Shown in pieces: positions 1 to 64,000 of a stretch of 64,000 nucleotides of DNA. Positions within the stretch are counted from its first letter, which is position 1; each line of letters begins with the position of its first letter. This stretch comes from an uncultured Acidobacteriota bacterium (GTDB lineage: Bacteria; Acidobacteriota; Thermoanaerobaculia; UBA5066; DATFVB01): assembly GCA_963813155.1 (NCBI GenBank), contig CAWEYG010000005.1, forward strand, positions 75,524 through 139,523, read 5' to 3'. The notes below the pieces were generated by a model that was not told the DNA's origin, ran no database searches, and saw only the letters and a program-made list of their open reading frames with translations. The translations under genes were made by a program, and so were the position numbers.

Positions 1-174
1 GCGCGCAAACAGGCCGAGCGCGTGAAGCTGTCGGGCCGCAAGGTGCTGCTGGATCCGATGTCCCCGTCCGACCGGCGCCTCGTTCACCTGAGCCTCTCCA
101 ACGACGCCCAGGTGGAGACGCGCAGCGAGGGAGAGGGGTTCTTCAAGCGGGTCGCCATTTTTCCGCGCCAATAA
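1..174 (+). CDS. khpB: C-terminal fragment of Jag/KhpB (R3H RNA-binding domain protein); 5' end lies outside the window
   Basis: Frame 1 translates to ...LSGRKVLLDPMSPSDRRLVHLSLSNDAQVETRSEGEGFFKRVAIFPRQ*, with TAA at 172-174. Typical R3H tail; conserved position upstream of mnmE. Confidence 0.7.
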   Translation, partial: ARKQAERVKLSGRKVLLDPMSPSDRRLVHLSLSNDAQVETRSEGEGFFKRVAIFPRQ

Positions 175-237
175 GCGGGCGCCGCTTTCAAGGGTCGCCG
201 GGCTCGGGTCTCGCCGCGCTTCGCGGATAATTCCCTC

Positions 238-1593
238 ATGAGGCCCTCTCGAGCCGCCGACCTGGACACGATTGTCGCCGCGGCGACTCCGGCGGGGCGC
301 AGCGCCCTCGCCCTCGTGAGAATTTCCGGCGGCCGGGCGCTCGCGGTCCTTCGTTCCCTCGCGCCGGGGCTCGCCAGGACTCCGCGCGCGCGCGTCGCGA
401 GGCTCGTCGAGCTTCGCGATCCTCTCGGAAATCCGTTCGACCGGGCTCTCGCGACGTACTACCCCGCACCGAACTCGTATACCGGCGAGGACGTCGTCGA
501 GATCGCGATCCACGGAAACCCGATTCTCGTGCGGAAGCTTCTCGCCGCCTCGGCGGCCGCCGGCGCCCGGGAGGCGGAAGCCGGCGAATTTTCGCGGCGC
601 GCGTTTCTCCACGCGAAGCTCGACCTGACGGAAGCGGAATCGGTGCAGGGAGCTGATCGACGCGAAGACCGAAGCCGCGGCTCTCGGAGCTCTTCGCCGG
701 CTGTCGGGATCGCTCTCGGGGCGTCTGGGACGCGTGCGAGAGTCCCTCCTTCTCGCGGTGACGCTCTGGACCGCGTGCGATCGATTTTCCGGAACAGGCG
801 GGCGAGGAAGATCCCGGCGCGATCGGCGGGCATTCTCGGGGACGCGCATCGCGAGCTGTCGGACCTCCTCCGCTGCGCGGCCGCGGGCGCGCGCGTGTCT
901 TCCGGCGTGCGGGTCGCGATCGTCGGGCCGCCGAACGCCGGAAAGTCGACGATCTTCAACGCGATGCTCGGTCGCGACCGGGCGATCGTGACGCCGCACC
1001 CGGGAACGACGCGCGACACGCTCGAAGGAGAGATCGAGCTGGAAGGCCTTTCGATCGTCCTGATCGATACGGCGGGGCTTCGGGAGTCCGCGGAGCCGGT
1101 CGAGTCGGAGGGAATCGTCCGGGCGCGCGACGAGGTCGAGCGAGCAGACGTCGTGCTCTACGTCCGCGAGGCGGGGGAGCGGTGGACGGCGGACGATCGC
1201 GATTTCTGGAGCGGCCTTTCGGGGAGGCCCCGGCTGCTGGTCTCCAACAAGATCGACATTCGCCTTCCCGAGCCTTCGGAGCCCGGCGTTCGCGTGTGCG
1301 CGCTGTCGCCGGACGCTCCCGCGGTCCTTCGCGCGGCCGTCGCCGGGATCCTGCGCGAGGACTTCCACGCCGAGGCTTCGACGCAGGTCGTTTCCGGGCG
1401 CCAGCGGGATCTTCTCGATCGCGCCGAAAAGGAGGTTGTCCGGGCGCTCCGGTCCCTCGAGGGGCGCGCCCCGGCCGAAATCTCGGTTTCCCACGCCGAG
1501 GAAGCCCTTGGAATCCTGAGTGATCTCGTGGGGGAGACGACGACCGAGGACGCCCTCGACCGGCTCTTCTCCCGTTTCTGCATCGGCAAATGA
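238..1593 (+). CDS. mnmE: tRNA uridine-5-carboxymethylaminomethyl(34) synthesis GTPase MnmE. The full-length ORF is open, but residues ~140-195 are out of frame (three compensating single-base indels)
   Basis: N-terminus [23 protein letters not shown]-domain [27 protein letters not shown]...DTAGLRE, C-terminus CIGK*. In the middle the conserved MnmE residues sit in other frames: [20 protein letters not shown] in +1 and [13 protein letters not shown] in +2. Confidence 0.85.
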
Positions 1594-3503
1594 AGACCGA
1601 TTTCGACGTCGTCGTCGTTGGCGCCGGGCACGCGGGTTGCGAAGCGGCCCATGCGTGCGCTCGAAAGGGGCTCTCGACCCTGCTGTTGACCTTCTCGAGG
1701 CGGACGATCGCGAAGATGTCGTGCAACCCGGCGATCGGGGGAGTCGGGAAGGGGAATCTGGCGCGCGAGGTCGACGCGCTCGGCGGCCTGATGGGGACCG
1801 TCACCGACGCGGCCTGCATCCAGTTCAAGATGCTCAACCGCTCGCGCGGGCCGGCCGTGTGGGGCCCCCGTGCCCAGTGTGACAAAGAACTTTATAGCAC
1901 AAAGATGACGGCGCTCCTCGACGCCACCCCGCAACTCGCCATCCGCGAAGGGAGCGCTGTCGGATTCCTGGAGTCCGCGGGCCGGATCGGCGGCGTTCGG
2001 CTCGAGAGCGGCGAGACGATCCGGTCCCGGGCGGTCGTCGTCACGACGGGCACGTTTCTCGCGGCCCGGATGCACGTCGGCGCAGACCAGAGCGAGGGCG
2101 GACGCGTCGGCGAGCGCAGCGCGACCGGGCTCTCGGACGCGCTTCGGGCGCTCGGGCTCGAAATCGGAAGGTTTAAGACGGGGACTCCTCCGCGCGTCCG
2201 GCGCGACTCGGTGGAGACTTCGAGGTGCGAGCCGGCCCCCGGCGAGGATCCCCCGGTGCCGTTCTCGTTCCGGACGGCGAGGATCGACAATCCCCAGGTC
2301 CTCTGCTGGCTCACGGCGACAAACGAGCGGGTCCACGGAATCATCCGCGAGAATCTGGACCGGTCGCCGCTGTACGCCGGAAGAATCCGGGGGCTCGGTC
2401 CGCGCTACTGTCCGTCCATCGAGGACAAAGTCGTGAAGTTCGCCGAGAAGGATTTCCACCAGATTTTTCTCGAACCCGAGGGGCTCGCTTCCGAGGAGAT
2501 GTACATCAACGGTCTTTCGACATCGCTTCCCGAGGACGTCCAGCGCGCGATCCTGAAGGAAATCCCGGGCCTCGAAAACGCGGTGATGATTCGGCCCGGT
2601 TACGCCGTCGAATACGATTTCTGTCCTCCGCTTCAGTTGAGGACGACGCTCGAATGCCGCGACGTCCCCGGCCTGTACCTCGCGGGTCAGATCAACGGTA
2701 CATCCGGATACGAAGAGGCGGCCGCCCAGGGATTCTGGGCCGGAGCCAACGCGGCGCTCGCGCTGTCGGGGGAGGATCCTTTCCTTCCGCGCCGGGACGA
2801 AGCGTACTGCGCCGTCCTCGTCGACGACCTCGTGTCGCAGGGCGTCGAGGAGCCGTACCGGATGTTCACTTCGCGCGCCGAATATCGCCTCCTGCTCGGA
2901 GTCGACACGGTGCTTCCGCGACTGCTCGGACATGGAAAGAGGCTCGGGCTGATCTCCGACGTCGAGTACTCGGAGGGCCTGCGCGGGGAAGAGAAGATTC
3001 GGACGTCCGGCAACCGCCTGCGCGAGAAGCGGCTCGTTCCCGACCGTTCGACGCTCGACGAGCTGTTGGAGCGAGGCGCGCCGCCGATCTCTGCGCCCGT
3101 GTCGCTGTTCAAGTACCTCCAGAGGCAGGATGTCGATTGCGACATTCTCTCCCGCGTCGTCCCCGGGTTTCTCGACACTCTGAGCAGGGACGAGAAGTCG
3201 GTCCTCGAGTCGCGGGTGAAATACGAGGGATACATCGTGAAGGAGAAAGACCGGGCGCAGGCCCTTTCCCTCCTGTACGGGGAAAAGATCCCCGCCGATT
3301 TTCCCTACTCGGAGATCTCCGGACTCTCGCGGGAAGTCGTGGAGAAATGTTCGCTTCGGCGCCCGCAGACGCTCGCGGAGGCGGCGCGGATCCCCGGCGT
3401 CACGGCCGGGGCGATCGCTATACTCGCTTCCCATGTCTCCAAAGTCCAAAAGACGGCTCGACGAGAGGCGGGTTCGCGCGGCCCTCTCCCGAATCGCGCC
3501 TGA
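1590..3503 (+). CDS. mnmG: tRNA uridine-5-carboxymethylaminomethyl(34) synthesis enzyme MnmG (GidA)
   Basis: [27 protein letters not shown]...[10 protein letters not shown]; 637 aa; ATGA overlap with mnmE. Confidence 0.93.
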
Positions 3504-4083
3504 GCTCGGCCTCGTCCTCGACGAGCCCCGGATCGCGCTTCTCCTGGCGTTCCTGACGGAGCTGTCCGTCTGGGGGGAGGCGACGAATCTGACCGGGAAG
3601 CTCTCCGACGAAGACCTGGCCTTCCACTGTCTCGAATCCGCCTGCGGCGCGGACCTGCTGGAGCCGGGGGAGACCGTCCTCGACATCGGGTCCGGAGCCG
3701 GTTTTCCGGGGATTCCTCTCGCCATCTGGCGGGTCCGAATTACCCTGCTCGAACCCCGCGAGCGACGCGCCGCTTTCCTTCGGCACGTGCTGCGCGCCCT
3801 GGGTGCGGGCTTGAACGCCGAGGTTCGAGCCGATAGAGTGGAGAGACTCCCGGATCCCGCATTCGACTCGGCGACGGTACGCGCGGTCGGCGGTTTCGGA
3901 GCCACGGTGGGGGAGGCGAAATTCTTGAAGCCGAACGGGAAACTGCTGATCTGGACAAGCGATGCCGCACGGTACGAGCGGGATCTCGCTCCCGGGTTCC
4001 GCCTCGAAAAATCGCGCCCGATTCCGACCTCCCGAACCCGGGAAATCGCGGTCTTCCGGAAATGTTCCACGGGGAACATTTGA
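3433..4083 (+). CDS. rsmG: 16S rRNA (guanine527-N7)-methyltransferase RsmG (GidB)
   Basis: SAM motif [16 protein letters not shown]. The only in-frame start is ATG 3433, giving a 71-nt overlap with mnmG. Confidence 0.8.
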
Positions 4084-4099
4084 GCCGCTGAGGGCGTTG

Positions 4100-4849
4100 A
4101 TGGGCCGAACCGTTGCGCTCGCGAACCAGAAGGGTGGCGTCGGGAAGACCACGACCGTGATCAATCTCGGCGCGGCCCTCGCGAGCCTCGACCGCCGCGT
4201 CCTGCTCGTTGACGTGGATCCGCAGTCGAACACGACGTCGGGCCTCGGATTTCCGAAGGACAACGACGGCGGGACGGTCTACGACGCGCTCCGGGGAGAG
4301 CCGGTCGCGATCAAGCCGACCGCGTTCCCGAACCTGTTTCTCCTCTCGTCGACCCGCGAGCTCGTCGGCGCCGAGATCGAGCTCGTCGACGTGCCCGACC
4401 GCGAGCGCCGTCTCGCCGCGGCGCTCGACGCGGTCAAGGGAGACTTCGACTTCCTCCTCATCGACTGCCCGCCCTCTCTCGGGCTCCTGACGCTCAACAG
4501 CCTTTGCGCGGCGGACGCCGTGCTGATCCCGATCCAGTGCGAGTATTTCGCGCTCGAAGGGGTGACCGACCTCATGGAAACGATCGATCGCATTCGCGCG
4601 TCGTTCAACGGCCGGCTGGAGATCGAAGGCGTCCTGCTGACGATGTACGACGAGCGGACGAACCTGTCGAGGCAGATCGTCGACGACATCCGCTCGCACT
4701 TCGGGCCGAAAGTCTACCGATCCGTGATTCCCCGCAGCGTCCGGCTCGCGGAGGCGCCCTCGTTCGGAAAGCCGATCCTCGCGTACGACATCAAATCGAA
4801 AGGCTCCGAGGCGTACCTTGCGCTCGCGGCCGAGGTGATCGGCTCATGA
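4100..4849 (+). CDS. parA: Chromosome partitioning ATPase ParA/Soj
   Basis: Deviant Walker A motif MGRTVALANQKGGVGKTTTVINLGAALA; start chosen at the internal ATG 4100 of ORF 3962-4849. Confidence 0.9.
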   Translation: MGRTVALANQKGGVGKTTTVINLGAALASLDRRVLLVDVDPQSNTTSGLGFPKDNDGGTVYDALRGEPVAIKPTAFPNLFLLSSTRELVGAEIELVDVPDRERRLAAALDAVKGDFDFLLIDCPPSLGLLTLNSLCAADAVLIPIQCEYFALEGVTDLMETIDRIRASFNGRLEIEGVLLTMYDERTNLSRQIVDDIRSHFGPKVYRSVIPRSVRLAEAPSFGKPILAYDIKSKGSEAYLALAAEVIGS

Positions 4850-5706
4850 GCCCGAAGCGACAGCCCCTGGGCCGCGGCCTGTCGGCGCTCCTGCCGGGGA
4901 AGGAAGAAAAGCGCGACGAATCGGGCCGGCGGGAAGTGGAGATTGCGAAAATCCGGCCGGGCCGATTTCAGCCCCGCGTCCAGTTCGACGCCGGAGCACT
5001 GACCGGCCTCGCCCAGTCGATCCGCTTGAACGGCGTCGTCCAGCCGATCCTCGTCGCTCCCGCCGAAAACGGCGAATTCACGATCATCGCGGGGGAGCGC
5101 CGTTTCCGGGCGGCGCGGGAGGCGGGCCTGACCCGCGTGCCGGTCATCGTGCGAACCCCCCGCAACGATGAAGAAAGGCTCGAGCTCGCGCTGATCGAGA
5201 ACATCCAGCGCGAGGACTTGAATCCGATGGAAGAAGCCGCCGCCTACGGCCGTCTTCGCGAAGAATTTCACCTGACGCAGGAAGAGATCGCGGAAAAAGT
5301 CGGTAAAGATCGCTCGACGGTGGCTAACTCATTAAGAATCTTACGTTTACCTTCTACTGTTCGCGACCTCCTCCGAAACGGAGCTCTCAGCGCGGGCCAT
5401 GCGAAGGCGATCGCCTCCCTGTCGTCGGCCGACGACCAGACTCGCCTGGCCGAGGAGATCGTCCGACGGGCGCTCTCCGTGCGGGCGGCGGAAGCCCGCG
5501 CCGCCGCGATGGCCGCTCCTTCCCCGGGCGTTCGGAAGGAAAAGAGGCGCGATCCCTTCAGCCGCGACGCGGAAGAGAAGCTCGCGCGCCGGCTTCATGC
5601 GAAAGTGCAGCTGCGCCGCAAGCGGCGCGGGGGCTCGATCTCGATTGATTTCGGATCGGAGGAAGAATTGATCCGCCTGTTCGAAATCCTGATGGGGAAA
5701 CACTGA
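4846..5706 (+). CDS. parB: Chromosome partitioning protein ParB/Spo0J
   Basis: ParB box LRPGRFQPRVQFD...GERRFRAAREAGL and HTH VANSLRILRLP. ATGA overlap with parA at 4846-4849. Confidence 0.9.
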   Translation: MSPKRQPLGRGLSALLPGKEEKRDESGRREVEIAKIRPGRFQPRVQFDAGALTGLAQSIRLNGVVQPILVAPAENGEFTIIAGERRFRAAREAGLTRVPVIVRTPRNDEERLELALIENIQREDLNPMEEAAAYGRLREEFHLTQEEIAEKVGKDRSTVANSLRILRLPSTVRDLLRNGALSAGHAKAIASLSSADDQTRLAEEIVRRALSVRAAEARAAAMAAPSPGVRKEKRRDPFSRDAEEKLARRLHAKVQLRRKRRGGSISIDFGSEEELIRLFEILMGKH

Positions 5707-6050
5707 TGTCATCGAAAAAACCGGGCGACGGAGTTCTGAACGGGTTTCTGGACCAGGGAAGCCGCTTCAAAGGAGAGCTTTCCTTCGACGACACGCTGAG
5801 GATCGACGGAAAGTTCGAGGGAACGATCCGGTCGGCGAATCAGCTGATCATCGGCGAGACTGCCGACGTCAACGCGGACATCCAGGTGGGAAGCGTGTCG
5901 ATCGACGGAACGGTCCGCGGCACGGTCGTCGCGAAATCGAAGATCGAGATCCACCCCCATGGAAAGGTGTTCGCGCAACTCAACTCGCCGATTCTGAAAA
6001 TCGAGGAAGGCGCGCTCTTCCAGGGCGCGTGCACGATGGAATCGAAGTGA
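5706..6050 (+). CDS. Bactofilin (CcmA-like polymer-forming cytoskeletal protein)
   Basis: Repeated beta-helix pattern IDGKFEGTIRSANQLIIGETADVNADIQVGSVSIDGTVRGTVVAKSKIEIHPHGKV, typical of bactofilin DUF583. ATGA overlap with parB. Confidence 0.8.
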   Translation: MSSKKPGDGVLNGFLDQGSRFKGELSFDDTLRIDGKFEGTIRSANQLIIGETADVNADIQVGSVSIDGTVRGTVVAKSKIEIHPHGKVFAQLNSPILKIEEGALFQGACTMESK

Positions 6051-6143
6051 GGCCGGGAACCCGGCGCCCGCGCCATTGCGCGGGCCTTCGGAGTCTGATA
6101 TCAATGCTCGGTTTTTTCGAATCGCTCCGGAAGGAACTCTAGA

Positions 6144-6578
6144 ATGCTGCAGGCCCCCAACGTCTCGATGCTCCTGATCCTGGCGATTTTCTTCGCCGTG
6201 CTGTGGCTTTTGAACCGTTTCGTTTTTCGGCCCGTCGGCGCGATCCTCGACGAACGGGAGAGGGAGACGACGACGGCCTCGCAGGCCTACGCCGGGGCCC
6301 TCGCGGAATTCCAGGCGGCGGCGGACAAGATCGAGGCCGACCTGTCGCTCGCCCGCCGCGAGGCCCTCAAGCTTCGGGAAGAGCGGCGCGCCGAAGGTAT
6401 GCAGCTCCGGTCGAGCAAGATCGAGCAGGTCAAGGCGGAAGCCGCCGAGAAACTCTCGGGCGCGAGCGCGGAGTTGGAACTGCACTCTCGAACAGTCGCC
6501 GCCGATCTTCCCGCCCGGGTTGCGGCGCTTGCCCAGTTGCTGGCCGAGAAAATCCTCGGGCGAAAGGTGGCGGCGTGA
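6144..6578 (+). CDS. atpF: F0F1 ATP synthase subunit b' (first of two b-type subunits)
   Basis: N-terminal TM helix LLILAIFFAVLWLLNRFVFRPV followed by a long charged coiled coil; position ahead of delta. Confidence 0.75.
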   Translation: MLQAPNVSMLLILAIFFAVLWLLNRFVFRPVGAILDERERETTTASQAYAGALAEFQAAADKIEADLSLARREALKLREERRAEGMQLRSSKIEQVKAEAAEKLSGASAELELHSRTVAADLPARVAALAQLLAEKILGRKVAA

Positions 6579-7150
6579 GACGCGCGCGACTCGCGCTCGC
6601 GGCCGGCTGGACGGTGCTGCTCGCGTTGCCCCTTCGGGCCGCGGAAGAGGCCGCCGCGCCGGAGAAATTTCTCGGTCTTCCCGTCGAGCTCTGGAAGACG
6701 GTGAATCTCCTGCTTTTTCTCGGGATGCTCGTCTATTTCCTCGGCAAGCCGTTCAACCGATATTTTCGGAAGCGGCGCGAGGACCTCGACGCGCTGCTGG
6801 ACAAGGCGAAAACCGACCGGGAGCAGGCTTTGACGCTCGCGGCGGAGATGCGCACGCGGCTTTCGAAGCTCGAATCCGAGATCGCGGAGATCCGCGCCCG
6901 GGGAGCGGTAGACGGCGAGGCGGAGAAGGCCGCCCAGCTCGCGGCGGCGGAGAAAGAGGCAGAAAACCTGCTTCGAAACACGGCGGAGGAAATCGACCGC
7001 CGGCTCGCCGCCGCGAAACAGGAGCTCGCGCGGGCGGCCTCGGACCTGGCGGCGTCGCGCGCGAAGGAGATTCTCGCCGGTTCGATCACGGACGAGGACC
7101 GGAAACGTCTTCTCGACGACAGCGTCCAGAAGATCTCGCGGATCCAATGA
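6575..7150 (+). CDS. atpF: F0F1 ATP synthase subunit b
   Basis: GTG start overlapping the previous stop; TM helix LLLFLGMLVYFLGKPF plus coiled coil; same frame as ORF 6203-7150. Confidence 0.7.
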   Translation: MRRARLALAAGWTVLLALPLRAAEEAAAPEKFLGLPVELWKTVNLLLFLGMLVYFLGKPFNRYFRKRREDLDALLDKAKTDREQALTLAAEMRTRLSKLESEIAEIRARGAVDGEAEKAAQLAAAEKEAENLLRNTAEEIDRRLAAAKQELARAASDLAASRAKEILAGSITDEDRKRLLDDSVQKISRIQ

Positions 7151-7675
7151 GCGCGCGATTCGCCAGACCCTACGCGGCCGCGCTGCTCCAGACGGCGCCT
7201 CCGAACTATGATTTCGGGAGTTTCCTCGCGTCCGTTCGCGCGATCGCCGACGCTCTCGCGGCCAGCGGCAGCCTGAGGTCGATCCTTTCGAATCCTTCGG
7301 TTGCGTTCGCGGCCAAAGAGGGGATCGTCGAGGCTCTTTCCGAGAAGGCGGGCCTCGACACGACTGGCCGAAGGTTCCTCCAGGTCGTCCTGCGGAACCG
7401 GCGGTTCCTCGGCCTGTCGGAGATCGCGGGCGCGATCGGAGAGGCGCTCGACGCGCGGGAAGGCGTCGTCCCGGCGAGCATCACCGCCGCGGGAGTGCTT
7501 GCCGCCCCCGACGCCGACCGCGTTGCCGCGGCCCTGTCGGGCGCGGTCGGAAAGAAAGTTCGCGCGACCTTCGAAGTCGACGCGAACCTCCTCGCGGGCT
7601 TCGTGGCCCGCGTCGGATCCAGGATCTACGACGCCTCCGCCCTCGGAGCGCTCGAAAAATTTAAGGAAGAAACGC

Positions 7676-7686
<11 letters not shown>
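7147..7686 (+). CDS. atpH: F0F1 ATP synthase subunit delta (OSCP)
   Basis: [17 protein letters not shown]...; ATGA overlap with the b subunit; located upstream of alpha. Confidence 0.8.
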
Positions 7687-9208
<1,522 letters not shown>

Positions 9209-9218
9209 CCGGCAGACG

Positions 9219-11550
<2,332 letters not shown>

Positions 11551-11552
11551 AC

Positions 11553-11948
11553 GTGCCGCTTCAACTGCAACTCGTCACGCCGGAACGCAAAGTCCTTGAC
11601 GTCGCGTGCGATGAGGTGGAATTGCCGGGCGAAATGGGGCATTTCGGCGTCCTTGCGGGACACGCGCGCCTGATCGCGCTGCTCCAGATCGGAGAGGCGC
11701 GGTATCGGGTGGACAAAAAGGAAAGCTACGTCGCGATCGGCGGCGGCTTCGCCGAGGTCGCCGACGACAAGGTGACCGTTCTGTGCGATTTCGCGCAGCT
11801 TCCGGAAGAGATCGACGTCGCCGCCGCGCAGAGCGACAAGACGCAGGCCGAGGAAGAGATGAAGACGGTCGGCCCGGAAACGTTCGACGCGGTGCATGCG
11901 AAGCTGGAAACCGCTGACGCCAGGATTCAGGTCGCCAACCGGAAGTAG
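11553..11948 (+). CDS. atpC: F0F1 ATP synthase subunit epsilon
   Basis: GTG start; VPLQLQLVTPERKVLDVACDEVELPGEMGHFGVLAGHARLIALL; tail of the frame of ORF 10755-11948. Confidence 0.85.
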   Translation: MPLQLQLVTPERKVLDVACDEVELPGEMGHFGVLAGHARLIALLQIGEARYRVDKKESYVAIGGGFAEVADDKVTVLCDFAQLPEEIDVAAAQSDKTQAEEEMKTVGPETFDAVHAKLETADARIQVANRK

Positions 11949-12056
11949 GGCTCGCTGGGCAGGAATCCGCCCCGCGTCGAATAGCGTACTTCTCCCGTGG
12001 CGTGAAGGGGATCCGGATCGTTCCGGTACCGGAGATTCGGGCGGCGTAGACGGGAG

Positions 12057-13659
12057 TCAGCGCTCCGACACGTCGTAGGCGCACATGCGCTCCCCGCACT
12101 TTTCGTTGTTGAGCCTCTTGCGGCTCCATTCTTCCAGCTCGGAGACCACGGCGTCGCGGTCCTTGTAACGCAGGACGAGCAGTTTCTCGCCGGTGCGGAG
12201 CCCCTTTGCGGAGTCGGTGATCACGGCCGGGCGGTCGGTGTAGTACTCGAACAGCGGTCCCTGGAACCACTGGTTCAAGGGCGTCTCGGAGATCGGAACG
12301 AAGACGAATCGGGAGAAGGTGTCGTTGCGGAGGGAAGAGAGGAACTCGATGTCCGATCGTGTTCCGAGCTGGTCGTCGAGCACCTGGGCGTACGCCGCTT
12401 TCGCGGCGGAGAGGAGATAGAACGCCAGGGCCGCGCAGCCGATAACGGTTCCGGCGAGCCCGGAGCGGCTGCGACCGAGAGACGCGGCGAAGCCGGCGAC
12501 GAGTGCTGCGATCGGCAGGCAGAACCAGTACTGCCAGTACAGATGAATGAAGCTTCCCTCCCGGAACGCGAAGAGCCAGACGCAGGCGACCGCAAGCGTC
12601 GTGAAAAAGAACACGGCCAGGCCGGGTCGGGGCGGCGCCGAAGAAACCGGAGCCCTTGCGCGAGAACGCCTTTTCCAGAGCCATGGCCCCGCGAGGGAGA
12701 GCGAGAGAGCCGCCACAATCCAGGGGACGGCCGGGGTGAAGTTGCTCTTCGCGTAGGTCCACTGGCGCGCCCACCATTCTGCGGCGGGAATCGACGCTGC
12801 CCGTTCGGCGAACGAGCGCGCCAGAGCGCCCCTTGCGCTCGCCCAGGTCCCACGGATGGAGATCAGGAGGCCGGCCAGCGCGGCGACTCCGCCCAAACCG
12901 GATAACGCCGTGGTCGTCAGAGCGCGCTTCGCTTTCGGATCGCCGGTTCGCAGCGAGGCCGCGAGGAGGTACGCAGCGATCGCACCCGCGAAGAGTGCGC
13001 CCGTCCAGTGCGCGAGGATCGCGAGGCCGACCGCAACGCCGTAGAACGCGAGCGCGCCCTTCGTCCCCCTGCGAAAATAGGCGGAAAGAGCGACGAACAG
13101 CCAGACGCCCGCGAGCATTCCGTCCGTCTCGAATTTCACGCAGGTCTGGTAAACGGCGAACAGCGGCAGACAGACGAGCGTGACGGCGCCGGCGAGCGAA
13201 GCCATCAGACTTCCCGTCGCCTGGAGAAAGATCGCGTAGGTGCCGGCGGCGGTCGCAAACGAAATCGCGAGATAGAACGCGCGAGCAGCCCACTCGGGGG
13301 TTCCCGTAATCTTCGTGAATTGCTGGAAAACGGTCTTCACCAGGAAGGGATGATCGGTGTAGTAGGTCGGATTCCCCCGCCGTTCGCCCCACCTCGAGTA
13401 GGCGTTGACCGTGACTCCGAACTGCGACCGGAGGTCCCCATTGCGGTTGCCGTTTCGTGCCCGGAACAGATAGTCGGCGTTGTCGTAGTTGTAATGCAGT
13501 CGGGTATCGAGAAGAGGAAGATTCAGTTTGTCTCCGCAGGTCGCGACCTGAAGGGCGAGGATCAACGCCAGGGAGAACGCGATTCCCGCGGCTTTCTTGC
13601 GTTCTCGATCCGGCCGCGCGAGGGCATGTTTCTCGTGGCGGATCGCCTTTCGCGTCACG
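12057..13659 (-). CDS. Integral membrane glycosyltransferase family 39-like (PMT/ArnT-like) protein; start inferred at a GTG that overlaps the upstream stop
   Basis: About 12 predicted TM segments (AFYLAISFATAAGTYAIFL, LAGVWLFVALSAYF, LYWQYWFCLPIAALVAGF, ...). The N-terminal 200 codons of ORF 12057-14309 overlap the S9 peptidase gene and look non-coding. Confidence 0.55.
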
Positions 13660-15793
13660 GCGCCTTCAGCCCCCCGATTTCCCTGAACAGAAACGCGAGG
13701 ATGTCGGAAGACTCCTCGATCTGCTTCGAGACGGACGTTTCGCTCCCCGTGTCGCCGCCTCCCCCGTGGCCCGCCTGCGTCTCGATCCGGATGAGGATCG
13801 GGGCGGTGCCGGCCTGAGCGGCCTGCAGCGTCGCCGCGTACTTGAACGAGTGCCCCGGCACGACGCGGTCGTCGTGGTCGGCCGTCGTGATCAGCACGGG
13901 CGGGTAGTGCGTGCCCTTTTTGATGTTGTGAAGCGGGGAGTAGCGAATCAACCAGGCGAACTGGTCCGGCTTGTCCGATCGCCCGTAGTCCGAAGCCCAC
14001 GCCCAACCGATCGTGAACAGGTGGTAGCGAAGCATGTCCATGACGCCGACCTGGGGCACCGCGGCGCCGAAGAGTTCCGGGTGCTGGTTCAGAGTCGCCC
14101 CAACGAGCAATCCTCCGTTGCTGCGGCCGTTGATGGCCAGCCTCTTCGGGTTCGTGTACCCCTTTGCAATCAGCCACTTCGCGGCCCAGGCAAAGTCGTC
14201 GAAGACGTTCTGCTTGTTGCCAAGCATCCCGGCGCGGTGCCACTCCTCCCCGTATTCGGACCCTCCCCGCAGGCACGCGTGGGCAAACAGGCCCCCCATT
14301 TCGATCCACGCAAGCGCTCGCGCCGAGTAGGCGGGAGTCATCGCGAGGTCGAACCCGCCGTAGCCGAAAAGCAGCGTGGGAATGTCGCCGGTCTGCTTGA
14401 GCCCCTTTCTCGAGACGAGGAACATCGGGATTTTCGTCCCATCTTTGGACGGGTAGAAGACCTCGCGCGTTTCGAAGCGCGCCGGATCGAACGGGACTTT
14501 CGGTTCGCGGAAGACGGAACTCTTCCCGGTCTCGAAATCGTAGCGATAGATGCGCACCGGATAGGAAAACGAGACGAAGGAGTAGAACGTCTCCTTGTCG
14601 GAACGCTTCCCGAAGAATCCGCCCGCCGCGCCGAGCGCCGGCAACTCGATCTCCTTCTCGGGCTTTCCGTCGAGCGAAAAGAGACGCACTCGGCTTGCGG
14701 CGTCGACGAGATACTGCGCCACGATCCGCTCGCCCACGATCGAGACGCCCTCGAGCGACGCGGCGGCCTGGGGCACGACGTCGTGAAGCGCAGGCTCTGC
14801 CTGCCCGGGCGAGACGTCCACCGAGACGACCCGTCCTCGCGGCGCGTCCTTGTCGGTCTGGAAGTAGAACGTGGATCCGACATCGTCGAGGAACTGGTAC
14901 CGGGCGTCGTAGCGATCGAAGAGCTTGACGAAATCGGAGCCGGGCTTTTCCAGATCGCGGTAGTAGAGCCGGTTTCGGGGATCCGTGCCCTCGCGAACGG
15001 TGAGAATGAGCCAGCGGCCGCCGTCGGTGACATCAGCGGAAAAGAACCAATCGGGCTTGTCGGGGCGCGCGAAAACGGGCTCGTCCCGCGACTGGGGCGT
15101 GCCGAGGCGGTGGAACCAGACCTTCTGGTTCTTGACGACCGACTGCAGCTCGCGGCCGGCCGGGGGCTCGTCGTACCGGGAGTAGTAAAAACCCCGGTTA
15201 TCCGGCGCCCATGACGCGCCGGAGAACTTCACCCATTTCAGGAGGTCGTCGGTGTCCTTCCCCGTTTCGATGTTTCGAACCTTCCACTCGTTCCAGTCCG
15301 AGCCCGCGGCGGACGTGCCGTAGGCGAGAAGGTTGCCGTCGTGCGAGACGGCGTACCCGGCGAGCGACACCGTTCCGTTCGAGGAAAGCGCGTTCGGGTC
15401 CAACAGGACCCGAGGCGCGCCATCGAGGGAATCCTGGACGAGGAGAACGCTCTGGTTCTGAAGACCGCTGTTGCGCGTAAAGAAGTAGCGGCTCGCCTCC
15501 CGAAACGGCGGAGAGTTGCGCTCGTAATTCCACAGTCCCTCGAGGGCTGAGCGGATTCGCTCCCGGCCCGGAATTTTCGAGAAGAAGGATCTCGTGAGCC
15601 GGTTCTCTGCCTCGATCCAGGCGCGGGTCGCGGGGGAGTCCGGGTTCTCGAGCTCCCGGTAGGGGTCGGCGATCTTCGTCCCGTGGTACTCGTCGACCTG
15701 TCGCGTCTTCGGCGCCTTCGGATAACGGGCGACGGTCGCTGCTGCGAGGCTGAGAGCAATGAGCGAAATGAACGAAGGGATCCAAATTCGCAT
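13655..15793 (-). CDS. S9A family prolyl oligopeptidase (prolyl endopeptidase) with signal peptide
   Basis: MRIWIPSFISLIALSLAAATVA signal peptide, beta-propeller, and C-terminal catalytic domain carrying the GGSNGGLLV serine motif. Confidence 0.85.
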   Translation of the reverse strand: MRIWIPSFISLIALSLAAATVARYPKAPKTRQVDEYHGTKIADPYRELENPDSPATRAWIEAENRLTRSFFSKIPGRERIRSALEGLWNYERNSPPFREASRYFFTRNSGLQNQSVLLVQDSLDGAPRVLLDPNALSSNGTVSLAGYAVSHDGNLLAYGTSAAGSDWNEWKVRNIETGKDTDDLLKWVKFSGASWAPDNRGFYYSRYDEPPAGRELQSVVKNQKVWFHRLGTPQSRDEPVFARPDKPDWFFSADVTDGGRWLILTVREGTDPRNRLYYRDLEKPGSDFVKLFDRYDARYQFLDDVGSTFYFQTDKDAPRGRVVSVDVSPGQAEPALHDVVPQAAASLEGVSIVGERIVAQYLVDAASRVRLFSLDGKPEKEIELPALGAAGGFFGKRSDKETFYSFVSFSYPVRIYRYDFETGKSSVFREPKVPFDPARFETREVFYPSKDGTKIPMFLVSRKGLKQTGDIPTLLFGYGGFDLAMTPAYSARALAWIEMGGLFAHACLRGGSEYGEEWHRAGMLGNKQNVFDDFAWAAKWLIAKGYTNPKRLAINGRSNGGLLVGATLNQHPELFGAAVPQVGVMDMLRYHLFTIGWAWASDYGRSDKPDQFAWLIRYSPLHNIKKGTHYPPVLITTADHDDRVVPGHSFKYAATLQAAQAGTAPILIRIETQAGHGGGGDTGSETSVSKQIEESSDILAFLFREIGGLKAP

Positions 15794-15891
15794 CCTCGTC
15801 CTCCGCTCGAAACAGTAGCACGATGCGAACACGCCGCCGCGGTTGCCGCAATGGCTCTTGATTGCGTCGCGGCGCTTGGGATAATCGCGCG

Positions 15892-16344
15892 ATGTCGTTC
15901 GAGAGGCGCGGCGAAAACGGCTACCTCGTGAGCAGCGATCCCGCGAAGCTCGACCTCGGATTTGTCCATGGCTTCCTGGCGGCCTCGTACTGGGCGCGCT
16001 CGATTTCGCTCGAGGTCGTCGAAAGATCCGTCGCCGGATCGCTTTGCTTCGGCGTCTACGACGACGCGCGCCAGGTCGGATTCGGGCGCGTCATCACGGA
16101 CCGCGCGACGTTTGCCTACCTCGCCGACGTCTTCATCGTCGAATCTCACCGGGGGCGGGGTCTCGCGAAGCTGCTGATCGAGACGATCCTGTCCGCCCCC
16201 GACCTGCAGGGTCTGCGCCGAATTCAGCTCGTCACGCGGGACGCGCACGGCCTGTACGAGAAATTCGGCTTTCGCGCGCTCGAAAATCCAGGGCGCCACC
16301 TCGAAATCGTCCGGCCGCTTCTTTCCGAGAAAGAACCGGGTTGA
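15892..16344 (+). CDS. GNAT family N-acetyltransferase
   Basis: Acetyl-CoA motif ESHRGRGLAKLLIE; about 150 aa. An alternative start is ATG 15862. Confidence 0.75.
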   Translation: MSFERRGENGYLVSSDPAKLDLGFVHGFLAASYWARSISLEVVERSVAGSLCFGVYDDARQVGFGRVITDRATFAYLADVFIVESHRGRGLAKLLIETILSAPDLQGLRRIQLVTRDAHGLYEKFGFRALENPGRHLEIVRPLLSEKEPG

Positions 16345-17114
16345 CGGCCGCCCGGATCGCTGCAATTTTTGCGGCGGCTTTCTCCGGAGGCGTGATCGGT
16401 GCGTTGGCCGGCGGCGGAACGCTGATCACGTTTTCCGTCCTGGTCTTTCTGGGATATCCCGCGATCGTCGCAAACGCGACGGCCGCGGTCGGAATCATTC
16501 CGACGGGCGCGGCACAGGTCGTCGGCCATTGGACCGACGTGCGCGAACAACGGCACTGGCGCCGGGCCCTCGTTGTTCCGGGAGTCCTCGGGGGCGCGAT
16601 CGGTTCGATCCTTCTGATCGCGACGCCAGAACGCTCCTTTGAGAGACTCGCGCCGTTCCTCGTTTTGTTCGCGACCGGATTGTTCGTCTTGCAGGGTTTT
16701 CTTCCGGAAAGGTGGCAGATGCCCGGGACGGACCCGCGGTTCGCCCGGAGGCGCTTCCTTGTCGGAGGACTGCTCCTTTTCATCGTCGCGATCTACGAGG
16801 GGTACTTCGGCGCCGGCAGCGGGATCCTGATTCTCGCCATCCTCGGCTTCCTCGGCCTTTCGGACATCCACACGCGCAACGGGCTGAAGGGCTACTTCGT
16901 CGTCGCGATCGACGGAGTCGCGTCCGCGTATTTCCTCTATCGGGGCGCCGTGAACCTGAAAGCGGCGGGCATCATGGTCGTCGGCGCTTTCGCGGGCGGC
17001 TACGCTGGAGCCCGCTTCGCCCGCCGGATCGGGCGCGAGAAAGCGCGCGTGGCCGTCATCGTGATCGGGCTGATTCTCGGGGTCATTCTCCTCGCCCGCG
17101 GTCGCGGCATGTAG
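16341..17114 (+). CDS. Sulfite exporter TauE/SafE family membrane protein (start uncertain; TTG or GTG)
   Basis: Internal duplicated 4-TM repeats with gly-rich GGGTLITFSVLVF and GAGSGILILAILGF; ORF 16044-17114 overlaps the GNAT gene, so the start is placed after GNAT's stop. Confidence 0.6.
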   Translation: MTAARIAAIFAAAFSGGVIGALAGGGTLITFSVLVFLGYPAIVANATAAVGIIPTGAAQVVGHWTDVREQRHWRRALVVPGVLGGAIGSILLIATPERSFERLAPFLVLFATGLFVLQGFLPERWQMPGTDPRFARRRFLVGGLLLFIVAIYEGYFGAGSGILILAILGFLGLSDIHTRNGLKGYFVVAIDGVASAYFLYRGAVNLKAAGIMVVGAFAGGYAGARFARRIGREKARVAVIVIGLILGVILLARGRGM

Positions 17115-17165
17115 CGCCGCTGAGCCCCTCTTGAACTTCCCTGCCCGATCTTCGTTAATAGAGGC

Positions 17166-18092
17166 ATGGCGGCAACGGGCGGAGAGATGGCCATCGAGGC
17201 GCGCGGACTGCGGAAGGTCTACCGGTCGATCACCGCGCTGGACGGAATCGACCTGGAAGTCGCGCCGGGAGAGTTGTTTGGGCTCCTTGGACCCAACGGC
17301 GCGGGGAAGACGACGACCGTCAAGATCCTGCTCGGCCTGACAAGGCCGACTTCCGGAACCGCCTCGATCCACGGGATTCCGGTGTCCGATCCGGAGAGCC
17401 GGCGCCGGGTCGGGTACCTTCCCGAGGGGCACCGCTTTCCCGGATACCTGACTGCGCGAGAGACGCTCTCGATCTTCGGACGGATGTCGGGGGTGGATCC
17501 CTCGACGCTCGCGGAGAGGATCCCCGCGCTTCTCGCCCGCGTTCACCTGGAGAAGTGGGCGGGAGTGCGGGTCAAGAAGTTCTCCAAGGGGATGGTGCAG
17601 CGTTTGGGCCTGGCCGCCGCGCTGGTCCACGACCCGGATGTCCTGCTTCTCGACGAGCCGACCGACGGGGTCGATCCGGTCGGCCGGCGCGAAATTCGCG
17701 ACCTCCTCCTGGAAGAAGCGAGCCGGGGCCGGGCAGTGCTCGTCAATTCCCATCTCCTTTCCGAGATCGAGCTGACGTGCGGCCGGGTTGCGATCCTTCG
17801 CGAGGGAAAGATCGTCGCGCAGGGCACGATCTCGGAGTTGACGAAACGGCAGGAGAAATACCGGATGTCGGCAACCCCGATCGACGATTCGCTCCTCACG
17901 TCGTTCCGGGACACGGGCGCCGGCGTGGAACGGCAGAACGGGCATCTCGTGCTCGCGGTTCGCGACACCGACCACCTGAATGCGCTCGTCGACCGACTGC
18001 GGGAACGCGGCGGTCGGCTCACCGAGCTTTCCCCGGTTCGCTCGAGCCTCGAGGACGTGTTCGTCGGATTTTTCCAGGAGGGGCAAAAATGA
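17166..18092 (+). CDS. ABC transporter ATP-binding protein (ABC-2 exporter type)
   Basis: Walker A GPNGAGKTTT, signature LSKGMVQRLGLAAAL, Walker B LLLDEPTDGVD. Confidence 0.9.
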   Translation: MAATGGEMAIEARGLRKVYRSITALDGIDLEVAPGELFGLLGPNGAGKTTTVKILLGLTRPTSGTASIHGIPVSDPESRRRVGYLPEGHRFPGYLTARETLSIFGRMSGVDPSTLAERIPALLARVHLEKWAGVRVKKFSKGMVQRLGLAAALVHDPDVLLLDEPTDGVDPVGRREIRDLLLEEASRGRAVLVNSHLLSEIELTCGRVAILREGKIVAQGTISELTKRQEKYRMSATPIDDSLLTSFRDTGAGVERQNGHLVLAVRDTDHLNALVDRLRERGGRLTELSPVRSSLEDVFVGFFQEGQK

Positions 18093-18943
18093 GGCCGCTG
18101 CTCGCCAACATCGAAGAAGTGTTTCGGGAAGCGGCTGCGCGCTGGACGCTCGTCGCGTACTTCGTGCTCTCTTCGCTCTTCATTCTTCTGTTTGCCTTCG
18201 CGGTTAACCTCGACATCGTGAACGGCGCGCTCGCGGGAGCGCGCCTGTTCGGCCAGTCGGTGCAGATGGGGGGACAAGAAATCAGCCTCGACCGCCTCGT
18301 CATCGGCTTCGAGTCGGGCTTCTCCGCGTTCCTCTACGTCGTCGGCACGTTTCTGGCGGTCTTCGCGACCGCCCATCTGACACCGCGGCTCCAGGAAAAG
18401 GGCACGGTCGACCTGTACCTCTCGCGGCCGGTGGGCCGGGTGAGCCTGCTCGCGTCCCGTTACGTGGCGGGGCTCCTCCTCGCGGCCTCGAACATCGTCT
18501 ACCTGATCGGGTCGATCTGGCTGATCGTTCTCTGGAAGACGCACGTCGCGCACCCCCGATTTTTCGCGGCGGGAGCGGTGATTCTCTTCGCGATCGCCGT
18601 CCTTCTCGCATTCTCTTTTCTCATCGGCGTCGTGACCTCTTCAACGGGCGTTTCGATCATGGCCACCTACGGGCTCTTCTTCTTTTCGGCGATCCTCGCC
18701 GCGCACGAGAAGATCGAGGCCGCCGTTTCGCACGAATGGCAGGCGGCGGTCGTTCGAGGCCTGTACTGGATCCTGCCGAAGACTTCGGAGCTCGGGCGCT
18801 CCGCCATCGCCCTGGTCGGCGGCGGACACCTGCCGCGCGCCATCGGCCCGGCCCTTTCCATTGCTCCCTTTGCGACGACCGCCGCGTTCGGCCTCGCGTG
18901 CTTCGCGGCCGCTTCCTGGCTTTTCCAACGAAAGGATTTCTGA
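18089..18943 (+). CDS. ABC-2 family transporter permease
   Basis: Six TM segments; ATGA overlap with the ATPase; internal ATG of ORF 17555-18943. Confidence 0.8.
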   Translation: MRPLLANIEEVFREAAARWTLVAYFVLSSLFILLFAFAVNLDIVNGALAGARLFGQSVQMGGQEISLDRLVIGFESGFSAFLYVVGTFLAVFATAHLTPRLQEKGTVDLYLSRPVGRVSLLASRYVAGLLLAASNIVYLIGSIWLIVLWKTHVAHPRFFAAGAVILFAIAVLLAFSFLIGVVTSSTGVSIMATYGLFFFSAILAAHEKIEAAVSHEWQAAVVRGLYWILPKTSELGRSAIALVGGGHLPRAIGPALSIAPFATTAAFGLACFAAASWLFQRKDF

Positions 18944-19917
18944 TGAAAACCGCGCGTCTTCTCCTGTCGTGCCTGTCGATTTTCGCGTCGGCGGCCGTTC
19001 CGCTTTTTGGTGCGCCGGCCGCGCCGCAGAGCGGGTTGGCCCTCGTGCCTTCCGATTCGATCGCCGTTGCGGTCGTCAGCCTCGATCGGCTTCGATCGAG
19101 CGACCTCGCCCCTTCGCTCTTCCACGAGGCCGACGAGATCACCGTCGATGGAAAGGCCGCGGCGTTTCTGAAGGACGCCGGCCTCGATCCGAAACGCGAC
19201 GTCGACGTCGCGGTCTTCTCCCTTTGCGCCGGAGGCCGCGACGAGGCGCAGCCGCTCGTCGCGTTCGAGGGCAGGTTCGATCCGGCGTCGCTTTCCGCGG
19301 CGACCGCCTCGCGGGGCGGCACGCGGATCGACGGCGCAATTCCGTACTTTCGACTTCCCGCCTCCGCCGATTCCAAGGGACATCGGGGCGATCCGGGCGC
19401 CGTTGCGTTTCTCTCTTCGCGCGTCGTTCTCGCCGGAAGCGAGCCGGCGCTCCTGCACGCGCTCGATCTGTATTCGTCCGGCCGCTCCGGCCTCCCCTCG
19501 AAGGGCGCGCTCGGAGGGATGGTCGCGAAAGTCGATCCCGCGTCCTCGGCCTGGGTCGTCGTCGACGCCGCGCGGGCGCGCGAGTTGAAAGAAGCCTCCG
19601 CTTCGCACGAGTCGGCCGAGGGGCCGGCGGCGACGGTGTATTCCGCCCTGCGTTCCGTGTCCTGGGTCGTATTCCAGGCGAACCTTTCCTCCGGAGGAGT
19701 GGACGTGAAGGCGACGGGTCTCTCCTCCGACGAAGACGCCCGGCAGAACATCGAAGACGTGCTCAAGGGAATGATCGCGGCGTGGCGCATGGCGGTGCAA
19801 TCGAAGAGCCCCGAGCTCGTCTCCGCGCTCCGCAAGTTCACCGTGACGCGGGACAACCAGGGAGTCACGATCGCCGGGCGAATCCCGGCCGAGCTGTTCA
19901 AGACCGCGAAGCGGTAG
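18943..19917 (+). CDS. Secreted hypothetical protein coupled to the ABC-2 exporter (possibly DUF4340-like)
   Basis: Signal peptide MKTARLLLSCLSIFASAAVPLFGA; ATGA overlap with the permease. Confidence 0.6.
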   Translation: MKTARLLLSCLSIFASAAVPLFGAPAAPQSGLALVPSDSIAVAVVSLDRLRSSDLAPSLFHEADEITVDGKAAAFLKDAGLDPKRDVDVAVFSLCAGGRDEAQPLVAFEGRFDPASLSAATASRGGTRIDGAIPYFRLPASADSKGHRGDPGAVAFLSSRVVLAGSEPALLHALDLYSSGRSGLPSKGALGGMVAKVDPASSAWVVVDAARARELKEASASHESAEGPAATVYSALRSVSWVVFQANLSSGGVDVKATGLSSDEDARQNIEDVLKGMIAAWRMAVQSKSPELVSALRKFTVTRDNQGVTIAGRIPAELFKTAKR

Positions 19918-19948
19918 CCAGGGGCCGGGTCAACGCGCCGGCGCAATA

Positions 19949-20059
19949 AGGGCGGGTGGCGCGGGGCGAGACTCCCTTTTGCCGCTCGCGTCGCGGGTGT
20001 AGCAAAGTCCTCAGGCTCGCGGCGAGCGGAAAAGAGGAGCGAGTCCCGCGGCAGGACCC
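19949..20059 (+). repeat. Copy A of a ~110-nt structured intergenic repeat (3 copies in the window)
   Basis: GGGCGAGACTCCCTTTTGCCGCTCGCG...TAGCAAAGTCCTCAGGCTCGCGGCGAGCGGAAAAGAGGAGCGAGTCCCGCGGCAGGACCC; about 85-90% identical to 50230-50339 and to the reverse complement of 59953-60060. Confidence 0.8.
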
Positions 20060-20135
20060 GCTTGCCGGGCCGGCGTTGGGGTTGGACCGCTCTTCGGGCT
20101 GAGCGAGCTCGACGCCGGGCTAGAATCGCTCCGAG

Positions 20136-20816
20136 ATGGCCGACGTCTTCGAGGAACGCATCGCGCAGGAGGCGCACCTGTACGCGGACGTGTTTCTGCC
20201 GGACGGGGTCGCCCGCCCGCCGCTCGTGATCGCTCTCCACGGCTACGGCGGCGACAAGGTCTCGATGATGAAGCTCGCGCGCCGGATTTTCCGCGACGAG
20301 CTGGCGATCGCGAGCCTGCAGGGGCCGCATCCGCACGTGATCTACCCGAAGGATCGCTCTCAGCCTCTCGGGTTCGGGTTCGGCTGGGTGACGAACTTCC
20401 GGCCGGACGAGTCGATCGCTCTGCACCACGGAGCGGTCCTGGAGTTGCTGTCGCGCCTCGGCGCGCGCGGCGCGATCGATCCGGCTCGCGTTTTCCTGCT
20501 CGGCTTCTCCCAGTCGGTCGCCGTGAACTTTCGGTTCGCGTTCACCCATCCGGAGATCGTTGCCGGCGTCGTGGGGATCTGCGGCGGGATCCCGGGGGAC
20601 TGGGGTGCGGCGGACAAGTATCAAAGCGCGGCCTTCGACGTGCTCGTCGTCGGCGGAACCCGGGACGAGTTCTACCCGCCCGATCGGGTTCGCGCGAACG
20701 CGGAGAAGCTGCGCGAAAGGGCTCGCGCTGTCGAGACGCTGATTCTCGAGGCCGGCCACGAGATCCCGCCCGGATCACAGGAGCCGATCCGAGACTGGGT
20801 GACGCAGAGGCTCTGA
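20136..20816 (+). CDS. Alpha/beta hydrolase (phospholipase/carboxylesterase-dienelactone hydrolase family)
   Basis: PLVIALHGYGGD...LLGFSQS nucleophile elbow...GTRDEFYP...EAGHEI. Confidence 0.75.
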   Translation: MADVFEERIAQEAHLYADVFLPDGVARPPLVIALHGYGGDKVSMMKLARRIFRDELAIASLQGPHPHVIYPKDRSQPLGFGFGWVTNFRPDESIALHHGAVLELLSRLGARGAIDPARVFLLGFSQSVAVNFRFAFTHPEIVAGVVGICGGIPGDWGAADKYQSAAFDVLVVGGTRDEFYPPDRVRANAEKLRERARAVETLILEAGHEIPPGSQEPIRDWVTQRL

Positions 20817-21379
20817 TGGCGGCGCTTCTCTCCCATGCGGTCGCCGGCGCCGGAATCGCGGCGGCGCTCCGCCCGAGCGCGCGTCCCCCCGCTCGCTACT
20901 GGGCTCTCGCGGTCCTGTGCGCCGTCGTGCCGGACTTCGACATCGTCGTCGTGTGGATGGGCACGAACTACCTCGGGATGTTCGGCCACCGGGGTTTCAT
21001 GCACTCGATTTCCTTCGCCGCGGCCCTCGCGGCGGTGCTCTCGTACGGCGCGTTTTCGTCGCCGCGATGGCGGGAGCTGCGGTTCCGTGCCGGAATCGCG
21101 TTTTTCTGTCGCGGGCGTTTCGCATGGAATCCTCGACGCGATGATGAGCGCCGGAAGAGGAGTCGCGTTTTTCGCGCCGTTTTCCCCGTGCGCGTTTTCA
21201 TTTTCCGATCCGGCCGATTCGGGCATCTCCGCTGAGCAGACCACATCCTTCTTCGAGAGGGGGGAATCCGCGTTTCCGCGAGCGAAATCGCCTGGATCTG
21301 GGTGCCTGCCGTGCTGCTTTTCGTTCTGGCGGCCTGGTTCTGGAGGAGCCGCAAAATGAGAACTATCATCCCGGCATGA
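20816..21379 (+). pseudogene. DUF457 (YdjM-like) membrane-bound metal-dependent hydrolase, disrupted by at least 2 frameshifts
   Basis: Frame 2 GHRGFMHSISFAAALAAVLSYGAFSSPRW matches YdjM GHRGFTHSLL...VPEGW. Frame 0 VPESRFSVAGVSHGILDAMMSAGRGVAFFAPFS matches IPADALQGMVLGYLSHILADMLTPAGVPLLWP. The C-terminal TM helix EIAWIWVPAVLLFVLAAWFWRSRK is back in frame 2 and ends in an ATGA overlap with the next gene. Confidence 0.7.
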
Positions 21380-22915
21380 AAACCGCCGAGAAACCGAACC
21401 GCGTCGCTCCGCTCGAAATGGACCCCGAGGAGTTTCGCCGCCTCGGGCGGCGTGTCGTCGACCGCGTCGCCGATTTCCTCGCCTCGCTTCCCGAGCGACG
21501 GGTTACTCCCGGCGAGACGCCCCGGCAGCTTCGGAAGCTTCTCGGGGAAGGCCTCCCTGCCGCTGCGCGGAGCGAATGCCGAAGGATTGCTGGACGAGGC
21601 CGCGCAGCTTCTCATCGAACACTCGCTCTTCAACGGCCACGCCCGGTTCTGGGGCTACATCACTTCTTCGGCGGCGCCGATCGGAGCGCTCGCGGATCTC
21701 CTCGCTGCCGCCGTCAACCCGAACGTCGGCGCGTTCGGGCTCGCGCCGATCGCGACCGAGATCGAGCTTCAGACGATTCGCTGGATCGCGGAGATGATCG
21801 GTTTCCCGGCGGACTGTGGCGGCCTTCTCGTCTCGGGAGGCAACATGGCGAACTTCGTCGGCTTTCTCGCCGGCCGCCGCGCGAAGGCGCCGTGGGACAT
21901 CCGCGGATCGGGGAGCTCCGGCGGCCCGAAGATGTGCGCCTACGCGTCGGAAGAGACTCACACGTGGGTCAAGAAAGCGGCGGACCTCTTCGGCCTCGGG
22001 ACGGATTCTCTCCGGTGGATTCCCGTCGATTCCGGCTACCGGCTTCGCGTTGACGCCCTTCGAGCGGCGATCCGTGAAGACCGCGCCGCCGGATACGTCC
22101 CCTTCCTCGTGGTCGGGACGGCGGGGTCGGTTTCGACCGGCGCGATCGATCCGCTTCCGGAGATCGCCGCCGTCGCCTCCGAGGAGAACCTCTGGTTCCA
22201 CGTGGACGGCGCGTACGGCGGGCTGGCCGCGGTGCTTCCCGACGCGCCCGCCGCGCTGCGGGGCTTGTCGCTGGCCGACTCGGTCGCGGTCGACCCGCAC
22301 AAATGGCTCTACGCGCCCGTCGAAGCCGGATGCACGCTCGTGCGCGACAGGGCCGCCCTGGAGGACACGTTTGCCTATCGCCCCCCCTACTACCACTTCG
22401 AGGAAGAGGACGAGGCCGTGAACTTCTACGAGCGGGGGCCCCAGAACTCGCGGGGATTCCGCGCCCTGAAGGTCTGGCTCGGCCTTCGTCAGGCGGGGCG
22501 GGAAGGATACGAACGGATGATCGCCGACGACATCGCGCTCGCGCAGAGGCTCTTCGAGAAGGCGGCCGCGACCCCCGAGATCGAGACGTTCACGCGAGAC
22601 CTTTCGATCGCGACGTTCCGATTCGTGCCCGAGCGGCTTGCCGGAGCGGGGGCAGAGCACGGCGAATACCTCGATCAATTGAATACCGAGCTCCTCACGC
22701 GCCTCCAGAATGGCGGGGAAGCCTACGTCTCCAACGCCGTCCTCGGCGGGCGATTCGTGCTCCGCGCCTGCATCGTGAATTTCCGCACCCGATCGAGCGA
22801 TGTCGACGCGCTGCCGGATCTGGTGGTTCGGATCGGCCGCGAGGTCGACCGGGACCTCCGGGAGAAAGCGGAAGGCCGGCCCGGCATCCCCGAGGGAAGG
22901 AGAACGAATGGCTGA
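21376..22915 (+). pseudogene. Group II pyridoxal-dependent (aromatic-L-amino-acid/glutamate-type) decarboxylase with a +1 frameshift near 21547
   Basis: N-terminus MKTAEKPNRVAPLEMDPEEFRRLGRRVVDRVADFLASLPERRVTPGETPRQLRKLLGEG in frame 1; the rest (LPLRGANAEGLLDEAAQLLIEHSLFNGHARFWGY...DPHKWLYAPVEAGC...) in frame 2. Removing one G from the GGGG run at 21544-21547 restores a single ~510-aa ORF. Confidence 0.8.
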
Positions 22916-24080
22916 GCCGGTCTGGGCCGATCTGGGCTCCGTGGAAAAGCTGAAAGAAGAGCTGAAGAAGAAGCCGCTTGCGCAGCTGAAGGTCGGCCGC
23001 ACGCCGATCGCGCTGACGTACCGCAACGGGGAATTCTCCGCCGTCTCGGGAGTCTGCAACCATGTCGGCGGCCCGCTCGGCGAGGGGCGACTCGACGGGG
23101 ATTACATCGTCTGTCCGTGGCACAACTACAAGTTTCACTTTCGGACGGGCGAAGGGGAGCCGGGGTACGAGGAGGACAGGGTCCCGAGCTACGCGCTGCG
23201 GGTCGAAGGCGGTCGTCTCCTCGTCAACCTGACTCCGGCGACGCCGCGGCACAAGGTGATGCACGATCCGCATCCGCTCGAGAGGCCGTTGGCTCGGGCA
23301 GATGGCCCGACCCGCGTGCTCGGCATCTCGACGACGGCGATGGACACGGCGAACCCGCGCTATTCGACTTCCGACGCGCTTCTCGAAGCCGCGCTTGCGC
23401 ATGCCTCCGGCGGCCTCGGGGCGGAGACGAAGCTGCTGAGACTGACGGAGCTTTCTTTCCGGACCTGCGAGGGTTACTACTCGAAAAGCGCGCACGCCTG
23501 CACGTGGCCCTGCTCGATCACGCAGATGGACCCGAACGACCAGATGGACCAGGTGTACGACGCGATCATCTTCTGGGCCGACGTGATCCTCGTCTCGACG
23601 CCGATCCGCTGGGGCTCGGCGAGCTCGCTCTATTTCAAGATGGTCGAGCGGATGAACTGCGTCCAGAACCAGATCACTCTTCGCGACCGCGTGATGATTC
23701 GCAACAAGGTCGCGGCCTTCATCATCACGGGCGGACAGGACAACATCCAGGCGGTCGCGGGAGAAATGCTCGGTTTCTTCGCCGAGATCGGATGCCTCTT
23801 TCCGCAGTTCCCCTACATCGCGCACTCGCGGGGCTGGTCCGCCGAAGACATGGAAAACAACATCTCCTACGTCCAGAAGAGCAGGGCGCTGAAGGAGGGC
23901 GCGGAGTCGCTCGTCGAGAGAGCGGTCGCGTTTTCCCGGACGATCGTGGAAACGACGCCGGCGCCGGAAAAAGTCATGCGCGCCGGCCGAAAGGCCGACG
24001 GCCTCGACAACGCGGCGATGGGAGCGAACCTGCTCGCCGGGATGGCCGACGAAGGCGCCCCGAGGGACGAACCGAAGTGA
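22908..24080 (+). CDS. Rieske [2Fe-2S] domain fused to an NADPH-dependent FMN reductase / flavodoxin-like domain
   Basis: CNHVGGPLGEG...CPWHNYKF (Rieske Cys-X-His...Cys-X-X-His) in the first ~100 aa, then the flavodoxin-like fold LGISTTAMDTANPRYSTSDALL...IFWADVILVSTPIRWGSASSLYFKMVERMN...AAFIITGGQDN. Strong RBS GGGAAGGAGAACGAATG; 8-nt overlap with the decarboxylase. Confidence 0.7.
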   Translation: MAEPVWADLGSVEKLKEELKKKPLAQLKVGRTPIALTYRNGEFSAVSGVCNHVGGPLGEGRLDGDYIVCPWHNYKFHFRTGEGEPGYEEDRVPSYALRVEGGRLLVNLTPATPRHKVMHDPHPLERPLARADGPTRVLGISTTAMDTANPRYSTSDALLEAALAHASGGLGAETKLLRLTELSFRTCEGYYSKSAHACTWPCSITQMDPNDQMDQVYDAIIFWADVILVSTPIRWGSASSLYFKMVERMNCVQNQITLRDRVMIRNKVAAFIITGGQDNIQAVAGEMLGFFAEIGCLFPQFPYIAHSRGWSAEDMENNISYVQKSRALKEGAESLVERAVAFSRTIVETTPAPEKVMRAGRKADGLDNAAMGANLLAGMADEGAPRDEPK

Positions 24081-24946
24081 GCGGAGAGTGGCGGCGCCTC
24101 GGGGGCGTCGATCCGAAGGAGCTCTCGGCGGCGCGTCTCGATGTCCATTACGCCGCCCAGATCGTTTCCGCGATCGGCATCACGCACCTTCCCCACCAGC
24201 CCGACGACAGCCACACGAATCTGGAATGGATTCCTTCGAATGAAGCCTTCGGTGGGAACCTCGTTGGCGGATCGCGCGCGTTTCGAGGGGCGCTGCGGCC
24301 CGGCGACTTCACGCTGATGCTGCTCGACGAAGCGGGCCACCGGGAAAGAAAATTGCCTCTTTCGGAGAAGACCCTCGACGAAGGGTACGTCTGGATGGCG
24401 GAGGTGATCGCGGCGGAGACCGGAAAGCCGATGAAACCTCTGGAGCGGCCGGCGTACGAGCTCCCGGAGCACGCCGTCGCGGAGGGCTCTCGTTTTTCGG
24501 TGCCGATGGAGGAGTTCCGCGAGATTGGCCGCTGGTACGGAAACGCGGCCTCGCTCCTGATTTCCCTGATGGGAGAATTTTCCGAAGCCTCTTCCGTTCG
24601 CTGCTGGCCGCACCACTTCGACATCGCGATTCTCCTGACGCTCGGGGAGGGAAAGACGATCGGTCTCGGCCTCTCGCCCGGCGACGCGAGCTACGCGGAG
24701 CCGTACTGGTACGTCACGCCCTACCCGTATCCGAAGAACCCGGAATTGCCGCCGCTTCCGGAAAAGGGGCGCTGGCACACGGAGGGTTTCTTCGCGGCGG
24801 TCCTGACCGGATCGGATCTCCTGTCCGGGGATCTCGGCGACCCAGCGGCAGCGGTCGGAGATTTTTCTTCGCGCGGCCACTCCAAGGCTGTCGCCGCTTC
24901 CTGGAATAGGAAGGCTCTTCGCTACTTCTGGCCGGCTGTGACCTGA
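24077..24946 (+). CDS. Hypothetical protein (GTG start overlapping the previous stop)
   Basis: GTGA overlap at 24077-24080; 289-aa protein-like composition (WPHHFDIAILLTLGEGK..., PYWYVTPYPYPKNPELPPLPEKGRWH); no recognisable motifs. Confidence 0.5.
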   Translation: MSGEWRRLGGVDPKELSAARLDVHYAAQIVSAIGITHLPHQPDDSHTNLEWIPSNEAFGGNLVGGSRAFRGALRPGDFTLMLLDEAGHRERKLPLSEKTLDEGYVWMAEVIAAETGKPMKPLERPAYELPEHAVAEGSRFSVPMEEFREIGRWYGNAASLLISLMGEFSEASSVRCWPHHFDIAILLTLGEGKTIGLGLSPGDASYAEPYWYVTPYPYPKNPELPPLPEKGRWHTEGFFAAVLTGSDLLSGDLGDPAAAVGDFSSRGHSKAVAASWNRKALRYFWPAVT

Positions 24947-27900
24947 GGGATCGGCGCCGTCGTGTCGGACCGGTGGGCCGATTCGATCTCCTCGTGCGAG
25001 GGAAGGTTCGAATGCCCCGAGTGGAAGAACGTCGTGCGGTTCAGCACCTTTTCCTGGAATTCCTCGAGGTAGAGGTAGATCACGGGCGTGACGAACAGCG
25101 TGATGAACTGCGACACGACGAGGCCGCCGACGATGACGAGCCCGAGAGGCCGCCGCGACGCTCCGTCCGCGCCGAAGCCGAGCGCGATGGGAAGCGCGCC
25201 GAAGATCGCCGCGAGCGTCGTCATCAGGATCGGCCGGAACCGGTCCATGCTCGCGTCGTGGATCGCCTGCACCGCCGACTCGCCGCGATCGACGCGTTGG
25301 CGGGCGAAGTCGACGATCATGATCCCGTTCTTCTTGACGATTCCCATCAACATGAACATTCCGACGAACGCGTACAGAGAAGCCTGCTGCCGGAAGATCA
25401 GGAGCGTGAGCAATCCTCCGACGAGCGCCGTCGGGAGCGTCGAGAGAACCGTCAAGGGGTGAACGTAGCTCTCGTAGAGGATCGCGAGGATCACGTACAT
25501 CACGAAGACCGCGAGGATCATCAGGACGGTGAGGTCCCGGACGGTGTTCCTGAACGTCTCCGCCTCGCCCTGAAGGCTCGCGCGAATGCCGGCCGGGACG
25601 ACTTCATGGGCCGTCTTGGCGATGAAATCTGTCGCCGGCCCGAGCGCGACGCCCGGCTTGAGGTTGAAGAAGATCGTGACGCTCGTGAACTGGTTCAGGT
25701 GGTTGACGGCCTGCGGGCCGAGAGATTGTTTCCAGGTGACGAGCTCCCGAAGCGGGACGAGATTCGCCCCGTCGTCGGACTTGATGTAGAGCAGGGAAAG
25801 GTTGTCCGCCTTCTCGCGGCCCTTGTCCTCGACTTCGAGGATGACCTGGTACTGATCGGCGGGTTTCTTGATCAGGTAGACATAGTTCTGAGAATAGGCG
25901 TTGCGAAGGAGAGCGAGGATCCGAGCCTCGGAAACGCCGTACGTCTTGGCTTGATCCCGCCGGATCTCGACGTCGAGGTTCGGCGTGTTGTTGAAGAAAT
26001 CGGACGAGACGGTTTGAAATCCGGGATACTCCCGCAGTTTTGCCATGAGCTTTGTCGAAGCGTCGTAGACCTCCCCGGCGTTCACGCCGGACAGGGAATA
26101 GGCGTACTGTCCCTGGGCCTGGTTCGTCGCTCCGGTCGAGATCTGAAGGACGGGAAAGGGCTGCAGGAACGCAAAGGTCCCCGGGACCGAGCCGATCTCG
26201 CCCATGAGCTTGCCCGCTTCCTGATCGATCGGCGGCCGCTGCCCGGGGGGCTTCAGGAACGTGAAGATGAATCCCTGGTTGGAAGGGAGAAATCCGGAGA
26301 TTCCCGCGACCGAAATCGTCGCGCGGATATTCGGGTCGCGCCAGAGCACGTCGCTCACGTTCTGCTGGATCGCGCGCATCTGGTCGGGGGAGGAGCCCTC
26401 TTTCCCGAGGAAGACGCCGTTGATCACGCTGCTGTCGCCGGTCGGCAGAAAGGCCTTCGGAACCACGTAGAAGAGACCGACGGTCCCGGCGAGGCAGAGC
26501 ACCCAGATCAGCGCGGAGAGCCTCCGGCGCTCGAGAAACCACGTGAGGGAGGATCCGTATTTTCCGAGCACCCGCTTTTCGACGCCGCCGATCACGCGTT
26601 CGATCCAGGTCTGCCGGACGTCCTTGCCGCGGGGCTTCAGGAGCCGCGCGCACATCAGCGGCGTCAGAGTCAGGGAAACCAGGCCGGACGCGAGGATCGA
26701 CACGACGATCGTGACCGCGAATTCGCGGAAGATCCGCCCGACGAGTCCCGACATCAGGAGGAGCGGCAGGAACACCGCCGCGAGCGAGATCGTCATCGAG
26801 AGAATCGTGAAACTGATCTCTTTGGCGCCGTTCAGCGAGGCGAGCAGGGCCGGCTCGCCGCGCTCCATCCGGCGAACGGTGTTCTCGAGAAAGACGATCG
26901 CATCGTCGACCAGAAACCCGATCGCGAGCACGAGAGCCATCAGCGAGAGGTTGTCGAGGCTGTAGCCGAGCGCCCGCATCGCCATGAACGTCAGCAGCAG
27001 GGAAAGCGGAAGCGCGACCGCCGGGATCAGCGTGTCGGTCGCCCGGCCGAGAAAGAAGAAGATCACCAGAACCACGAGAACGAAAGCGATGACGAGTGTT
27101 GCCTGAACGTCGTTGACGGAGTTGACGATGCTTTGCGCGCGGTCGTAGATCGGCGTGACGCGCACCGAGCCGGGCAGCTCCGCGCTGATGACGGGCAGCA
27201 GATTTCGGATACTGCGCGAGACCTCGACGGCGTTGGCTCCCGCCTGGCGGTTGACCGCGACGACGACCGTCGCCGACGGAATCGGATAGCCCTTGACCCA
27301 GAAGCGCATGCTGATGCGCTCGTCCTGGAGCGAGTTCGTCACGGTCGCAACGTCGCGCAGGCGCACCGCCGCCCCGTTCTTCGAACCGACGATCAGGTCG
27401 TCGTAGGCCCGCGCCGTGTCGAGCTGCCCCTGGGGGTTCAGCAGCAGGGTGCCGGAGGCGCTGTCGAGCTGGCCCGCGCCGGTGTAGCTCGTGCCGTTCT
27501 TGATGGCGGCGGCGAGATCGTCCACGGAAATGCCGCGGGCCCACATCGCGGAAGGGTCCGCCTTGATGCGAATCGCCGATTTCGTTCCGAACACGTTGAC
27601 CCGCGAAACGCCCGGAAGGATGCTGATCCGCTGGCCGACCTGCGTGCTTCCGTAGTCGTAGAGCGCGCCGGGAGTGACCGACTCGCTCGTCAGGGCGATG
27701 TACATGATCGGCTGGTCGTTGGGGTTCGTCTTGGAAAACGTCGGCGGCGACGGGAGGTCGACGGGAAGGCTCCCGGTCGCCTGCGAGATGGCCGTCTGAA
27801 CGTCGGTCGCGGCCGCGTCGATGCTCTTTCCCAGCGCGAACTGAAGCGTCAGGCTCGTGTTTCCCTGCGTGCTTTTCGACGTGACGATCTCGAGGCCGTT

Positions 27901-28122
27901 GATCTGCATGAACTGGCGCTCGAGCGGCGTCGCGATGTTGTTGGCCATCGTGTCGGGGCTCGCCCCGGGGTAGCTCACCTGAACCTGGATGACGGGATAG
28001 TCGACCGCCGGAAGGTCGTTGACCGGCAGCTGGCGGTAGCAGAGAACGCCGAAGAGAATGACGGAGACGGTCAGGACCGCCGTCATCACCGGCTTTCGGA
28101 TGAAGGGCTCGGACAGGTTCAC
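24922..28122 (-). CDS. Multidrug efflux RND transporter permease subunit (AcrB/HAE1 family)
   Basis: 1066 aa; MNLSEPFIRKPVMTAVLTVSVILFGVLCYRQLPVNDLPAVDYPVIQVQVSYPGASP...; 12-TM architecture with two large periplasmic loops. Confidence 0.92.
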   Translation of the reverse strand: MNLSEPFIRKPVMTAVLTVSVILFGVLCYRQLPVNDLPAVDYPVIQVQVSYPGASPDTMANNIATPLERQFMQINGLEIVTSKSTQGNTSLTLQFALGKSIDAAATDVQTAISQATGSLPVDLPSPPTFSKTNPNDQPIMYIALTSESVTPGALYDYGSTQVGQRISILPGVSRVNVFGTKSAIRIKADPSAMWARGISVDDLAAAIKNGTSYTGAGQLDSASGTLLLNPQGQLDTARAYDDLIVGSKNGAAVRLRDVATVTNSLQDERISMRFWVKGYPIPSATVVVAVNRQAGANAVEVSRSIRNLLPVISAELPGSVRVTPIYDRAQSIVNSVNDVQATLVIAFVLVVLVIFFFLGRATDTLIPAVALPLSLLLTFMAMRALGYSLDNLSLMALVLAIGFLVDDAIVFLENTVRRMERGEPALLASLNGAKEISFTILSMTISLAAVFLPLLLMSGLVGRIFREFAVTIVVSILASGLVSLTLTPLMCARLLKPRGKDVRQTWIERVIGGVEKRVLGKYGSSLTWFLERRRLSALIWVLCLAGTVGLFYVVPKAFLPTGDSSVINGVFLGKEGSSPDQMRAIQQNVSDVLWRDPNIRATISVAGISGFLPSNQGFIFTFLKPPGQRPPIDQEAGKLMGEIGSVPGTFAFLQPFPVLQISTGATNQAQGQYAYSLSGVNAGEVYDASTKLMAKLREYPGFQTVSSDFFNNTPNLDVEIRRDQAKTYGVSEARILALLRNAYSQNYVYLIKKPADQYQVILEVEDKGREKADNLSLLYIKSDDGANLVPLRELVTWKQSLGPQAVNHLNQFTSVTIFFNLKPGVALGPATDFIAKTAHEVVPAGIRASLQGEAETFRNTVRDLTVLMILAVFVMYVILAILYESYVHPLTVLSTLPTALVGGLLTLLIFRQQASLYAFVGMFMLMGIVKKNGIMIVDFARQRVDRGESAVQAIHDASMDRFRPILMTTLAAIFGALPIALGFGADGASRRPLGLVIVGGLVVSQFITLFVTPVIYLYLEEFQEKVLNRTTFFHSGHSNLPSHEEIESAHRSDTTAPIPQVTAGQK

Positions 28123-29210
28123 GAGTGGGGCCCCGCGACGGCGACCTTTCCGCCGGGCGTGACGGCGAGCTGGCCGTTGACGACGACGCGTTCACCCGCT
28201 TTCAGGCCCTTCTCGATCACGACGAGGGCTTCCTGGGTTTGTCCCGGCACGATCGGGCGCAGCTCGGCCGTCGAATCGGCGGCCACGACGTAGACGAACG
28301 GTCCTTTTGCGGACACCTGGAGAGCCGTTGCGGGAACGAGCACGGCGCCCTTCAGCGTCGCGAGCACGAGACGGACCTTGACGAACCTTCCCGGCCAGAG
28401 CCGATGCTCCCGATTGGGAACGGTGGCCCGCAGGGTGACCGTTCCCGTCGATTCCTGAACGGTGTTGTCGAGAAACGTGAGCGTTCCCGCGAGCGGCTTT
28501 CCGGGCTCGTCGGGAAGGCGAACTTCCACTTTCAGGTCTCCGCGCGCCATGTGCTGCTGGACCTGCGACAGGTCGTTCTCCGTGACCGTGAAGTCGGCGT
28601 AGATCGGGTCGAGCCGCTCGATCGTCAGGAGCGAGGCGCCATTGGGGGCGACGACGTTCCCGAGGTCGACGAGGCGGTGGCCCGCGCGCCCGTCGATCGG
28701 GGAATGGATCGAGCAGTACTGGAGGTTCAGGCGCGCCGCCTTGACCGAGGCGTCCGCCTGCTGCACCTGGGCCTCGTCGACCTGGGCGGTGCTCTTTTTC
28801 GTGTCGTAGTCCGACTGAGAAACGAGCTGCGCCTTCAGGAGGTCCGCGGAGCGGGCGAGCTCCACGCGGGCGAGCTCGCGCGCGGCTTTCGCCTGCGCGA
28901 CATTCGCCTCCGCGGCGTCGAGCTGCGCCTGGTACGGCCGCGGATCGATCGTGAAGAGCAGGTCTCCGGACTTGACGTTCGCCCCGTCGGTGAAATGGAT
29001 CTCGGTGATGCGGCCGGATACCTGCGGGACGATCGAGACGACCTCGCGCGCGACGCACTTGCCGACTTCGTCGGCGTAAACAGGAACGTCCCGCGCGACG
29101 GCCGTTTCGACCGTGACGGGCGCGGGAGGCCGCTGAAAGGCCGCGGGATTATTCTTGCCGCGGCAGGCGCAGCCGAGCATCAACAGCAGGAGCAACTTCT
29201 TGTTTTTCAC
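28119..29210 (-). CDS. Efflux RND transporter periplasmic adaptor subunit (membrane fusion protein)
   Basis: Lipoprotein signal MKNKKLLLLLMLGCA; biotinyl/lipoyl-like and coiled-coil hairpin; ATGA-type overlap with the pump. Confidence 0.88.
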   Translation of the reverse strand: MKNKKLLLLLMLGCACRGKNNPAAFQRPPAPVTVETAVARDVPVYADEVGKCVAREVVSIVPQVSGRITEIHFTDGANVKSGDLLFTIDPRPYQAQLDAAEANVAQAKAARELARVELARSADLLKAQLVSQSDYDTKKSTAQVDEAQVQQADASVKAARLNLQYCSIHSPIDGRAGHRLVDLGNVVAPNGASLLTIERLDPIYADFTVTENDLSQVQQHMARGDLKVEVRLPDEPGKPLAGTLTFLDNTVQESTGTVTLRATVPNREHRLWPGRFVKVRLVLATLKGAVLVPATALQVSAKGPFVYVVAADSTAELRPIVPGQTQEALVVIEKGLKAGERVVVNGQLAVTPGGKVAVAGPHS

Positions 29211-29325
29211 GAGCTTTTCGGCCTCAGATCATTTCCACATTCGAAGGACAGCATCGGCGTCCGTTTCCATACGGTCTTGAACCTCTCCGGTTTCATTTTA
29301 TATTTCATTTCGAACGACTTGCGGG

Positions 29326-30900
29326 CTACCTTTTCGAAATGAAGCTCCACGGGCTGGTCGGCTTTTGCGGCGGCATCGACGGGGAGACGACGGCGTCGAT
29401 TTCCGCGCGGTGGTCTTTCAGGAGGCGCCGAACGGGGACTCCGTCGGCGCCGCGCTCGAGGATTTCGGCGGCCGACTCGTCCATTTTCGCGAGAAACGCC
29501 TCCCATCGGGCCTCGGAAACCGGCATCCCCCGGAAACGCACGTTCGAAAGCTTCGCGAATTCGCGCGTCAGGTATTCGATCTTCGTCTTGATCTCGCCTT
29601 CCGGCGCGAGCGACTCGCTTTCGTAGGGAGTGTGCGGCTTCGGGATGAACGCGTTGACCGAGGGGACGATCGTGGCCATCCGTCCCGTCGATTTCGCTTC
29701 GGCGAGCGCGATGTCGTGGCAATCGGACACGAGGCGCACGAGGTCGCGCACGTCTTCTTCGGTTTCCGAAGGAAGCCCGATCTGCAGATAGAGCTTCAGG
29801 TTGGTGAAGCCGTTCTGGAAGATCATACGGACCTTCTCCCGGAGCATCGAGTCGGAGACCTTCTTGTTGATGTGGCGGCGCAACCGCTCGTTTCCCGCTT
29901 CCGGTGCGATCGAGAGAGACTTTTCGCCTTGCCGCGCGAGGATCGCGAGGATCTCGGGCCGAATCGCGTCGATCTTGATCGACGAAAGAGCGATGTGGAA
30001 CTCGAGCTCGGCGAGCCCGGAGAGGATCGTCTCGATCTCCGGGTGATCGCAGACGGCCGTCGCGATCAGGCCCGCGCGATCCGTGAAGCGGCGCCCGTTC
30101 CGGGCCGTCGCGAGGATCGAGGAGGCGGGATACTGCTTGATCGGCGCCATTGCGTACGCCGCCCAGCAGAACTTGCACATTTCCGTGCAGCCGCGCGAGA
30201 TTTCGATCAGAAGCTTGTCGGAGAGCTCGGTCCGGGGCGTGAGGATGGAAGTGTGCGGGACTTCGTAGTCGGGTCCGATTTCCTTTCGGGACATCGCCTG
30301 CTGGATGACGATTTTGCCGTCCATCGAGCCCTCGGCGCGGGGACCCTGGACGGCGGGAACGAAGAGCCCGGGCACCTTCGCGGCTTCTTCCAGGAACTGC
30401 GACCGGTTGAGACCGCGCTTGAGGAGATTCGAGAGAGGGAGAACGAGCTTCTCTCCATCTCCCATCGCGAAGATGTCGAGAAACGGGGTCAGGGGGGCTG
30501 GATTGATCCGCGAACAGTCGCCTCCGATGAGGAGAATCGGGTGGCGCTCGTCACGGTCGCGAGCCCTCCGCGGAATCCGCGAGAGGTCGAGGGTCTTCAG
30601 GAGATTGAGGTAGTCCATTTCCCAGGAGACCGACCAGGCGAGCAGGCCGAATTCCGAAAGCGGCGTTCGCGATTCCAGGGTCTCCGCCGGGGCTCCGGCC
30701 TCGTAGAAAAACCGCTCGCACACGACATCCTCGACGCGGTTGAAAAGACGCAGCACCCACTGGAAGCCGAGATTCGACATCCCGACTTCGTAGGAGTTCG
30801 GGAACCCGAGCGCGACGCGGTACGCGCCGAATCGCTTCGGCTCCTCGAGGGGCCTTTCCGACGCGAGTCGGGCTCGTCGATTCTCTTCGTATCCCGGCAT
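29326..30900 (-). CDS. Radical SAM protein (TIGR03960-like uncharacterised radical SAM family)
   Basis: CxxxCxxC motif ISRGCTEMCKFCWAAY; start at the internal ATG that follows the YceI gene stop. Confidence 0.65.
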   Translation of the reverse strand: MPGYEENRRARLASERPLEEPKRFGAYRVALGFPNSYEVGMSNLGFQWVLRLFNRVEDVVCERFFYEAGAPAETLESRTPLSEFGLLAWSVSWEMDYLNLLKTLDLSRIPRRARDRDERHPILLIGGDCSRINPAPLTPFLDIFAMGDGEKLVLPLSNLLKRGLNRSQFLEEAAKVPGLFVPAVQGPRAEGSMDGKIVIQQAMSRKEIGPDYEVPHTSILTPRTELSDKLLIEISRGCTEMCKFCWAAYAMAPIKQYPASSILATARNGRRFTDRAGLIATAVCDHPEIETILSGLAELEFHIALSSIKIDAIRPEILAILARQGEKSLSIAPEAGNERLRRHINKKVSDSMLREKVRMIFQNGFTNLKLYLQIGLPSETEEDVRDLVRLVSDCHDIALAEAKSTGRMATIVPSVNAFIPKPHTPYESESLAPEGEIKTKIEYLTREFAKLSNVRFRGMPVSEARWEAFLAKMDESAAEILERGADGVPVRRLLKDHRAEIDAVVSPSMPPQKPTSPWSFISKR

Positions 30901-30944
30901 GAACCCTTGATTATAAGGGATTTTCGGCGCTTTCGCGCGGCCGG

Positions 30945-31574
30945 CTAGTTCTCGGCGACGGCCCAGAGGTGGAAGATGACGGTCAGAGGATCCTGGATCC
31001 GGTTGAAGACCGTCGACATGTTTCGAAGGCCGTACTGCTTCCAGTGGATCGGCACGGCGCCGGCAACCAGGATGTGGTCCTCGAGCACGGCGCACTGAAC
31101 CGACGCCTGGAGCGGTTTGCTCACTCCGTGGATGACGACGTCGGCGGAGAGCTCCACCGTTACGGTCGAGCCGGGGCCGAACCCCGACAGATTTCCCTTG
31201 TAGCTCTTTCCTTCGAACACGATCTCCGGGAACTGCGAAGCCTCCAGGACCTTGTCGCGCAGGACGGCGTTGCGGCGCGCATTCCCGGTCTCAAGCGAAT
31301 CCGCGCGAAAACCGATTCGGGAACGAAGAACTCCGGGGTTTCTCGGATCCACTTCCGCGCTTCCGCTCCACGATCCGATCGTTCCGTGGACGAGGTGAAA
31401 CGTGGTCGGAAGCTCGAAGGAGATTTTCGATTTCTCTGGCACGAAACGGTACTTCAGGACGCGGGGAGGCGGGGCGAGAGCGACAGGCGCGTCGGTCGAC
31501 GAGCCGCCGCCCGTCTGGGCGAACGCGGGAGCGCAGGCCAGAATCGCGAGCGGAATCCAGCGAAAGAACTTCAC
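30945..31574 (-). CDS. YceI-like (polyisoprenoid-binding) periplasmic protein
   Basis: Signal peptide VKFFRWIPLAILACAPAFAQ; YceI-like beta-barrel length (~210 aa); GTG start. Confidence 0.6.
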   Translation of the reverse strand: MKFFRWIPLAILACAPAFAQTGGGSSTDAPVALAPPPRVLKYRFVPEKSKISFELPTTFHLVHGTIGSWSGSAEVDPRNPGVLRSRIGFRADSLETGNARRNAVLRDKVLEASQFPEIVFEGKSYKGNLSGFGPGSTVTVELSADVVIHGVSKPLQASVQCAVLEDHILVAGAVPIHWKQYGLRNMSTVFNRIQDPLTVIFHLWAVAEN

Positions 31575-31584
31575 GCGCGTAATA

Positions 31585-33063
31585 CTAGCAGGCGCCGGGT
31601 TCCGGCACGATCGGGTACGGATGGTCCTCGAAGACTCGCGGCCGGATGCCGCGGAACGGATCGACGATCCGGCGAAGCCGCGGAAGCACCCTCCACCGCG
31701 GCCGGGGAAGTGGGAGGTACATGCACCAGCGCGTGAGCCGTTCGACGACCGGCTGTTGCGCTTCGAAAGAGTTGACGACGTTCCGGTGCTCACGGCCGAA
31801 CCGTGAAAGCTCCTCGAGGTACCACTCCCGCGGCAGCTCGGGGGAGAAATAGAAGAACGGCTCGAGCAGGTTCGCGTCCGGCGCAATCAGCCCTTCGGCC
31901 CGAAGGATGCGCTCCAGACCCGTCCGCGGATAGACCCGCACGCCGTTGGTGATGTAGACGAGGTCCGACGGCGGGATCCGACGATCGATGAAGTCGAACG
32001 TCTCGGCGACGGTGTCCGGGTTCTCCCCGGGCGAGCCGACGAGAAAGACCCACACGGCCGGAATTCCGTGGCGGGGCAGCCACCGCGCGATCTTCTCGAC
32101 ATCGGCCCGGCCGAAACCCTTCTGCATTCGCTTCAGGACCGAATCCGACGCCGACTCCACGGTGCACGTCGTCGCGACGAAGCCGCCCTTTTTCATCAGC
32201 GCGACGAGCTCCTCGGTGACGCCGACCGGATTGAAACCCGCCGCGGTGAGGCGGACCTTGAGGCCGCGAGCGAGAATTCCGTTCAGGATTCCGCGCGCCT
32301 GCACCGGAGGATGGGAGAAGACCGCGTCCACGAACTCGAAGAATTCGGCGCCGAGGGAATTCGCGCGCGCGATTTCCTCCACCACCTCCGGGACGGGACG
32401 GAACCGGTAGCGAACTCCCTCGAGCGTCCCGTACGTGCAATACGTGCAGGTGAACCCGCAACCCCTCTTCGTCTGGATGGGAAACACTCCTTCGCGCCGC
32501 ATGTACGTCTTCATGTCGAGATGACGGAAGAGGTCGGGGTCGGGAAGGCCGTCGATCGGCTCGGAGGAATGGAGGGCGTTGTGGAGGAGCCGGCCGCTGC
32601 GGCGGACGACGAGCCCCGGAATGTCGTCGAACGGGATCCCGGCCGCCCAGCGTCGGAGCAGATCGGGAAAGCGCTTCTCGGCGTCGCCGTAGAGAATCGC
32701 GTCCGGCGAGACTTCTTCGAAGACTCGAACCGGCTCAATGGCCGCGCCCGCGCCCCCGAGGATGAGGGGAGCGGCGGTGATTCGCCGAAGGCGCGAGAAG
32801 AGCTCGCAAATCTCGGGAACGAAGTACTTCGTTCCGATCAGGTCGGAGTTGTCGACGTTCCGCATCGATACCCCGACGAAATCGGGGCGAAAATCGTCGA
32901 TCACCCGCTTCAGTGGAAGCGAGGAGTCCTCCTCCCACATCAGGTCGACGACGCGCGCTTCGATCCCGTCTCTCTCGAGCTGCGCGGCCACCAGGCAAGG
33001 ACCGACCGGCACCACGGGGTAGGGCGTCCGTTCCCGGTTCGTCGAAACGAGGAGGACCTTCAC
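31585..33063 (-). CDS. B12-binding domain-containing radical SAM protein (candidate methyltransferase)
   Basis: N-terminal B12-binding Rossmann-like region MKVLLVSTNRERTPYPVVPVGPCLVAA..., radical SAM cysteine triad RGCGFTCTYCTY; 492 aa. Confidence 0.8.
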   Translation of the reverse strand: MKVLLVSTNRERTPYPVVPVGPCLVAAQLERDGIEARVVDLMWEEDSSLPLKRVIDDFRPDFVGVSMRNVDNSDLIGTKYFVPEICELFSRLRRITAAPLILGGAGAAIEPVRVFEEVSPDAILYGDAEKRFPDLLRRWAAGIPFDDIPGLVVRRSGRLLHNALHSSEPIDGLPDPDLFRHLDMKTYMRREGVFPIQTKRGCGFTCTYCTYGTLEGVRYRFRPVPEVVEEIARANSLGAEFFEFVDAVFSHPPVQARGILNGILARGLKVRLTAAGFNPVGVTEELVALMKKGGFVATTCTVESASDSVLKRMQKGFGRADVEKIARWLPRHGIPAVWVFLVGSPGENPDTVAETFDFIDRRIPPSDLVYITNGVRVYPRTGLERILRAEGLIAPDANLLEPFFYFSPELPREWYLEELSRFGREHRNVVNSFEAQQPVVERLTRWCMYLPLPRPRWRVLPRLRRIVDPFRGIRPRVFEDHPYPIVPEPGAC

Positions 33064-33073
33064 TTCGGATCTC

Positions 33074-34195
33074 TCATCGAATGCCGAAAACCCAGTCGGC
33101 GACGTTGGTGCCCGTGATCCCCGGGCGAAACCGGTCGCCGAGTGTGTCGAAGAATGCGGCGGAATCGTGGCGAAGGAGAAAGTCCGGCGCCGAGAGCCGC
33201 AGCTTTCGCGCGCGGTCGATCGTCGTGCCGTCGGCGAAAGCGCCCGCGTTTCCCGAATTGCCGTCGATCCCGTCCGAGCCGCAGGCGAGCAACCCGGGCG
33301 CGCTTCCGGCGAGCTCCTGAGCGGCGGCGAGCGCGAACTCCTGGCTTCGCCCGCCGGTTCCGGAACGAGAAGGGCGCCGAACCGTCGTCTCTCCCCCCGC
33401 GAGGAGAACCCGGGGCGACCGGCGCGCGCAAAGCCGCGCGGCGAACGCCCGTCCCTGCGCGGCGGCCTCGCCCGAAAGGGAAACGCGCTCGATTCGCGCG
33501 GAGAGTCCGCGCGCGCGGGCGAAACGGGCGGCGGCCTCGAGTCCCGTCCGGTTCCCGGCGAGAAGCCACGTTCGGTCGCGCGGTTTGCGGCTGCTCACAG
33601 TCGGTCCCGAGCCGACGATGCGAAAGTCCCCTTCCGGCACGTCGGACAGAACGAGCGTCACGACGCGGGCCCGGGTCGCGTCGGCGAGCCTGCCCCCCTT
33701 CACGAGAGAGAGGGATGTTCGTAGCCGGTTGATTTGCTGAATCGGCCATCCTTTCTCCATCGCGCGCCGGATCCTTCGCTGTTTCTCTGCAAGGGTCACG
33801 CCGCGTCGCGGAAGGCAGAGGAGCGAGGAAGTTCCTCCCGAAACGAGGGCAAGCACGAGATCGCCCTCGTCGAAACGGCGAAAGAACCGGAGCGCCGCCT
33901 TCGCGGCGGCGAGGCTCTCCCGGTCGGGGTCCGGGTGGGAGGCAAAGCGGGTAAAACGCCGGAGACGGGGGAGAACGCGCGATCCGTGCGGGACGACGAT
34001 GAGCGCGTCGTGAAAAGTTTTTCGGGGGACGCCCGCGGCCATTCCGGCGGCAGCTTTTCCCGAAGCGAAAACGCCGATTCTCTCGCCCGAAAGATCGAGC
34101 TTTCCCGACCGGAAGAATTCGGCGACGAGCGCCTCCGGATCGACGGCGGAAAGCGCCGCTTTCCAGAGCTCGCGGAGCAGCCGCCGGCCTTCCAC
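33074..34195 (-). CDS. Glycerate 2-kinase (MOFRL family / hydroxypyruvate reductase TtuD-like); start uncertain (GTG 34195 or ATG 34255)
   Basis: LVSGGTSSLL...VLLAGGETTV...LACGSDGIDGNS motifs of the MOFRL glycerate kinase family. The ATG at 34255 would lie only 5 bp from the divergent gene's start. Confidence 0.65.
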   Translation of the reverse strand: MEGRRLLRELWKAALSAVDPEALVAEFFRSGKLDLSGERIGVFASGKAAAGMAAGVPRKTFHDALIVVPHGSRVLPRLRRFTRFASHPDPDRESLAAAKAALRFFRRFDEGDLVLALVSGGTSSLLCLPRRGVTLAEKQRRIRRAMEKGWPIQQINRLRTSLSLVKGGRLADATRARVVTLVLSDVPEGDFRIVGSGPTVSSRKPRDRTWLLAGNRTGLEAAARFARARGLSARIERVSLSGEAAAQGRAFAARLCARRSPRVLLAGGETTVRRPSRSGTGGRSQEFALAAAQELAGSAPGLLACGSDGIDGNSGNAGAFADGTTIDRARKLRLSAPDFLLRHDSAAFFDTLGDRFRPGITGTNVADWVFGIR

Positions 34196-34260
34196 TCCGG
34201 CATTCTCGCCGATTCGGTTCCCCGGCCGCGAGTTCTTGGGATTTCCGCTCTTCACGGATA

Positions 34261-35964
34261 ATGCCCACGATGACGCGGTTCCGGTGGCTCCCCGTGCTTC
34301 TCGCCGCTTTCGCCGCTTTTTGCGCGCCGGTCGAGAGGCACCGCCGCACGGCGCCGCTCGGGGAGCCGAAGGAAACCAACGGCATTCGGACGATGGGCAG
34401 CTCGTTCCTCCGGCGCCGGGGAGGCGTTTTCGAAGCTCGATTCGCCGGCGGTCCCTACGAGCGCGGCTACGCGAGGGGAAGGCTCCTCTACGACCAGATC
34501 GCGGCGGGCGAGAGAGACCTCGAGTTTCTGCTGGCCCGGATGGTCCCTTCCCCGTGGAAGCGCTGGGGTCTGCGCGAGATTCTCGCGTGGACGATGAGAA
34601 GATCGGACCGTTGGGTCGGAAGGGAACACGAAGAGGAAATCGCGGGAATGGCCGACGCGGAATTCCCCGACCCGGTTCCCGGAGCGTGGACGCCGTACGC
34701 GCGGCAATTCGCCCTGCACTTTCTTCACGATTTCACTCAGCGCTTCACCGACACGATGCCCCTCGCGGGCGCCTGCAGCGGTTTTGCGGCGGGCTCGGCG
34801 TCGACTGCAGACGGGCACGTGTACCTCGCGCGCGACTTCGACTTCGAAGCGGGTCCACAATTCGATCGCGAGAAGATTGTCGGAGCGGTCGTGCCCGACA
34901 CGGGTCACGCGTTCCTGTCGGTCAGCTTTGGCGGTCTGACGGGCGTCGTGTCCGGCTTCAACGACGCGGGCCTCGGTGTGTCCCTCCACGCCCTGACCGG
35001 CGGCCCGACGGCGGGCGCCGGGGAACCGTCGGCCCTCCTCGCCGCCGACGTTCTCCAGCGCGACACGACGGTGGACGAGGCGATCGCGAGGATTCGGGCG
35101 GCGCGCGTGCTCGTTTCCGACCTCTACCTGCTCGCCGACGCGTCCGGAGCTCTTGCCGTCGTCGAGAAGACGCCGCGCGCGACGGGAGTCCGGCGCGGCG
35201 CCGGCTGGATCTCCGCGACGAACCTCGCGCGAACCCCCGAAGTCGTCCGGCTCGTCGGGCGCTCTCCGTCCTATTCGACGGCCGCTTTCCGGCAGGCCCG
35301 TCTCGACGAGCTCCTCTCGGCCCGCGCGGGACGCCTCGACGCCGCCTCGGCTGTCGCGATCCTTCGCGACCGGAGAGCGGCGGGAGGCGCCAGCCTCGGA
35401 CCGGGGAACCGCAACGCGATCGATGCGTTGATCGCGTGCCACTCCGTCGTCTTCGATCTCACGGCTCGGCGGGCCTATGTGGCGACGGCGCCTCACACGC
35501 TGGGAGCCTACGCGGCGTTCGATCTGCCGCTGCTGGCCGCGGCCGCCCCGGAGGACCGGCGCTTCGAGAAGCTCGAGGCGGCTTCGATTCCCGCGGACCC
35601 GCTTCTGGACTCGGGAGAATACGCGCGGTACCGGCGCGCGAGGCAGCTCAACCGGATCGCCCGGGCGGAGCTGAGTCGCGGAAAGCCGGCGGACGCCGAG
35701 CGCGACGCGAGCTCCGCGCTGGGGTCCTCGCCCCATTTTCTCGAGGCGCTCGTCTGCCGCGGGGAAGCGCGCTGGCGGCTGGGAAAGAAGAGCGCGGCGG
35801 AGGCGGACTTCGACTCCGCTTCCCGCCTCTCTCCGGGTCCTCCCGACTTCGCGGCCCAGATCGACCGCGTCCGGCGGGAGCTGCGGGAGGGCCGGGCGCC
35901 GGGGCGGCTCGTTTCCTTTCCCCTTTCGCTCGAGGACCTCCTCGACGAAAATCAACGGCAATGA
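34261..35964 (+). CDS. C45-family Ntn-hydrolase (acyl-CoA:6-APA acyltransferase-like) peptidase with C-terminal TPR-like region; signal peptide
   Basis: Signal WLPVLLAAFAAFCAPV; autoproteolytic Cys motif MPLAGACSGFAAGSASTADGHVYLARDFDF; C-terminal helical repeats. Confidence 0.6.
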   Translation: MPTMTRFRWLPVLLAAFAAFCAPVERHRRTAPLGEPKETNGIRTMGSSFLRRRGGVFEARFAGGPYERGYARGRLLYDQIAAGERDLEFLLARMVPSPWKRWGLREILAWTMRRSDRWVGREHEEEIAGMADAEFPDPVPGAWTPYARQFALHFLHDFTQRFTDTMPLAGACSGFAAGSASTADGHVYLARDFDFEAGPQFDREKIVGAVVPDTGHAFLSVSFGGLTGVVSGFNDAGLGVSLHALTGGPTAGAGEPSALLAADVLQRDTTVDEAIARIRAARVLVSDLYLLADASGALAVVEKTPRATGVRRGAGWISATNLARTPEVVRLVGRSPSYSTAAFRQARLDELLSARAGRLDAASAVAILRDRRAAGGASLGPGNRNAIDALIACHSVVFDLTARRAYVATAPHTLGAYAAFDLPLLAAAAPEDRRFEKLEAASIPADPLLDSGEYARYRRARQLNRIARAELSRGKPADAERDASSALGSSPHFLEALVCRGEARWRLGKKSAAEADFDSASRLSPGPPDFAAQIDRVRRELREGRAPGRLVSFPLSLEDLLDENQRQ

Positions 35965-36653
35965 GTCGCCCGGAGCCGATTCTCGCCGGGAAAGGGCTTT
36001 CGAAAACGTACCGCCTCGGCCGCGAGCGGGTACGCGCGCTGCGCGGACTCGACGTGAACGTCTCGGCGGGAGAGTTCGCGGCGATCGAGGGGCCGTCGGG
36101 ATCGGGAAAGACGACGTTGCTGAACGTTCTCGGGCTCCTCGATTCGTCCGATTCGGGCACTCTCCGCATCGACGGCGAGGACACCGGGCCGCTCCCGGAG
36201 CCGCAGCGCTCCGCGATCCGGCTGCGGAGGTTTGGGTTCGTCTTCCAGACCTTCAACCTGATTCCGGTCCTGACAGCGCGGGAAAACGTCGAGTACCCGA
36301 TGGCCCTTTCGGGCGTCGCAAAGGCGCGGCGCCAGGACGCCGCCCGGGATCTCCTGCGGAGCGTCGGAATCGCGGAAAAGGAAGGCGTTCGACCCGATCT
36401 CCTTTCCGGCGGTCAGCGCCAGCGGGTGGCGATCGCCCGCGCGCTCGCGAATTCTCCGGAGATCGTGTTCGCGGACGAACCGACGGCGAACCTCGACAGC
36501 CATACGGCCGGCGAGATCCTCGACCTGATGTCCCGTTTGAACGAGGTCAACGGCGTCGCGTTTCTCTTCGCGACCCACGACCCGCGCGTCGTCGCGCGCG
36601 CGAAGAGGGTCCTCGTGCTTCGGGACGGAGAGATCGTGGAGGACCGGGCGTGA
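35961..36653 (+). CDS. ABC transporter ATP-binding protein (LolD/MacB-type)
   Basis: Walker A GPSGSGKTTLLN, signature LSGGQRQRVAIARAL, Walker B VFADEPTANLD; ATGA overlap with the upstream gene. Confidence 0.9.
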   Translation: MSRPEPILAGKGLSKTYRLGRERVRALRGLDVNVSAGEFAAIEGPSGSGKTTLLNVLGLLDSSDSGTLRIDGEDTGPLPEPQRSAIRLRRFGFVFQTFNLIPVLTARENVEYPMALSGVAKARRQDAARDLLRSVGIAEKEGVRPDLLSGGQRQRVAIARALANSPEIVFADEPTANLDSHTAGEILDLMSRLNEVNGVAFLFATHDPRVVARAKRVLVLRDGEIVEDRA

Positions 36654-37876
36654 ATCCCTGGGAATTCGCTCTCCGCAACGTCCTGCGCAACCGCCGGCGA
36701 AGCGTCCTCACCGCGGGCGTCGTGGTTTTCGGTTTCGCGGCCTTCGCCCTCGCCGGCGGTTTCATGTCGCAGACGTTCGACAGCTTGAGGCAGGGGACGA
36801 TCCGCGGCGGGGTCGGACAGATCCAGGTCGCGCAGCCGGAAACGTTTCGGGGCGCCGAAGACCGCACGCTGGAACACGGCATCGCCGACGCGGCCGCTGT
36901 GGAATCGGTTCTTCGGCGCGATCCCGACGTGGAGGCCGTTCTGCCGCGCATCGACTTCGTGGGCCTCGTGTCCAACGGTGCCCGGTCGATTCCCTATCTC
37001 GGCGTGGGATTCGATCCGAGGCCGGAAGCGACCGCGATGGATACGAAGGCGCTCGTCCAGGAAGGCCGGTGGTTCGCCTCTTCCGACGAAGCGGAAGTCC
37101 TGCTCGGAACAGGACTGGCGCTCGCCTTGCAGGTTCGTCCCGGCGGAACCGTGACGATGTTTGGCACCACTCCCGACGGGGTACTGAACGCGCTCGACGC
37201 GAACGTCGTCGGCCTCGTCGATCTTCCCGTCAAGGAGCTCAACGACCGTTACCTCGCGACGACCCTTCCTTCGGCTTCGCGGCTCCTCGGCGTGACCGGG
37301 GTCGTCTCCAAGCTCGTCGTCATGCTTCGGCCCGGCCGCGACGATCGGGCCGCGAAAGGGCGCCTGGAGGTCTCGCTCCGAAACATCCGCCCGCGGCTCG
37401 AGGTCAAGAGCTGGAGAGAGCTCGCGCTCTTCTACAACCAGGTGAAGCTCCTCTATGTCGGGATCTTCGGGTTCATGGGCGCGATTCTCGTCGTCGTGGT
37501 CCTGCTGGCCTGCGCGAACACGATGACCATGGCGACGACCGAGCGAATCCGCGAGATCGGCACGCTGCGTGCCATCGGCACGCCTCCGGCGACGATTCGC
37601 AAGATGTTCGTGGCGGAGGGTGTCGTGATCTCCTCGTTCGGCTGCCTCGCCGGGGCGGTTCTCGCGCTCGTCGTCCGAGCCGCGCTGAACTCTTCGGGAA
37701 TCGAGCTGCCACCCCCGCCGGGCGCGTCGCACGGAATGCCGATTCACGTCGCGTTCTACCCGGCGACCTACGCGGCCGGCCTCGTTGCAATGGTGTCGAC
37801 GCTTGCTCTTGCCTCGTACATCCCGGCGCGGCGAGCGTCGCGCGTTCCGATCGTCGAGGCCCTGGCGCATGTCTAG
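36650..37876 (+). CDS. ABC transporter permease, FtsX-like (LolC/E-type)
   Basis: N-terminal TM, large periplasmic domain, and C-terminal FtsX 3-TM bundle; 408 aa. Confidence 0.85.
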   Translation: MNPWEFALRNVLRNRRRSVLTAGVVVFGFAAFALAGGFMSQTFDSLRQGTIRGGVGQIQVAQPETFRGAEDRTLEHGIADAAAVESVLRRDPDVEAVLPRIDFVGLVSNGARSIPYLGVGFDPRPEATAMDTKALVQEGRWFASSDEAEVLLGTGLALALQVRPGGTVTMFGTTPDGVLNALDANVVGLVDLPVKELNDRYLATTLPSASRLLGVTGVVSKLVVMLRPGRDDRAAKGRLEVSLRNIRPRLEVKSWRELALFYNQVKLLYVGIFGFMGAILVVVVLLACANTMTMATTERIREIGTLRAIGTPPATIRKMFVAEGVVISSFGCLAGAVLALVVRAALNSSGIELPPPPGASHGMPIHVAFYPATYAAGLVAMVSTLALASYIPARRASRVPIVEALAHV

Positions 37877-38573
37877 GCTCTTCCTCGTCGTCGCCGCCCT
37901 GACCGCGCAGCAGATCCTCGAGCTCGCGGACGCGCCGAAGCGCGCCTTTCCCGAAGCGGCCATCCATGCCCGCGTCGTGGTTTCCGGCGACGCGGCGTCC
38001 CAGGTCCCCGCCGAATTCGATCTCTACAAGAAGGGGGACGACCGCGGTCTCGTCGTCTTCACGGCAGGGAAGCAGAAGGGAAGGAAGATTCTGACCGTCG
38101 GCGAGAAGTTCTGGATCCTCGTTCCCGGGGCCTCGCGCCCGATTCCGGTGACCGCGAATCAGCGGTTGATGGGAGGAGCCGCTCTCGGCGACGTCGCGAA
38201 GCTCCGTTTTTCCAGCGAGTTTGCGGCCACGATCGAGCCCGGGCCCGATTCAGTCGGCGGCTTGACCTGCGACGTGCTGGACCTGAAGGCGAAGGATTCT
38301 CGCTCCTCCTACGGCTCCGGCCGCCTCTGGGTCGACCGGCAGGAGCGCCTCGCGCGCAAGGCCGTTCTCAACCTCGTCTCCGGAAAGCCGGCCAAAGAGA
38401 TCCTCTTCGAGCGCTACGGGAAGGAGAATGGCAAGACGGTGCTGCTCACGATGGCGATCCGCGACCTGCTGGCGGGTCCGGCCGGCACCGTGACGCGCCT
38501 GGAATATTCGAACTACCGGGTAGCGAAGATCGACGATTCTTTCTTCACGCCGGAAGGCGCGCTCAAGTTCTAG
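37869..38573 (+). CDS. Outer-membrane lipoprotein-sorting (LolA-like) protein
   Basis: Signal peptide MSRLFLVVAALTAQ; ~230 aa; overlaps the stop of the permease gene. Confidence 0.6.
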   Translation: MSRLFLVVAALTAQQILELADAPKRAFPEAAIHARVVVSGDAASQVPAEFDLYKKGDDRGLVVFTAGKQKGRKILTVGEKFWILVPGASRPIPVTANQRLMGGAALGDVAKLRFSSEFAATIEPGPDSVGGLTCDVLDLKAKDSRSSYGSGRLWVDRQERLARKAVLNLVSGKPAKEILFERYGKENGKTVLLTMAIRDLLAGPAGTVTRLEYSNYRVAKIDDSFFTPEGALKF

Positions 38574-38626
38574 GTTGCCTCCGCCCGGGTTGGGCTCAAC
38601 CGCCGCGCAAGCGGAGCTTCCGCGAT

Positions 38627-39028
38627 CTACTCCTCCGGCAGCTCGTGTTCTTCTTCGACGATTCGCTCGACTCCGGGCGAGGTGAACTCCAGGATGAGCT
38701 CGGGCAGAGTTTCGGAGAATTGTGAGCGGGGGAGAACCCGATCGACGCCCTGGGCCTTCGATTCGTCGGCGAGCTTCTTGTCGACGTGCGAAAGGAATCC
38801 CACGACCGGGACCCCCCGGGTCTTCGCGCCCTGTTTCAGGCGCGCGATCACCGGAAGCGCCGCGTCGGAGAGCTCCACGAAAACCGCGGCCGGCTCGTCC
38901 GCGCACGCTTTCGAGAGGTCGTCCAGGCGCGCGACGAATTCCACGGGAATGTTCAAATTTCGGGCGGCCGCGTCGATCTTGGCGCGGAACATGAGATCTT
39001 CCACATGGGCGACGATTCTCTTTTGCAT
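38627..39028 (-). CDS. Response-regulator receiver-like domain protein (stand-alone, CheY-like)
   Basis: 133-aa protein MQKRIVAHVEDLMFRAKIDAAARNLNIPVEFVARLDDL...AAVFVELSD...VVGFLSHVD, with a beta-alpha layout typical of receiver domains. Confidence 0.5.
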   Translation of the reverse strand: MQKRIVAHVEDLMFRAKIDAAARNLNIPVEFVARLDDLSKACADEPAAVFVELSDAALPVIARLKQGAKTRGVPVVGFLSHVDKKLADESKAQGVDRVLPRSQFSETLPELILEFTSPGVERIVEEEHELPEE

Positions 39029-39045
39029 GGTTCTTGGGATTGATT

Positions 39046-40137
39046 CTAGAACGTTTTGACGAGATCGAACAGGTATCGGTTCAAATAATGCGATCGATCC
39101 TGCCGCCGCTGAAAGACGACGGAAGGCCGAATCTCGACGCCCGCGACCACCGTGTAGGCGATTCCCACGCGGTGTCCGACGTACCAGGAGTGAAACCACC
39201 AGTCGTCCGTGTTGTAGGCACCGACGACGGCGTCGCGGTCGACGTACTGGTAGATCTCGAAGGCCTGGAAATCTCCCCGGTCGCCTTCCCGCCCGACCCG
39301 AATCGCGGCCTCGAATCCGTCCCTGTACGCGTTTTCGCTCGCCGCGAGATTTCGCGTCCAGTCGAGCGACAGGGCTACCGGAACCTTGGCGACACCGAAC
39401 CGGACCCTGGCCAGTGAATCGACGATTCGGAAATCGTCCAGATATGCCGGCGCGGCGGCGGAGGTCACGTTCTGGCGGAGGAAATGCAGCGCGGTCTTCT
39501 GAAGATGAGTGAACCTCCAGTAACTCTCCGACCAGTCGAGCGCGAAAGAATCGGCGTCTCCGAAGGCCCACGTCACCTGGCCCGCTCCGATGTGGGAATC
39601 GTCGTGTTCACGCTGAGGGCCGTAAAAAAAACCTCCGGCGATGCTGACCGAGGACGTCGCCGAGAAGGCAATCCGCCACGCCGCCGATCCGCCGAGCACC
39701 TGGACGTCGTGGTCCCACAACATTTCGGTCGCCCGCAGGGGCATGCCGAACTTGCCCGCGGTGATCGTGAAATTCCCCGGCCGCGCCTCGAGGAAGGCGC
39801 GGTCGAGCGCGGCGTTGTTCGACCGGTAATTGTCCAGCAGCCGGTCGTTGGTGGCGTTGGAGTCCGACGAAAGCTCGCCGAGGAGACGGACGCCCAGGCG
39901 AAAACGATCGGAAGCGCGCCAGTCGAGCTCCGGCCGGACTTCCGATCGCCAGCGGTAGATGTTGGGCGCCGGCGCCTGCCGGGCAAGCTGGATGTCGTCG
40001 TATCGAAGGAGCGCGTCCCAGCGAAACTCGAACCCCTCCGTGGACGTCGGGGCTTCATAATGCGGCTCGGCTTCCTGTCCTGAGAGGCGGGTCGCGAAGG
40101 CGACGATGAGGAAAAGGACGGCCGGGCGAACCCTCAC
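39046..40137 (-). CDS. Outer-membrane beta-barrel protein (putative porin) with signal peptide
   Basis: Signal MRVRPAVLFLIVAFATRLSG; alternating amphipathic beta strands; C-terminal ...YLFDLVKTF; GTGA overlap with the kinase gene stop. Confidence 0.6.
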   Translation of the reverse strand: MRVRPAVLFLIVAFATRLSGQEAEPHYEAPTSTEGFEFRWDALLRYDDIQLARQAPAPNIYRWRSEVRPELDWRASDRFRLGVRLLGELSSDSNATNDRLLDNYRSNNAALDRAFLEARPGNFTITAGKFGMPLRATEMLWDHDVQVLGGSAAWRIAFSATSSVSIAGGFFYGPQREHDDSHIGAGQVTWAFGDADSFALDWSESYWRFTHLQKTALHFLRQNVTSAAAPAYLDDFRIVDSLARVRFGVAKVPVALSLDWTRNLAASENAYRDGFEAAIRVGREGDRGDFQAFEIYQYVDRDAVVGAYNTDDWWFHSWYVGHRVGIAYTVVAGVEIRPSVVFQRRQDRSHYLNRYLFDLVKTF

Positions 40138-42275
40138 GCCGTCACTTCCGAAAGCTCCTTGTTCATCTCGGCGATGGACTGATATCGCTGATCGGGATCC
40201 TTCTCGATCGCTTTCATCACGATCTTTGCGATGCGGGGATCGATTTCGGGATATCTCGTTTCGATCGCCGGGGGTTTTTCCTGGATGTGTTTGAGAACCA
40301 CGCCGAGGGCCGAGTCCCCCTCGAATGGCAGCGTTCCGGAGAAGAGCTCGTAGAACACGATCCCGGCCGAATAGATGTCGGTCCGATGATCGAGAGTGCC
40401 CCCTTTCGCCTGCTCCGGCGAGATGTAGTCCGGCGTTCCGACGACCATCCCGGTCGCGGTCATTCCCTTGTCCTGGGAAAGCCGCGCGATGCCGAAATCC
40501 ATGATCTTCAACCCGCCGTTGGGTTCGATCAGAATGTTCTGCGGCTTGATGTCTCGGTGAATGACGCCCGCGGCGTGCGCGGCCCCCAGTCCTCCGCAGA
40601 TCTGCTTCGCGATCCGGAGCGCGGCCCCGACCGGCAGCCGGCGGTTCTGGTTGAGCAGGTGCTTGAGCGTGATTCCGCGCACATACTCCATCGACAGGTA
40701 GCGAAGGCCGTCCGATTCCCCGAAATCGTGCGTCCGCAGGACGTTTCGGTGGGTGATTTTCCGCGCGAGACGGATCTCCTGCTTGAAACGGTCGATGAGC
40801 GTCGCGTCGTGGGCGAGAGCCTCGTTTCGGAGCACCTTGATCGCGACCGCGTCGTCCAGCGTGCGATCGTGGGCCTTGTAAACGATTCCCATGCCTCCCG
40901 CGCCGAGCTCCGATTCGATGTCGTAGCGGCCCGCGAAGAGAGCACCGACTCGGGGCGCGTGGCCGCCGGCCGCCGAGGACGCCGGCACGGTGGCCGCCAT
41001 CGCGACGGTCTTCTGCGGCGCGATTCCCCCCATCGTCAGGGAAGCAAGCTGCTTTTCGAGCTCCGCCTTCTCCTTGAGCTCCTCGATCATCATTCGGAAG
41101 GATCGAGCGAGGATTCCGATCTCGTCTTTCTGCTCGACCGGCAACGGCACGTCGTAGTTCCCGTCGCGGACCGCGTCCGTCGCGGCCACCATTTCGCCGA
41201 TCGGTCCCGTCATGCGCCGGGCGAGGATGTAGGAAACGAGAAAGGCCACGAGGAGAGCGCCGAACCCGACGATCAGGAGGGTCTTTTCGATCTCGCGAAA
41301 GGCCGCGAGCTCGCGGGACAGCGGGCGCACCGTGACGACGGATCCGACGACGAGGCCCGAGGCGAGCCGCAACGGCCAGGCGAGGGCCAGGTAAGTGTCC
41401 TCTCCCGTGTCGATCGACAGCGGCCCGGCGACTCTTCCGTGCTGGAGGACCGCGGACACGAGATCTTTTCGGGACTCGAGCGTTCGAAAAAACGGTTTCG
41501 TCGCGATTCCGAGCGTCGAGGCGGCGACCTGGATGCGGGGCTCCTGCGACGGCTGGCTCAGGTTCGCCAGGAAGACCGCGTCGGTCGACGAAACGTCCCG
41601 AAAATTCTCGGCCACCTTGTCATCGATCGCGAAGCAGGCAACCAGGACCCCGAGCGTTTCGGCTTCCCTTCCCTCGCCCGAGACGACCGGGGCGGCGACG
41701 GCATGGTAGAGCTTTCCGTCGGAATACCAGATGCCCTGAGTCTCGGCCCCCTCGAGCGCCTTGCGGACGAGCGCCGAATCCGAAATGTCGTGCCGCCACT
41801 CCCTCTTGTCGCTCCGGACGATCGAGATTCCGCGGGGATCGGTGACGATCAGGAAATCGGCGCCGGTCGCGGAGGCCTGGTCTTCCTTCAGGCTGTTGAA
41901 GATCGTGGCGGCGTCCCCCTCGTGGACGAGCGCTTTGAACCCGGAGTTGTCCACGACGGGACGCAGGGCCCGGTGGAGCTTCTCGTAGCGGTCTTCCTGG
42001 AAATTGTCGTAGGAATCCTTCGCGCGCGAAAGCGCCTTCCGGCTCGACTGTTCCGCGATCGACCGCACGCGATAGCTCGAAACCTCGACGGCGGTGCCGA
42101 GCGCGAGAAACACGAGCGCCGCGACGGCGAGAAAGATCTTGATCGTCAGCGAGAATTTCGGCTTCTCCGAGCGGACGGGAGGTTCGGGCACCGGTACGGC
42201 GCTGGTCATCGCCGCCGAGGCGGTTCCGGCGCCGATACGGGTCGTTTTCTGCGGATTGACCGTGGGTCCGGCCAT
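40134..42275 (-). CDS. Transmembrane sensor Ser/Thr protein kinase with periplasmic sensor domain and HAMP domain
   Basis: TM1 FSLTIKIFLAVAALVFLALG, ~330-aa periplasmic domain, TM2 LLIVGFGALLVAFLVSYILA, HAMP RRMTGPIGEMV...RSFRMMIEELKEK, kinase motifs GAGGMGIVYKA...AIKVL...HRDIKPQNIL...DFGIA...GTPDYISPE. Confidence 0.88.
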   Translation of the reverse strand: MAGPTVNPQKTTRIGAGTASAAMTSAVPVPEPPVRSEKPKFSLTIKIFLAVAALVFLALGTAVEVSSYRVRSIAEQSSRKALSRAKDSYDNFQEDRYEKLHRALRPVVDNSGFKALVHEGDAATIFNSLKEDQASATGADFLIVTDPRGISIVRSDKREWRHDISDSALVRKALEGAETQGIWYSDGKLYHAVAAPVVSGEGREAETLGVLVACFAIDDKVAENFRDVSSTDAVFLANLSQPSQEPRIQVAASTLGIATKPFFRTLESRKDLVSAVLQHGRVAGPLSIDTGEDTYLALAWPLRLASGLVVGSVVTVRPLSRELAAFREIEKTLLIVGFGALLVAFLVSYILARRMTGPIGEMVAATDAVRDGNYDVPLPVEQKDEIGILARSFRMMIEELKEKAELEKQLASLTMGGIAPQKTVAMAATVPASSAAGGHAPRVGALFAGRYDIESELGAGGMGIVYKAHDRTLDDAVAIKVLRNEALAHDATLIDRFKQEIRLARKITHRNVLRTHDFGESDGLRYLSMEYVRGITLKHLLNQNRRLPVGAALRIAKQICGGLGAAHAAGVIHRDIKPQNILIEPNGGLKIMDFGIARLSQDKGMTATGMVVGTPDYISPEQAKGGTLDHRTDIYSAGIVFYELFSGTLPFEGDSALGVVLKHIQEKPPAIETRYPEIDPRIAKIVMKAIEKDPDQRYQSIAEMNKELSEVTA

Positions 42276-42277
42276 CG

Positions 42278-42985
42278 TCAGTAACGATCCTCGTCCTGTG
42301 GCGGAGGCGGGTATTCCTGCCCGTACTTGTTCTTGTGGGCCTGCGGCTTGAACCCCGAAACGTCGAGCGAGAGAGAAGCGATGGCAGTCTTCCGCGGGGA
42401 AACCTGGACCCGGGCGCTCGTCTCGCCGCCCTCGTCGCACCACGCCTTGATCGTCTTCTCGCCGTCGGGCACGTTCTCGAAAGTGAACTCCCCGTCGGCG
42501 TCCGTCACGGCGAAAAACGACGAATCGACGACTCGGATGAAGCCGATCATCTGCGGGTGAATGTTGCAGTAGACGCGCACGAGGCCCGGCGTTTCGAACT
42601 TCTTGTCCTTCGAGCGTCCCCGGCGGTAGAGCCCGAGGTCGAAGTGGTTCTCCGCGGAAACCGAGAAAACGTTGTGGAAGAGGGGGTCCTCGTTCGGAAA
42701 GGCGACGCTGTGGCCGACCTCGACGGCGATCACCTTCGGCGTGAATTTCTTGTGCAGCGATTTCATCGCCGGCCCGGGTTCGGCCGCCGGCGAGGGCGCG
42801 ATTCCGGGAGCCGCGCCGGGCCGCCGCGCGCCTTCGATCCAGATCACGACGTTGGCCGCTTCCGCGCGAGCCTGCCCGTTTTCGACGAGCGAAACTCTGC
42901 CGCTGACCGTTCCGGCGGAAAGCGCACCCGCCGACGCCACGAGCACCGGGAGGAGCCGTAGGGTCCGCGCAGCCGGGGACTTCAT
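42278..42985 (-). CDS. Secreted cupredoxin (type-1 copper site) domain protein with carboxypeptidase-regulatory-like beta-sandwich
   Basis: Signal peptide; candidate copper ligands HSVAF...FHNVF and YCNIHPQM (Cys-x2-His-x2-Met); stop lies 2 nt before the kinase start. Confidence 0.6.
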   Translation of the reverse strand: MKSPAARTLRLLPVLVASAGALSAGTVSGRVSLVENGQARAEAANVVIWIEGARRPGAAPGIAPSPAAEPGPAMKSLHKKFTPKVIAVEVGHSVAFPNEDPLFHNVFSVSAENHFDLGLYRRGRSKDKKFETPGLVRVYCNIHPQMIGFIRVVDSSFFAVTDADGEFTFENVPDGEKTIKAWCDEGGETSARVQVSPRKTAIASLSLDVSGFKPQAHKNKYGQEYPPPPQDEDRY

Positions 42986-43041
42986 TGTCGCGGATCATAA
43001 CAGTCCTTGACGCTTTCTTTCCACGCGATTACGCTGCTCCA

Positions 43042-43260
43042 ATGGCTTCGGAACCCGTTCTCATCTTCGGCAAGGACACGTGACCGTACACTTCGGCGGC
43101 CCGTGCGGACTACGCCCGACGAAAGGTTCCCTTCGAATACGTCAACGTGAAGGCTTCCCGGGAAAACATGGACAAAATGCTCGCCTACAGCGAAGGTAGC
43201 CGTGAGGTTCCCGTGATCGTCGAGGACGGACGGGTCACGACCGGATTCGGCGGAACCTGA
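43042..43260 (+). CDS. Glutaredoxin-like (YruB/NrdH-type) small protein with an in-frame TGA at the first active-site cysteine position: candidate selenoprotein (U-P-Y-T), or a point-mutated pseudogene
   Basis: MASEPVLIFGKDT[TGA 43081-43083]PYTSAARADYARRKVPFEYVNVKASRENMDKMLAYSEGSREVPVIVEDGRVTTGFGGT* reproduces the Grx fold pattern (CPYC position, VPxxxI/V, GF). A hairpin begins ~11 nt downstream of the TGA. Confidence 0.45.
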
Positions 43261-43368
43261 GGCGTCTGACACCGTCCGCGGTTCGCGGATTTCCTAGACT
43301 CGAACAGCCTCCCATGTTAAAACGCTCGGAGTCTCAGTACGGGGTACTAGCCGAGGAGGGAAGCTCGT

Positions 43369-45387
43369 ATGGCCAAGACCGAAGCCCCGGCCGCGGAGTT
43401 CCAGCCCTACGTTCCGTCGAATCAGTCTCCGCCGGAGTTCACGGCGAAGGCCATCATCCTCGGCTCTTTCTTCGGCCTTCTGTTCGGCGCGGCGACCGTG
43501 TATCTCGCGCTGCGGGCGGGGCTCACCGTGTCCGCGTCCGTCCCGATCGCGGTGCTGTCGATCGCGGTCTTCAAGAAGCTCGGAAAATCGACGATTCTCG
43601 AGAACAACATCGTCCAGACGATCGGCTCCGCCGGCGAATCCGTCGCGGCGGGAGTCGTGTTCACGGTCCCGGCGCTGCTTTTTCTCTCCAACGGCGCCGA
43701 CTATTTCCGGTACGGAACGATTTTCGTGCTTTCCGCGATCGGCGGAGTTCTCGGCGTGCTGTTCATGATCCCGCTGCGCCGGGCGCTGATCGTCAAGGAG
43801 CACGGGAACCTGATCTATCCGGAGGGGACCGCCTGCGCCGACGTCCTGATCGCGGGCGAGCGGGGTGGCGACCTCGCGAAGATGGTCTTCAAGGGCGTCG
43901 GCGCGGCCCTGCTGTACAAGTTCCTGTACGGCATCATCGGCCTCTGGAACGAGACCGCGCTCTGGTTCAAAACGGACAAGAACGGCAAGATCCCCGACGC
44001 GACGTTGAATTGCGACGTGACGCCGGAATACCTGGGCCTCGGCTACATCATCGGTCCGAAAATCGCCGGCGAGCTGGTCTCGGGCGGCATCCTTTCCTGG
44101 CTCGCGCTGATTCCGCTGATCTCGATCTTCGTGCCGGAGCCCCGGCTCGTGCAGGATCTGACGAACCTCGGTTTCTCAGAAGGATGGCGCGCGTCCCACT
44201 CGCACGCGGAGTGGATCTACCGCGCCTATGTTCGTTACATCGGCGCGGGAGCCGTCGCCTGTGCAGGCGTGATGACGCTGATCAAGACCTTGCCGACGAT
44301 CGTCTCGGCATTCCGAGAGTCGGTCAAATCGATGCGCGGTGGCACCGGAGAGGCGAAGAAGATCCGAACCGAAGACGATCTCGGGATGGGATGGGTGATC
44401 GGTGGATCGGTCGTCCTCGCGCTCCTGATCACGGTCCTTCCCCATTTTCCGCACGGCCCGTTCCCGGGCTCTCTCGTCACGGGACTTCTCGTCGTGGTCT
44501 TCGGCTTCTTCTTCGTGACGGTCTCGTCCCGCATCGTCGGCATCATCGGGACTTCGTCCAATCCGATCTCGGGAATGACGATCGCGACGCTGATGGCGAC
44601 GTGCGTCGTTTTCGTCCTGCTCGGACGCACGGGAGACATCTTTCAGCCGGTCGCGCTCTGCGTCGGCGCGCTCGTCTGCATCGCGGCCGCGAACGCGGGC
44701 GCCACGTCGCAGGACCTGAAGACGGGATATCTCGTCGGCGCGACGCCGCGCAGCCAGCAGATCGGCTTCATCATCGGCGTGCTCGTTTCGACCGTGGCGA
44801 TCGGCGGAACGCTCTTCCTTCTCGACCACACCTACCGCGGCGTGGGTGAGCTCCACGGGATCGGCGGGGCGAAGATGCCCGCGCCGCAGGCGACGCTCAT
44901 GGCGACGATCATCAAGGGGCTGCTCGCGAAGAACCTGCCCTGGGCGCCCGTGCTCGTCGGCGCGTTCCTCGCGTTCATGGCGCAGCTCGCCGGCGCCCAC
45001 GCGCTCTCCTGGGCAGTCGGGGCGTATCTTCCGGTCTCGACGACGTTCCCGATCTGGATCGGCGGCCTGATGAAAGCTCTCGCCGACAAGATGAGCCGCC
45101 GGAAGGAAGAGTCGGAGCTCTCCTCCGGAATGCTCTACGCGACCGGCCTCGTCGCCGGCGGATCGCTCGGAGGCGTGGCGATCGCTCTCGTGACGGCATC
45201 CGGGGACCTCCCGTTCCTCAAGAGGCCACTGGAGTCCCGCGGAGGGCTCATGAACGTGCTGAACCTCGGGGATCGATGGTACGCGGCGTTGAAAAATGGC
45301 GTCGGGGGCCAGATCCTCTGCGCCGCCGTGTTCGCGGTGCTCTGCGTGTTGCTCGTCCGCAACGCGCGAAAGGACCTGGAAGCATGA
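43369..45387 (+). CDS. OPT family oligopeptide transporter
   Basis: 672 aa, about 16 TM segments; RBS GAGGAGGG upstream. Confidence 0.88.
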
Positions 45388-46713
45388 TCTTCCGTGGAAA
45401 GATGATCCAGCGGGCCTGGCTTTCGCTCGCCGCGGCCTGGATTTTCGCCGCCGCGGTGCCGGCGACGGCGCAAACGCCGTCCGCGCCGAAACCCGGTCGT
45501 CCTGAAGGCTTCGCGGATCTTCGACTCCCGCACCGGGCGGATCTCCTCGCCGGGTCTCGTCGTCGTCGAGGGCGGGAAGATCGCCTCGGTCGGCGGCTCG
45601 GCGCCCGCCGGAGCGGAGGTCATCGACCTCGGGGACGCGACGCTCCTGCCCGGTTTCATCGACGCGCACGTTCATCTCACGGGCGAGTCGTCCGAAAACT
45701 GGTTTCGCGATTTTTACCAGCGGGTCATGCGGTTTCCGGCCGAGCAGGCGCACTACGCCGCGATGTACGCGAAGCGCACCCTCGAGGCGGGGTTCACGAC
45801 CGTCCGGGACGTCGGATCCGGCGACTACCTCGCGATGGGACTCCGCAACGCGATCGAAGCCGGCGTCGCGGAAGGGCCCCGGATGCTCGTCTCGAACTAC
45901 GCGATCGGTGCGACGGGCGGCCACGGCGACGGAGCGCCCTTTCCGCCCGACCGCGTGAAGCCCTCCGGCCCGATCGAGGGAGTCTGCAACGGACCGGCGG
46001 AGTGCCGCGAGGCCGTTCGATATCAGATCAAGTACGGCGCCGACGTCATCAAGTGCATGCCTTCGGGGGGCGTGCTCTCGATCTCGGACCCGGTCGACGC
46101 GCCCGAGCTCACGCAGGAGGAAATGAACGCGATCGTCTCCGAATCGCACGCCTGGGGGCGAAAGGTCGCCGCGCACTGCCACGGCGACGCCGCCGCGAAG
46201 ATCGCGATCGCGGCCGGCGTGGATTCGATCGAGCACGGCTCCTTCCTGAAACCGGACACGCTCGCCCTCATGAAGCAGAAAGGGACCTACCTGGTGCCGA
46301 CGCTCTACGCCGGCGAATGGGTCGGATCCCATGCGGAGAAGTTTCCCCCCGCGATCGCGGTCAAGGCGCGCGCGGCGTCGGCCGCGATGATGGCGATGTT
46401 TCGCGAGGCGGTGCGCCAGGGCGTGAAGATCGCGCTCGGCACGGACGCGGCCGTCGAGCCGCACGGCGGGAACGCCCGGGAGTTCGTCTTGATGGTCGAG
46501 GGAGGGCTTTCGCCGGCGGCGGCTCTGCAGGCGGGAACGGTCGGAGGCGCGGACCTCCTGGGGATCACGGCGATCGCGGGGTCGCTCGAGGCGGGGAAAT
46601 CCGCCGACGTCGTGGCCGTCCCGGGAAACCCCGTGGCCGACATCCGCGCGACCGGAAAAGTCTTTTTCGTGATGAAAGAGGGAAAGGTCGTCAAGAGCTC
46701 GCGGCCTTCCTGA
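45384..46713 (+). pseudogene. Amidohydrolase family (imidazolonepropionase/Xaa-Pro dipeptidase-like) with signal peptide; +1 frameshift near 45488
   Basis: Signal [30 protein letters not shown] in frame 0; the rest in frame 1 (VVLKASRIFDSRTGRISSPGLVVVEGGKIASVGG...LLPGFIDAHVHL...HCHGD...). An extra C in AAACCC at ~45488 explains the shift. Confidence 0.8.
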
Positions 46714-46718
46714 TTCCC

Positions 46719-47138
46719 ATGGACGAAGAGATCTCCCGCGTCCTCGATGCCAACCGGAATTTCTACGCGGCCCTCGAACGCCGCAACCTCGGCGAGATGG
46801 AGGAATGCTGGTCGCACGCGGACGACATCGCGTGCACGCATCCCGGCTGGCATCGCCTGGACGGTTGGGACGAGGTCTCCCGGTCGTGGAGGGCGATTTT
46901 CGCGAACTCCCGCGCGTGGCGCGTGCGATGCGAGTCGGAGAGGGCACTCGTGAGCGGAGATCTCGCGGTGGTTTTCTGCCTCGAGAACCTCGAGGCGGTC
47001 GGCGCCCAGGGCGAACCGGCGCGGATGCAGGCGACCAACGTCTTTCGAAAAGAAGACGATATCTGGAAGATCGTGCACCACCACGCGTCGCCGATGCCCG
47101 ACGTCGAGGCGAGCGAGGAAGAGGACACCGTCAACTGA
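46719..47138 (+). CDS. SnoaL-like / NTF2-like domain protein
   Basis: MDEEISRVLDANRNFYAALERRNLGEMEECWSHADDIACTHPGW...IWKIVHHHAS matches the DUF4440/SnoaL-like pattern. Confidence 0.6.
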   Translation: MDEEISRVLDANRNFYAALERRNLGEMEECWSHADDIACTHPGWHRLDGWDEVSRSWRAIFANSRAWRVRCESERALVSGDLAVVFCLENLEAVGAQGEPARMQATNVFRKEDDIWKIVHHHASPMPDVEASEEEDTVN

Positions 47139-47761
47139 CGCGCCCTTCCCGCTCGGAATCGGTTCGCGAACATTACGCGCGCCACGCGGCGGACTACGAC
47201 CGCCGCTGGCTCTCGTACGTCGAAGCGACGACGCGCGGGACGATCGCCCGAATGCCGGCTCGCCCGGGCGGCCGGATTCTCGACGTCGGTTGCGGAACGG
47301 GCGTGTTGCTCGGCCGGCTCTCGGCTTCCGGAGACGGAAAGCGGCTCTTCGGGATCGATCCCGTGCCGGAAATGCTCGACGTCGCGCGCCGGCGCCTGCC
47401 GTCCGGCGTCGAGTTGCGCGAGGCCTCCGTCGAACGAATTCCGTATCCCGACGAAATCTTCGACATCGTGGTCTCGTGCAGCGTGTTTCACTATCTCGGA
47501 AATCCTCTCGGGGCCCTCGAGGAAATGAAGCGAGTCCTCGCGCCGGGCGGAACCGTCGTCGTCACCGACTGGTGCGCCGATTACCTCGTCTGCCGGATCT
47601 GCGAAGCGTACCTGTCCGCCTTCCGGCACGTGCGCTACTCGGTCTATCGGGCGAAAGAGTGGGCCTCGCTCCTGGCGCGCGCCGGATTCGCCGATGTCGT
47701 CGTGCACCCGTACAAGATCAGTTGGCTCTGGGGCGTGATGACGGCGACGGCGAGGAAGTAA
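47135..47761 (+). CDS. Class I SAM-dependent methyltransferase (start unclear: no ATG/GTG/TTG; possible CTG start or frameshift-fusion with the upstream gene)
   Basis: Motif I ILDVGCGTGVLLGRL, ...DIVVSCSVFHYL...; the conserved N-terminus TRPSRSESVREHYARHAADYDRRW begins at a CTG that overlaps the upstream TGA. Confidence 0.6.
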   Translation: MTRPSRSESVREHYARHAADYDRRWLSYVEATTRGTIARMPARPGGRILDVGCGTGVLLGRLSASGDGKRLFGIDPVPEMLDVARRRLPSGVELREASVERIPYPDEIFDIVVSCSVFHYLGNPLGALEEMKRVLAPGGTVVVTDWCADYLVCRICEAYLSAFRHVRYSVYRAKEWASLLARAGFADVVVHPYKISWLWGVMTATARK

Positions 47762-47783
47762 ATCTCCCGGTCGATCACGTCCC

Positions 47784-48962
47784 TCACACCACCCCGAACT
47801 TCTTGCCCACCTTCCGAAAGGCTTCGACGGCGAACGCGAGGTCTTTCTCCGAGTGCGCGGCCGAGACCTGGCAGCGCAGTCTTGCGTGGCCCTGCGGGAC
47901 GACGGGGAAGCCGAAGCCGGCGACGTAGACGCCTTCGTCGAAGAGCGCGGCCGACATCGCGAGCGCCTTCGCCGTGTCGCCGACGATCACCGGCACGATC
48001 GGATGGATCCCTTCGGGAATCGTGAACCCGGCGTTTTTGATCTCCTTGCGGAAATACATCGAATTCGAGCGCAGTTTCGCGACGGGCGAGGGGTCTTCCA
48101 TCAGCATGCGGAACGCCTCGAGCGATCCGCCCGCGACGGCCGGCGGAAGCGAGTTGGAAAAGAGCGACGTCCGCGACCGCTGGCGCAGCATTTCGACGAG
48201 CGGGGCCGGTCCCGTGACGAATCCCCCGGCCGCCGAGCCCATCGCCTTCCCGAGCGTGCCGGTCGTCACGGGGATCTTTCCGTGGATGCCTTCCTCTTCG
48301 GCGGTCCCGCGCCCGGTCTTCCCGAGAACGCCCGTCGCGTGGGAGTCGTCGACGACAAAGAGAGCGCCGTACTTTTCGGAGATCGAAAGCAGCTTCGGAA
48401 GGTCGGCGAGCTCGCCTTCCATCGAGAACACGCCGTCGGTCACCATCATCTTGAATCGGGACGTCGAGTCTTCCGAGATCATTTTTTCGTACGCGGCGGC
48501 ATCGGAGTGCGGCACCTTGAAGCGCTTGGCCTTGCAGAGACGGATGCCGTCGATGATCGACGCGTGGTTGAGCTCGTCGGAATAGAGGCCGTCGGCTTCT
48601 TCGAGAACGGCGGGGAAGAGCCCTTCGTTCGCGTTCCAGCACGACATGTACAGGATCGTGTCCTGCGTCTGGAAGAACGACGAGATCGCCTCTTCGAGGT
48701 CCTTGTGGAGCTGTTCGGTCCCGCAGATGAAGCGCACGGAGCCGAGCCCCGCGCCCCACCGGTCGATCGCCTTTTTCTGGGCCTCGCGGATCCGGGGATG
48801 GTTCGCGAAACCGAGGTAATTGTTGGAGGTCAGCATGAGGACGTCGCGTCCCTCGACCTTCACGTGTGCGTCCTGCGCCGATTCGAGCACGCGCTCGACC
48901 TTCAGGGTCTTGTTCGCCGCCAGTTTCGCGAGCTCTCCCGCGAGGTGTTCGATCAATTGCAT
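47784..48962 (-). CDS. kbl: Glycine C-acetyltransferase (2-amino-3-ketobutyrate CoA ligase)
   Basis: 392 aa, PLP-dependent; LTSNNYLGFANHP...DELNHASIIDG...FSMEGE...VDDSHATGVLG...TGTLGKAMG. Confidence 0.9.
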   Translation of the reverse strand: MQLIEHLAGELAKLAANKTLKVERVLESAQDAHVKVEGRDVLMLTSNNYLGFANHPRIREAQKKAIDRWGAGLGSVRFICGTEQLHKDLEEAISSFFQTQDTILYMSCWNANEGLFPAVLEEADGLYSDELNHASIIDGIRLCKAKRFKVPHSDAAAYEKMISEDSTSRFKMMVTDGVFSMEGELADLPKLLSISEKYGALFVVDDSHATGVLGKTGRGTAEEEGIHGKIPVTTGTLGKAMGSAAGGFVTGPAPLVEMLRQRSRTSLFSNSLPPAVAGGSLEAFRMLMEDPSPVAKLRSNSMYFRKEIKNAGFTIPEGIHPIVPVIVGDTAKALAMSAALFDEGVYVAGFGFPVVPQGHARLRCQVSAAHSEKDLAFAVEAFRKVGKKFGVV

Positions 48963-48996
48963 TCGCGAAGAATATCGCGGTCGGCCTCCGTTTCAG

Positions 48997-49764
48997 CTAG
49001 CCCCAGAATCCGACGATCCGCCGGATCTTTCCATTCGGAGCGAAATCGTAGGCGTTGGTGCCCCGCGCCTTGACGGAACCCTCCGGGCCGGCGACGCTCC
49101 AATCGCCGAGCGCGCTCGCCTGGCACTGCCGAAGAGCGCCCGCGCTCCGGAGCGTCATGCCCGGCATGAAACGCTGGACCGCGGCGAGATTCGCGTTCAG
49201 GTCGTCGATTCCCCGGAGGCATGCGTAGGCGTCGTGGAAGGAGACGTCGTCCGTGACGGACGAGGCGAGGATCGCCCGGCGGGACGAAGCGTCCGGCTCG
49301 CTCCAGGCGGAGAGGTAGGCGTCCACCGTCTTGCCCGCGTCCGCAAAAAGCTCCCGGCTGACGACGTTCGCAAAAAGCGAGAGCTGGTAGCGCCAACCCT
49401 GCGTGTGCTCCTCGAGAATCTCCGCGGTGGGAACGTCGTGGCGGAGATGAAGTGTCGTGCCGTCGGGAACCCGGGTGAGGTCGACGGTTACGCGCGATGC
49501 CCCCGGCGCGATCGGTTTGCCCTCGCCTTCGTAGCCGTACGTGAAGACGAGGTGGCTCGGAGCATCGGCCTCGACGACCTTGCCGCTTGCGACGGTGCCG
49601 TCCGGGTAGCGGATGTGAACGCGCCCGCCGGGACGGCAATCGATGTCCGAACCGACGCCCCACCATGCGGCGAAGCGGACCGGGTCCGTGAAGTAGCGGA
49701 AGACGACCTCGGGCGGCGCGCCGATCAGAATCGTTCTCTCCAGAAAAAAGGGAAGCTCGTTCAT
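48997..49764 (-). CDS. SRPBCC family protein (AHSA1 / activator of Hsp90 ATPase homolog-like)
   Basis: MNELPFFLERTILIGAPPEVVFRYFTDPVRFAAWWG...; ATGA overlap with the upstream ArsR gene. Confidence 0.7.
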   Translation of the reverse strand: MNELPFFLERTILIGAPPEVVFRYFTDPVRFAAWWGVGSDIDCRPGGRVHIRYPDGTVASGKVVEADAPSHLVFTYGYEGEGKPIAPGASRVTVDLTRVPDGTTLHLRHDVPTAEILEEHTQGWRYQLSLFANVVSRELFADAGKTVDAYLSAWSEPDASSRRAILASSVTDDVSFHDAYACLRGIDDLNANLAAVQRFMPGMTLRSAGALRQCQASALGDWSVAGPEGSVKARGTNAYDFAPNGKIRRIVGFWG

Positions 49765-50156
49765 GGCATCTCTCCTGGGCGCGGCTTGGCGCCGCGACCT
49801 CCTTGCGCGCCCCGCCGGCGCGAGCTTCGTTCCGGCGCCGGCCTCGGGCCCCTTCGAGAGGCCTCGAGCTCGGCGCGCGTCTTCAAGCGTTCCAGGGCGT
49901 CGTCCCACATCTTCTCGAGAACCACCCGCAGGTCTCCGAGCGCTCTCTTTTCCGCCGCGTAGTACCGCCGCCGCCCGTCCGGACGCACGGCGACGAGGCC
50001 GGCGGTCTCGAGAACGCGCAGGTGCTGCGACACCGCGCCGAACGTGACCTCCGGCATTTCGCGGGCGATCTCCCCGGCCGAGCGCTCGCTGCTCCAGACC
50101 AGGCGCAGGATTTCCCGCCGGCGGGGCGCGGCGACGACTTCGAGGGCGTCCATCAC
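49761..50156 (-). CDS. ArsR/SmtB family transcriptional regulator
   Basis: wHTH RREILRLVWSSERSAGEIAREMPEVTFGAVSQHLRVLETAGLV; classic pairing with a downstream SRPBCC gene. Confidence 0.8.
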   Translation of the reverse strand: MMDALEVVAAPRRREILRLVWSSERSAGEIAREMPEVTFGAVSQHLRVLETAGLVAVRPDGRRRYYAAEKRALGDLRVVLEKMWDDALERLKTRAELEASRRGPRPAPERSSRRRGAQGGRGAKPRPGEMP

Positions 50157-50159
50157 GAT

Positions 50160-50182
50160 AATAATTTAGTGTAAACTAAACC
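50160..50182. promoter_or_regulatory. Candidate ArsR operator: AT-rich inverted repeat TTTAGT-GTAA-ACTAAA immediately upstream of the arsR start
   Basis: AATTTAGTGTAAACTAAACC sits in a 70-nt AT-rich island (50157-50228) in a ~70% GC genome, directly 5' of arsR (minus strand). Confidence 0.45.
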
Positions 50183-50229
50183 AACGGTCAATAGAAATGT
50201 AAATGACTGAAATATAGCTGTTTATGGTT

Positions 50230-50339
50230 GGGCGGGTGGTGTGGGGCGAGACTCCCTTTTGCCGCTCGCGACGCGGGCATAGCAAAGTCATCAGGCTCGC
50301 GGCGAGCGGAAAAGAGGAGCGAGTTCCGCGACAGGACCC
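50230..50339 (+). repeat. Copy B of the ~110-nt structured intergenic repeat
   Basis: GGGCGGGTGGTGTGGGGCGAGACTCCCTTTTGCCGCTCGCGACGCGGGCATAGCAAAGTCATCAGGCTCGCGGCGAGCGGAAAAGAGGAGCGAGTTCCGCGACAGGACCC. Confidence 0.8.
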
Positions 50340-50348
50340 GCCCAGCCG

Positions 50349-51431
50349 TTACGGTTTCCCGTTCGGGTAGAAGACGACTTTCATCGCCTCGCGGGAAGCG
50401 AGAAGCGTCTGCGCTTCGTGGAAGCGGTCGAGGCCTTCAAACTCGTGCGAGACGAAGTCATCGACTTTCAGGCCGGCCCGCAGCAGGTCGAGCATTTTCA
50501 CCCAAGTCGCGAAAACCTGCCGGCCGATGATCGCCTTCATCGTGACGCCCTTGTAGATGAGGTCGCGCGAATAGTTCGAGATCGTCACGGCGTTCCCCTT
50601 CGGGAGGCCGAGCAGCGAGATCCATCCTCCCGGGCAGACGACTTCCAGCCCGAGATTGATCGAAGCCTCGGCGCCGGAAAGCTCCAGGACGACGTCGGCC
50701 GCGCCGCCGAGGGCGTCCCGCAGCGCGGCGGCCGGCTGGACCTCGGCGCGCAGGTCGATGGCCGTGACGTTGCGAGCTCCGCGGTCCTTCGCCCAACGCT
50801 TCGCTTCGGCGATCGCGTGCTCGTTGACGTCAGTGATCGCGATCGATGACGCGCCCGAGATCCGCGCGATCTCCGCGCAGAAGGCGCCGATTGGCCCGAA
50901 CCCCAGGACGGCCACGGACCGGCCGGACAGGTCCGCCACCTGGGTCGTGTGAACCGCGTTTCCAAGCGCGTCGAGGAAAGCTCCCACCTTCGGCGGAACG
51001 ACGTTGCGGTCGAGCGGTACGACGTTGTCCGCCGGGACCTTCACGTACTGGGCGAAACAGCCGTCGCCGTCGAGGCCGAGAATGCGGGTGTTTTCGCAGA
51101 CGTGCCGCTCCCCTTTTCGGCACGGCCGGCAATGTCCGCACGTGACGTGCATTTCCGCGGATGCGTAGGTACCGAGCGAGAGCGACGGGCGCTCCGCCCC
51201 GGAGCCGAACGCGACGATCTCGCCGCAGAATTCGTGTCCCGTGATCCGGGGGGGCGAAACCCGATGCTGGATCGAGGGATCCCAGTCGTAGATGTGGCGG
51301 TCCGTTCCGCAGACCGCCGTCGCAAGGACCTTCAGCAGAACTTCTCCCGGGCCGGGGTCCGGAGTGGGGACATCCAGGATTTCTGTCGCGTCTCCTCCGG
51401 CGGCCGCCCTCGTCTTGACGACCGCCTTCAT
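50349..51431 (-). CDS. tdh: L-threonine 3-dehydrogenase
   Basis: MKAVVKTRAAAGGDATEILDVPTP...CGTDRHIYDWD...GHEFCGEIV...TCGHCRPCRKG...LGFGPIGAF; zinc-dependent MDR. The TTG 51449 alternative start carries an SD. Confidence 0.9.
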   Translation of the reverse strand: MKAVVKTRAAAGGDATEILDVPTPDPGPGEVLLKVLATAVCGTDRHIYDWDPSIQHRVSPPRITGHEFCGEIVAFGSGAERPSLSLGTYASAEMHVTCGHCRPCRKGERHVCENTRILGLDGDGCFAQYVKVPADNVVPLDRNVVPPKVGAFLDALGNAVHTTQVADLSGRSVAVLGFGPIGAFCAEIARISGASSIAITDVNEHAIAEAKRWAKDRGARNVTAIDLRAEVQPAAALRDALGGAADVVLELSGAEASINLGLEVVCPGGWISLLGLPKGNAVTISNYSRDLIYKGVTMKAIIGRQVFATWVKMLDLLRAGLKVDDFVSHEFEGLDRFHEAQTLLASREAMKVVFYPNGKP

Positions 51432-51467
51432 CGTCGAAGGAATCTTCAATGCCGCGCCTCCCGGAAT

Positions 51468-52827
51468 TCAGTCACCCGCTTCATCGTCCCGCACGAAGGC
51501 TCCGGCATCGTCGCGGTCGGCGACGTCCACCGGGTGAACGTACTTTTCGACGTGCCGGCGCGTGTCGCCGGCCTTCAGTTTTTCGAACAGGAAGTCGAAT
51601 TTCGCCTCGAGATCCCGCGAGATCGCGTCTCTCGTGCCGACCGGGAGCGTCCACAGGGCCTCCTTGAAGGGACCGAGCGCTTTCTTTCGCGCTTTGTAGA
51701 GAAACTGTTCCTGCGTTTCGCCGGTCTTGCGCTCGTCGGCGGCGTTGTCGTAGAGCCATCGGTAGATCGTCTCTCGCAGGAGGCCGGGAAGAGCCGGGTG
51801 GTCGAGGATCATGTTCTGGAACCCCGTCGCGAGGTGGATCTCGGCGGCCTCCGCTCGCGGGAAAAGGCCGAAATCGCTCTCCGGCAGCGTCGAGGCGCCG
51901 TGCTGGACCGCGCCCGCGAGGCCGAACTCTTCGCGGGCGATCCGCGAGATCGCTTCGATCGCCGAAAAATCCACCGACATTTTCTTCAGGCTTCCGTCGG
52001 GCGCGACCATTCCGCCGTGGGCGGAACCTGTTTGAATGGACACCTTCGCGATTCCCTTCTCCCCGGAGAGGTTTCCCGAGTAGCCGCGCATGTAGGCGCG
52101 GAATTCCTCCGGGGTCGAGTTCTCCTTGCCCACCTCGCCGATCTCCCCTCCGATGGAAATGGCGACCTCCCGGGGCTGGTGGCGGCGGATATAGCGGGTG
52201 AAGTGGGCGCAATTCTCGTAATTCGGCCGTTGCTGCTCGTCGACCGTGGGCTTCGAGAGATCGACGAGCGTCGACGTGTCGATGTCGATCTGATAGAAAC
52301 GCGCGGCGATCGCCTCCCGGATGAGATCCTCGATCGCTTTCACTTCCCTCGCGGGATCCGCCTTCATTTTCTTCGCGTTCGTCTGGAAGTGATCGCCCTG
52401 CAGGAATACCGGGCCGGTCCATTCTTCGCGCAGGGCGGCGGCCAGGATGACCGCGGTGTATTCGGCGGGCCGCTGGTCGGTGTACCCGATCTCGCTGCGG
52501 GCGATCTCGAAGATGAAGGCTCCCGCCGAGATCCTCTCGGGCGGTTCGAAAGACGGCGCGCGCGCAGTCGTAAGTGAGAGCCCGGAGGTTGAGCGCAGGA
52601 ACGGTGAACCCGCCGATCTCGCCCCGGCCGCGGGCCTCGTAGAGGGGCAGGATCGACGCCGGAAGGATGCCGCGATCGGCCGCGAGACGGCGGATGCGGG
52701 CGCGCGCGGCCCGCTTTTCCGCTTCCCCTTCGAAGACGGCGCTCCAGACCAGGTTGTCGACCTCGCGGGCGCCATAGCGGAGCTCGCCGACGGAAAGCGG
52801 TTCCTTCGACGCCTCGATCGTGCTCAT
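51468..52827 (-). pseudogene. Class II (metal-dependent) ketose-bisphosphate aldolase family protein with one frameshift (extra G near 52530)
   Basis: N-terminal 85 codons MSTIEASKEPLSVGELRYGA...GEIGGFTVPALNLRALTYDCARAVFRTARE lie in one frame; ISAGAFIFEIARSEIGYTDQRP...PVFLQGDHFQ...IQTGSAHGG... lie in the +1 frame. The ATG at 52827 has a GGAGGA RBS. Confidence 0.7.
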
Positions 52828-52889
52828 CGTGCTCCTCCGATTCCGGATTCTATCCGCCCGGGAAAACGGGCGCTTGCCGGCGGCCGGAT

Positions 52890-53439
52890 TCAGGGCTTGC
52901 GGAAATTCTCCTCGCTCCACGGAATCGAGACGTTGATCGTGTACTCGCCGCGGCGCTTTCCGGAGAGACGGCGCGAGATCGCGAAAGTCCCGGCCGGGGT
53001 GATCTCGGCAGGAGTGATCGTGACGCTCTGCTCGTCGCCGCTTTCCATCGAGATGATTTCCGTCGACAGGTTCTTCAGGTTCAGGCGCAGGGGATGCTCG
53101 AGTCCCGCCAATCCGATGACTTCCGCCGCGAACGAGGTTGAGTCGCCCGTGTGGATGATCGGGCGCGGCGGGGTCAGTCGAAGGCCGACGGTGCGAAAAT
53201 CCCCCGAAACCCTGTCGGTACCGTTCTGGAATTCGATGCGGGTTTTGCCGATCGGGTCCTTCGGAACGTCGAAAATGCACGCACGCGGCGATTCCGCGAC
53301 GATATGAGCCGTCAGGCCGCCGATCGTGACTGAAGTTTTCGTGAGATCGCCGTCGAACGGGCCGACAACGAGCGCCCGGTTGAAGACGAGGCCCTCGCTT
53401 CGGCAGGATGAAGCTCGGGCTGTTGAGAAGCGTCGTCAC
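52890..53439 (-). pseudogene. Hypothetical beta-rich protein; GTG start overlaps the upstream stop (GTGA), and a frameshift sits in a GGG run ~50 nt later
   Basis: Frame f1 VTTLLNSPSFILPKRG joins frame f2 LVFNRALVVGPFDGDLTKTSVTIGGLTAHIVAESPRACIFDVPKDPIGKTRIEFQNGTDRVSGDFRTVGLRLTPPRPIIHTGDSTSFAAEVIGLAGLEHPLRLNLKNLSTEIISMESGDEQ...NFRKP* when one G is removed. Confidence 0.5.
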
Positions 53440-53849
53440 TTTCGGGAACCGACAGCGTTTGGCTCGGAGATCGCCTTCGCCTCCAGCTCGAGGGTCAACC
53501 AGGAGCCCGTCGACCGGAGACTCCGGGGACAGACGAAGATGCCCATGTCGACCCGAAAAGTCGCGCCGCAGATATCGACGCTCAGCGACTGCAGGGCCGC
53601 GTTGTTCGCGGCGCGCTCGGGCTCTTTCGTTCCCTTCGGGAGCGTCGCGAAGGTCCCCGAAATGTGATCGCCGGGCGCCATGTCGCTCGGAAAATTCGCG
53701 TAGACGTTTCCGAGGTTCGTTCCGAAATTCGCGGAAAGGACTCCCGGGCCGATCTCCACGATGCGCGACTCGATGAGGATCTGGGGAGTCGGTTGTCGAG
53801 CCCCCTTCCATACGCGAAGACAGGCCACATCAAAGCCGCCGACATCCAC
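53436..53849 (-). CDS. Hypothetical protein (137 aa), first gene of a coupled pair
   Basis: MDVGGFDVACLRVWKGARQPTPQILIESRIVEIGPGVLSANFGTNLGNVYANFPSDMAPGDHISGTFATLPKGTK...; protein-like composition, no known motif. Confidence 0.5.
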   Translation of the reverse strand: MDVGGFDVACLRVWKGARQPTPQILIESRIVEIGPGVLSANFGTNLGNVYANFPSDMAPGDHISGTFATLPKGTKEPERAANNAALQSLSVDICGATFRVDMGIFVCPRSLRSTGSWLTLELEAKAISEPNAVGSRK

Positions 53850-53876
53850 GCTCTCTTCATTCGGAACCTCTCCTTA

Positions 53877-54344
53877 ATGCTATCAAGGGAACAGGTTTCT
53901 GCTACGCTTCCCTTCCGTCCGGAGGGAACCTTGATCCGACTTTCCCGGCAAATCCATTTCAACGCCTCCCGCCATCTCTGGCGTTCCGACTGGAGCGAAG
54001 ACCGAAATCGTTCCGTGTTCGGCGAAGAATCCCCCCACGGATACGGGCACAACTATCGTCTGGAGGTGGAGATCGCGGGCGAGATCGACCCGGAGAAGGC
54101 GATGGTCGTGAACCTCACCGATCTCGACCGGATCCTGAAGGAGGAGGTCGACCGCCCCCTCGACCACCGGAACCTCAACCTCGACGTGCCCGGGTTCGAA
54201 ACGACGATTCCGACGTTCGAGAACCTCGCGCGGTGGATCTGGGAGCGCGTTTCGGCGCGGATCGAGAAAGAAAAATGGCCCTGCCGCATTTCGCGGCTGC
54301 GGCTCTCTCCGACGCCGGAGATCACCGTCGAGATCGAGGAGTGA
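53877..54344 (+). CDS. queD: 6-carboxy-5,6,7,8-tetrahydropterin synthase / 6-pyruvoyl-tetrahydropterin synthase family (QueD-like)
   Basis: Catalytic motif ESPHGYGHNYRLEVEI; start could instead be the TTG at 53931 (MIRLSRQIHFNASRHL...). Confidence 0.75.
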   Translation: MLSREQVSATLPFRPEGTLIRLSRQIHFNASRHLWRSDWSEDRNRSVFGEESPHGYGHNYRLEVEIAGEIDPEKAMVVNLTDLDRILKEEVDRPLDHRNLNLDVPGFETTIPTFENLARWIWERVSARIEKEKWPCRISRLRLSPTPEITVEIEE

Positions 54345-54345
54345 G

Positions 54346-55296
54346 GTGCGCTACCTCCAGGTTACCGCCTCGCCCGCCGGCTATTCTTCGCATCTCGCCG
54401 AAGCGGCGCTCCCGTCGCCCTCGGCGGGCGAAGTCCTCGTCCGCGTCGTCGCATCCGGCTTGAACCGGGCCGACCTCTCGCAGATCGCCGGAAAATATCC
54501 TCCTCCGCCGGGCGAGTCGGAGATTCTCGGGATGGAGATTTCCGGAACCGTCGAGGGAACAGGCGAGAAAGTCTGCGCGCTCCTGGCGGGCGGCGGCCAC
54601 GCCGAATACGCCTGCGTTCCCGCAGGCCAGCTCCTGCCGGCCCCGAAATCGCTCGACCTCGTGTCCGCGGCCGCCATCCCGGAGGCCTTTCTCACCGCGT
54701 TCCTGAATCTTCGGATCGAGGGCGGGTTGAAGGCCGGCGAACGCGCCCTGATTCACGCAGGCGGTTCCGGAGTGGGCCTCGCGGCGATTCAGGTCGCCAG
54801 GCTCAGCGGCGCGGCCGTCGCCGCGACGACCCGAACGGCGGGCAAGCTCGCCAGGCTCGAGGAGGCGGGCGCCGAGCTCGCGATCGACACGTCGGCCGGG
54901 CGCTTCGAGGACGCGATCGAGAAACGGTGGGGGAAAGACGCGATTTCCGTCATTCTCGACCCCGTCGGAGCCTCGACGCTCGCGGGAGACCTTGCGGTGC
55001 TCTCGGTCGGGGGCCGGGTGATCGCCCTCGCGACGATGTCCGGATCGAACGCGGAGCTCGAGATCGCCCTGCTGATGAAGAAACGAGCCCGCCTGATCGG
55101 TTCGACACTGCGCTCCCGCTCCCGCGCGGAAAAGGCGGAGATCGTGCGCCGATTCTGCGAGGAGGTGCTCCCCGCTTTCGACACGGGCGCGCTGTCGGTC
55201 TCGATCGATTCGATCTACCCGACCGAGCGCGCCGCGGAAGCGTTCACCCGGATGCGCGAGAACAAGAACATCGGGAAAATCCTGATTTCCTGGTGA
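54346..55296 (+). CDS. NAD(P)H:quinone oxidoreductase (zinc-independent MDR, Qor/PIG3 type)
   Basis: GTG start; GLNRADLSQIAGKYPPPPGESEILGMEISGTV...HAGGSGVGLAAIQVA. Confidence 0.85.
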   Translation: MRYLQVTASPAGYSSHLAEAALPSPSAGEVLVRVVASGLNRADLSQIAGKYPPPPGESEILGMEISGTVEGTGEKVCALLAGGGHAEYACVPAGQLLPAPKSLDLVSAAAIPEAFLTAFLNLRIEGGLKAGERALIHAGGSGVGLAAIQVARLSGAAVAATTRTAGKLARLEEAGAELAIDTSAGRFEDAIEKRWGKDAISVILDPVGASTLAGDLAVLSVGGRVIALATMSGSNAELEIALLMKKRARLIGSTLRSRSRAEKAEIVRRFCEEVLPAFDTGALSVSIDSIYPTERAAEAFTRMRENKNIGKILISW

Positions 55297-55325
55297 CGAG
55301 CGCAGCGAGAGGATCGCCTCGCGAG

Positions 55326-55772
55326 CTATGCTCGCCGGTGGTCCGCCCGCCAGTTCTTGACCCGCTTCTTGACTTCCTTCCTCGCGAGCTTCTCCGAGAC
55401 GGCGGCGCGTGCGAGCTCGGCGAGCTCGGCATCGGAAGCGAAGCGCAGCCCGATCAACTGGTCGTCCGACAGCTGGGTTCCGGCGTCTTTGCCCGCCGCA
55501 CCGATTACTTTTTCCAGCCGAAGTCTTTCTTCCAGCCCGATCAGCCGATCCTGCACGGCAAGCGGATACAGGCGCGTCTTCAGAGTGTTGATCGCGAGCG
55601 CGAGCGCCACGACGACGATCACGCCGCTCTGGGGAGTCGGATGCCGAATGACGTGGATGATCGAGTAGATCGGAAACAGCAGCAAGAGCACCGGGAGCGC
55701 GAAGAAATGGAAGATCGGGTCCCATCGGGCGTGATTGGCAAAACTCTGGGATTTCGGGTCGCTCATGTTCAA
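55326..55772 (-). CDS. Hypothetical membrane protein (2 TM)
   Basis: FHFFALPVLLLLFPIYSIIHVI and GVIVVVALALAINTL hydrophobic segments; 148 aa. Confidence 0.5.
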   Translation of the reverse strand: MNMSDPKSQSFANHARWDPIFHFFALPVLLLLFPIYSIIHVIRHPTPQSGVIVVVALALAINTLKTRLYPLAVQDRLIGLEERLRLEKVIGAAGKDAGTQLSDDQLIGLRFASDAELAELARAAVSEKLARKEVKKRVKNWRADHRRA

Positions 55773-55857
55773 CTCCTTATGACTTCGCCGGCGATCTTAC
55801 CGGATAGAGCCGATGGAAGAGAAAGAACATTAGCGCGCGAACCGCAAAGCGCGAGCG

Positions 55858-57333
55858 ATGTTCCGTCCGGAGGAGTACTCTCGGCGGGTGAGTTCCCCCG
55901 GAATCGGCGGACCGATCGCCGATCCTTCGTCGATTCGGGCGCTCTTCGAGCGCCACAGTCTGGCCCTTGCCCGCGAACCTCCCTCGACGGCGAGGGAGAG
56001 GATCGAGAAGCTCGAACGGCTCGGGCGAGCCATCGAATTTTCGAGAAACGAGATCCTGGCGGCGGTCCATGCCGATTTCCGGAAGTCCCCGGCGGAGGCG
56101 CTGTTGTCCGAGATCTTCGTGGTCGCGACCGAGATCCGCAGCGCCCGTCGTTCGTTGAGGCGGTGGATGAAACCGCGCCGGGTGCCGGGCCGCCTCTCCT
56201 ATCTCGGAGGCCGCGGCGAGATCCGACGGGAGCCCCGGGGCGTGGTCCTGATCCTTTCGCCCTGGAATTTTCCGTTTCAGCTCGCGGTCGGGCCCCTGGT
56301 CTCCGCCGTCGCCGCCGGAAACCGGGCGATCGTGAAGCCGTCGGAGTTCACTCCTCGCACCTCGGCAGCCTTGAAAAAGATTCTGGCGGACGTCTTCCCC
56401 GAGGACGAGGTCGCGGTCGTCGAGGGAGACGCGACCGTCGCCCAATCGTTGCTCGAGTTTCCGTTCGACCACATTTATTTCACTGGAAGCGCGTCGATCG
56501 GCCGGAGAGTTCTCGCCGCTTCCGTCAAGCATCTCTCCTCCGTCACGCTCGAGCTCGGAGGCAAGTGCCCGGTCCTCGTGGACGAGGGGGCGGATCTTCG
56601 CGAGGCGGCGAAGAAGATCGCGTGGGGAAAGTTTCTGAACGCGGGCCAGACTTGCGTCGCGCCGGACTACGTCGTGATTCCACGACCCCGGCTCGACGAA
56701 TTCGTCCGCGAGATGAAGTTCGCGATCCAGGATCTCTACGGGCCCGACGAGGGGATTTCGACCAACCCCGACTATTGCCGGCTTGTCGACGCGCGTCATT
56801 TTGCGTCGGTTCGGGGCCTGCTCGACGATGCCTTGAGATCCGGCGCGAGCATCGTCGCGGGCGGCCAGGTCGATGCGTCCGACAACTTCGTCGCCCCGAC
56901 GCTCGTCACCGGCGCCGGCGCGGACTCCCGCCTGCTTCGGGAGGAGATCTTCGGGCCGGTCCTGCCGATCGTCGCCGTCGAAGGGTTCGACGGGGCGATC
57001 GAATTCGTGAAGAGCCTCCCGCCTCCGCTCGCCCTCTACGTTTTCAGCCGGGACAGCGCCCGCATCGCGGCGGCGATCGACCGGATTTCGTCGGGAAGCG
57101 TTCTCGTGAACGACGTCGTCAGCCACTTCTGCCACCCCGATCTCCCTTTCGGCGGGATTCGGGACAGCGGACTCGGGAGGTCCCACGGCGAGGCGGGCTT
57201 CCGGGAATTCTCGCGCGAGCGGGCGATCTTCCGGCAGCCGAAGCGGACGATGATGGGGCTTCTCTACCCGCCGTACACGGCGACCACGAGAAGACTCCTC
57301 GGCCTTGCGGTCCGCTTCCTTTCCGGACGCTGA
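55858..57333 (+). CDS. Aldehyde dehydrogenase family protein (ALDH3/coniferyl-aldehyde DH-like)
   Basis: LELGGKCP...catalytic Cys in NAGQTCVAPDYV...EEIFGPVLPI; 491-aa ORF (the true start may be downstream). Confidence 0.85.
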   Translation: MFRPEEYSRRVSSPGIGGPIADPSSIRALFERHSLALAREPPSTARERIEKLERLGRAIEFSRNEILAAVHADFRKSPAEALLSEIFVVATEIRSARRSLRRWMKPRRVPGRLSYLGGRGEIRREPRGVVLILSPWNFPFQLAVGPLVSAVAAGNRAIVKPSEFTPRTSAALKKILADVFPEDEVAVVEGDATVAQSLLEFPFDHIYFTGSASIGRRVLAASVKHLSSVTLELGGKCPVLVDEGADLREAAKKIAWGKFLNAGQTCVAPDYVVIPRPRLDEFVREMKFAIQDLYGPDEGISTNPDYCRLVDARHFASVRGLLDDALRSGASIVAGGQVDASDNFVAPTLVTGAGADSRLLREEIFGPVLPIVAVEGFDGAIEFVKSLPPPLALYVFSRDSARIAAAIDRISSGSVLVNDVVSHFCHPDLPFGGIRDSGLGRSHGEAGFREFSRERAIFRQPKRTMMGLLYPPYTATTRRLLGLAVRFLSGR

Positions 57334-57389
57334 TTCTGTCTCGCTCCGGCCGAGGGGCGGGTTAAGATCCGTCCGCAGGAGAAACGATC

Positions 57390-58931
57390 ATGACGAGTTG
57401 GAAACAAGCCACGGCGGCGGTGTCGATCCTTTTCGCGCTTTCTCTGTCGGGCGGGACGTCGCGGGCGCAGGACGGAAAGGGCGACGAGAAAAAAGAAGAG
57501 AAGAAGGACGCGCCGAAGCCGGCGCCGGAAACCAAGCCGGTCGTCACGCAACACGAAATCCAGCTCGGCGGGAAGCCTCTCCGTTACACCGCGACCGCCG
57601 GCTATATGCCGATGAAGGATGAAGAGGGCAAGCTCAAGGCGAACATCTTTTTCGTCGCCTATACCCGCGACGGAGGCGATTCCTCCCGCCGCCCGGTGAC
57701 GTTCGCCTACAACGGGGGACCCGGTTCCTCCTCCGTCTGGCTTCACCTCGGCGCCCTGGGTCCCAAACGAGTCGCGATGCAGGATGAAGGCTGGGCGCTT
57801 CCTCCCCCGTACCGCCTCGTCGACAACGAACAGACCTGGCTCTCGTTCACGGATCTGGTGTTCATCGACCCGGTCACGACCGGGTTCAGCCGCCCCGCGA
57901 CCGGCGAGAAACCGGAGCAGTTTCACGGCCTGCGGGAGGACGTCGAGTCGGTCGGCGATTTCATCCGTCTGTACACGACGCGCTACCACCGCTGGGCGTC
58001 GCCGAAATTCCTCGCCGGGGAGAGCTATGGCACGACGCGATCCGCAGGGCTCGCCGGCTATCTCCAGCGCCGACAGGGCATGTACCTCAACGGGATCACG
58101 CTCATCTCGACCGTGCTGAACTTCCAGACGCTCGAGTTCAATCCGGGAAACGACCTGCCGTACATCCTGTTCCTTCCGTCCGAGACGGCGGCGGCGTGGT
58201 ACCACAAGAAGCTTCCGGCCGACCTGCAGGGGAATTTCGACGCGGCGCTCGCGGAGTCGCGAAAGTTCGCGGCGGGCGACTATTCGCTCGCGCTGCTCGC
58301 GGGGGACCGGCTGCCGGCGGAAAAGAGATCTGCGGCCGCGAAAGAGCTTTCCCGGCTCAGCGGCATCTCCGAGAGATTCATCGATCAGCACGACCTTCGT
58401 TTCACCGAGGGCGAGTTCTTCGCCGAGCTTCTCCGGGACCAGGGGAAGACGATCGGGCGTCTCGACGCGAGATTCACGCGTCCGCTGCTCACCGATTCGG
58501 AGCGGGAGTTCGGGACCGACCCGAGCTACGAGGCGATCTACGGCCCCTACACGGCGCTGCTGAACAACTACGTCCGCGAAGATCTCAAGTACGAAAACGA
58601 CCTGCCCTACGAGATCCTGACGGGACGCGTTCAGCCCTGGAAGTTTCCGGAGGGGCAGTACGCCAACGTCGCGCAGACCCTGCGCGACGCGATCGTTCAG
58701 AACCCGGCACTTCACGTTTTCGTCGCGGCGGGATATTTCGACTTTGCGACGCCGTTCTTCGCCGCCGAGTACACGATCGACCACCTGGGGCTCCCTCCCG
58801 CGCTTCGGGGGAACGTGTCGCTCGACCACTTTCCGGCGGGGCACATGGTCTACATCCAGAAGCCTTCGCTCGACCGTCTGACGAAGGACGTCGAGACGTT
58901 CTACTCCACCGCGAACTCCGGCAAGCCCTGA
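57390..58931 (+). CDS. S10 family serine carboxypeptidase, secreted
   Basis: Signal peptide; FAYNGGPGSSS and GESYGTT motifs of peptidase S10. Confidence 0.8.
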   Translation: MTSWKQATAAVSILFALSLSGGTSRAQDGKGDEKKEEKKDAPKPAPETKPVVTQHEIQLGGKPLRYTATAGYMPMKDEEGKLKANIFFVAYTRDGGDSSRRPVTFAYNGGPGSSSVWLHLGALGPKRVAMQDEGWALPPPYRLVDNEQTWLSFTDLVFIDPVTTGFSRPATGEKPEQFHGLREDVESVGDFIRLYTTRYHRWASPKFLAGESYGTTRSAGLAGYLQRRQGMYLNGITLISTVLNFQTLEFNPGNDLPYILFLPSETAAAWYHKKLPADLQGNFDAALAESRKFAAGDYSLALLAGDRLPAEKRSAAAKELSRLSGISERFIDQHDLRFTEGEFFAELLRDQGKTIGRLDARFTRPLLTDSEREFGTDPSYEAIYGPYTALLNNYVREDLKYENDLPYEILTGRVQPWKFPEGQYANVAQTLRDAIVQNPALHVFVAAGYFDFATPFFAAEYTIDHLGLPPALRGNVSLDHFPAGHMVYIQKPSLDRLTKDVETFYSTANSGKP

Positions 58932-58932
58932 T

Positions 58933-59922
58933 TCAGCGCGGGAGCGACTGCCCGAACGGCGGGCGGTGCACCCCTCGTTCGGTGACGATCGCGGAGATGT
59001 ACCGCGCGGGAGTGACGTCGAAGGCGGGATGGCGCGCCGAGACGCCGGCCGGCGCGACGGCGACTCCGGCGATGGAGGTGACTTCGCCGGACGAGCGTTC
59101 CTCGATGGGAATCCCCGATCCGTCGGCGATCGAAAGATCGAGCGTCGTCATCGGCGCGGCGACGTAGAACGGCACGCCGTTCTCTTTCGCGAGGACGGCG
59201 AGGGAGTAGGTCCCGATCTTGTTCGCCGTGTCCCCGTTCGCCGCGATGCGGTCCGCGCCGACGATCACCGCCGAGACTTCCCCGCGCGAGAGAAAGTGCC
59301 CCGCCATTCCGTCCGTGATGATTTCGACGGGGATTCCGTCCCGCTGAAGCTCCCACGCCGTCAGGCGCGCGCCCTGCAGGAAGGGACGAGTCTCGTCGGC
59401 GAGCACGCGGATTTGTTTTCCGTCCTCGACCGCGCCGCGGATGACGCCGAGAGCCGTTCCGTACCCGGACGTCGCGAGCGCGCCCGCGTTGCAGTGCGTG
59501 AGGACGGTCGCGCCGGTGGAAAGCAGCTGCGCCCCGTGCCGCCCGATCGCGCGGCAGGCTTCGATTCCCTCCTCGGAGAGTTTGCGGGCCTCTTCCGGGA
59601 GGTCTTTCCGGAGCGCGAACGCCCGTTCCATCCGCTCGACCGCCGCGAAAAGATCGCGGGCCGTCGGCCGGGCGGCCCGGATCACCCGCGCCGCATTCGC
59701 GAAGCTCTCGTCGCCGCTTCCGGCGAGGGCCATGCCGAATGCCGCGGCGGCGCCGATGGCCGGCGCTCCCCGGACGGCCATGTCGCGGATCGCGGCGGCG
59801 ACCTCCTCGGGCGTCTCGAGCTCGAGCCAGACTTCCTTTCCGGGCAGCAGGCGCTGGTCGAGAAGCTTCAGCTTCCCCGCTTCCCAGTAAAGCGGGCGGA
59901 AGAGGTCCATGCGAGGGATCAT
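58933..59922 (-). CDS. mtnA: S-methyl-5-thioribose-1-phosphate isomerase (eIF-2B alpha/beta/delta-like)
   Basis: [27 protein letters not shown]...[18 protein letters not shown]...[10 protein letters not shown]...[18 protein letters not shown]. Start placed at ATG 59922 so as to lie outside repeat copy C (the longest ORF start is 59964). Confidence 0.85.
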
Positions 59923-59952
59923 AAGGCGAATAGAAATTCGCTCGGCCGACGA

Positions 59953-60060
59953 GGGTCCTGTCATGGGAGTCGCCCCGCTTTTCCGCTCGCTGCGAATGTG
60001 AGGACTTTGCTACGACTCCGCGCCGCGAGCGGCAAAAGGGGGTCTCCTCCCATGCCACCC
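59953..60060 (-). repeat. Copy C (inverted) of the ~110-nt structured intergenic repeat, between divergent mtnA and pgk
   Basis: The reverse complement reads GGGTGGCATGGGAGGAGACCCCCTTTTGCCGCTCGCGGCGCGGAGTCGTAGCAAAGTCCTCACATTCGCAGCGAGCGGAAAAGCGGGGCGACTCCCATGACAGGACCC. Confidence 0.8.
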
Positions 60061-60260
60061 TTCCGGCCTTCGCTCAGGTGGGGGCTCCGCCTCTGAGCAA
60101 AGATCCGCGAGGGTCCGGGTCAACGCGCCGGCGCAGGCTGGTCTCTGAGATCCCGAGGGAAAGCGAACTGCGGCCGAGGGTCGAAGAGACTTGCCGAGAC
60201 CGGCGCTGGGGCTTGACCGCGAGCGGATCGAGCGAAGCTCCCTGCGCTAAGATTCGCCCG

Positions 60261-61433
60261 ATGAAGACCCTCGACGACGTCGACCTCCGCGGGAAGACCG
60301 TTTTCCTCCGCGTCGACTTCAACGTGCCGCTGAAAGACGGGCGCGTCGCCGACGACATGCGGATCGTCGAGACCGTGCCGACGATTCGCCGGGCGATCGA
60401 GGCCGGCGCGAAACTCGTGCTCGCGAGCCACCTCGGAAAGCCGAAGGGGAAGAGGGACGAAAAGCTCACGCTCCGACCCGTTTCGCTCCGCCTGGCGGAG
60501 CTCCTGAAGCAGCCCGTCTTTTTCGCGACGGATTGCGTTGGCGAAGAGGTCCGCGCCCAGGTCGCGAAGCTCGCGCCCGGCGACGTGCTCCTGCTCGAGA
60601 ACCTCCGTTTCCACGCCGGCGAGGAGAAGAACGATCCGGAGTTCGCCGCCGCGCTCGCGGAAGGAATCGAAATCTACGTCGACGACGCCTTCGGCGCGGC
60701 GCATCGGGCCCACGCGTCGATCGTCGGCGTTCCGAAGCGCGTCGCCGTCCGCGCCGCGGGGCTCCTCATGGCTTCCGAGGTCCAACACCTTTCGGCGCTG
60801 CTCGAGCCCGAGCGGCCGTTCGCCGCAATTCTCGGCGGCGCGAAGATCTCGACGAAAATGGAGCCCCTGCACGCGCTCGCCGGCCTGGCGGACATGCTGC
60901 TCCTGGGCGGCGGAATGGCGAATCATTTCGTTCGGGCCATCGGACTGCCGGTCGGAAAGTCGCTGCTCGAGGAAGACCGCGTTCCGGTCGCGCGGGAAAT
61001 CCTCGACCTGTGCAAGGAAGAGGGAAAGACGATCGCCCTTCCCTCCGATTTCGTCGTGGCGAAAGACCCCGCGGACGGAAAGAACGCGAAGACCGTGTCC
61101 ATCCAGGGAATTCCCCCGGACAAGATGGCGCTCGACATCGGCCCGAAGACCGTCGAGCAGTTCACCCGCCTCCTCGGCGACGCTCGGACGATCTTCTGGA
61201 ACGGTCCGATGGGGGTTTTCGAAAGCCCTCCGTTCGACAAGGGGACAATGGCGGTCGCCCGCCTGCTGGCGGAGTCGGGCGCGGTGACGGTCGTGGGCGG
61301 CGGCGAATCCGTGCAGGCCGTCCGCCGGGCCGGAGTGGCCGGGAAGATCACCCACGTTTCGACGGGCGGCGGGGCTTCGCTCGAGTTCCTGTCGGGCGTC
61401 GAGCTTCCGGGGCTGACAGCGCTGGAAGAGTAA
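60261..61433 (+). CDS. pgk: Phosphoglycerate kinase
   Basis: MKTLDDVDLRGKTVFLRVDFNVP...; 390 aa. Confidence 0.95.
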   Translation: MKTLDDVDLRGKTVFLRVDFNVPLKDGRVADDMRIVETVPTIRRAIEAGAKLVLASHLGKPKGKRDEKLTLRPVSLRLAELLKQPVFFATDCVGEEVRAQVAKLAPGDVLLLENLRFHAGEEKNDPEFAAALAEGIEIYVDDAFGAAHRAHASIVGVPKRVAVRAAGLLMASEVQHLSALLEPERPFAAILGGAKISTKMEPLHALAGLADMLLLGGGMANHFVRAIGLPVGKSLLEEDRVPVAREILDLCKEEGKTIALPSDFVVAKDPADGKNAKTVSIQGIPPDKMALDIGPKTVEQFTRLLGDARTIFWNGPMGVFESPPFDKGTMAVARLLAESGAVTVVGGGESVQAVRRAGVAGKITHVSTGGGASLEFLSGVELPGLTALEE

Positions 61434-61437
61434 GACC

Positions 61438-62151
61438 GTGAAGAAGCTTTTCGTCGCGAACTGGAAGATGAACAAGACGCGCGCCGAGGCGCTGGAGTTC
61501 CGGGAAGCGCTTTCGGGCCGCGCCGCGGAGCTCGGCGGGGTCGAAGTCGCGATCGCTCCCGCTTTTCCGTTTCTCCTCGAGCTCGTCGATTCCCGCGGCC
61601 GCTGGTCGACCGCGGGGCAGAATTGTTCGGCGGAGGCGGCCGGGGCATTCACCGGCGAGGTCTCGGCCTCGATGCTCGCCTCGTGCGGTTGCCGGTACGT
61701 GATCCTCGGCCATTCGGAACGGCGCAGGGATTTCGGCGAATCGGAGCCGCTCCTCGCTTCCAAGCTCGCGCGGGCGCGAGACGCGGGGCTCGTGCCGGTC
61801 TTCTGCGTGGGCGAGACCCAGAGGGAGCGGGGCGAAGGCCTGACCCGCGAAGTGCTCGTTCGCCATCTCGAGGCGCTGAGAAACGACCCTCCGCGCCTAC
61901 CGCTCGTCGTCGCCTACGAGCCGGTCTGGGCGATCGGCACGGGGCAGAACGCGACGCCCGAACAGGCGGGGGAGTCGATCGCCGAGATCCGGCGGCTCCT
62001 GCCGGGCCGCGCGGAGCTTCGAGTGCTGTACGGCGGCTCCGTGACTCCCGGGAATTCCGCCAACCTGCTGCGGCAGCCGGGAATCGACGGCTTCCTGATC
62101 GGGGGCGCGTCCCTCGACGCGGTGTCTTTCTGCTCGATTTGCCTGTCTTGA
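61438..62151 (+). CDS. tpiA: Triose-phosphate isomerase
   Basis: GTG start; VANWKMN...GHSERR...AYEPVWAIGTG...GGSV. Confidence 0.93.
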   Translation: MKKLFVANWKMNKTRAEALEFREALSGRAAELGGVEVAIAPAFPFLLELVDSRGRWSTAGQNCSAEAAGAFTGEVSASMLASCGCRYVILGHSERRRDFGESEPLLASKLARARDAGLVPVFCVGETQRERGEGLTREVLVRHLEALRNDPPRLPLVVAYEPVWAIGTGQNATPEQAGESIAEIRRLLPGRAELRVLYGGSVTPGNSANLLRQPGIDGFLIGGASLDAVSFCSICLS

Positions 62152-62236
62152 CTCCGTTTCGGAGTGTCTTGACCCCGTTTCGGCCCCCGGGCTATGATCT
62201 GCGGCTCCCTCGGAAGGGGGACCGGAAAGGTCGCTG

Positions 62237-62584
62237 ATGTTTACATTTCTCGTGGTTCTCTACATTTTCGTCTGCCTGTTCCTCATCCTCGTCGTGCTCC
62301 TCCAGCAGGGGCGGGGCGCCGACCTCGCCGGGGCCTTCGGCGGCGGAGGATCGCAGCAGACCTTCGGCCCGCGCGGGGCGGCGACTTTCCTGCACAAGCT
62401 GACGACCGGATTCTTCGTGGCTTTCATCGTGCTCGCGCTCGCGCTCGCGGTTGTCGAAAGCCGCCCGCAGTCGTCCGTGATTCGAGAAGGAACGAAGAAT
62501 CCGAAGACCGCTCCGAAACGGCCGGCTTCGTTTCCGGTTCCCGCGCCCACTCCCGCTCCGGCTCCGCCGAGCACGCAGAAGTAG
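62237..62584 (+). CDS. secG: Preprotein translocase subunit SecG
   Basis: [47 protein letters not shown]; conserved pgk-tpiA-secG synteny. Confidence 0.9.
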
Positions 62585-62592
62585 GTTCCCAT

Positions 62593-62677
<85 letters not shown>

Positions 62678-62694
62678 GACCTATCTTTTCCGGA

Positions 62695-64000
62695 TCAAAA
62701 CTCCCAGCTGAGTCCCAGGCGCGCGACCCGGGGAGCGACGGTTTCGACCGCCTCCTGGTAAGCGGGGCCCGTGACGTCGAAGTTCCGGGTCTTCGTCTGC
62801 GAATTCGCGAGGTTGAAGACGTCGAGCCGGGCGGAGAGGGTCCCGGCTCCGGCGCGAAACGATCTTTCGAGCCCGAGATCGAACGTCATTACATGCTCCG
62901 TGCGGGGGCCGTTGCGAATGTCGATTCCGGCGAGCGTGAGATTTCCCCGTTGCGCGGCGAACACGTAGAACGGCCCCTGGTTGAGGCCGGTCACGACGAC
63001 CTTTCGCGCGTATGGGGTCCCGTCGTAATACCGCCCCACGCAGCCGAGGCGAAACCCCGCCGGGAGACGGTAGAGAGCCCGGGCTTTCGCGATGTAGCCC
63101 CGGTCGTAGAAGAGGCGGCCGTCCGCATGAATGAGGGTGTTGGGGTTGTCGAACAGCGTGCCGATCACGCCCTCGTCGTACTCCTGGGACGTCAATCCCT
63201 GGCTCGCCTCGCCGACGATTGCGAACCCGGTGAATGACGCTTCCAGCTGAAGCCTTTCCCGGGCGTCGTTCCATCGCAGGAGAATCTGCGCCCCCCGATG
63301 AAAAGCGCGAAAACCCCGCGGGTTCGTCAGGAAGAAATGGTCGTCGCCGAGGGTCGCGGGATCCTGGTCGTAGACCGTGATCGTCTGGTCGTCCCCGGTT
63401 CCCGGGATTCCGTCCCGTCCGGGGTCGACGTAGGAGACGGGGGTATAGCTCGACGCCGGCACGCCCGTGTTCACGGTTTCGAGCAGGTTCTTCTCGTAGC
63501 TCTGCCGCAGGGTGACGCCGAGCGCGAGGCGGGGTCCCGGCCGCCATTGTCCGAGAAACTCGAATGCGTCCGTGACGGGCGCCTGCAGATGGGGATCGAG
63601 GCTCGTGTTCCGGCCGCCGAAAACCCGGAGCGTCGTTGCGTCTTCCCCCGGCTGGTACTGCGAGTCGCCGTTCGCGTCGACCCAGGTCGCGACGCGCCCG
63701 CTCGGGGCGCGCGGATCGGCGGTCTCGAGCTGCTGCCCGAGCAACTCGTGCGCGTAGCGGGCGTAAGAGCCCTGGAACAGGAAGTGCTTGCCGGCGGGAA
63801 CCGTGATCGCGATTCTCGGAGAGACCGTCGTCCAGCGAACTTCGCCGACGGAGGTCCCCGGAAGCCAGCCGGAAGTGGATTCGAGCCGTGCTCCCGCGGA
63901 AAGCGTGAAGAGATCTCCCGCGCGCGTCTCGGTCTGGACGAACAGCGACAGGTTCCGAACCCGCTGGCGGCTGCGAGGATCCGGGTCGAACAGGGTAACC
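62695..64000 (-). CDS. TonB-dependent receptor-like outer-membrane beta-barrel protein, C-terminal portion (5' end beyond the window)
   Basis: The frame is open from 64000 down to the stop at 62695 (the ORF track started it at an internal TTG). C-terminus ...ARLGLSWEF* is a typical OMP terminal-Phe motif; alternating beta-strand pattern. Confidence 0.7.

Follow-up and report, generated by a model that had tools for sequence, protein, structure and literature searches.

Bacterial transmembrane receptors are numerous, and the input of most of them is unknown. Some envelope sensors depend on an accessory protein, as in the YfiB-YfiR-YfiN system, and in the copper-sensing histidine kinases CusS and CopS it is the sensor domain itself that binds copper. 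Blue copper proteins feature in textbooks as electron carriers, and we know of none with a signalling role. An accessory protein drives a sensor kinase in the pairs QseG-QseE (PMC12691602, PMC6075780) and CpxP-CpxA (PMC4160245). Modification of receivers by Ser/Thr kinases has also been described: PrkC phosphorylates the WalR receiver at T101 (PMC4478028), and Stk phosphorylates the CovR receiver at T65 (PMC4006921).

The locus described here lies in a 64,000 nt stretch of DNA from an uncultured Acidobacteriota bacterium (Thermoanaerobaculia), the whole of which we call the window. Rechecked ORF calls placed four minus-strand genes where the first-pass annotation of this DNA had put them, and Pfam and fold matches bore out its parts list of a cupredoxin, a HAMP Ser/Thr kinase, an outer-membrane barrel and a CheY-fold protein:

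42278-42985, minus strand: cup, secreted cupredoxin protein (235 aa)
40134-42275, minus strand: dCache_3-HAMP Hanks-type Ser/Thr kinase (713 aa)
39046-40137, minus strand: outer-membrane protein (OMP), Porin_5 barrel, GTG start (363 aa)
38627-39028, minus strand: receiver-like gene, CheY-like fold (133 aa)

Reading of the junctions agreed with the description of a 2 nt interval between the cup TGA and the kinase ATG, and of a GTGA at 40134-40137 in which the kinase TGA shares bases with the OMP GTG. The gap between the OMP TAG and the ATG of the last gene is 17 nt, not the 18 nt first given. A consensus scan of the region upstream of cup returned one further feature:

42994-43023, minus strand: promoter-like site with an extended -10 (TGTTATGAT)

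The extended -10 of this putative operon promoter ends 8 nt 5' of the cup ATG, a position that implies a leaderless or near-leaderless mRNA. In 29 of 46 related loci the sequence TG[CT]TATGAT precedes the cup ATG by 8-19 nt; the site is conserved, and its role as a promoter is putative.

The Cup protein begins with a signal peptide; its transthyretin-like (CarboxypepD_reg) sandwich is split by a cupredoxin domain, and its C-terminal tail is conserved. Its AlphaFold2 monomer model (pLDDT 86) has the Greek-key beta-sandwich of the cupredoxin fold and matches the cupredoxin domains of amicyanin, plastocyanin, pseudoazurin and NirK (Foldseek; E 1e-6 to 1e-5, TMt ~0.7). When residues 25-53 were joined to residues 151-211, the full CarboxypepD_reg profile was matched at 32.9 bits, whereas the unspliced protein gave only a partial match of 26.2 bits. 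The cupredoxin domain of Cup therefore sits as an insert within the transthyretin-like domain, which is a new result. The insert and its predicted ligands are located as follows:

42527-42763, minus strand: cupredoxin insert with type-1 copper ligands (Cup residues ~75-153)
42674-42676, minus strand: H104, predicted copper ligand (codon checked)
42566-42568, minus strand: C140, predicted copper ligand (codon checked)
42557-42559, minus strand: H143, predicted copper ligand (codon checked)
42548-42550, minus strand: M146, predicted copper ligand (codon checked)

The type-1-copper-like motif noted earlier is present in Cup as H104...C140-x2-H143-x2-M146, so that the canonical His, Cys, His, Met set is complete. 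Its spacing, His...Cys-x2-His-x2-Met, is that of amicyanin. The first-pass annotation had made its proposal depend on a complete ligand set in alignments, and across 22 relatives at 32-53% identity and 24 closer ones C140, H143 and M146 are invariant and H104 is nearly so. The ligands also align with the copper ligands of the solved cupredoxins 9cck, 5fc9 and 6hbe. The Copper-bind profile (PF00127) scored 17.0 bits on intact Cup, against a cut-off of 21.2, and exactly the cut-off, 21.2 bits, on the excised cupredoxin domain. The amicyanin model TIGR02657 scored 21 bits, so far under its cut-off of 110 that Cup is not an amicyanin equivalog. On sequence grounds, we predict that Cup binds copper at a type-1 site.

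The kinase is a transmembrane dCache_3/HAMP sensor with a Hanks-type Ser/Thr kinase output, in the order TM1, periplasmic dCache_3, TM2, HAMP and kinase domain:

42042-41310, minus strand: periplasmic dCache_3 domain (kinase residues 78-322; Pfam 5.5e-11)
41225-41070, minus strand: HAMP domain (kinase residues 351-402; Pfam 3.7e-15)
40925-40179, minus strand: Hanks kinase domain, Pkinase (kinase residues 451-699; Pfam 3.8e-52)

The bit scores were 42.9 for dCache_3 (PF14827; cut-off 25.7), 56.4 for HAMP (PF00672; cut-off 25) and 177.7 for the kinase domain (PF00069). By reading of the sequence, hydrophobic segments border residues 66-335, and the catalytic motifs are intact (GAGGMG at 458, VAIK at 477, HRD at 573 and DFG at 593). 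The periplasmic domain had no match among PDB sequences. A search for conserved Cys, His or Met in the periplasmic domain across 27 sensors found none, in a rough alignment that includes clearly wrong ORF picks for two loci (L004 and L013); this absence would fit sensing through a partner protein. Pfam and NCBIfam scans of the window gave no matches to the YfiR, YfiB or QseG families, and the sole match to HK_near_YfiR_like is confined to the HAMP region of the kinase. A defence-system kinase was considered and rejected, as the NCBIfam MADS6 and PglW matches are to the generic kinase domain only and lie far under their cut-offs.

The product of the fourth gene had been annotated as receiver-like. 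The fold is indeed that of CheY, but the canonical acceptor chemistry is not there, as the protein has a Glu acceptor, an Arg in place of Lys and no Response_reg match. The AlphaFold2 monomer model of the 133 aa protein (pLDDT 86) has the (beta-alpha)5 CheY-like fold, and its best 50 Foldseek PDB matches are nearly all CheY-like receiver domains (TMq 0.63-0.76). Response_reg (PF00072) did not match the protein at E <= 0.1. Two positions are of particular relevance:

38873-38875, minus strand: E52, Glu in place of the phospho-acceptor Asp at the end of beta3
38723-38725, minus strand: S102, invariant Ser of the pseudo-receiver

Across 61 species the acceptor residue is Glu in 56 and Asp in 4. 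H81, R101 and S102 are present in 61/61 species, D11 and K17 in 60/60 aligned sequences, and R101 is an invariant Arg where receivers have a conserved Lys after beta5. The pseudo-receiver has no invariant Thr and only one invariant Ser, a point against the kinase-to-receiver step proposed below. The acidic tail, EEHELPEE, is conserved. Because of the Glu and Arg substitutions and the lack of an HMM match, and because the distant relative P0181 has both a PF00072 match and the Asp, we class the protein as a pseudo-receiver derived from REC. A canonical two-component system was rejected, since the window kinase contains neither HisKA nor HATPase_c (Pfam) and the receiver lacks the acceptor Asp. 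The absence of the pseudo-receiver gene from its position in five Acidobacteriota loci is another point against that step. In a gammaproteobacterial clade (L081, L099 and L100) a double-FHA, phosphothreonine-binding protein takes its place; a small signalling-domain protein that varies by lineage is the pattern expected for a kinase substrate or adaptor. The pseudo-receiver and its FHA replacement are also new results.

The OMP scores 45.5 bits with Porin_5 (PF16930; cut-off 22), and it has an N-terminal signal peptide and a C-terminal Phe (...VKTF); by these sequence features, it is predicted to be a Porin_5 barrel. It is homologous to the OMP of the gammaproteobacterial locus L081 (BLASTP 3e-27). 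An outer-membrane barrel often, though not always, stands next to the cup-sensor pair: five OMP queries found a downstream barrel in 5 of 29 metagenomic loci, and an upstream barrel-like gene of 430 aa is present in 22 of 45. No sequence similarity is detectable between the families to which the barrels of different loci belong, which makes the role of the barrel the weakest step of the model set out below.

The first-pass annotation had also asked if these genes are syntenic elsewhere, and the cup-sensor pair proved to recur beyond the Acidobacteriota, in Alpha-, Beta- and Gammaproteobacteria and in many unassigned metagenomic lineages. In the Acidobacteriota and the three proteobacterial classes, members of the cup family sit directly upstream of a homologous dCache_3-HAMP sensor, a result that is also new. 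The two genes are tightly packed in distant relatives too, with overlaps of 4-17 nt or gaps of 1-5 nt. Among 80 diverse metagenomic loci, sampled at 32-87% identity to a gammaproteobacterial member, the homologous sensor is immediately downstream of cup in 51 of 54. The output could be judged in 38 loci and is a Ser/Thr kinase in 29 and a histidine kinase in 7; in the other 2, a sensor-histidine kinase is upstream of cup. The window sensor is similar by BLASTP to a cyclase-kinase fusion (L083; 7e-58), to the gammaproteobacterial Ser/Thr kinase of L081 (3e-24), to a Caballeronia dCache_3-HAMP-GGDEF-EAL protein (L088; 7e-18) and to a HAMP-Hpt-HATPase histidine kinase (L084; 5e-17). No significant similarity was found between the window sensor and the cup-adjacent HAMP-HisKA histidine kinase of L087 (BLASTP E 0.066). 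L087 and L084 are among the relatives with a two-component output, and HisKA versions of the module are accompanied by ordinary response regulators. The circuit of Ser/Thr kinase plus receiver that was first proposed thus holds in the lineage of the window but not as a general design, as outputs vary across the wider cupredoxin/dCache_3-HAMP module. Cup is genomically coupled across phyla to a homologous sensor with interchangeable outputs. Chance synteny was rejected, given the recurrence of the pair across phyla.

The cup family is large and unstudied. In a profile search the number of cluster representatives was 8,706 at E <= 1e-10 and 1,182 at E <= 1e-30. NCBIfam holds no model for the family, which carries the RefSeq label 'methylamine utilization protein'; a check of this name against MauL turned up no link. 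A full-text literature search, with most subscription journals outside its scope, returned no description of the operon or of a cupredoxin co-sensor, and no mention of DUF3034. Matches on Sinorhizobium pSymA were excluded from the module, being 126 aa as annotated and having no annotated sensor gene beside them, and the contigs of L092-L094 were too short to inform.

Taken together, these data lead us to propose, with the balance of probability about even, that the operon is an envelope-to-cytoplasm signalling pathway in which Cup is a dedicated periplasmic co-sensor. As Cup belongs to a large family that adjoins the same kind of sensor in several phyla, it probably represents an envelope co-sensor of a new kind. 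In the proposed mechanism, Cup would partner the dCache_3 domain of the membrane kinase in the periplasm, and the state of the type-1 copper site would alter how Cup engages the sensor. The variable is more likely to be the Cu(I)/Cu(II) oxidation state than copper occupancy. HAMP would transmit this change through the membrane, and the Hanks-type kinase domain that receives it would act on the co-encoded cytoplasmic pseudo-receiver. The most likely action is Ser/Thr phosphorylation, for which the invariant S102 is the leading candidate. The pseudo-receiver could then relay the signal by contacts with other proteins, perhaps by way of the conserved acidic tail. The barrel may either admit the signal to the periplasm or hold the complex to the outer membrane. 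The analysis shows the gene anatomy, the folds and the invariance of the copper ligands; copper binding, the contact between Cup and the sensor, the nature of the signal, the substrate of the kinase and the role of the barrel are proposed.

What Cup would most likely report is redox or copper state, which would agree with the invariant type-1 site and with the redox proteins beside some relatives. The same neighbours lend themselves equally to another reading, in which Cup, perhaps with the barrel, is an envelope electron-transfer or detoxification component that carries electrons in the periplasm for an oxidant or an extracellular acceptor, and the sensor regulates or monitors that pathway without taking Cup as its input, Cup being an effector or merely co-regulated. 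The classic type-1 ligand set and amicyanin-like fold are what such a carrier would have; L084 has a MauG-like di-haem peroxidase, a multihaem cytochrome and a BBP2 barrel as neighbours, and a truncated haemoglobin adjoins cup relatives in Caballeronia and Novosphingobium. However, no redox enzyme is found in the window operon or in the conserved Acidobacteriota neighbourhood, the partner that is always present across phyla is a sensor rather than an oxidoreductase, and translational coupling to a low-copy signalling protein would be unusual for a bulk carrier. We consider this reading unlikely, though worth keeping in view.

A further reading has the cupredoxin domain serve as a scaffold, with a signal that does not come from the metal site, and could give a part to the following element of Cup:

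42281-42337, minus strand: C-terminal tail of Cup, H217-K-N-K220-Y-G222-Q-E-Y225-PPPPQDEDR-Y235

In distant relatives H217, K220, G222, Y225 and the terminal Tyr are invariant or at least 90% conserved, and the family-wide tail motif, reported here as a new result, is H-x-N-K-x-G-x-x-Y...Y. Independently of the scaffold reading, the tail may act as a sensor-docking element. As a scaffold, Cup would be an adaptor or ligand presenter between the sensor and either the outer membrane or a ligand, in the manner of a solute-binding protein or lipoprotein co-sensor, for example with its tail in the Cache pocket. The system would then respond to mechanical or envelope stress or to a small molecule. 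Across the family, conservation of the transthyretin-like domain and of the tail is as strong as that of the copper site, outer-membrane barrels recur beside the cup-sensor pair, and QseG and CpxP act without cofactors (PMC12691602, PMC4160245). Nevertheless, the copper ligands are invariant or nearly so although the sequences diverge by ~70%, and such constancy would be difficult to account for if the site were not metallated and functional; we regard the scaffold reading as more doubtful than that of an electron carrier.

Within the Acidobacteriota, the best 80 species-level genome matches (Thermoanaerobaculia/Acidobacteriota, ~50-90% Cup identity) keep the order cup, sensor, kinase domain, OMP and receiver-like gene in essentially every sufficiently long locus, as the suggested co-occurrence analysis was to find out. 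The same gene order occurs in ~60 species-level genomes, far more often than expected by chance. That the four genes are neighbours by descent only, with no functional link, is nonetheless conceivable to the extent that all of the best 80 genome matches fall in one class or phylum, that synteny reaches past the operon to the OPT and glutaredoxin-like neighbours and that shared ancestry could partly explain synteny inside one class, but this is contradicted by cup-sensor pairs across phyla with different flanks and different outputs, and by stop and start codons that overlap or nearly touch throughout, and we consider it highly improbable.

The neighbours upstream of the operon are encoded on the opposite strand:

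43042-43260, plus strand: glutaredoxin-like selenoprotein gene with an in-frame TGA at 43081-43083 (U-P-Y-T)
~43095-43116, plus strand: SECIS-like hairpin inside the glutaredoxin-like selenoprotein gene
43369-45387, plus strand: OPT-family oligopeptide transporter (Pfam OPT 7.9e-90; TIGR00733 4e-108)

The selenoprotein gene starts 56 nt upstream of cup, and the TGA occupies the identical codon in 57/57 glutaredoxin-like sequences. The putative SECIS folds weakly from the window sequence alone (z = 0.87), and the hairpin is seen only in the alignment of 57 sequences and its covariation, in which pair 15-36 is GC in 10, CG in 36, UA in 8, UG in 1 and mismatched in 2. Nearly all 80 Acidobacteriota loci have the OPT gene on the upstream side of cup, but the proteobacterial and metagenomic relatives examined do not. 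It is uncertain whether the selenoprotein and OPT neighbours belong to the signalling system.

Returning to Cup as a periplasmic co-sensor, we tentatively put forward a broader version of this reading, which we hold to be possible but clearly less probable than the pathway itself. The cup family would consist of widespread, unrecognized metalloprotein co-receptors, in which type-1 copper reports periplasmic redox potential or an oxidant to dCache_3/HAMP sensors, the tail docks and a barrel gives access. Outputs would have been rewired repeatedly and, in the Thermoanaerobaculia, a Ser/Thr kinase would signal to a Glu pseudo-receiver descended from an ordinary response regulator. If the co-sensor reading is true, receptors would take their input from a redox-active metal centre carried by a distinct periplasmic protein. 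This would be a new input mechanism, one that would serve a very large set of receptors, judging by the family size from the profile search. Many orphan Ser/Thr kinases, histidine kinases and c-di-GMP enzymes would also gain a stimulus that can be tested, and the 'methylamine utilization protein' label would probably need correction. The module illustrates output swapping, with one sensor module read by a Ser/Thr kinase and pseudo-receiver, a Ser/Thr kinase and FHA protein, a histidine kinase and response regulators, or GGDEF-EAL. The GGDEF-EAL version has hosts in culture (Caballeronia, Comamonas aquatica and Novosphingobium), so that the co-sensor idea is directly testable.

Cup shares with amicyanin, plastocyanin and pseudoazurin the Greek-key fold and the His...Cys-x2-His-x2-Met pattern. 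Unlike in these proteins, its domain is inserted in a CarboxypepD_reg sandwich with an H-x-N-K-x-G-x-x-Y tail, its HMM scores are marginal (Copper-bind 17-21 bits; TIGR02657 21), and its genomic partner is a transmembrane sensor instead of a dehydrogenase, an oxidase or a photosystem. The closest parallels in logic are QseG-QseE and CpxP-CpxA, in which a periplasmic or outer-membrane partner encoded beside an inner-membrane HAMP-type sensor sets the activity of that sensor, as proposed here, and the three-layer layout of YfiBNR (outer-membrane component, periplasmic component and inner-membrane sensor) resembles that of the window system. The resemblance is in logic only, with no relationship of sequence or fold: the window system has a putative metalloprotein as the partner, a Hanks-type Ser/Thr kinase as the output and, at the outer membrane, a barrel instead of a lipoprotein.

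As for the output, PrkC-WalR and Stk-CovR are cases in which a eukaryotic-like kinase modifies a CheY fold on Ser/Thr, as we propose for the window. WalR and CovR, however, are full response regulators that retain a functional Asp, have a histidine kinase of their own and are encoded elsewhere, whereas the putative target in the window is a stand-alone Glu pseudo-receiver with no output domain, encoded in the kinase's own operon. The receiver domain of FrzS (2i6f; Foldseek rank 18) resembles the pseudo-receiver in having a CheY-like fold without canonical acceptor chemistry; the two have no detectable sequence relationship, and the pseudo-receiver has its own conserved set of E10/D11, K17, E52, H81, R101 and S102 with an acidic tail. 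Finally, CusS and CopS sense copper at the envelope, as the window system would. In contrast to these kinases, the window sensor lacks conserved Cys, His and Met in the rough alignment, and the putative metal site is carried by a separate protein.

The cup operon, named for its secreted cupredoxin-domain protein (cup), comprises four closely packed minus-strand genes arranged head to tail, and every ORF described by the first-pass annotation was found. The other products are a membrane kinase, an outer-membrane beta-barrel (OMP) and a small receiver-like protein (rec).

42278-42985, minus strand: cup, 235 aa
40134-42275, minus strand: membrane kinase, 713 aa
39046-40137, minus strand: OMP, 363 aa, GTG start
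38627-39028, minus strand: rec, 133 aa
42994-43002, minus strand: conserved extended -10-like element upstream of cup
37863-38573, plus strand: LolA-like protein (PF17131)
36650-37876, plus strand: FtsX/LolC-like permease

Two junctions are exactly as first described, with 2 nt between the cup TGA and the kinase ATG, and the kinase TGA sharing GTGA (40134-40137) with the OMP GTG. The OMP TAG is separated from the rec ATG by 17 nt, not the 18 nt originally reported. The operon end was placed after rec because the downstream LolA-like gene converges on it. An ABC ATPase, the permease and the LolA-like protein occupy about 35950-38573 on the plus strand, converging on the operon end, and synteny of this neighbourhood is limited to the four closest relatives (L001, L002, L003 and L040). 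Upstream, an extended -10 (TGTTATGAT) forms part of a promoter-like site that ends 8 nt from the cup ATG, and TG[CT]TATGAT occurs 8-19 nt 5' of the cup start in 29/46 related loci. No Shine-Dalgarno sequence of cup is visible in the window. The proximity of the -10-like element to the start codon suggests that the transcript may be leaderless or nearly leaderless.

The cup protein carries a signal peptide, and its AlphaFold2 model is confident (pLDDT 86), with a central domain resembling amicyanin, plastocyanin, pseudoazurin and the extra cupredoxin domains of NirK-type enzymes. In Pfam, the Copper-bind match of intact cup was below the cut-off and the CarboxypepD_reg match was partial (residues 156-206, profile positions 29-80). 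The cupredoxin was therefore removed in silico, fusing cup residues 25-53 to 151-211. The fused sequence covered the whole CarboxypepD_reg profile and scored 32.9 bits, above the cut-off (intact cup, 26.2 bits), whilst the score of the cupredoxin on its own equalled the Copper-bind cut-off. Judged by these scores, the predicted cupredoxin is an insertion within a transthyretin-like sandwich. Residues H104, C140, H143 and M146 line up with the copper ligands of solved cupredoxins and stay invariant, or in the case of H104 nearly so, even in distant relatives of 32-43% identity, bearing out the type-1-copper-like site first noted. By fold and ligands, cup is a predicted type-1 cupredoxin with putative copper binding; its family HMM scores are marginal.

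Domain matches likewise bore out the proposed HAMP Ser/Thr kinase with a periplasmic sensor, and the outer-membrane barrel. The kinase has the architecture TM, dCache_3, TM, HAMP and Hanks-type kinase domain, the last with complete catalytic motifs, and a rough alignment found no conserved Cys, His or Met in the sensor domain. The OMP, which begins with a signal peptide and ends in Phe, scores above the Porin_5 threshold. The receiver-like description of rec stood for its fold, but not for functional receiver chemistry. Although the Response_reg HMM did not match rec, the structural matches of its model (pLDDT 86) were almost all CheY-like receivers, including the FrzS pseudo-receiver. The acidic pair E10 and D11 is retained, whereas the phospho-acceptor Asp site at the end of beta3 is a Glu (Glu in 56 and Asp in 4 of 61 species) and an Arg replaces the Lys after beta5. 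The aligned sequences show no variation at D11, K17, H81, R101 and S102, the last being the sole invariant hydroxyl residue. One distant relative retains both the Asp and a PF00072 match. The CheY-like fold, Glu acceptor and Lys-to-Arg change indicate that rec is a pseudo-receiver derived from ordinary receivers and, lacking two defining receiver features, it was not filed as a response regulator.

An indexed search returned 4,718 matches to cup, and a profile search of 1.84 billion cluster representatives returned 21,651 at E <= 1e-3 and 1,182 at E <= 1e-30. Close relatives were present in 369 genomes (one genome per species), the best 80 of which were all Thermoanaerobaculia or other Acidobacteriota MAGs. 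Gene order in this clade was read by tblastn with the window proteins. The order cup, sensor, kinase domain, OMP, rec was found in essentially all sufficiently long loci, to about 50% cup identity, so that the expected synteny of the four genes holds among the best 80 of the 369 genomes. The rec gene is missing at its position in five loci; at the L048 locus a convergent gene comes next after OMP.

Two plus-strand genes lie divergently upstream of cup, the nearer starting 56 nt from the cup start.

43042-43260, plus strand: glutaredoxin/NrdH-like gene of 72 codons, missed by ORF calling, with a TGA at 43081-43083
43369-45387, plus strand: OPT-family oligopeptide transporter, co-directional with the glutaredoxin-like gene

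The in-frame TGA occupies the redox-Cys position (FGKDT-U-PYT) and is found at the same codon in 57/57 sequences. A hairpin (about 43095-43116) lies 11 nt 3' of the TGA, and its closing pair covaries between three Watson-Crick types (GC 10, CG 36, UA 8, UG 1, mismatches 2). Together, the conserved TGA and covarying hairpin are good evidence for a predicted selenocysteine insertion (SECIS-like) element. The gene probably encodes a selenoprotein, and the minus-strand ORF that overlaps it (42982-43272) is unlikely to be genuine. In L003 (6134-6331) and L040 (6336-6527) the glutaredoxin-like gene is co-directional with cup and upstream of it rather than divergent, indicating that the adjacency outlasts rearrangement. 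The transporter is the divergent neighbour in nearly all of the best 80 Acidobacteriota loci and is not adjacent to cup in the proteobacterial and metagenomic relatives examined; for both genes, conservation as neighbours is confined to the Acidobacteriota clade. It is conceivable that the transporter is functionally linked to the operon via thiol or peptide import.

Beyond this clade, cup relatives of 32-43% identity occupy a variety of contexts.

Gammaproteobacterial contig (L081): cup, dCache_3-HAMP-kinase, Porin_5, double-FHA protein
Distant locus (L083): cup, then a dCache_3-HAMP-cyclase-kinase fusion
Distant locus: MauG-like peroxidase, BBP2 barrel, cup, multihaem cytochrome, HAMP-Hpt-HATPase kinase
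Distant loci: cup, then a HAMP-Ser/Thr kinase
Distant locus (L087): OmpR-type regulator, single-domain receiver, 430-aa barrel-like protein, cup, HAMP-HisKA-HATPase kinase
Plasmids of Caballeronia (L088, NZ_CP084253.1), Comamonas aquatica (L089, NZ_CP104280.1) and Novosphingobium (L095, NZ_CP039697.1): cup, then dCache_3-HAMP-GGDEF-EAL

The protein cluster of the gammaproteobacterial contig includes a Tahibacter sp. sequence. At L083 (7683-10319), a protein of unusual architecture, dCache_3-HAMP-Guanylate_cyc-Pkinase (878 aa), is encoded directly 3' of the cup homologue. DUF3034 and a group 1 truncated haemoglobin accompany the module in Caballeronia and Novosphingobium, replaced in Comamonas by an upstream DUF4394 protein. 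RefSeq labels the Novosphingobium homologue 'carboxypeptidase regulatory-like domain-containing protein' and those of Caballeronia and Comamonas aquatica 'methylamine utilization protein', a name for which no supporting evidence was found and which may be a misnomer.

A metagenome scan seeded with the gammaproteobacterial cup returned 80 diverse loci. A homologous sensor lay directly downstream of cup in 51 of the 54 with enough sequence. Among 38 sufficiently long loci, the output was a Ser/Thr kinase in 29 and a histidine kinase in seven; in the remaining two a sensor-histidine kinase was upstream of cup. Of five sensors with other outputs compared with the window sensor region, four showed homology along its entire length (7e-58, 3e-24, 7e-18 and 5e-17); the fifth, the L087 HisKA kinase, had no significant BLASTP similarity (E 0.066). 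Every accompanying OMP carries a signal peptide and ends in an aromatic residue; they belong to Porin_5, BBP2, DUF3034 and an unnamed 430-aa family, with no detectable mutual sequence similarity. The 430-aa family (L087 4737-6029; signal peptide, N-terminal coiled coil, C-terminal ...LAYFF) had no Pfam or NCBIfam match and is probably an outer-membrane barrel. In 22/45 metagenomic loci (L119-L175) a homologue sits directly upstream of cup, sharing its strand where the locus is of the histidine-kinase type and divergent where it is of the Ser/Thr-kinase type. The fourth gene also varies by lineage, encoding a pseudo-receiver in the window and a double-FHA protein in L081, L099 and L100.

The sole partner kept with cup across phyla is the homologous dCache_3-HAMP sensor, usually translationally coupled and with its output freely swapped, which argues that cup serves the sensor domain as its dedicated partner in the periplasm. 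All four ligands persist through about 70% sequence divergence, arguing for a functional metallated, redox-active site. This sensor association and ligand conservation lead us to prefer a model, to which we give roughly even chances, in which cup is a co-sensor: the oxidation state or occupancy of its copper site would control how it engages the sensor, and HAMP would relay the change to the kinase. It is unlikely, though worth weighing, that cup is instead a working electron carrier or detoxification component regulated by the sensor; type-1 chemistry and the haem-protein neighbours fit such a role, but no oxidoreductase is conserved with cup, whereas the sensor always is. A metal-independent scaffold or ligand-presenting adaptor is more doubtful still, being hard to reconcile with invariant copper ligands, and inherited synteny as the whole explanation is contradicted by the cross-phylum contexts and has a negligible probability.

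Within the co-sensor model, the redox proteins adjoining relatives (truncated haemoglobin, MauG-like peroxidase and multihaem cytochrome) point us tentatively towards redox or an oxidant as the signal, rather than the supply of copper. The cup-family tail H-x-N-K-x-G-x-x-Y...Y is kept wherever the sensor is, irrespective of barrel family, and would more likely dock on the sensor. Phosphorylation of receiver domains by Ser/Thr kinases has precedent (PMC4478028, PMC4006921). As a small, lineage-variable cytoplasmic protein with signalling domains, the pseudo-receiver or double-FHA product would be consistent with a substrate or adaptor of the kinase. The weakest step in the pathway is the role of the barrel. 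Overall, the parts, ligands and synteny hold and the function of the operon is our inference from them, leaving the suggested copper/redox-sensing envelope circuit partly supported. We see the window operon as a clear representative of a sensory module that is large, has yet to be characterised and is open to experiment.

YfiBNR is an accessory-protein-dependent sensor with a logic like that of the cup module. The same logic is seen in QseG-QseE (PMC12691602, PMC6075780) and CpxP-CpxA (PMC4160245). However, Pfam and NCBIfam scans revealed no cup-module component homologous to those of any of the three systems. In a targeted full-text literature search, of incomplete coverage and so compatible with prior work, neither the operon nor a cupredoxin co-sensor turned up. 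Accessory-protein-assisted envelope sensing is known; what we rate as new is the type of partner, together with an output that is unusual in this lineage.

Follow-up and report, generated by a model that had tools for sequence, protein, structure and literature searches.

The locus lies in a 64,000-nt stretch of a contig from an uncultured Acidobacteriota bacterium (hereafter the window, whose numbering is used throughout). The genes follow each other in the order dCache/HAMP Ser/Thr kinase, secreted CarboxypepD_reg-domain protein, the gene under study, OPT transporter and amidohydrolase, and the DNA of the region has a GC content of 65%. On the forward strand, the reading frame starts with an ATG at 43042 and meets a first in-frame TGA at codon 14 (43081–43083) and a second one at 43258–43260, which is followed by GGC GTC TGA (43261–43269). 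We interpreted the first two TGA triplets as selenocysteine (Sec) codons and assigned the following features:

43042–43269, + strand: complete coding sequence of 75 codons with the stop TGA at 43267–43269; it matches family NF041114, and 34 distinct related genes are built alike
43081–43083, + strand: UGA-1, putative Sec14, in place of the nucleophilic active-site Cys of glutaredoxins within U-P-Y-T; TGA in 22 genes as opposed to TGC/TGT in 15
43093–43119, + strand: SECIS-1, candidate hairpin in the coding region (codons 18–26); lower stem 43093–43098 with 43113–43119, C43117 bulged; upper helix of 2 bp, 43101–43102 with 43107–43108; apical tetraloop GUGC at 43103–43106
43258–43260, + strand: UGA-2, putative Sec73, the family-defining U of UXX-star; TGA in 34 of 34 complete distinct relatives
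43261–43269, + strand: Gly74, Val75 and the true stop TGA; the final stop is TAA or TAG in 8 relatives
43274–43290, + strand: SECIS-2, candidate hairpin in the 3′ UTR; 7-bp stem GUCCGCG/CGCGGAU, 43274–43280 with 43284–43290
43281–43283, + strand: SECIS-2 loop GUU, nt 24–26 counted from the U of UGA-2

Judged from its sequence, the gene is predicted to encode a 75-residue glutaredoxin-like selenoprotein, MASEPVLIFGKDT-U-PYTSAARADYARRKVPFEYVNVKASRENMDKMLAYSEGSREVPVIVEDGRVTTGFGGT-U-GV, with Sec at position 14 and again at position 73, the third residue from the end. The motif U-P-Y-T occupies residues 14–17, and Thr17 takes the position of the resolving Cys. The 72-residue read-through product (U entered as C) matched the Pfam family Glutaredoxin (PF00462, E = 9.1e-11, 42.2 bits, cutoff 22.9), which bears out the glutaredoxin-like read-through product with Thr at the resolving-Cys position that had been proposed from the raw letters alone (hereafter the original prediction). 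The same prediction had ended the open reading frame at 43260, after 72 residues; the gene in fact runs to 43269, and the second Sec at position 73 had been missed.

To place these TGA codons in a comparative framework, 45 loci were compared, 17 of them from species-representative genomes, 26 from metagenomes and two from JGI contigs. Codon 14 was TGA in 22 distinct genes (Sec form) and TGC or TGT in 15 (Cys form), so that the homologue alignment that had been suggested as a check for Cys or Sec at this position returned both, the classical signature of a Cys/Sec exchange. The TGA-bearing genes belong to Acidobacteriota, Thermoanaerobaculia, Ca. Udaeobacter, Deltaproteobacteria, Ca. Methylomirabilis, Vicinamibacterales and Anaeromyxobacter (MAG assignments included). 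They contain no other stops or frameshifts, and the downstream reading frame is intact with strongly conserved amino acids. Sec14 and Cys14 forms were found interleaved among close relatives. For instance, the Sec form of Anaeromyxobacter locus L018 is 75% identical to the Cys form of Anaeromyxobacter locus L019, whereas it shares no more than 58% identity with any other Sec form, and the Sec form L008 is 83% identical to the Cys form L006. A TGA that is conserved in several phyla and interleaved with TGY thus represents a classical Cys/Sec pair and excludes a pseudogene or a sequencing error. The in-frame UGA is conserved among orthologues and aligned to Cys in homologues, as expected of a bacterial selenoprotein, and the claim that the TGA at 43081–43083 replaces the first active-site Cys was confirmed by the TGA in 22 homologues and TGC/TGT in relatives.

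A reassignment of TGA to Trp or Gly (genetic code 4 or 25) instead of Sec is next to impossible: W stands at both TGA positions in the JGI records of the two closest homologues, but of the 24 high-GC3 open reading frames in the window with 250 codons or more, 18 end in TGA, which is therefore a normal stop there, relatives have Cys and not Trp or Gly at the homologous codon, and no reassigned code is known from the lineages involved (Acidobacteriota and others).

The nucleotides downstream of UGA-1 distinguish the two forms of the gene. In the Sec-form genes, codons 20–22 read GCC (22/22), CGU (21/22) and G-N-G, and their third positions are nearly invariant, with entropies of 0, 0.27 and 0 bits in the 22 genes as compared to 1.56, 1.55 and 1.00 bits for the same Ala-Arg-Asp/Glu codons in the 15 Cys-form genes. 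The frozen bases C21–G28 and C22–G27, numbered from the U of UGA, close a G23-U24-G25-N26 tetraloop, which places G23 and U24 in the loop of SECIS-1; an equivalent alternative pairs C20–G28 and C21–G27 around CGUGN. The upper helix was present in 22 of 22 Sec-form and 4 of 15 Cys-form genes, the GUGN loop in 21 of 22 and 3 of 15, respectively. Both features together occurred in 21/22 Sec-form genes and in 1/15 Cys-form genes (Fisher p = 3.5e-8, for sequences that are related, at least six separate Sec lineages contributing). The comparison thus suggests a CC-GUGN-GG hairpin that is frozen at synonymous sites and confined essentially only to Sec14 genes.

Folded one by one, most Sec-form genes adopt this apical hairpin atop a lower stem of 4–9 bp. 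The sequence and register of the lower stem vary by lineage while the pairing is retained: the acidobacterial clade, for instance, has GGCG/CGCC together with CGUC/GACG and a bulge, and the Udaeobacter group has UCGGGAG/CUCCCGA. L013, L040 and L043 have an extended upper helix instead. Since the lower stems differ in register between lineages, RNAalifold yielded almost no consensus from the ungapped Sec-form alignment (−1.3 kcal/mol), and an explicit SECIS-1 model was scored gene by gene in its place. In the window, the support for this model is comparative: at −7.3 kcal/mol it is not the minimum free energy (MFE) structure, which is an unrelated fold of −10.8 kcal/mol, and the 60 nt after the TGA fold no better than shuffled sequences (z = +0.87, 164 of 200 shuffles at least as stable). 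No Rfam SECIS family matched, either at gathering or at permissive thresholds (E up to 10). The hairpin of the original prediction, formed by UUCGGCGG and CCGACGAA (43092–43099 with 43116–43123), makes seven of eight pairs with one G·A mismatch (−5.1 kcal/mol). It is absent from the MFE structure of the 60-nt segment and, at z = +0.87, stays at the chance level of 65% GC DNA; we therefore discarded this pairing as evidence. The conserved element lies in the same stretch (43093–43119) in a different register. What holds of the earlier proposal is the GU in an apical region at about the bSECIS distance, while the pairing itself is not conserved.

These data also bear on the reading that TGA14 is a nonsense lesion, or a sequencing or assembly error, in a former Cys codon of a dead gene. 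A single C/T-to-A change suffices to make TGA, most database homologues have TGC or TGT at codon 14, and no Sec machinery was seen in the window: tblastn with E. coli SelA, SelB and SelD detected no homologue in the 64 kb of the window, nor in the related loci (about 380 kb), and a search of the window for tRNA-Sec returned none, the only tRNA found being a tRNA-Leu. A crude scan of the window for other in-frame TGA codons with coding-like flanks gave noise only and no second candidate. Against a dead gene stand the occurrence of TGA14 in 22 distinct genes of several phyla with strong downstream conservation, the alternation of Sec and Cys forms among close relatives, and a hairpin signature that is specific to TGA-bearing genes and kept at synonymous sites. 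Furthermore, the TGA-bearing contigs share identities of 58 to 93% and are thus not a single clonal artefact. We thus regard a lesion or error as extremely improbable, and the nonsense-mutated pseudogene that had been named as the alternative is effectively refuted by the comparative sequence evidence. The preference of the original prediction for a selenoprotein was well founded, given TGA14 across at least seven named lineages and the hairpin in 21/22 as opposed to 1/15 genes.

In 34 of 34 distinct genes with a complete 3′ end, TGA also stands at the second position, and exactly two sense codons separate it from a stop. The dipeptides encoded after UGA-2 were GV (21), EV (8), GI (3), HV (1) and SV (1), spelled by 18 different codon/stop combinations; amino acids that are conserved with synonymous variation past the TGA indicate that this stretch is translated. 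Eight relatives end in TAA or TAG, which leaves no ambiguity about U-x-x-stop in these genes. The NCBIfam profile NF041114 ("UXX-star selenoprotein family 1") supports the same gene end. The 75-residue product (U as C) scored 119.5 bits (cutoff 72, E = 5.1e-35, profile positions 1–70 of 70) and only 110.4 bits without the last three residues of the ...GGT-C-G-V terminus. As the profile spans these residues and the score rises when they are added, the gene extends over 43042–43269 and 75 residues.

After UGA-2, a perfect hairpin (6 bp or more, loop centre at nt 19–29) was present in 32 of 35 distinct genes; as a background in the same DNA, random 52-nt windows contain one in 13% of cases, and 13.5% of all TGA trinucleotides are followed by one. 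The stem sequences are unrelated between lineages, and when hairpins of 5 bp or more are counted, each of the 34 loops has a G (mostly GGU(C), GUC, GUU and GGC). The folding z-score of the SECIS-2 region in the window is unremarkable in DNA of 65% GC. A consensus terminator scan called no intrinsic terminator at SECIS-2, because no T-run follows the hairpin. Its location in the 3′ UTR is unusual for bacteria, yet typical of families with a C-terminal Sec.

In the bacterial SECIS of E. coli fdhF, which we extracted and folded, the hairpin directly follows the UGA and exposes the loop GGUC at nt 22–25. The loops of the window gene, GUGC at nt 23–26 (SECIS-1) and GUU at nt 24–26 (SECIS-2), match the position of G23/U24. 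In contrast, the stem sequences are unrelated to those of fdhF, and SECIS-1 has an upper helix of 2 bp and an internal loop instead of the bulged U17. SelB binding is known to depend on G23/U24 and on the distance to the UGA. Each UGA of the gene is thus followed by a stem-loop at about nt 16–37 with a conserved apical G (GU), the thermodynamic z-scores of which are not significant. In analogy to established bacterial Sec decoding, a complex of SelB, GTP and Sec-tRNA(Sec) would bind each apical loop and deliver Sec to the UGA that lies some 20 nt upstream. The third TGA at 43267, located 9 nt downstream of UGA-2, would be read as a stop and the TGA at 43258 as Sec, presumably because the former is too near to the SECIS-2 loop (15–17 nt as opposed to about 23).

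Could UGA-1 alone encode Sec, with the TGA at 43258 as the true stop of a 72-residue protein and the hairpin as a terminator or mRNA-stabilising stem? A stable hairpin just past the end of a gene does resemble a terminator, and the database proteins all end at ...GFGGT. The latter, however, reflects the behaviour of gene callers at TGA, and the hairpin lacks a T-run and was not called a terminator. The distance between its loop and the TGA is fixed, and a G is present in every loop. In addition, the two sense codons and the stop are present in 34/34 genes, the dipeptides are conserved through many synonymous codon pairs, and the NF041114 profile covers the tail residues, whose addition raised the score from 110.4 to 119.5 bits. 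A protein with a single Sec is thus quite improbable, though less remote than a dead gene, and we retained the assignment of two Sec residues.

The window protein shares all features by which NF041114 is recognised, that is, the HMM score, the C-terminal U-x-x-stop and a C/U-x-x-T motif on a glutaredoxin-like fold. It agrees with the family in length, in C/U-P-Y-T, in the GFGGT-U-x-x-stop tail and in both Sec positions. A search of a large protein collection returned 509 homologues, several of which carry the NCBI name "UXX-star (seleno)protein family 1". Nearly all of these database homologues contain C-P-Y-T and end at ...GFGGT, because gene callers stop at TGA. The two closest ones (P0001 and P0002, 78–79% identity) are JGI entries with W at position 14 and as the last residue; their DNA revealed TGA at both positions, followed by GGC GTC/GTT TGA. 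The nearest metagenomic relatives, L003 and L020, are 89–93% identical to the window gene. UXX-star families 2 and 3 (NF041211, NF047338) and the HUGP/GUXX-star fusion (NF045501) likewise have a glutaredoxin-like domain that ends in U-x-x-stop. They cross-matched the window protein weakly (49–55 bits at cutoffs of 97–325 bits), and unlike the fusion, the window protein stands alone without a HUGP domain. The primary description of the UXX-star families is reportedly that of Haft and Tolstoy (2025, mSystems 10:e0141724).

In Table 1 of the review by Zhang et al. 2026 (PMC13188914), NF041114 is listed as 'Distant Grx-like protein 1' with the motif UxxT, two Sec residues and the representative WP_258313609.1. 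The family is classed there as "predicted with high confidence" and not as 'experimentally verified', and no experimentally characterised member is reported. Zhang et al. cite the GOS paper as the source of 'Distant Grx-like protein 1', while the "Grx-like" entry in the GOS paper's own table is the UxxC family only. Peng 2016 and the BSepDB paper contain nothing on UXX-star family 1 or on Acidobacteria. The call of a selenoprotein was right, but the family is already catalogued and the gene is not a discovery: it is a new sequence and otherwise of no substantive difference from the NF041114 family.

To obtain a structural framework, we used an AF2 model of P0003, the closest intact Cys-form homologue (74% identical, without the last three residues), based on a 30-sequence alignment. 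The model reached a mean pLDDT of 87.4, with strands at residues 6–10, 31–35, 58–61 and 64–67 and helices at 15–26 and 40–50; its last block had a pLDDT of about 48. Foldseek matched it to small glutaredoxins and NrdH-type redoxins, including A. fulgidus Grx (3IC4, TM 0.84), NrdH (1H75, TM 0.80), the clostridial cGrx1 (7C10/7C12) and the E. coli Grx3–glutathione mixed disulfide (3GRX, TM 0.79). In a sequence alignment to E. coli Grx3, residue 14 corresponded to Cys11, Thr17 to Cys14, and the V-P of VPVIV to the cis-Pro motif. Family-invariant residues include I8, F9, G10, D12, C14, P15, Y16, T17, P57, G68 and G71. The model predicts a minimal glutaredoxin fold (beta-alpha-beta-alpha-beta-beta) without a C-terminal helix, with Sec14 at the start of helix 1, and the sequence places Sec73 on a presumably flexible, Gly-rich tail, GGT-U-G-V-COOH.

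The window protein shares this fold with dithiol glutaredoxins (E. coli Grx3, 3GRX/1FOV) and clostridial Grx (TM 0.74–0.79). It retains the cis-Pro V-P and the preceding Lys of the dithiol enzymes, and residue 14 falls on their nucleophilic Cys. In contrast to these enzymes, Thr replaces the resolving Cys, the second chalcogen is found on the C-terminal tail and the C-terminal helix is missing. The clostridial selenoprotein Grx represented by the cGrx1 structures 7C10/7C12 has UxxC, whereas the window protein has UxxT. With 34.1 bits, the protein fell short of the Grx3 equivalog TIGR02181 (cutoff 90), from which it also differs by the Thr in place of the resolving Cys. The scores for NrdH (29.2 bits, cutoff 85.75) and YruB (36.1 bits, cutoff 88.55) were likewise low; these redoxins possess a CxxC motif, and the window protein is akin to them in structure only (1H75, TM 0.80). 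As modelled, the protein thus retains the glutaredoxin nucleophile position and substrate groove, has lost the resolving Cys and the C-terminal helix, and has gained a Gly-rich tail with the putative Sec73.

The glutathione site of glutaredoxins, beside the active-site Cys, is lined by the loop (GG motif) that follows strand 4. The Sec tail of the window protein follows a conserved G-F-G-G that is aligned to this loop, and Sec73 may therefore be able to reach residue 14. We propose that Sec73 could fold back onto residue 14, giving a selenenylsulfide in relatives with Cys14 or a diselenide in the Sec14 form. This would create either a self-contained two-electron redox centre or a two-selenolate site for a soft metal or metalloid. 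Sec73 is the likely partner of residue 14. The original prediction had placed the protein among monothiol relatives; Thr indeed replaces the resolving Cys, but residue 14 would not be partnerless if Sec73 takes this role. We assign a probability of roughly 0.88 to the reading that the gene at 43042–43269 (+ strand) is a member of NF041114 with two Sec residues, that each UGA has its own hairpin, and that Sec14 and Sec73 form a pair.

Two views of this pair were weighed. Sec14 and Sec73 might not be a catalytic redox couple, their selenolates serving instead to chelate or carry a soft metal or metalloid such as Hg, As, Cu or selenium itself. A metal or metalloid role is favoured for UXX-star proteins by Zhang et al. 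2026 (PMC13188914), and the published sources offer 'metal-binding ligands or unknown substrates' as the only function. Judging by their names, proteins fused to or adjoining the sister families are metal-related, and the window protein has neither the resolving Cys nor the C-terminal helix that catalytic glutaredoxins possess. Conversely, the active-site geometry of glutaredoxins is fully retained (K-D-T-C/U-P-Y, cis-Pro V-P), and no metal-resistance or metal-transport gene recurs beside the gene in the 45 loci. Indeed, no neighbour gene of any kind recurs across phyla in this set. The kinase-CarboxypepD_reg-gene-OPT-amidohydrolase synteny is conserved only in the close acidobacterial clade, and in other lineages the neighbours are what we take, from their sequences, to be an aminoglycoside-phosphotransferase-like kinase and a LolA-like lipoprotein. 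Overall, we consider a metal or metalloid carrier possible and rather unlikely.

The other view is that Sec14 and Sec73 close an intramolecular diselenide and that the Cys-to-Sec switches at position 14 reflect selection for this chemistry. We advance it tentatively and with considerable doubt. The flexible arm of mammalian thioredoxin reductase offers an analogy: its C-terminal Gly-Cys-Sec-Gly tail shuttles electrons to and from a buried redox centre. The likeness, which is an analogy only, lies in a Sec of the penultimate region on a flexible, Gly-rich C-terminal arm; thioredoxin reductase differs from the window protein in being a large flavoenzyme, in pairing Sec with an adjacent Cys and in using a eukaryotic 3′-UTR-type SECIS. 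A natural diselenide is found in SelL, a Prx-like selenoprotein with the motif UxxU (Shchedrina et al. 2007, PMC1955791, as far as described in PMC2398784). According to this description, SelL resembles the window protein in having two Sec residues in one thioredoxin-fold redox site, where a natural diselenide is possible; SelL is eukaryotic, and its two Sec residues are three residues apart in one helix turn. In the window protein, by contrast, 59 residues separate the two, and the tail would have to bring them together for a putative diselenide. The published sources covered (Haft & Tolstoy 2025 not among them) neither state nor test such a diselenide.

With regard to the original prediction, a recoded UGA was picked correctly from raw sequence without tools and represents a true positive. 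At the same time, two typical blind spots became apparent, namely a second Sec behind an apparent stop and a hairpin drawn in the wrong register. As one more member of a catalogued, uncharacterised family, the gene itself opens no new question. Some novelty is left only in the natural diselenide and in the repeated Cys/Sec switching at position 14 with gain and loss of an in-frame SECIS. The CC-GUGN-GG hairpin provides a simple discriminator of Sec14 and Cys14 forms. Sec14 members are systematically hidden in protein databases, where they are truncated or stored with W, and the apparent predominance of Cys14 is thus biased. The contrast between the two forms amounts to a natural experiment on a SECIS being written into, and erased from, coding sequence. 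Each Cys-to-Sec switch at position 14 would also have needed a SECIS to arise inside codons 18–26. If the diselenide is real, the protein would be a natural diselenide redox protein of bacterial origin, its redox potential being very low, and the independent Cys-to-Sec switches in Anaeromyxobacter, in the Udaeobacter/Eisenbacteria group and in the acidobacterial clade would mark niche selection.

Comparison of codon 14 among loci related to the glutaredoxin-like gene implies that cysteine and selenocysteine have been exchanged repeatedly at this position. Within three Anaeromyxobacter genomes, the codon reads TGC in L015 and L019 and TGA in L018. The protein of L018 (Sec form) shares 75% identity with that of L019 (Cys form) versus at most 58% with every other Sec form, and it is this closer kinship to a Cys form that points to repeated exchange. 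The signature of SECIS-1, the hairpin following the first UGA, was also present in one Cys-form gene:

L038, 2049-2105: Cys-form gene with TGC at codon 14 and SECIS-1 signature

The signature is complete, with the GUGA loop and the C21-G28/C22-G27 helix (numbered from the U of UGA), and L038 may represent a recent Sec-to-Cys conversion in which the SECIS has not decayed yet.

Two homologues that encode Sec at both sites are JGI records:

L001, 2343-2561: two-Sec homologue gene (protein P0001)
L002, 993-1211: two-Sec homologue gene (protein P0002)

Both stored proteins carry 'W' in two places, codon 14 and the final residue, indicating that TGA was rendered as Trp and the stop codon taken into the protein. 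The remaining Sec14 members are probably missing from, or cut off in, protein databases, so that Cys14 forms seem more dominant than they are.

The following features were assigned in the window:

~40134-42272, minus strand: dCache/HAMP Ser/Thr protein kinase, 712 aa
42278-42985, divergent from the glutaredoxin-like gene: secreted protein with CarboxypepD_reg domain, 235 aa
42994-43023, minus strand: sigma-70-like promoter match
43369-45387, plus strand: OPT-family oligopeptide transporter (Pfam OPT, E=7.9e-90)
62593-62677, plus strand: tRNA-Leu(GAG)

A mechanically listed 954-aa ORF (40134-42998, minus strand) was rejected as an over-extension of the 712-aa kinase gene, and the 235-aa secreted protein has a gene of its own. 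The promoter match, the sole one in the divergent intergenic region, faces left, in the direction of the 235-aa gene, and the glutaredoxin-like gene itself showed no consensus promoter. The tRNA-Leu is the single tRNA of the 64-kb window, which holds no tRNA-Sec. The OPT transporter adjoins the glutaredoxin-like gene in the acidobacterial clade (window, L002, L025, L027), even in loci where it is inverted and lies on the opposite side. Some OPT transporters carry glutathione, and a functional tie between the two genes is conceivable.

At the 3' end, the true stop two codons past Sec73 is TGA in 26 of 34 relatives, and the window (43258-43269) has the same layout. Two UGAs only 9 nt apart would therefore be decoded differently, first as Sec and then as stop. 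Distance to the loop of SECIS-2, the 3' UTR hairpin, presumably sets which is which, and the pair offers a compact, naturally occurring test of the SECIS spacing rule.
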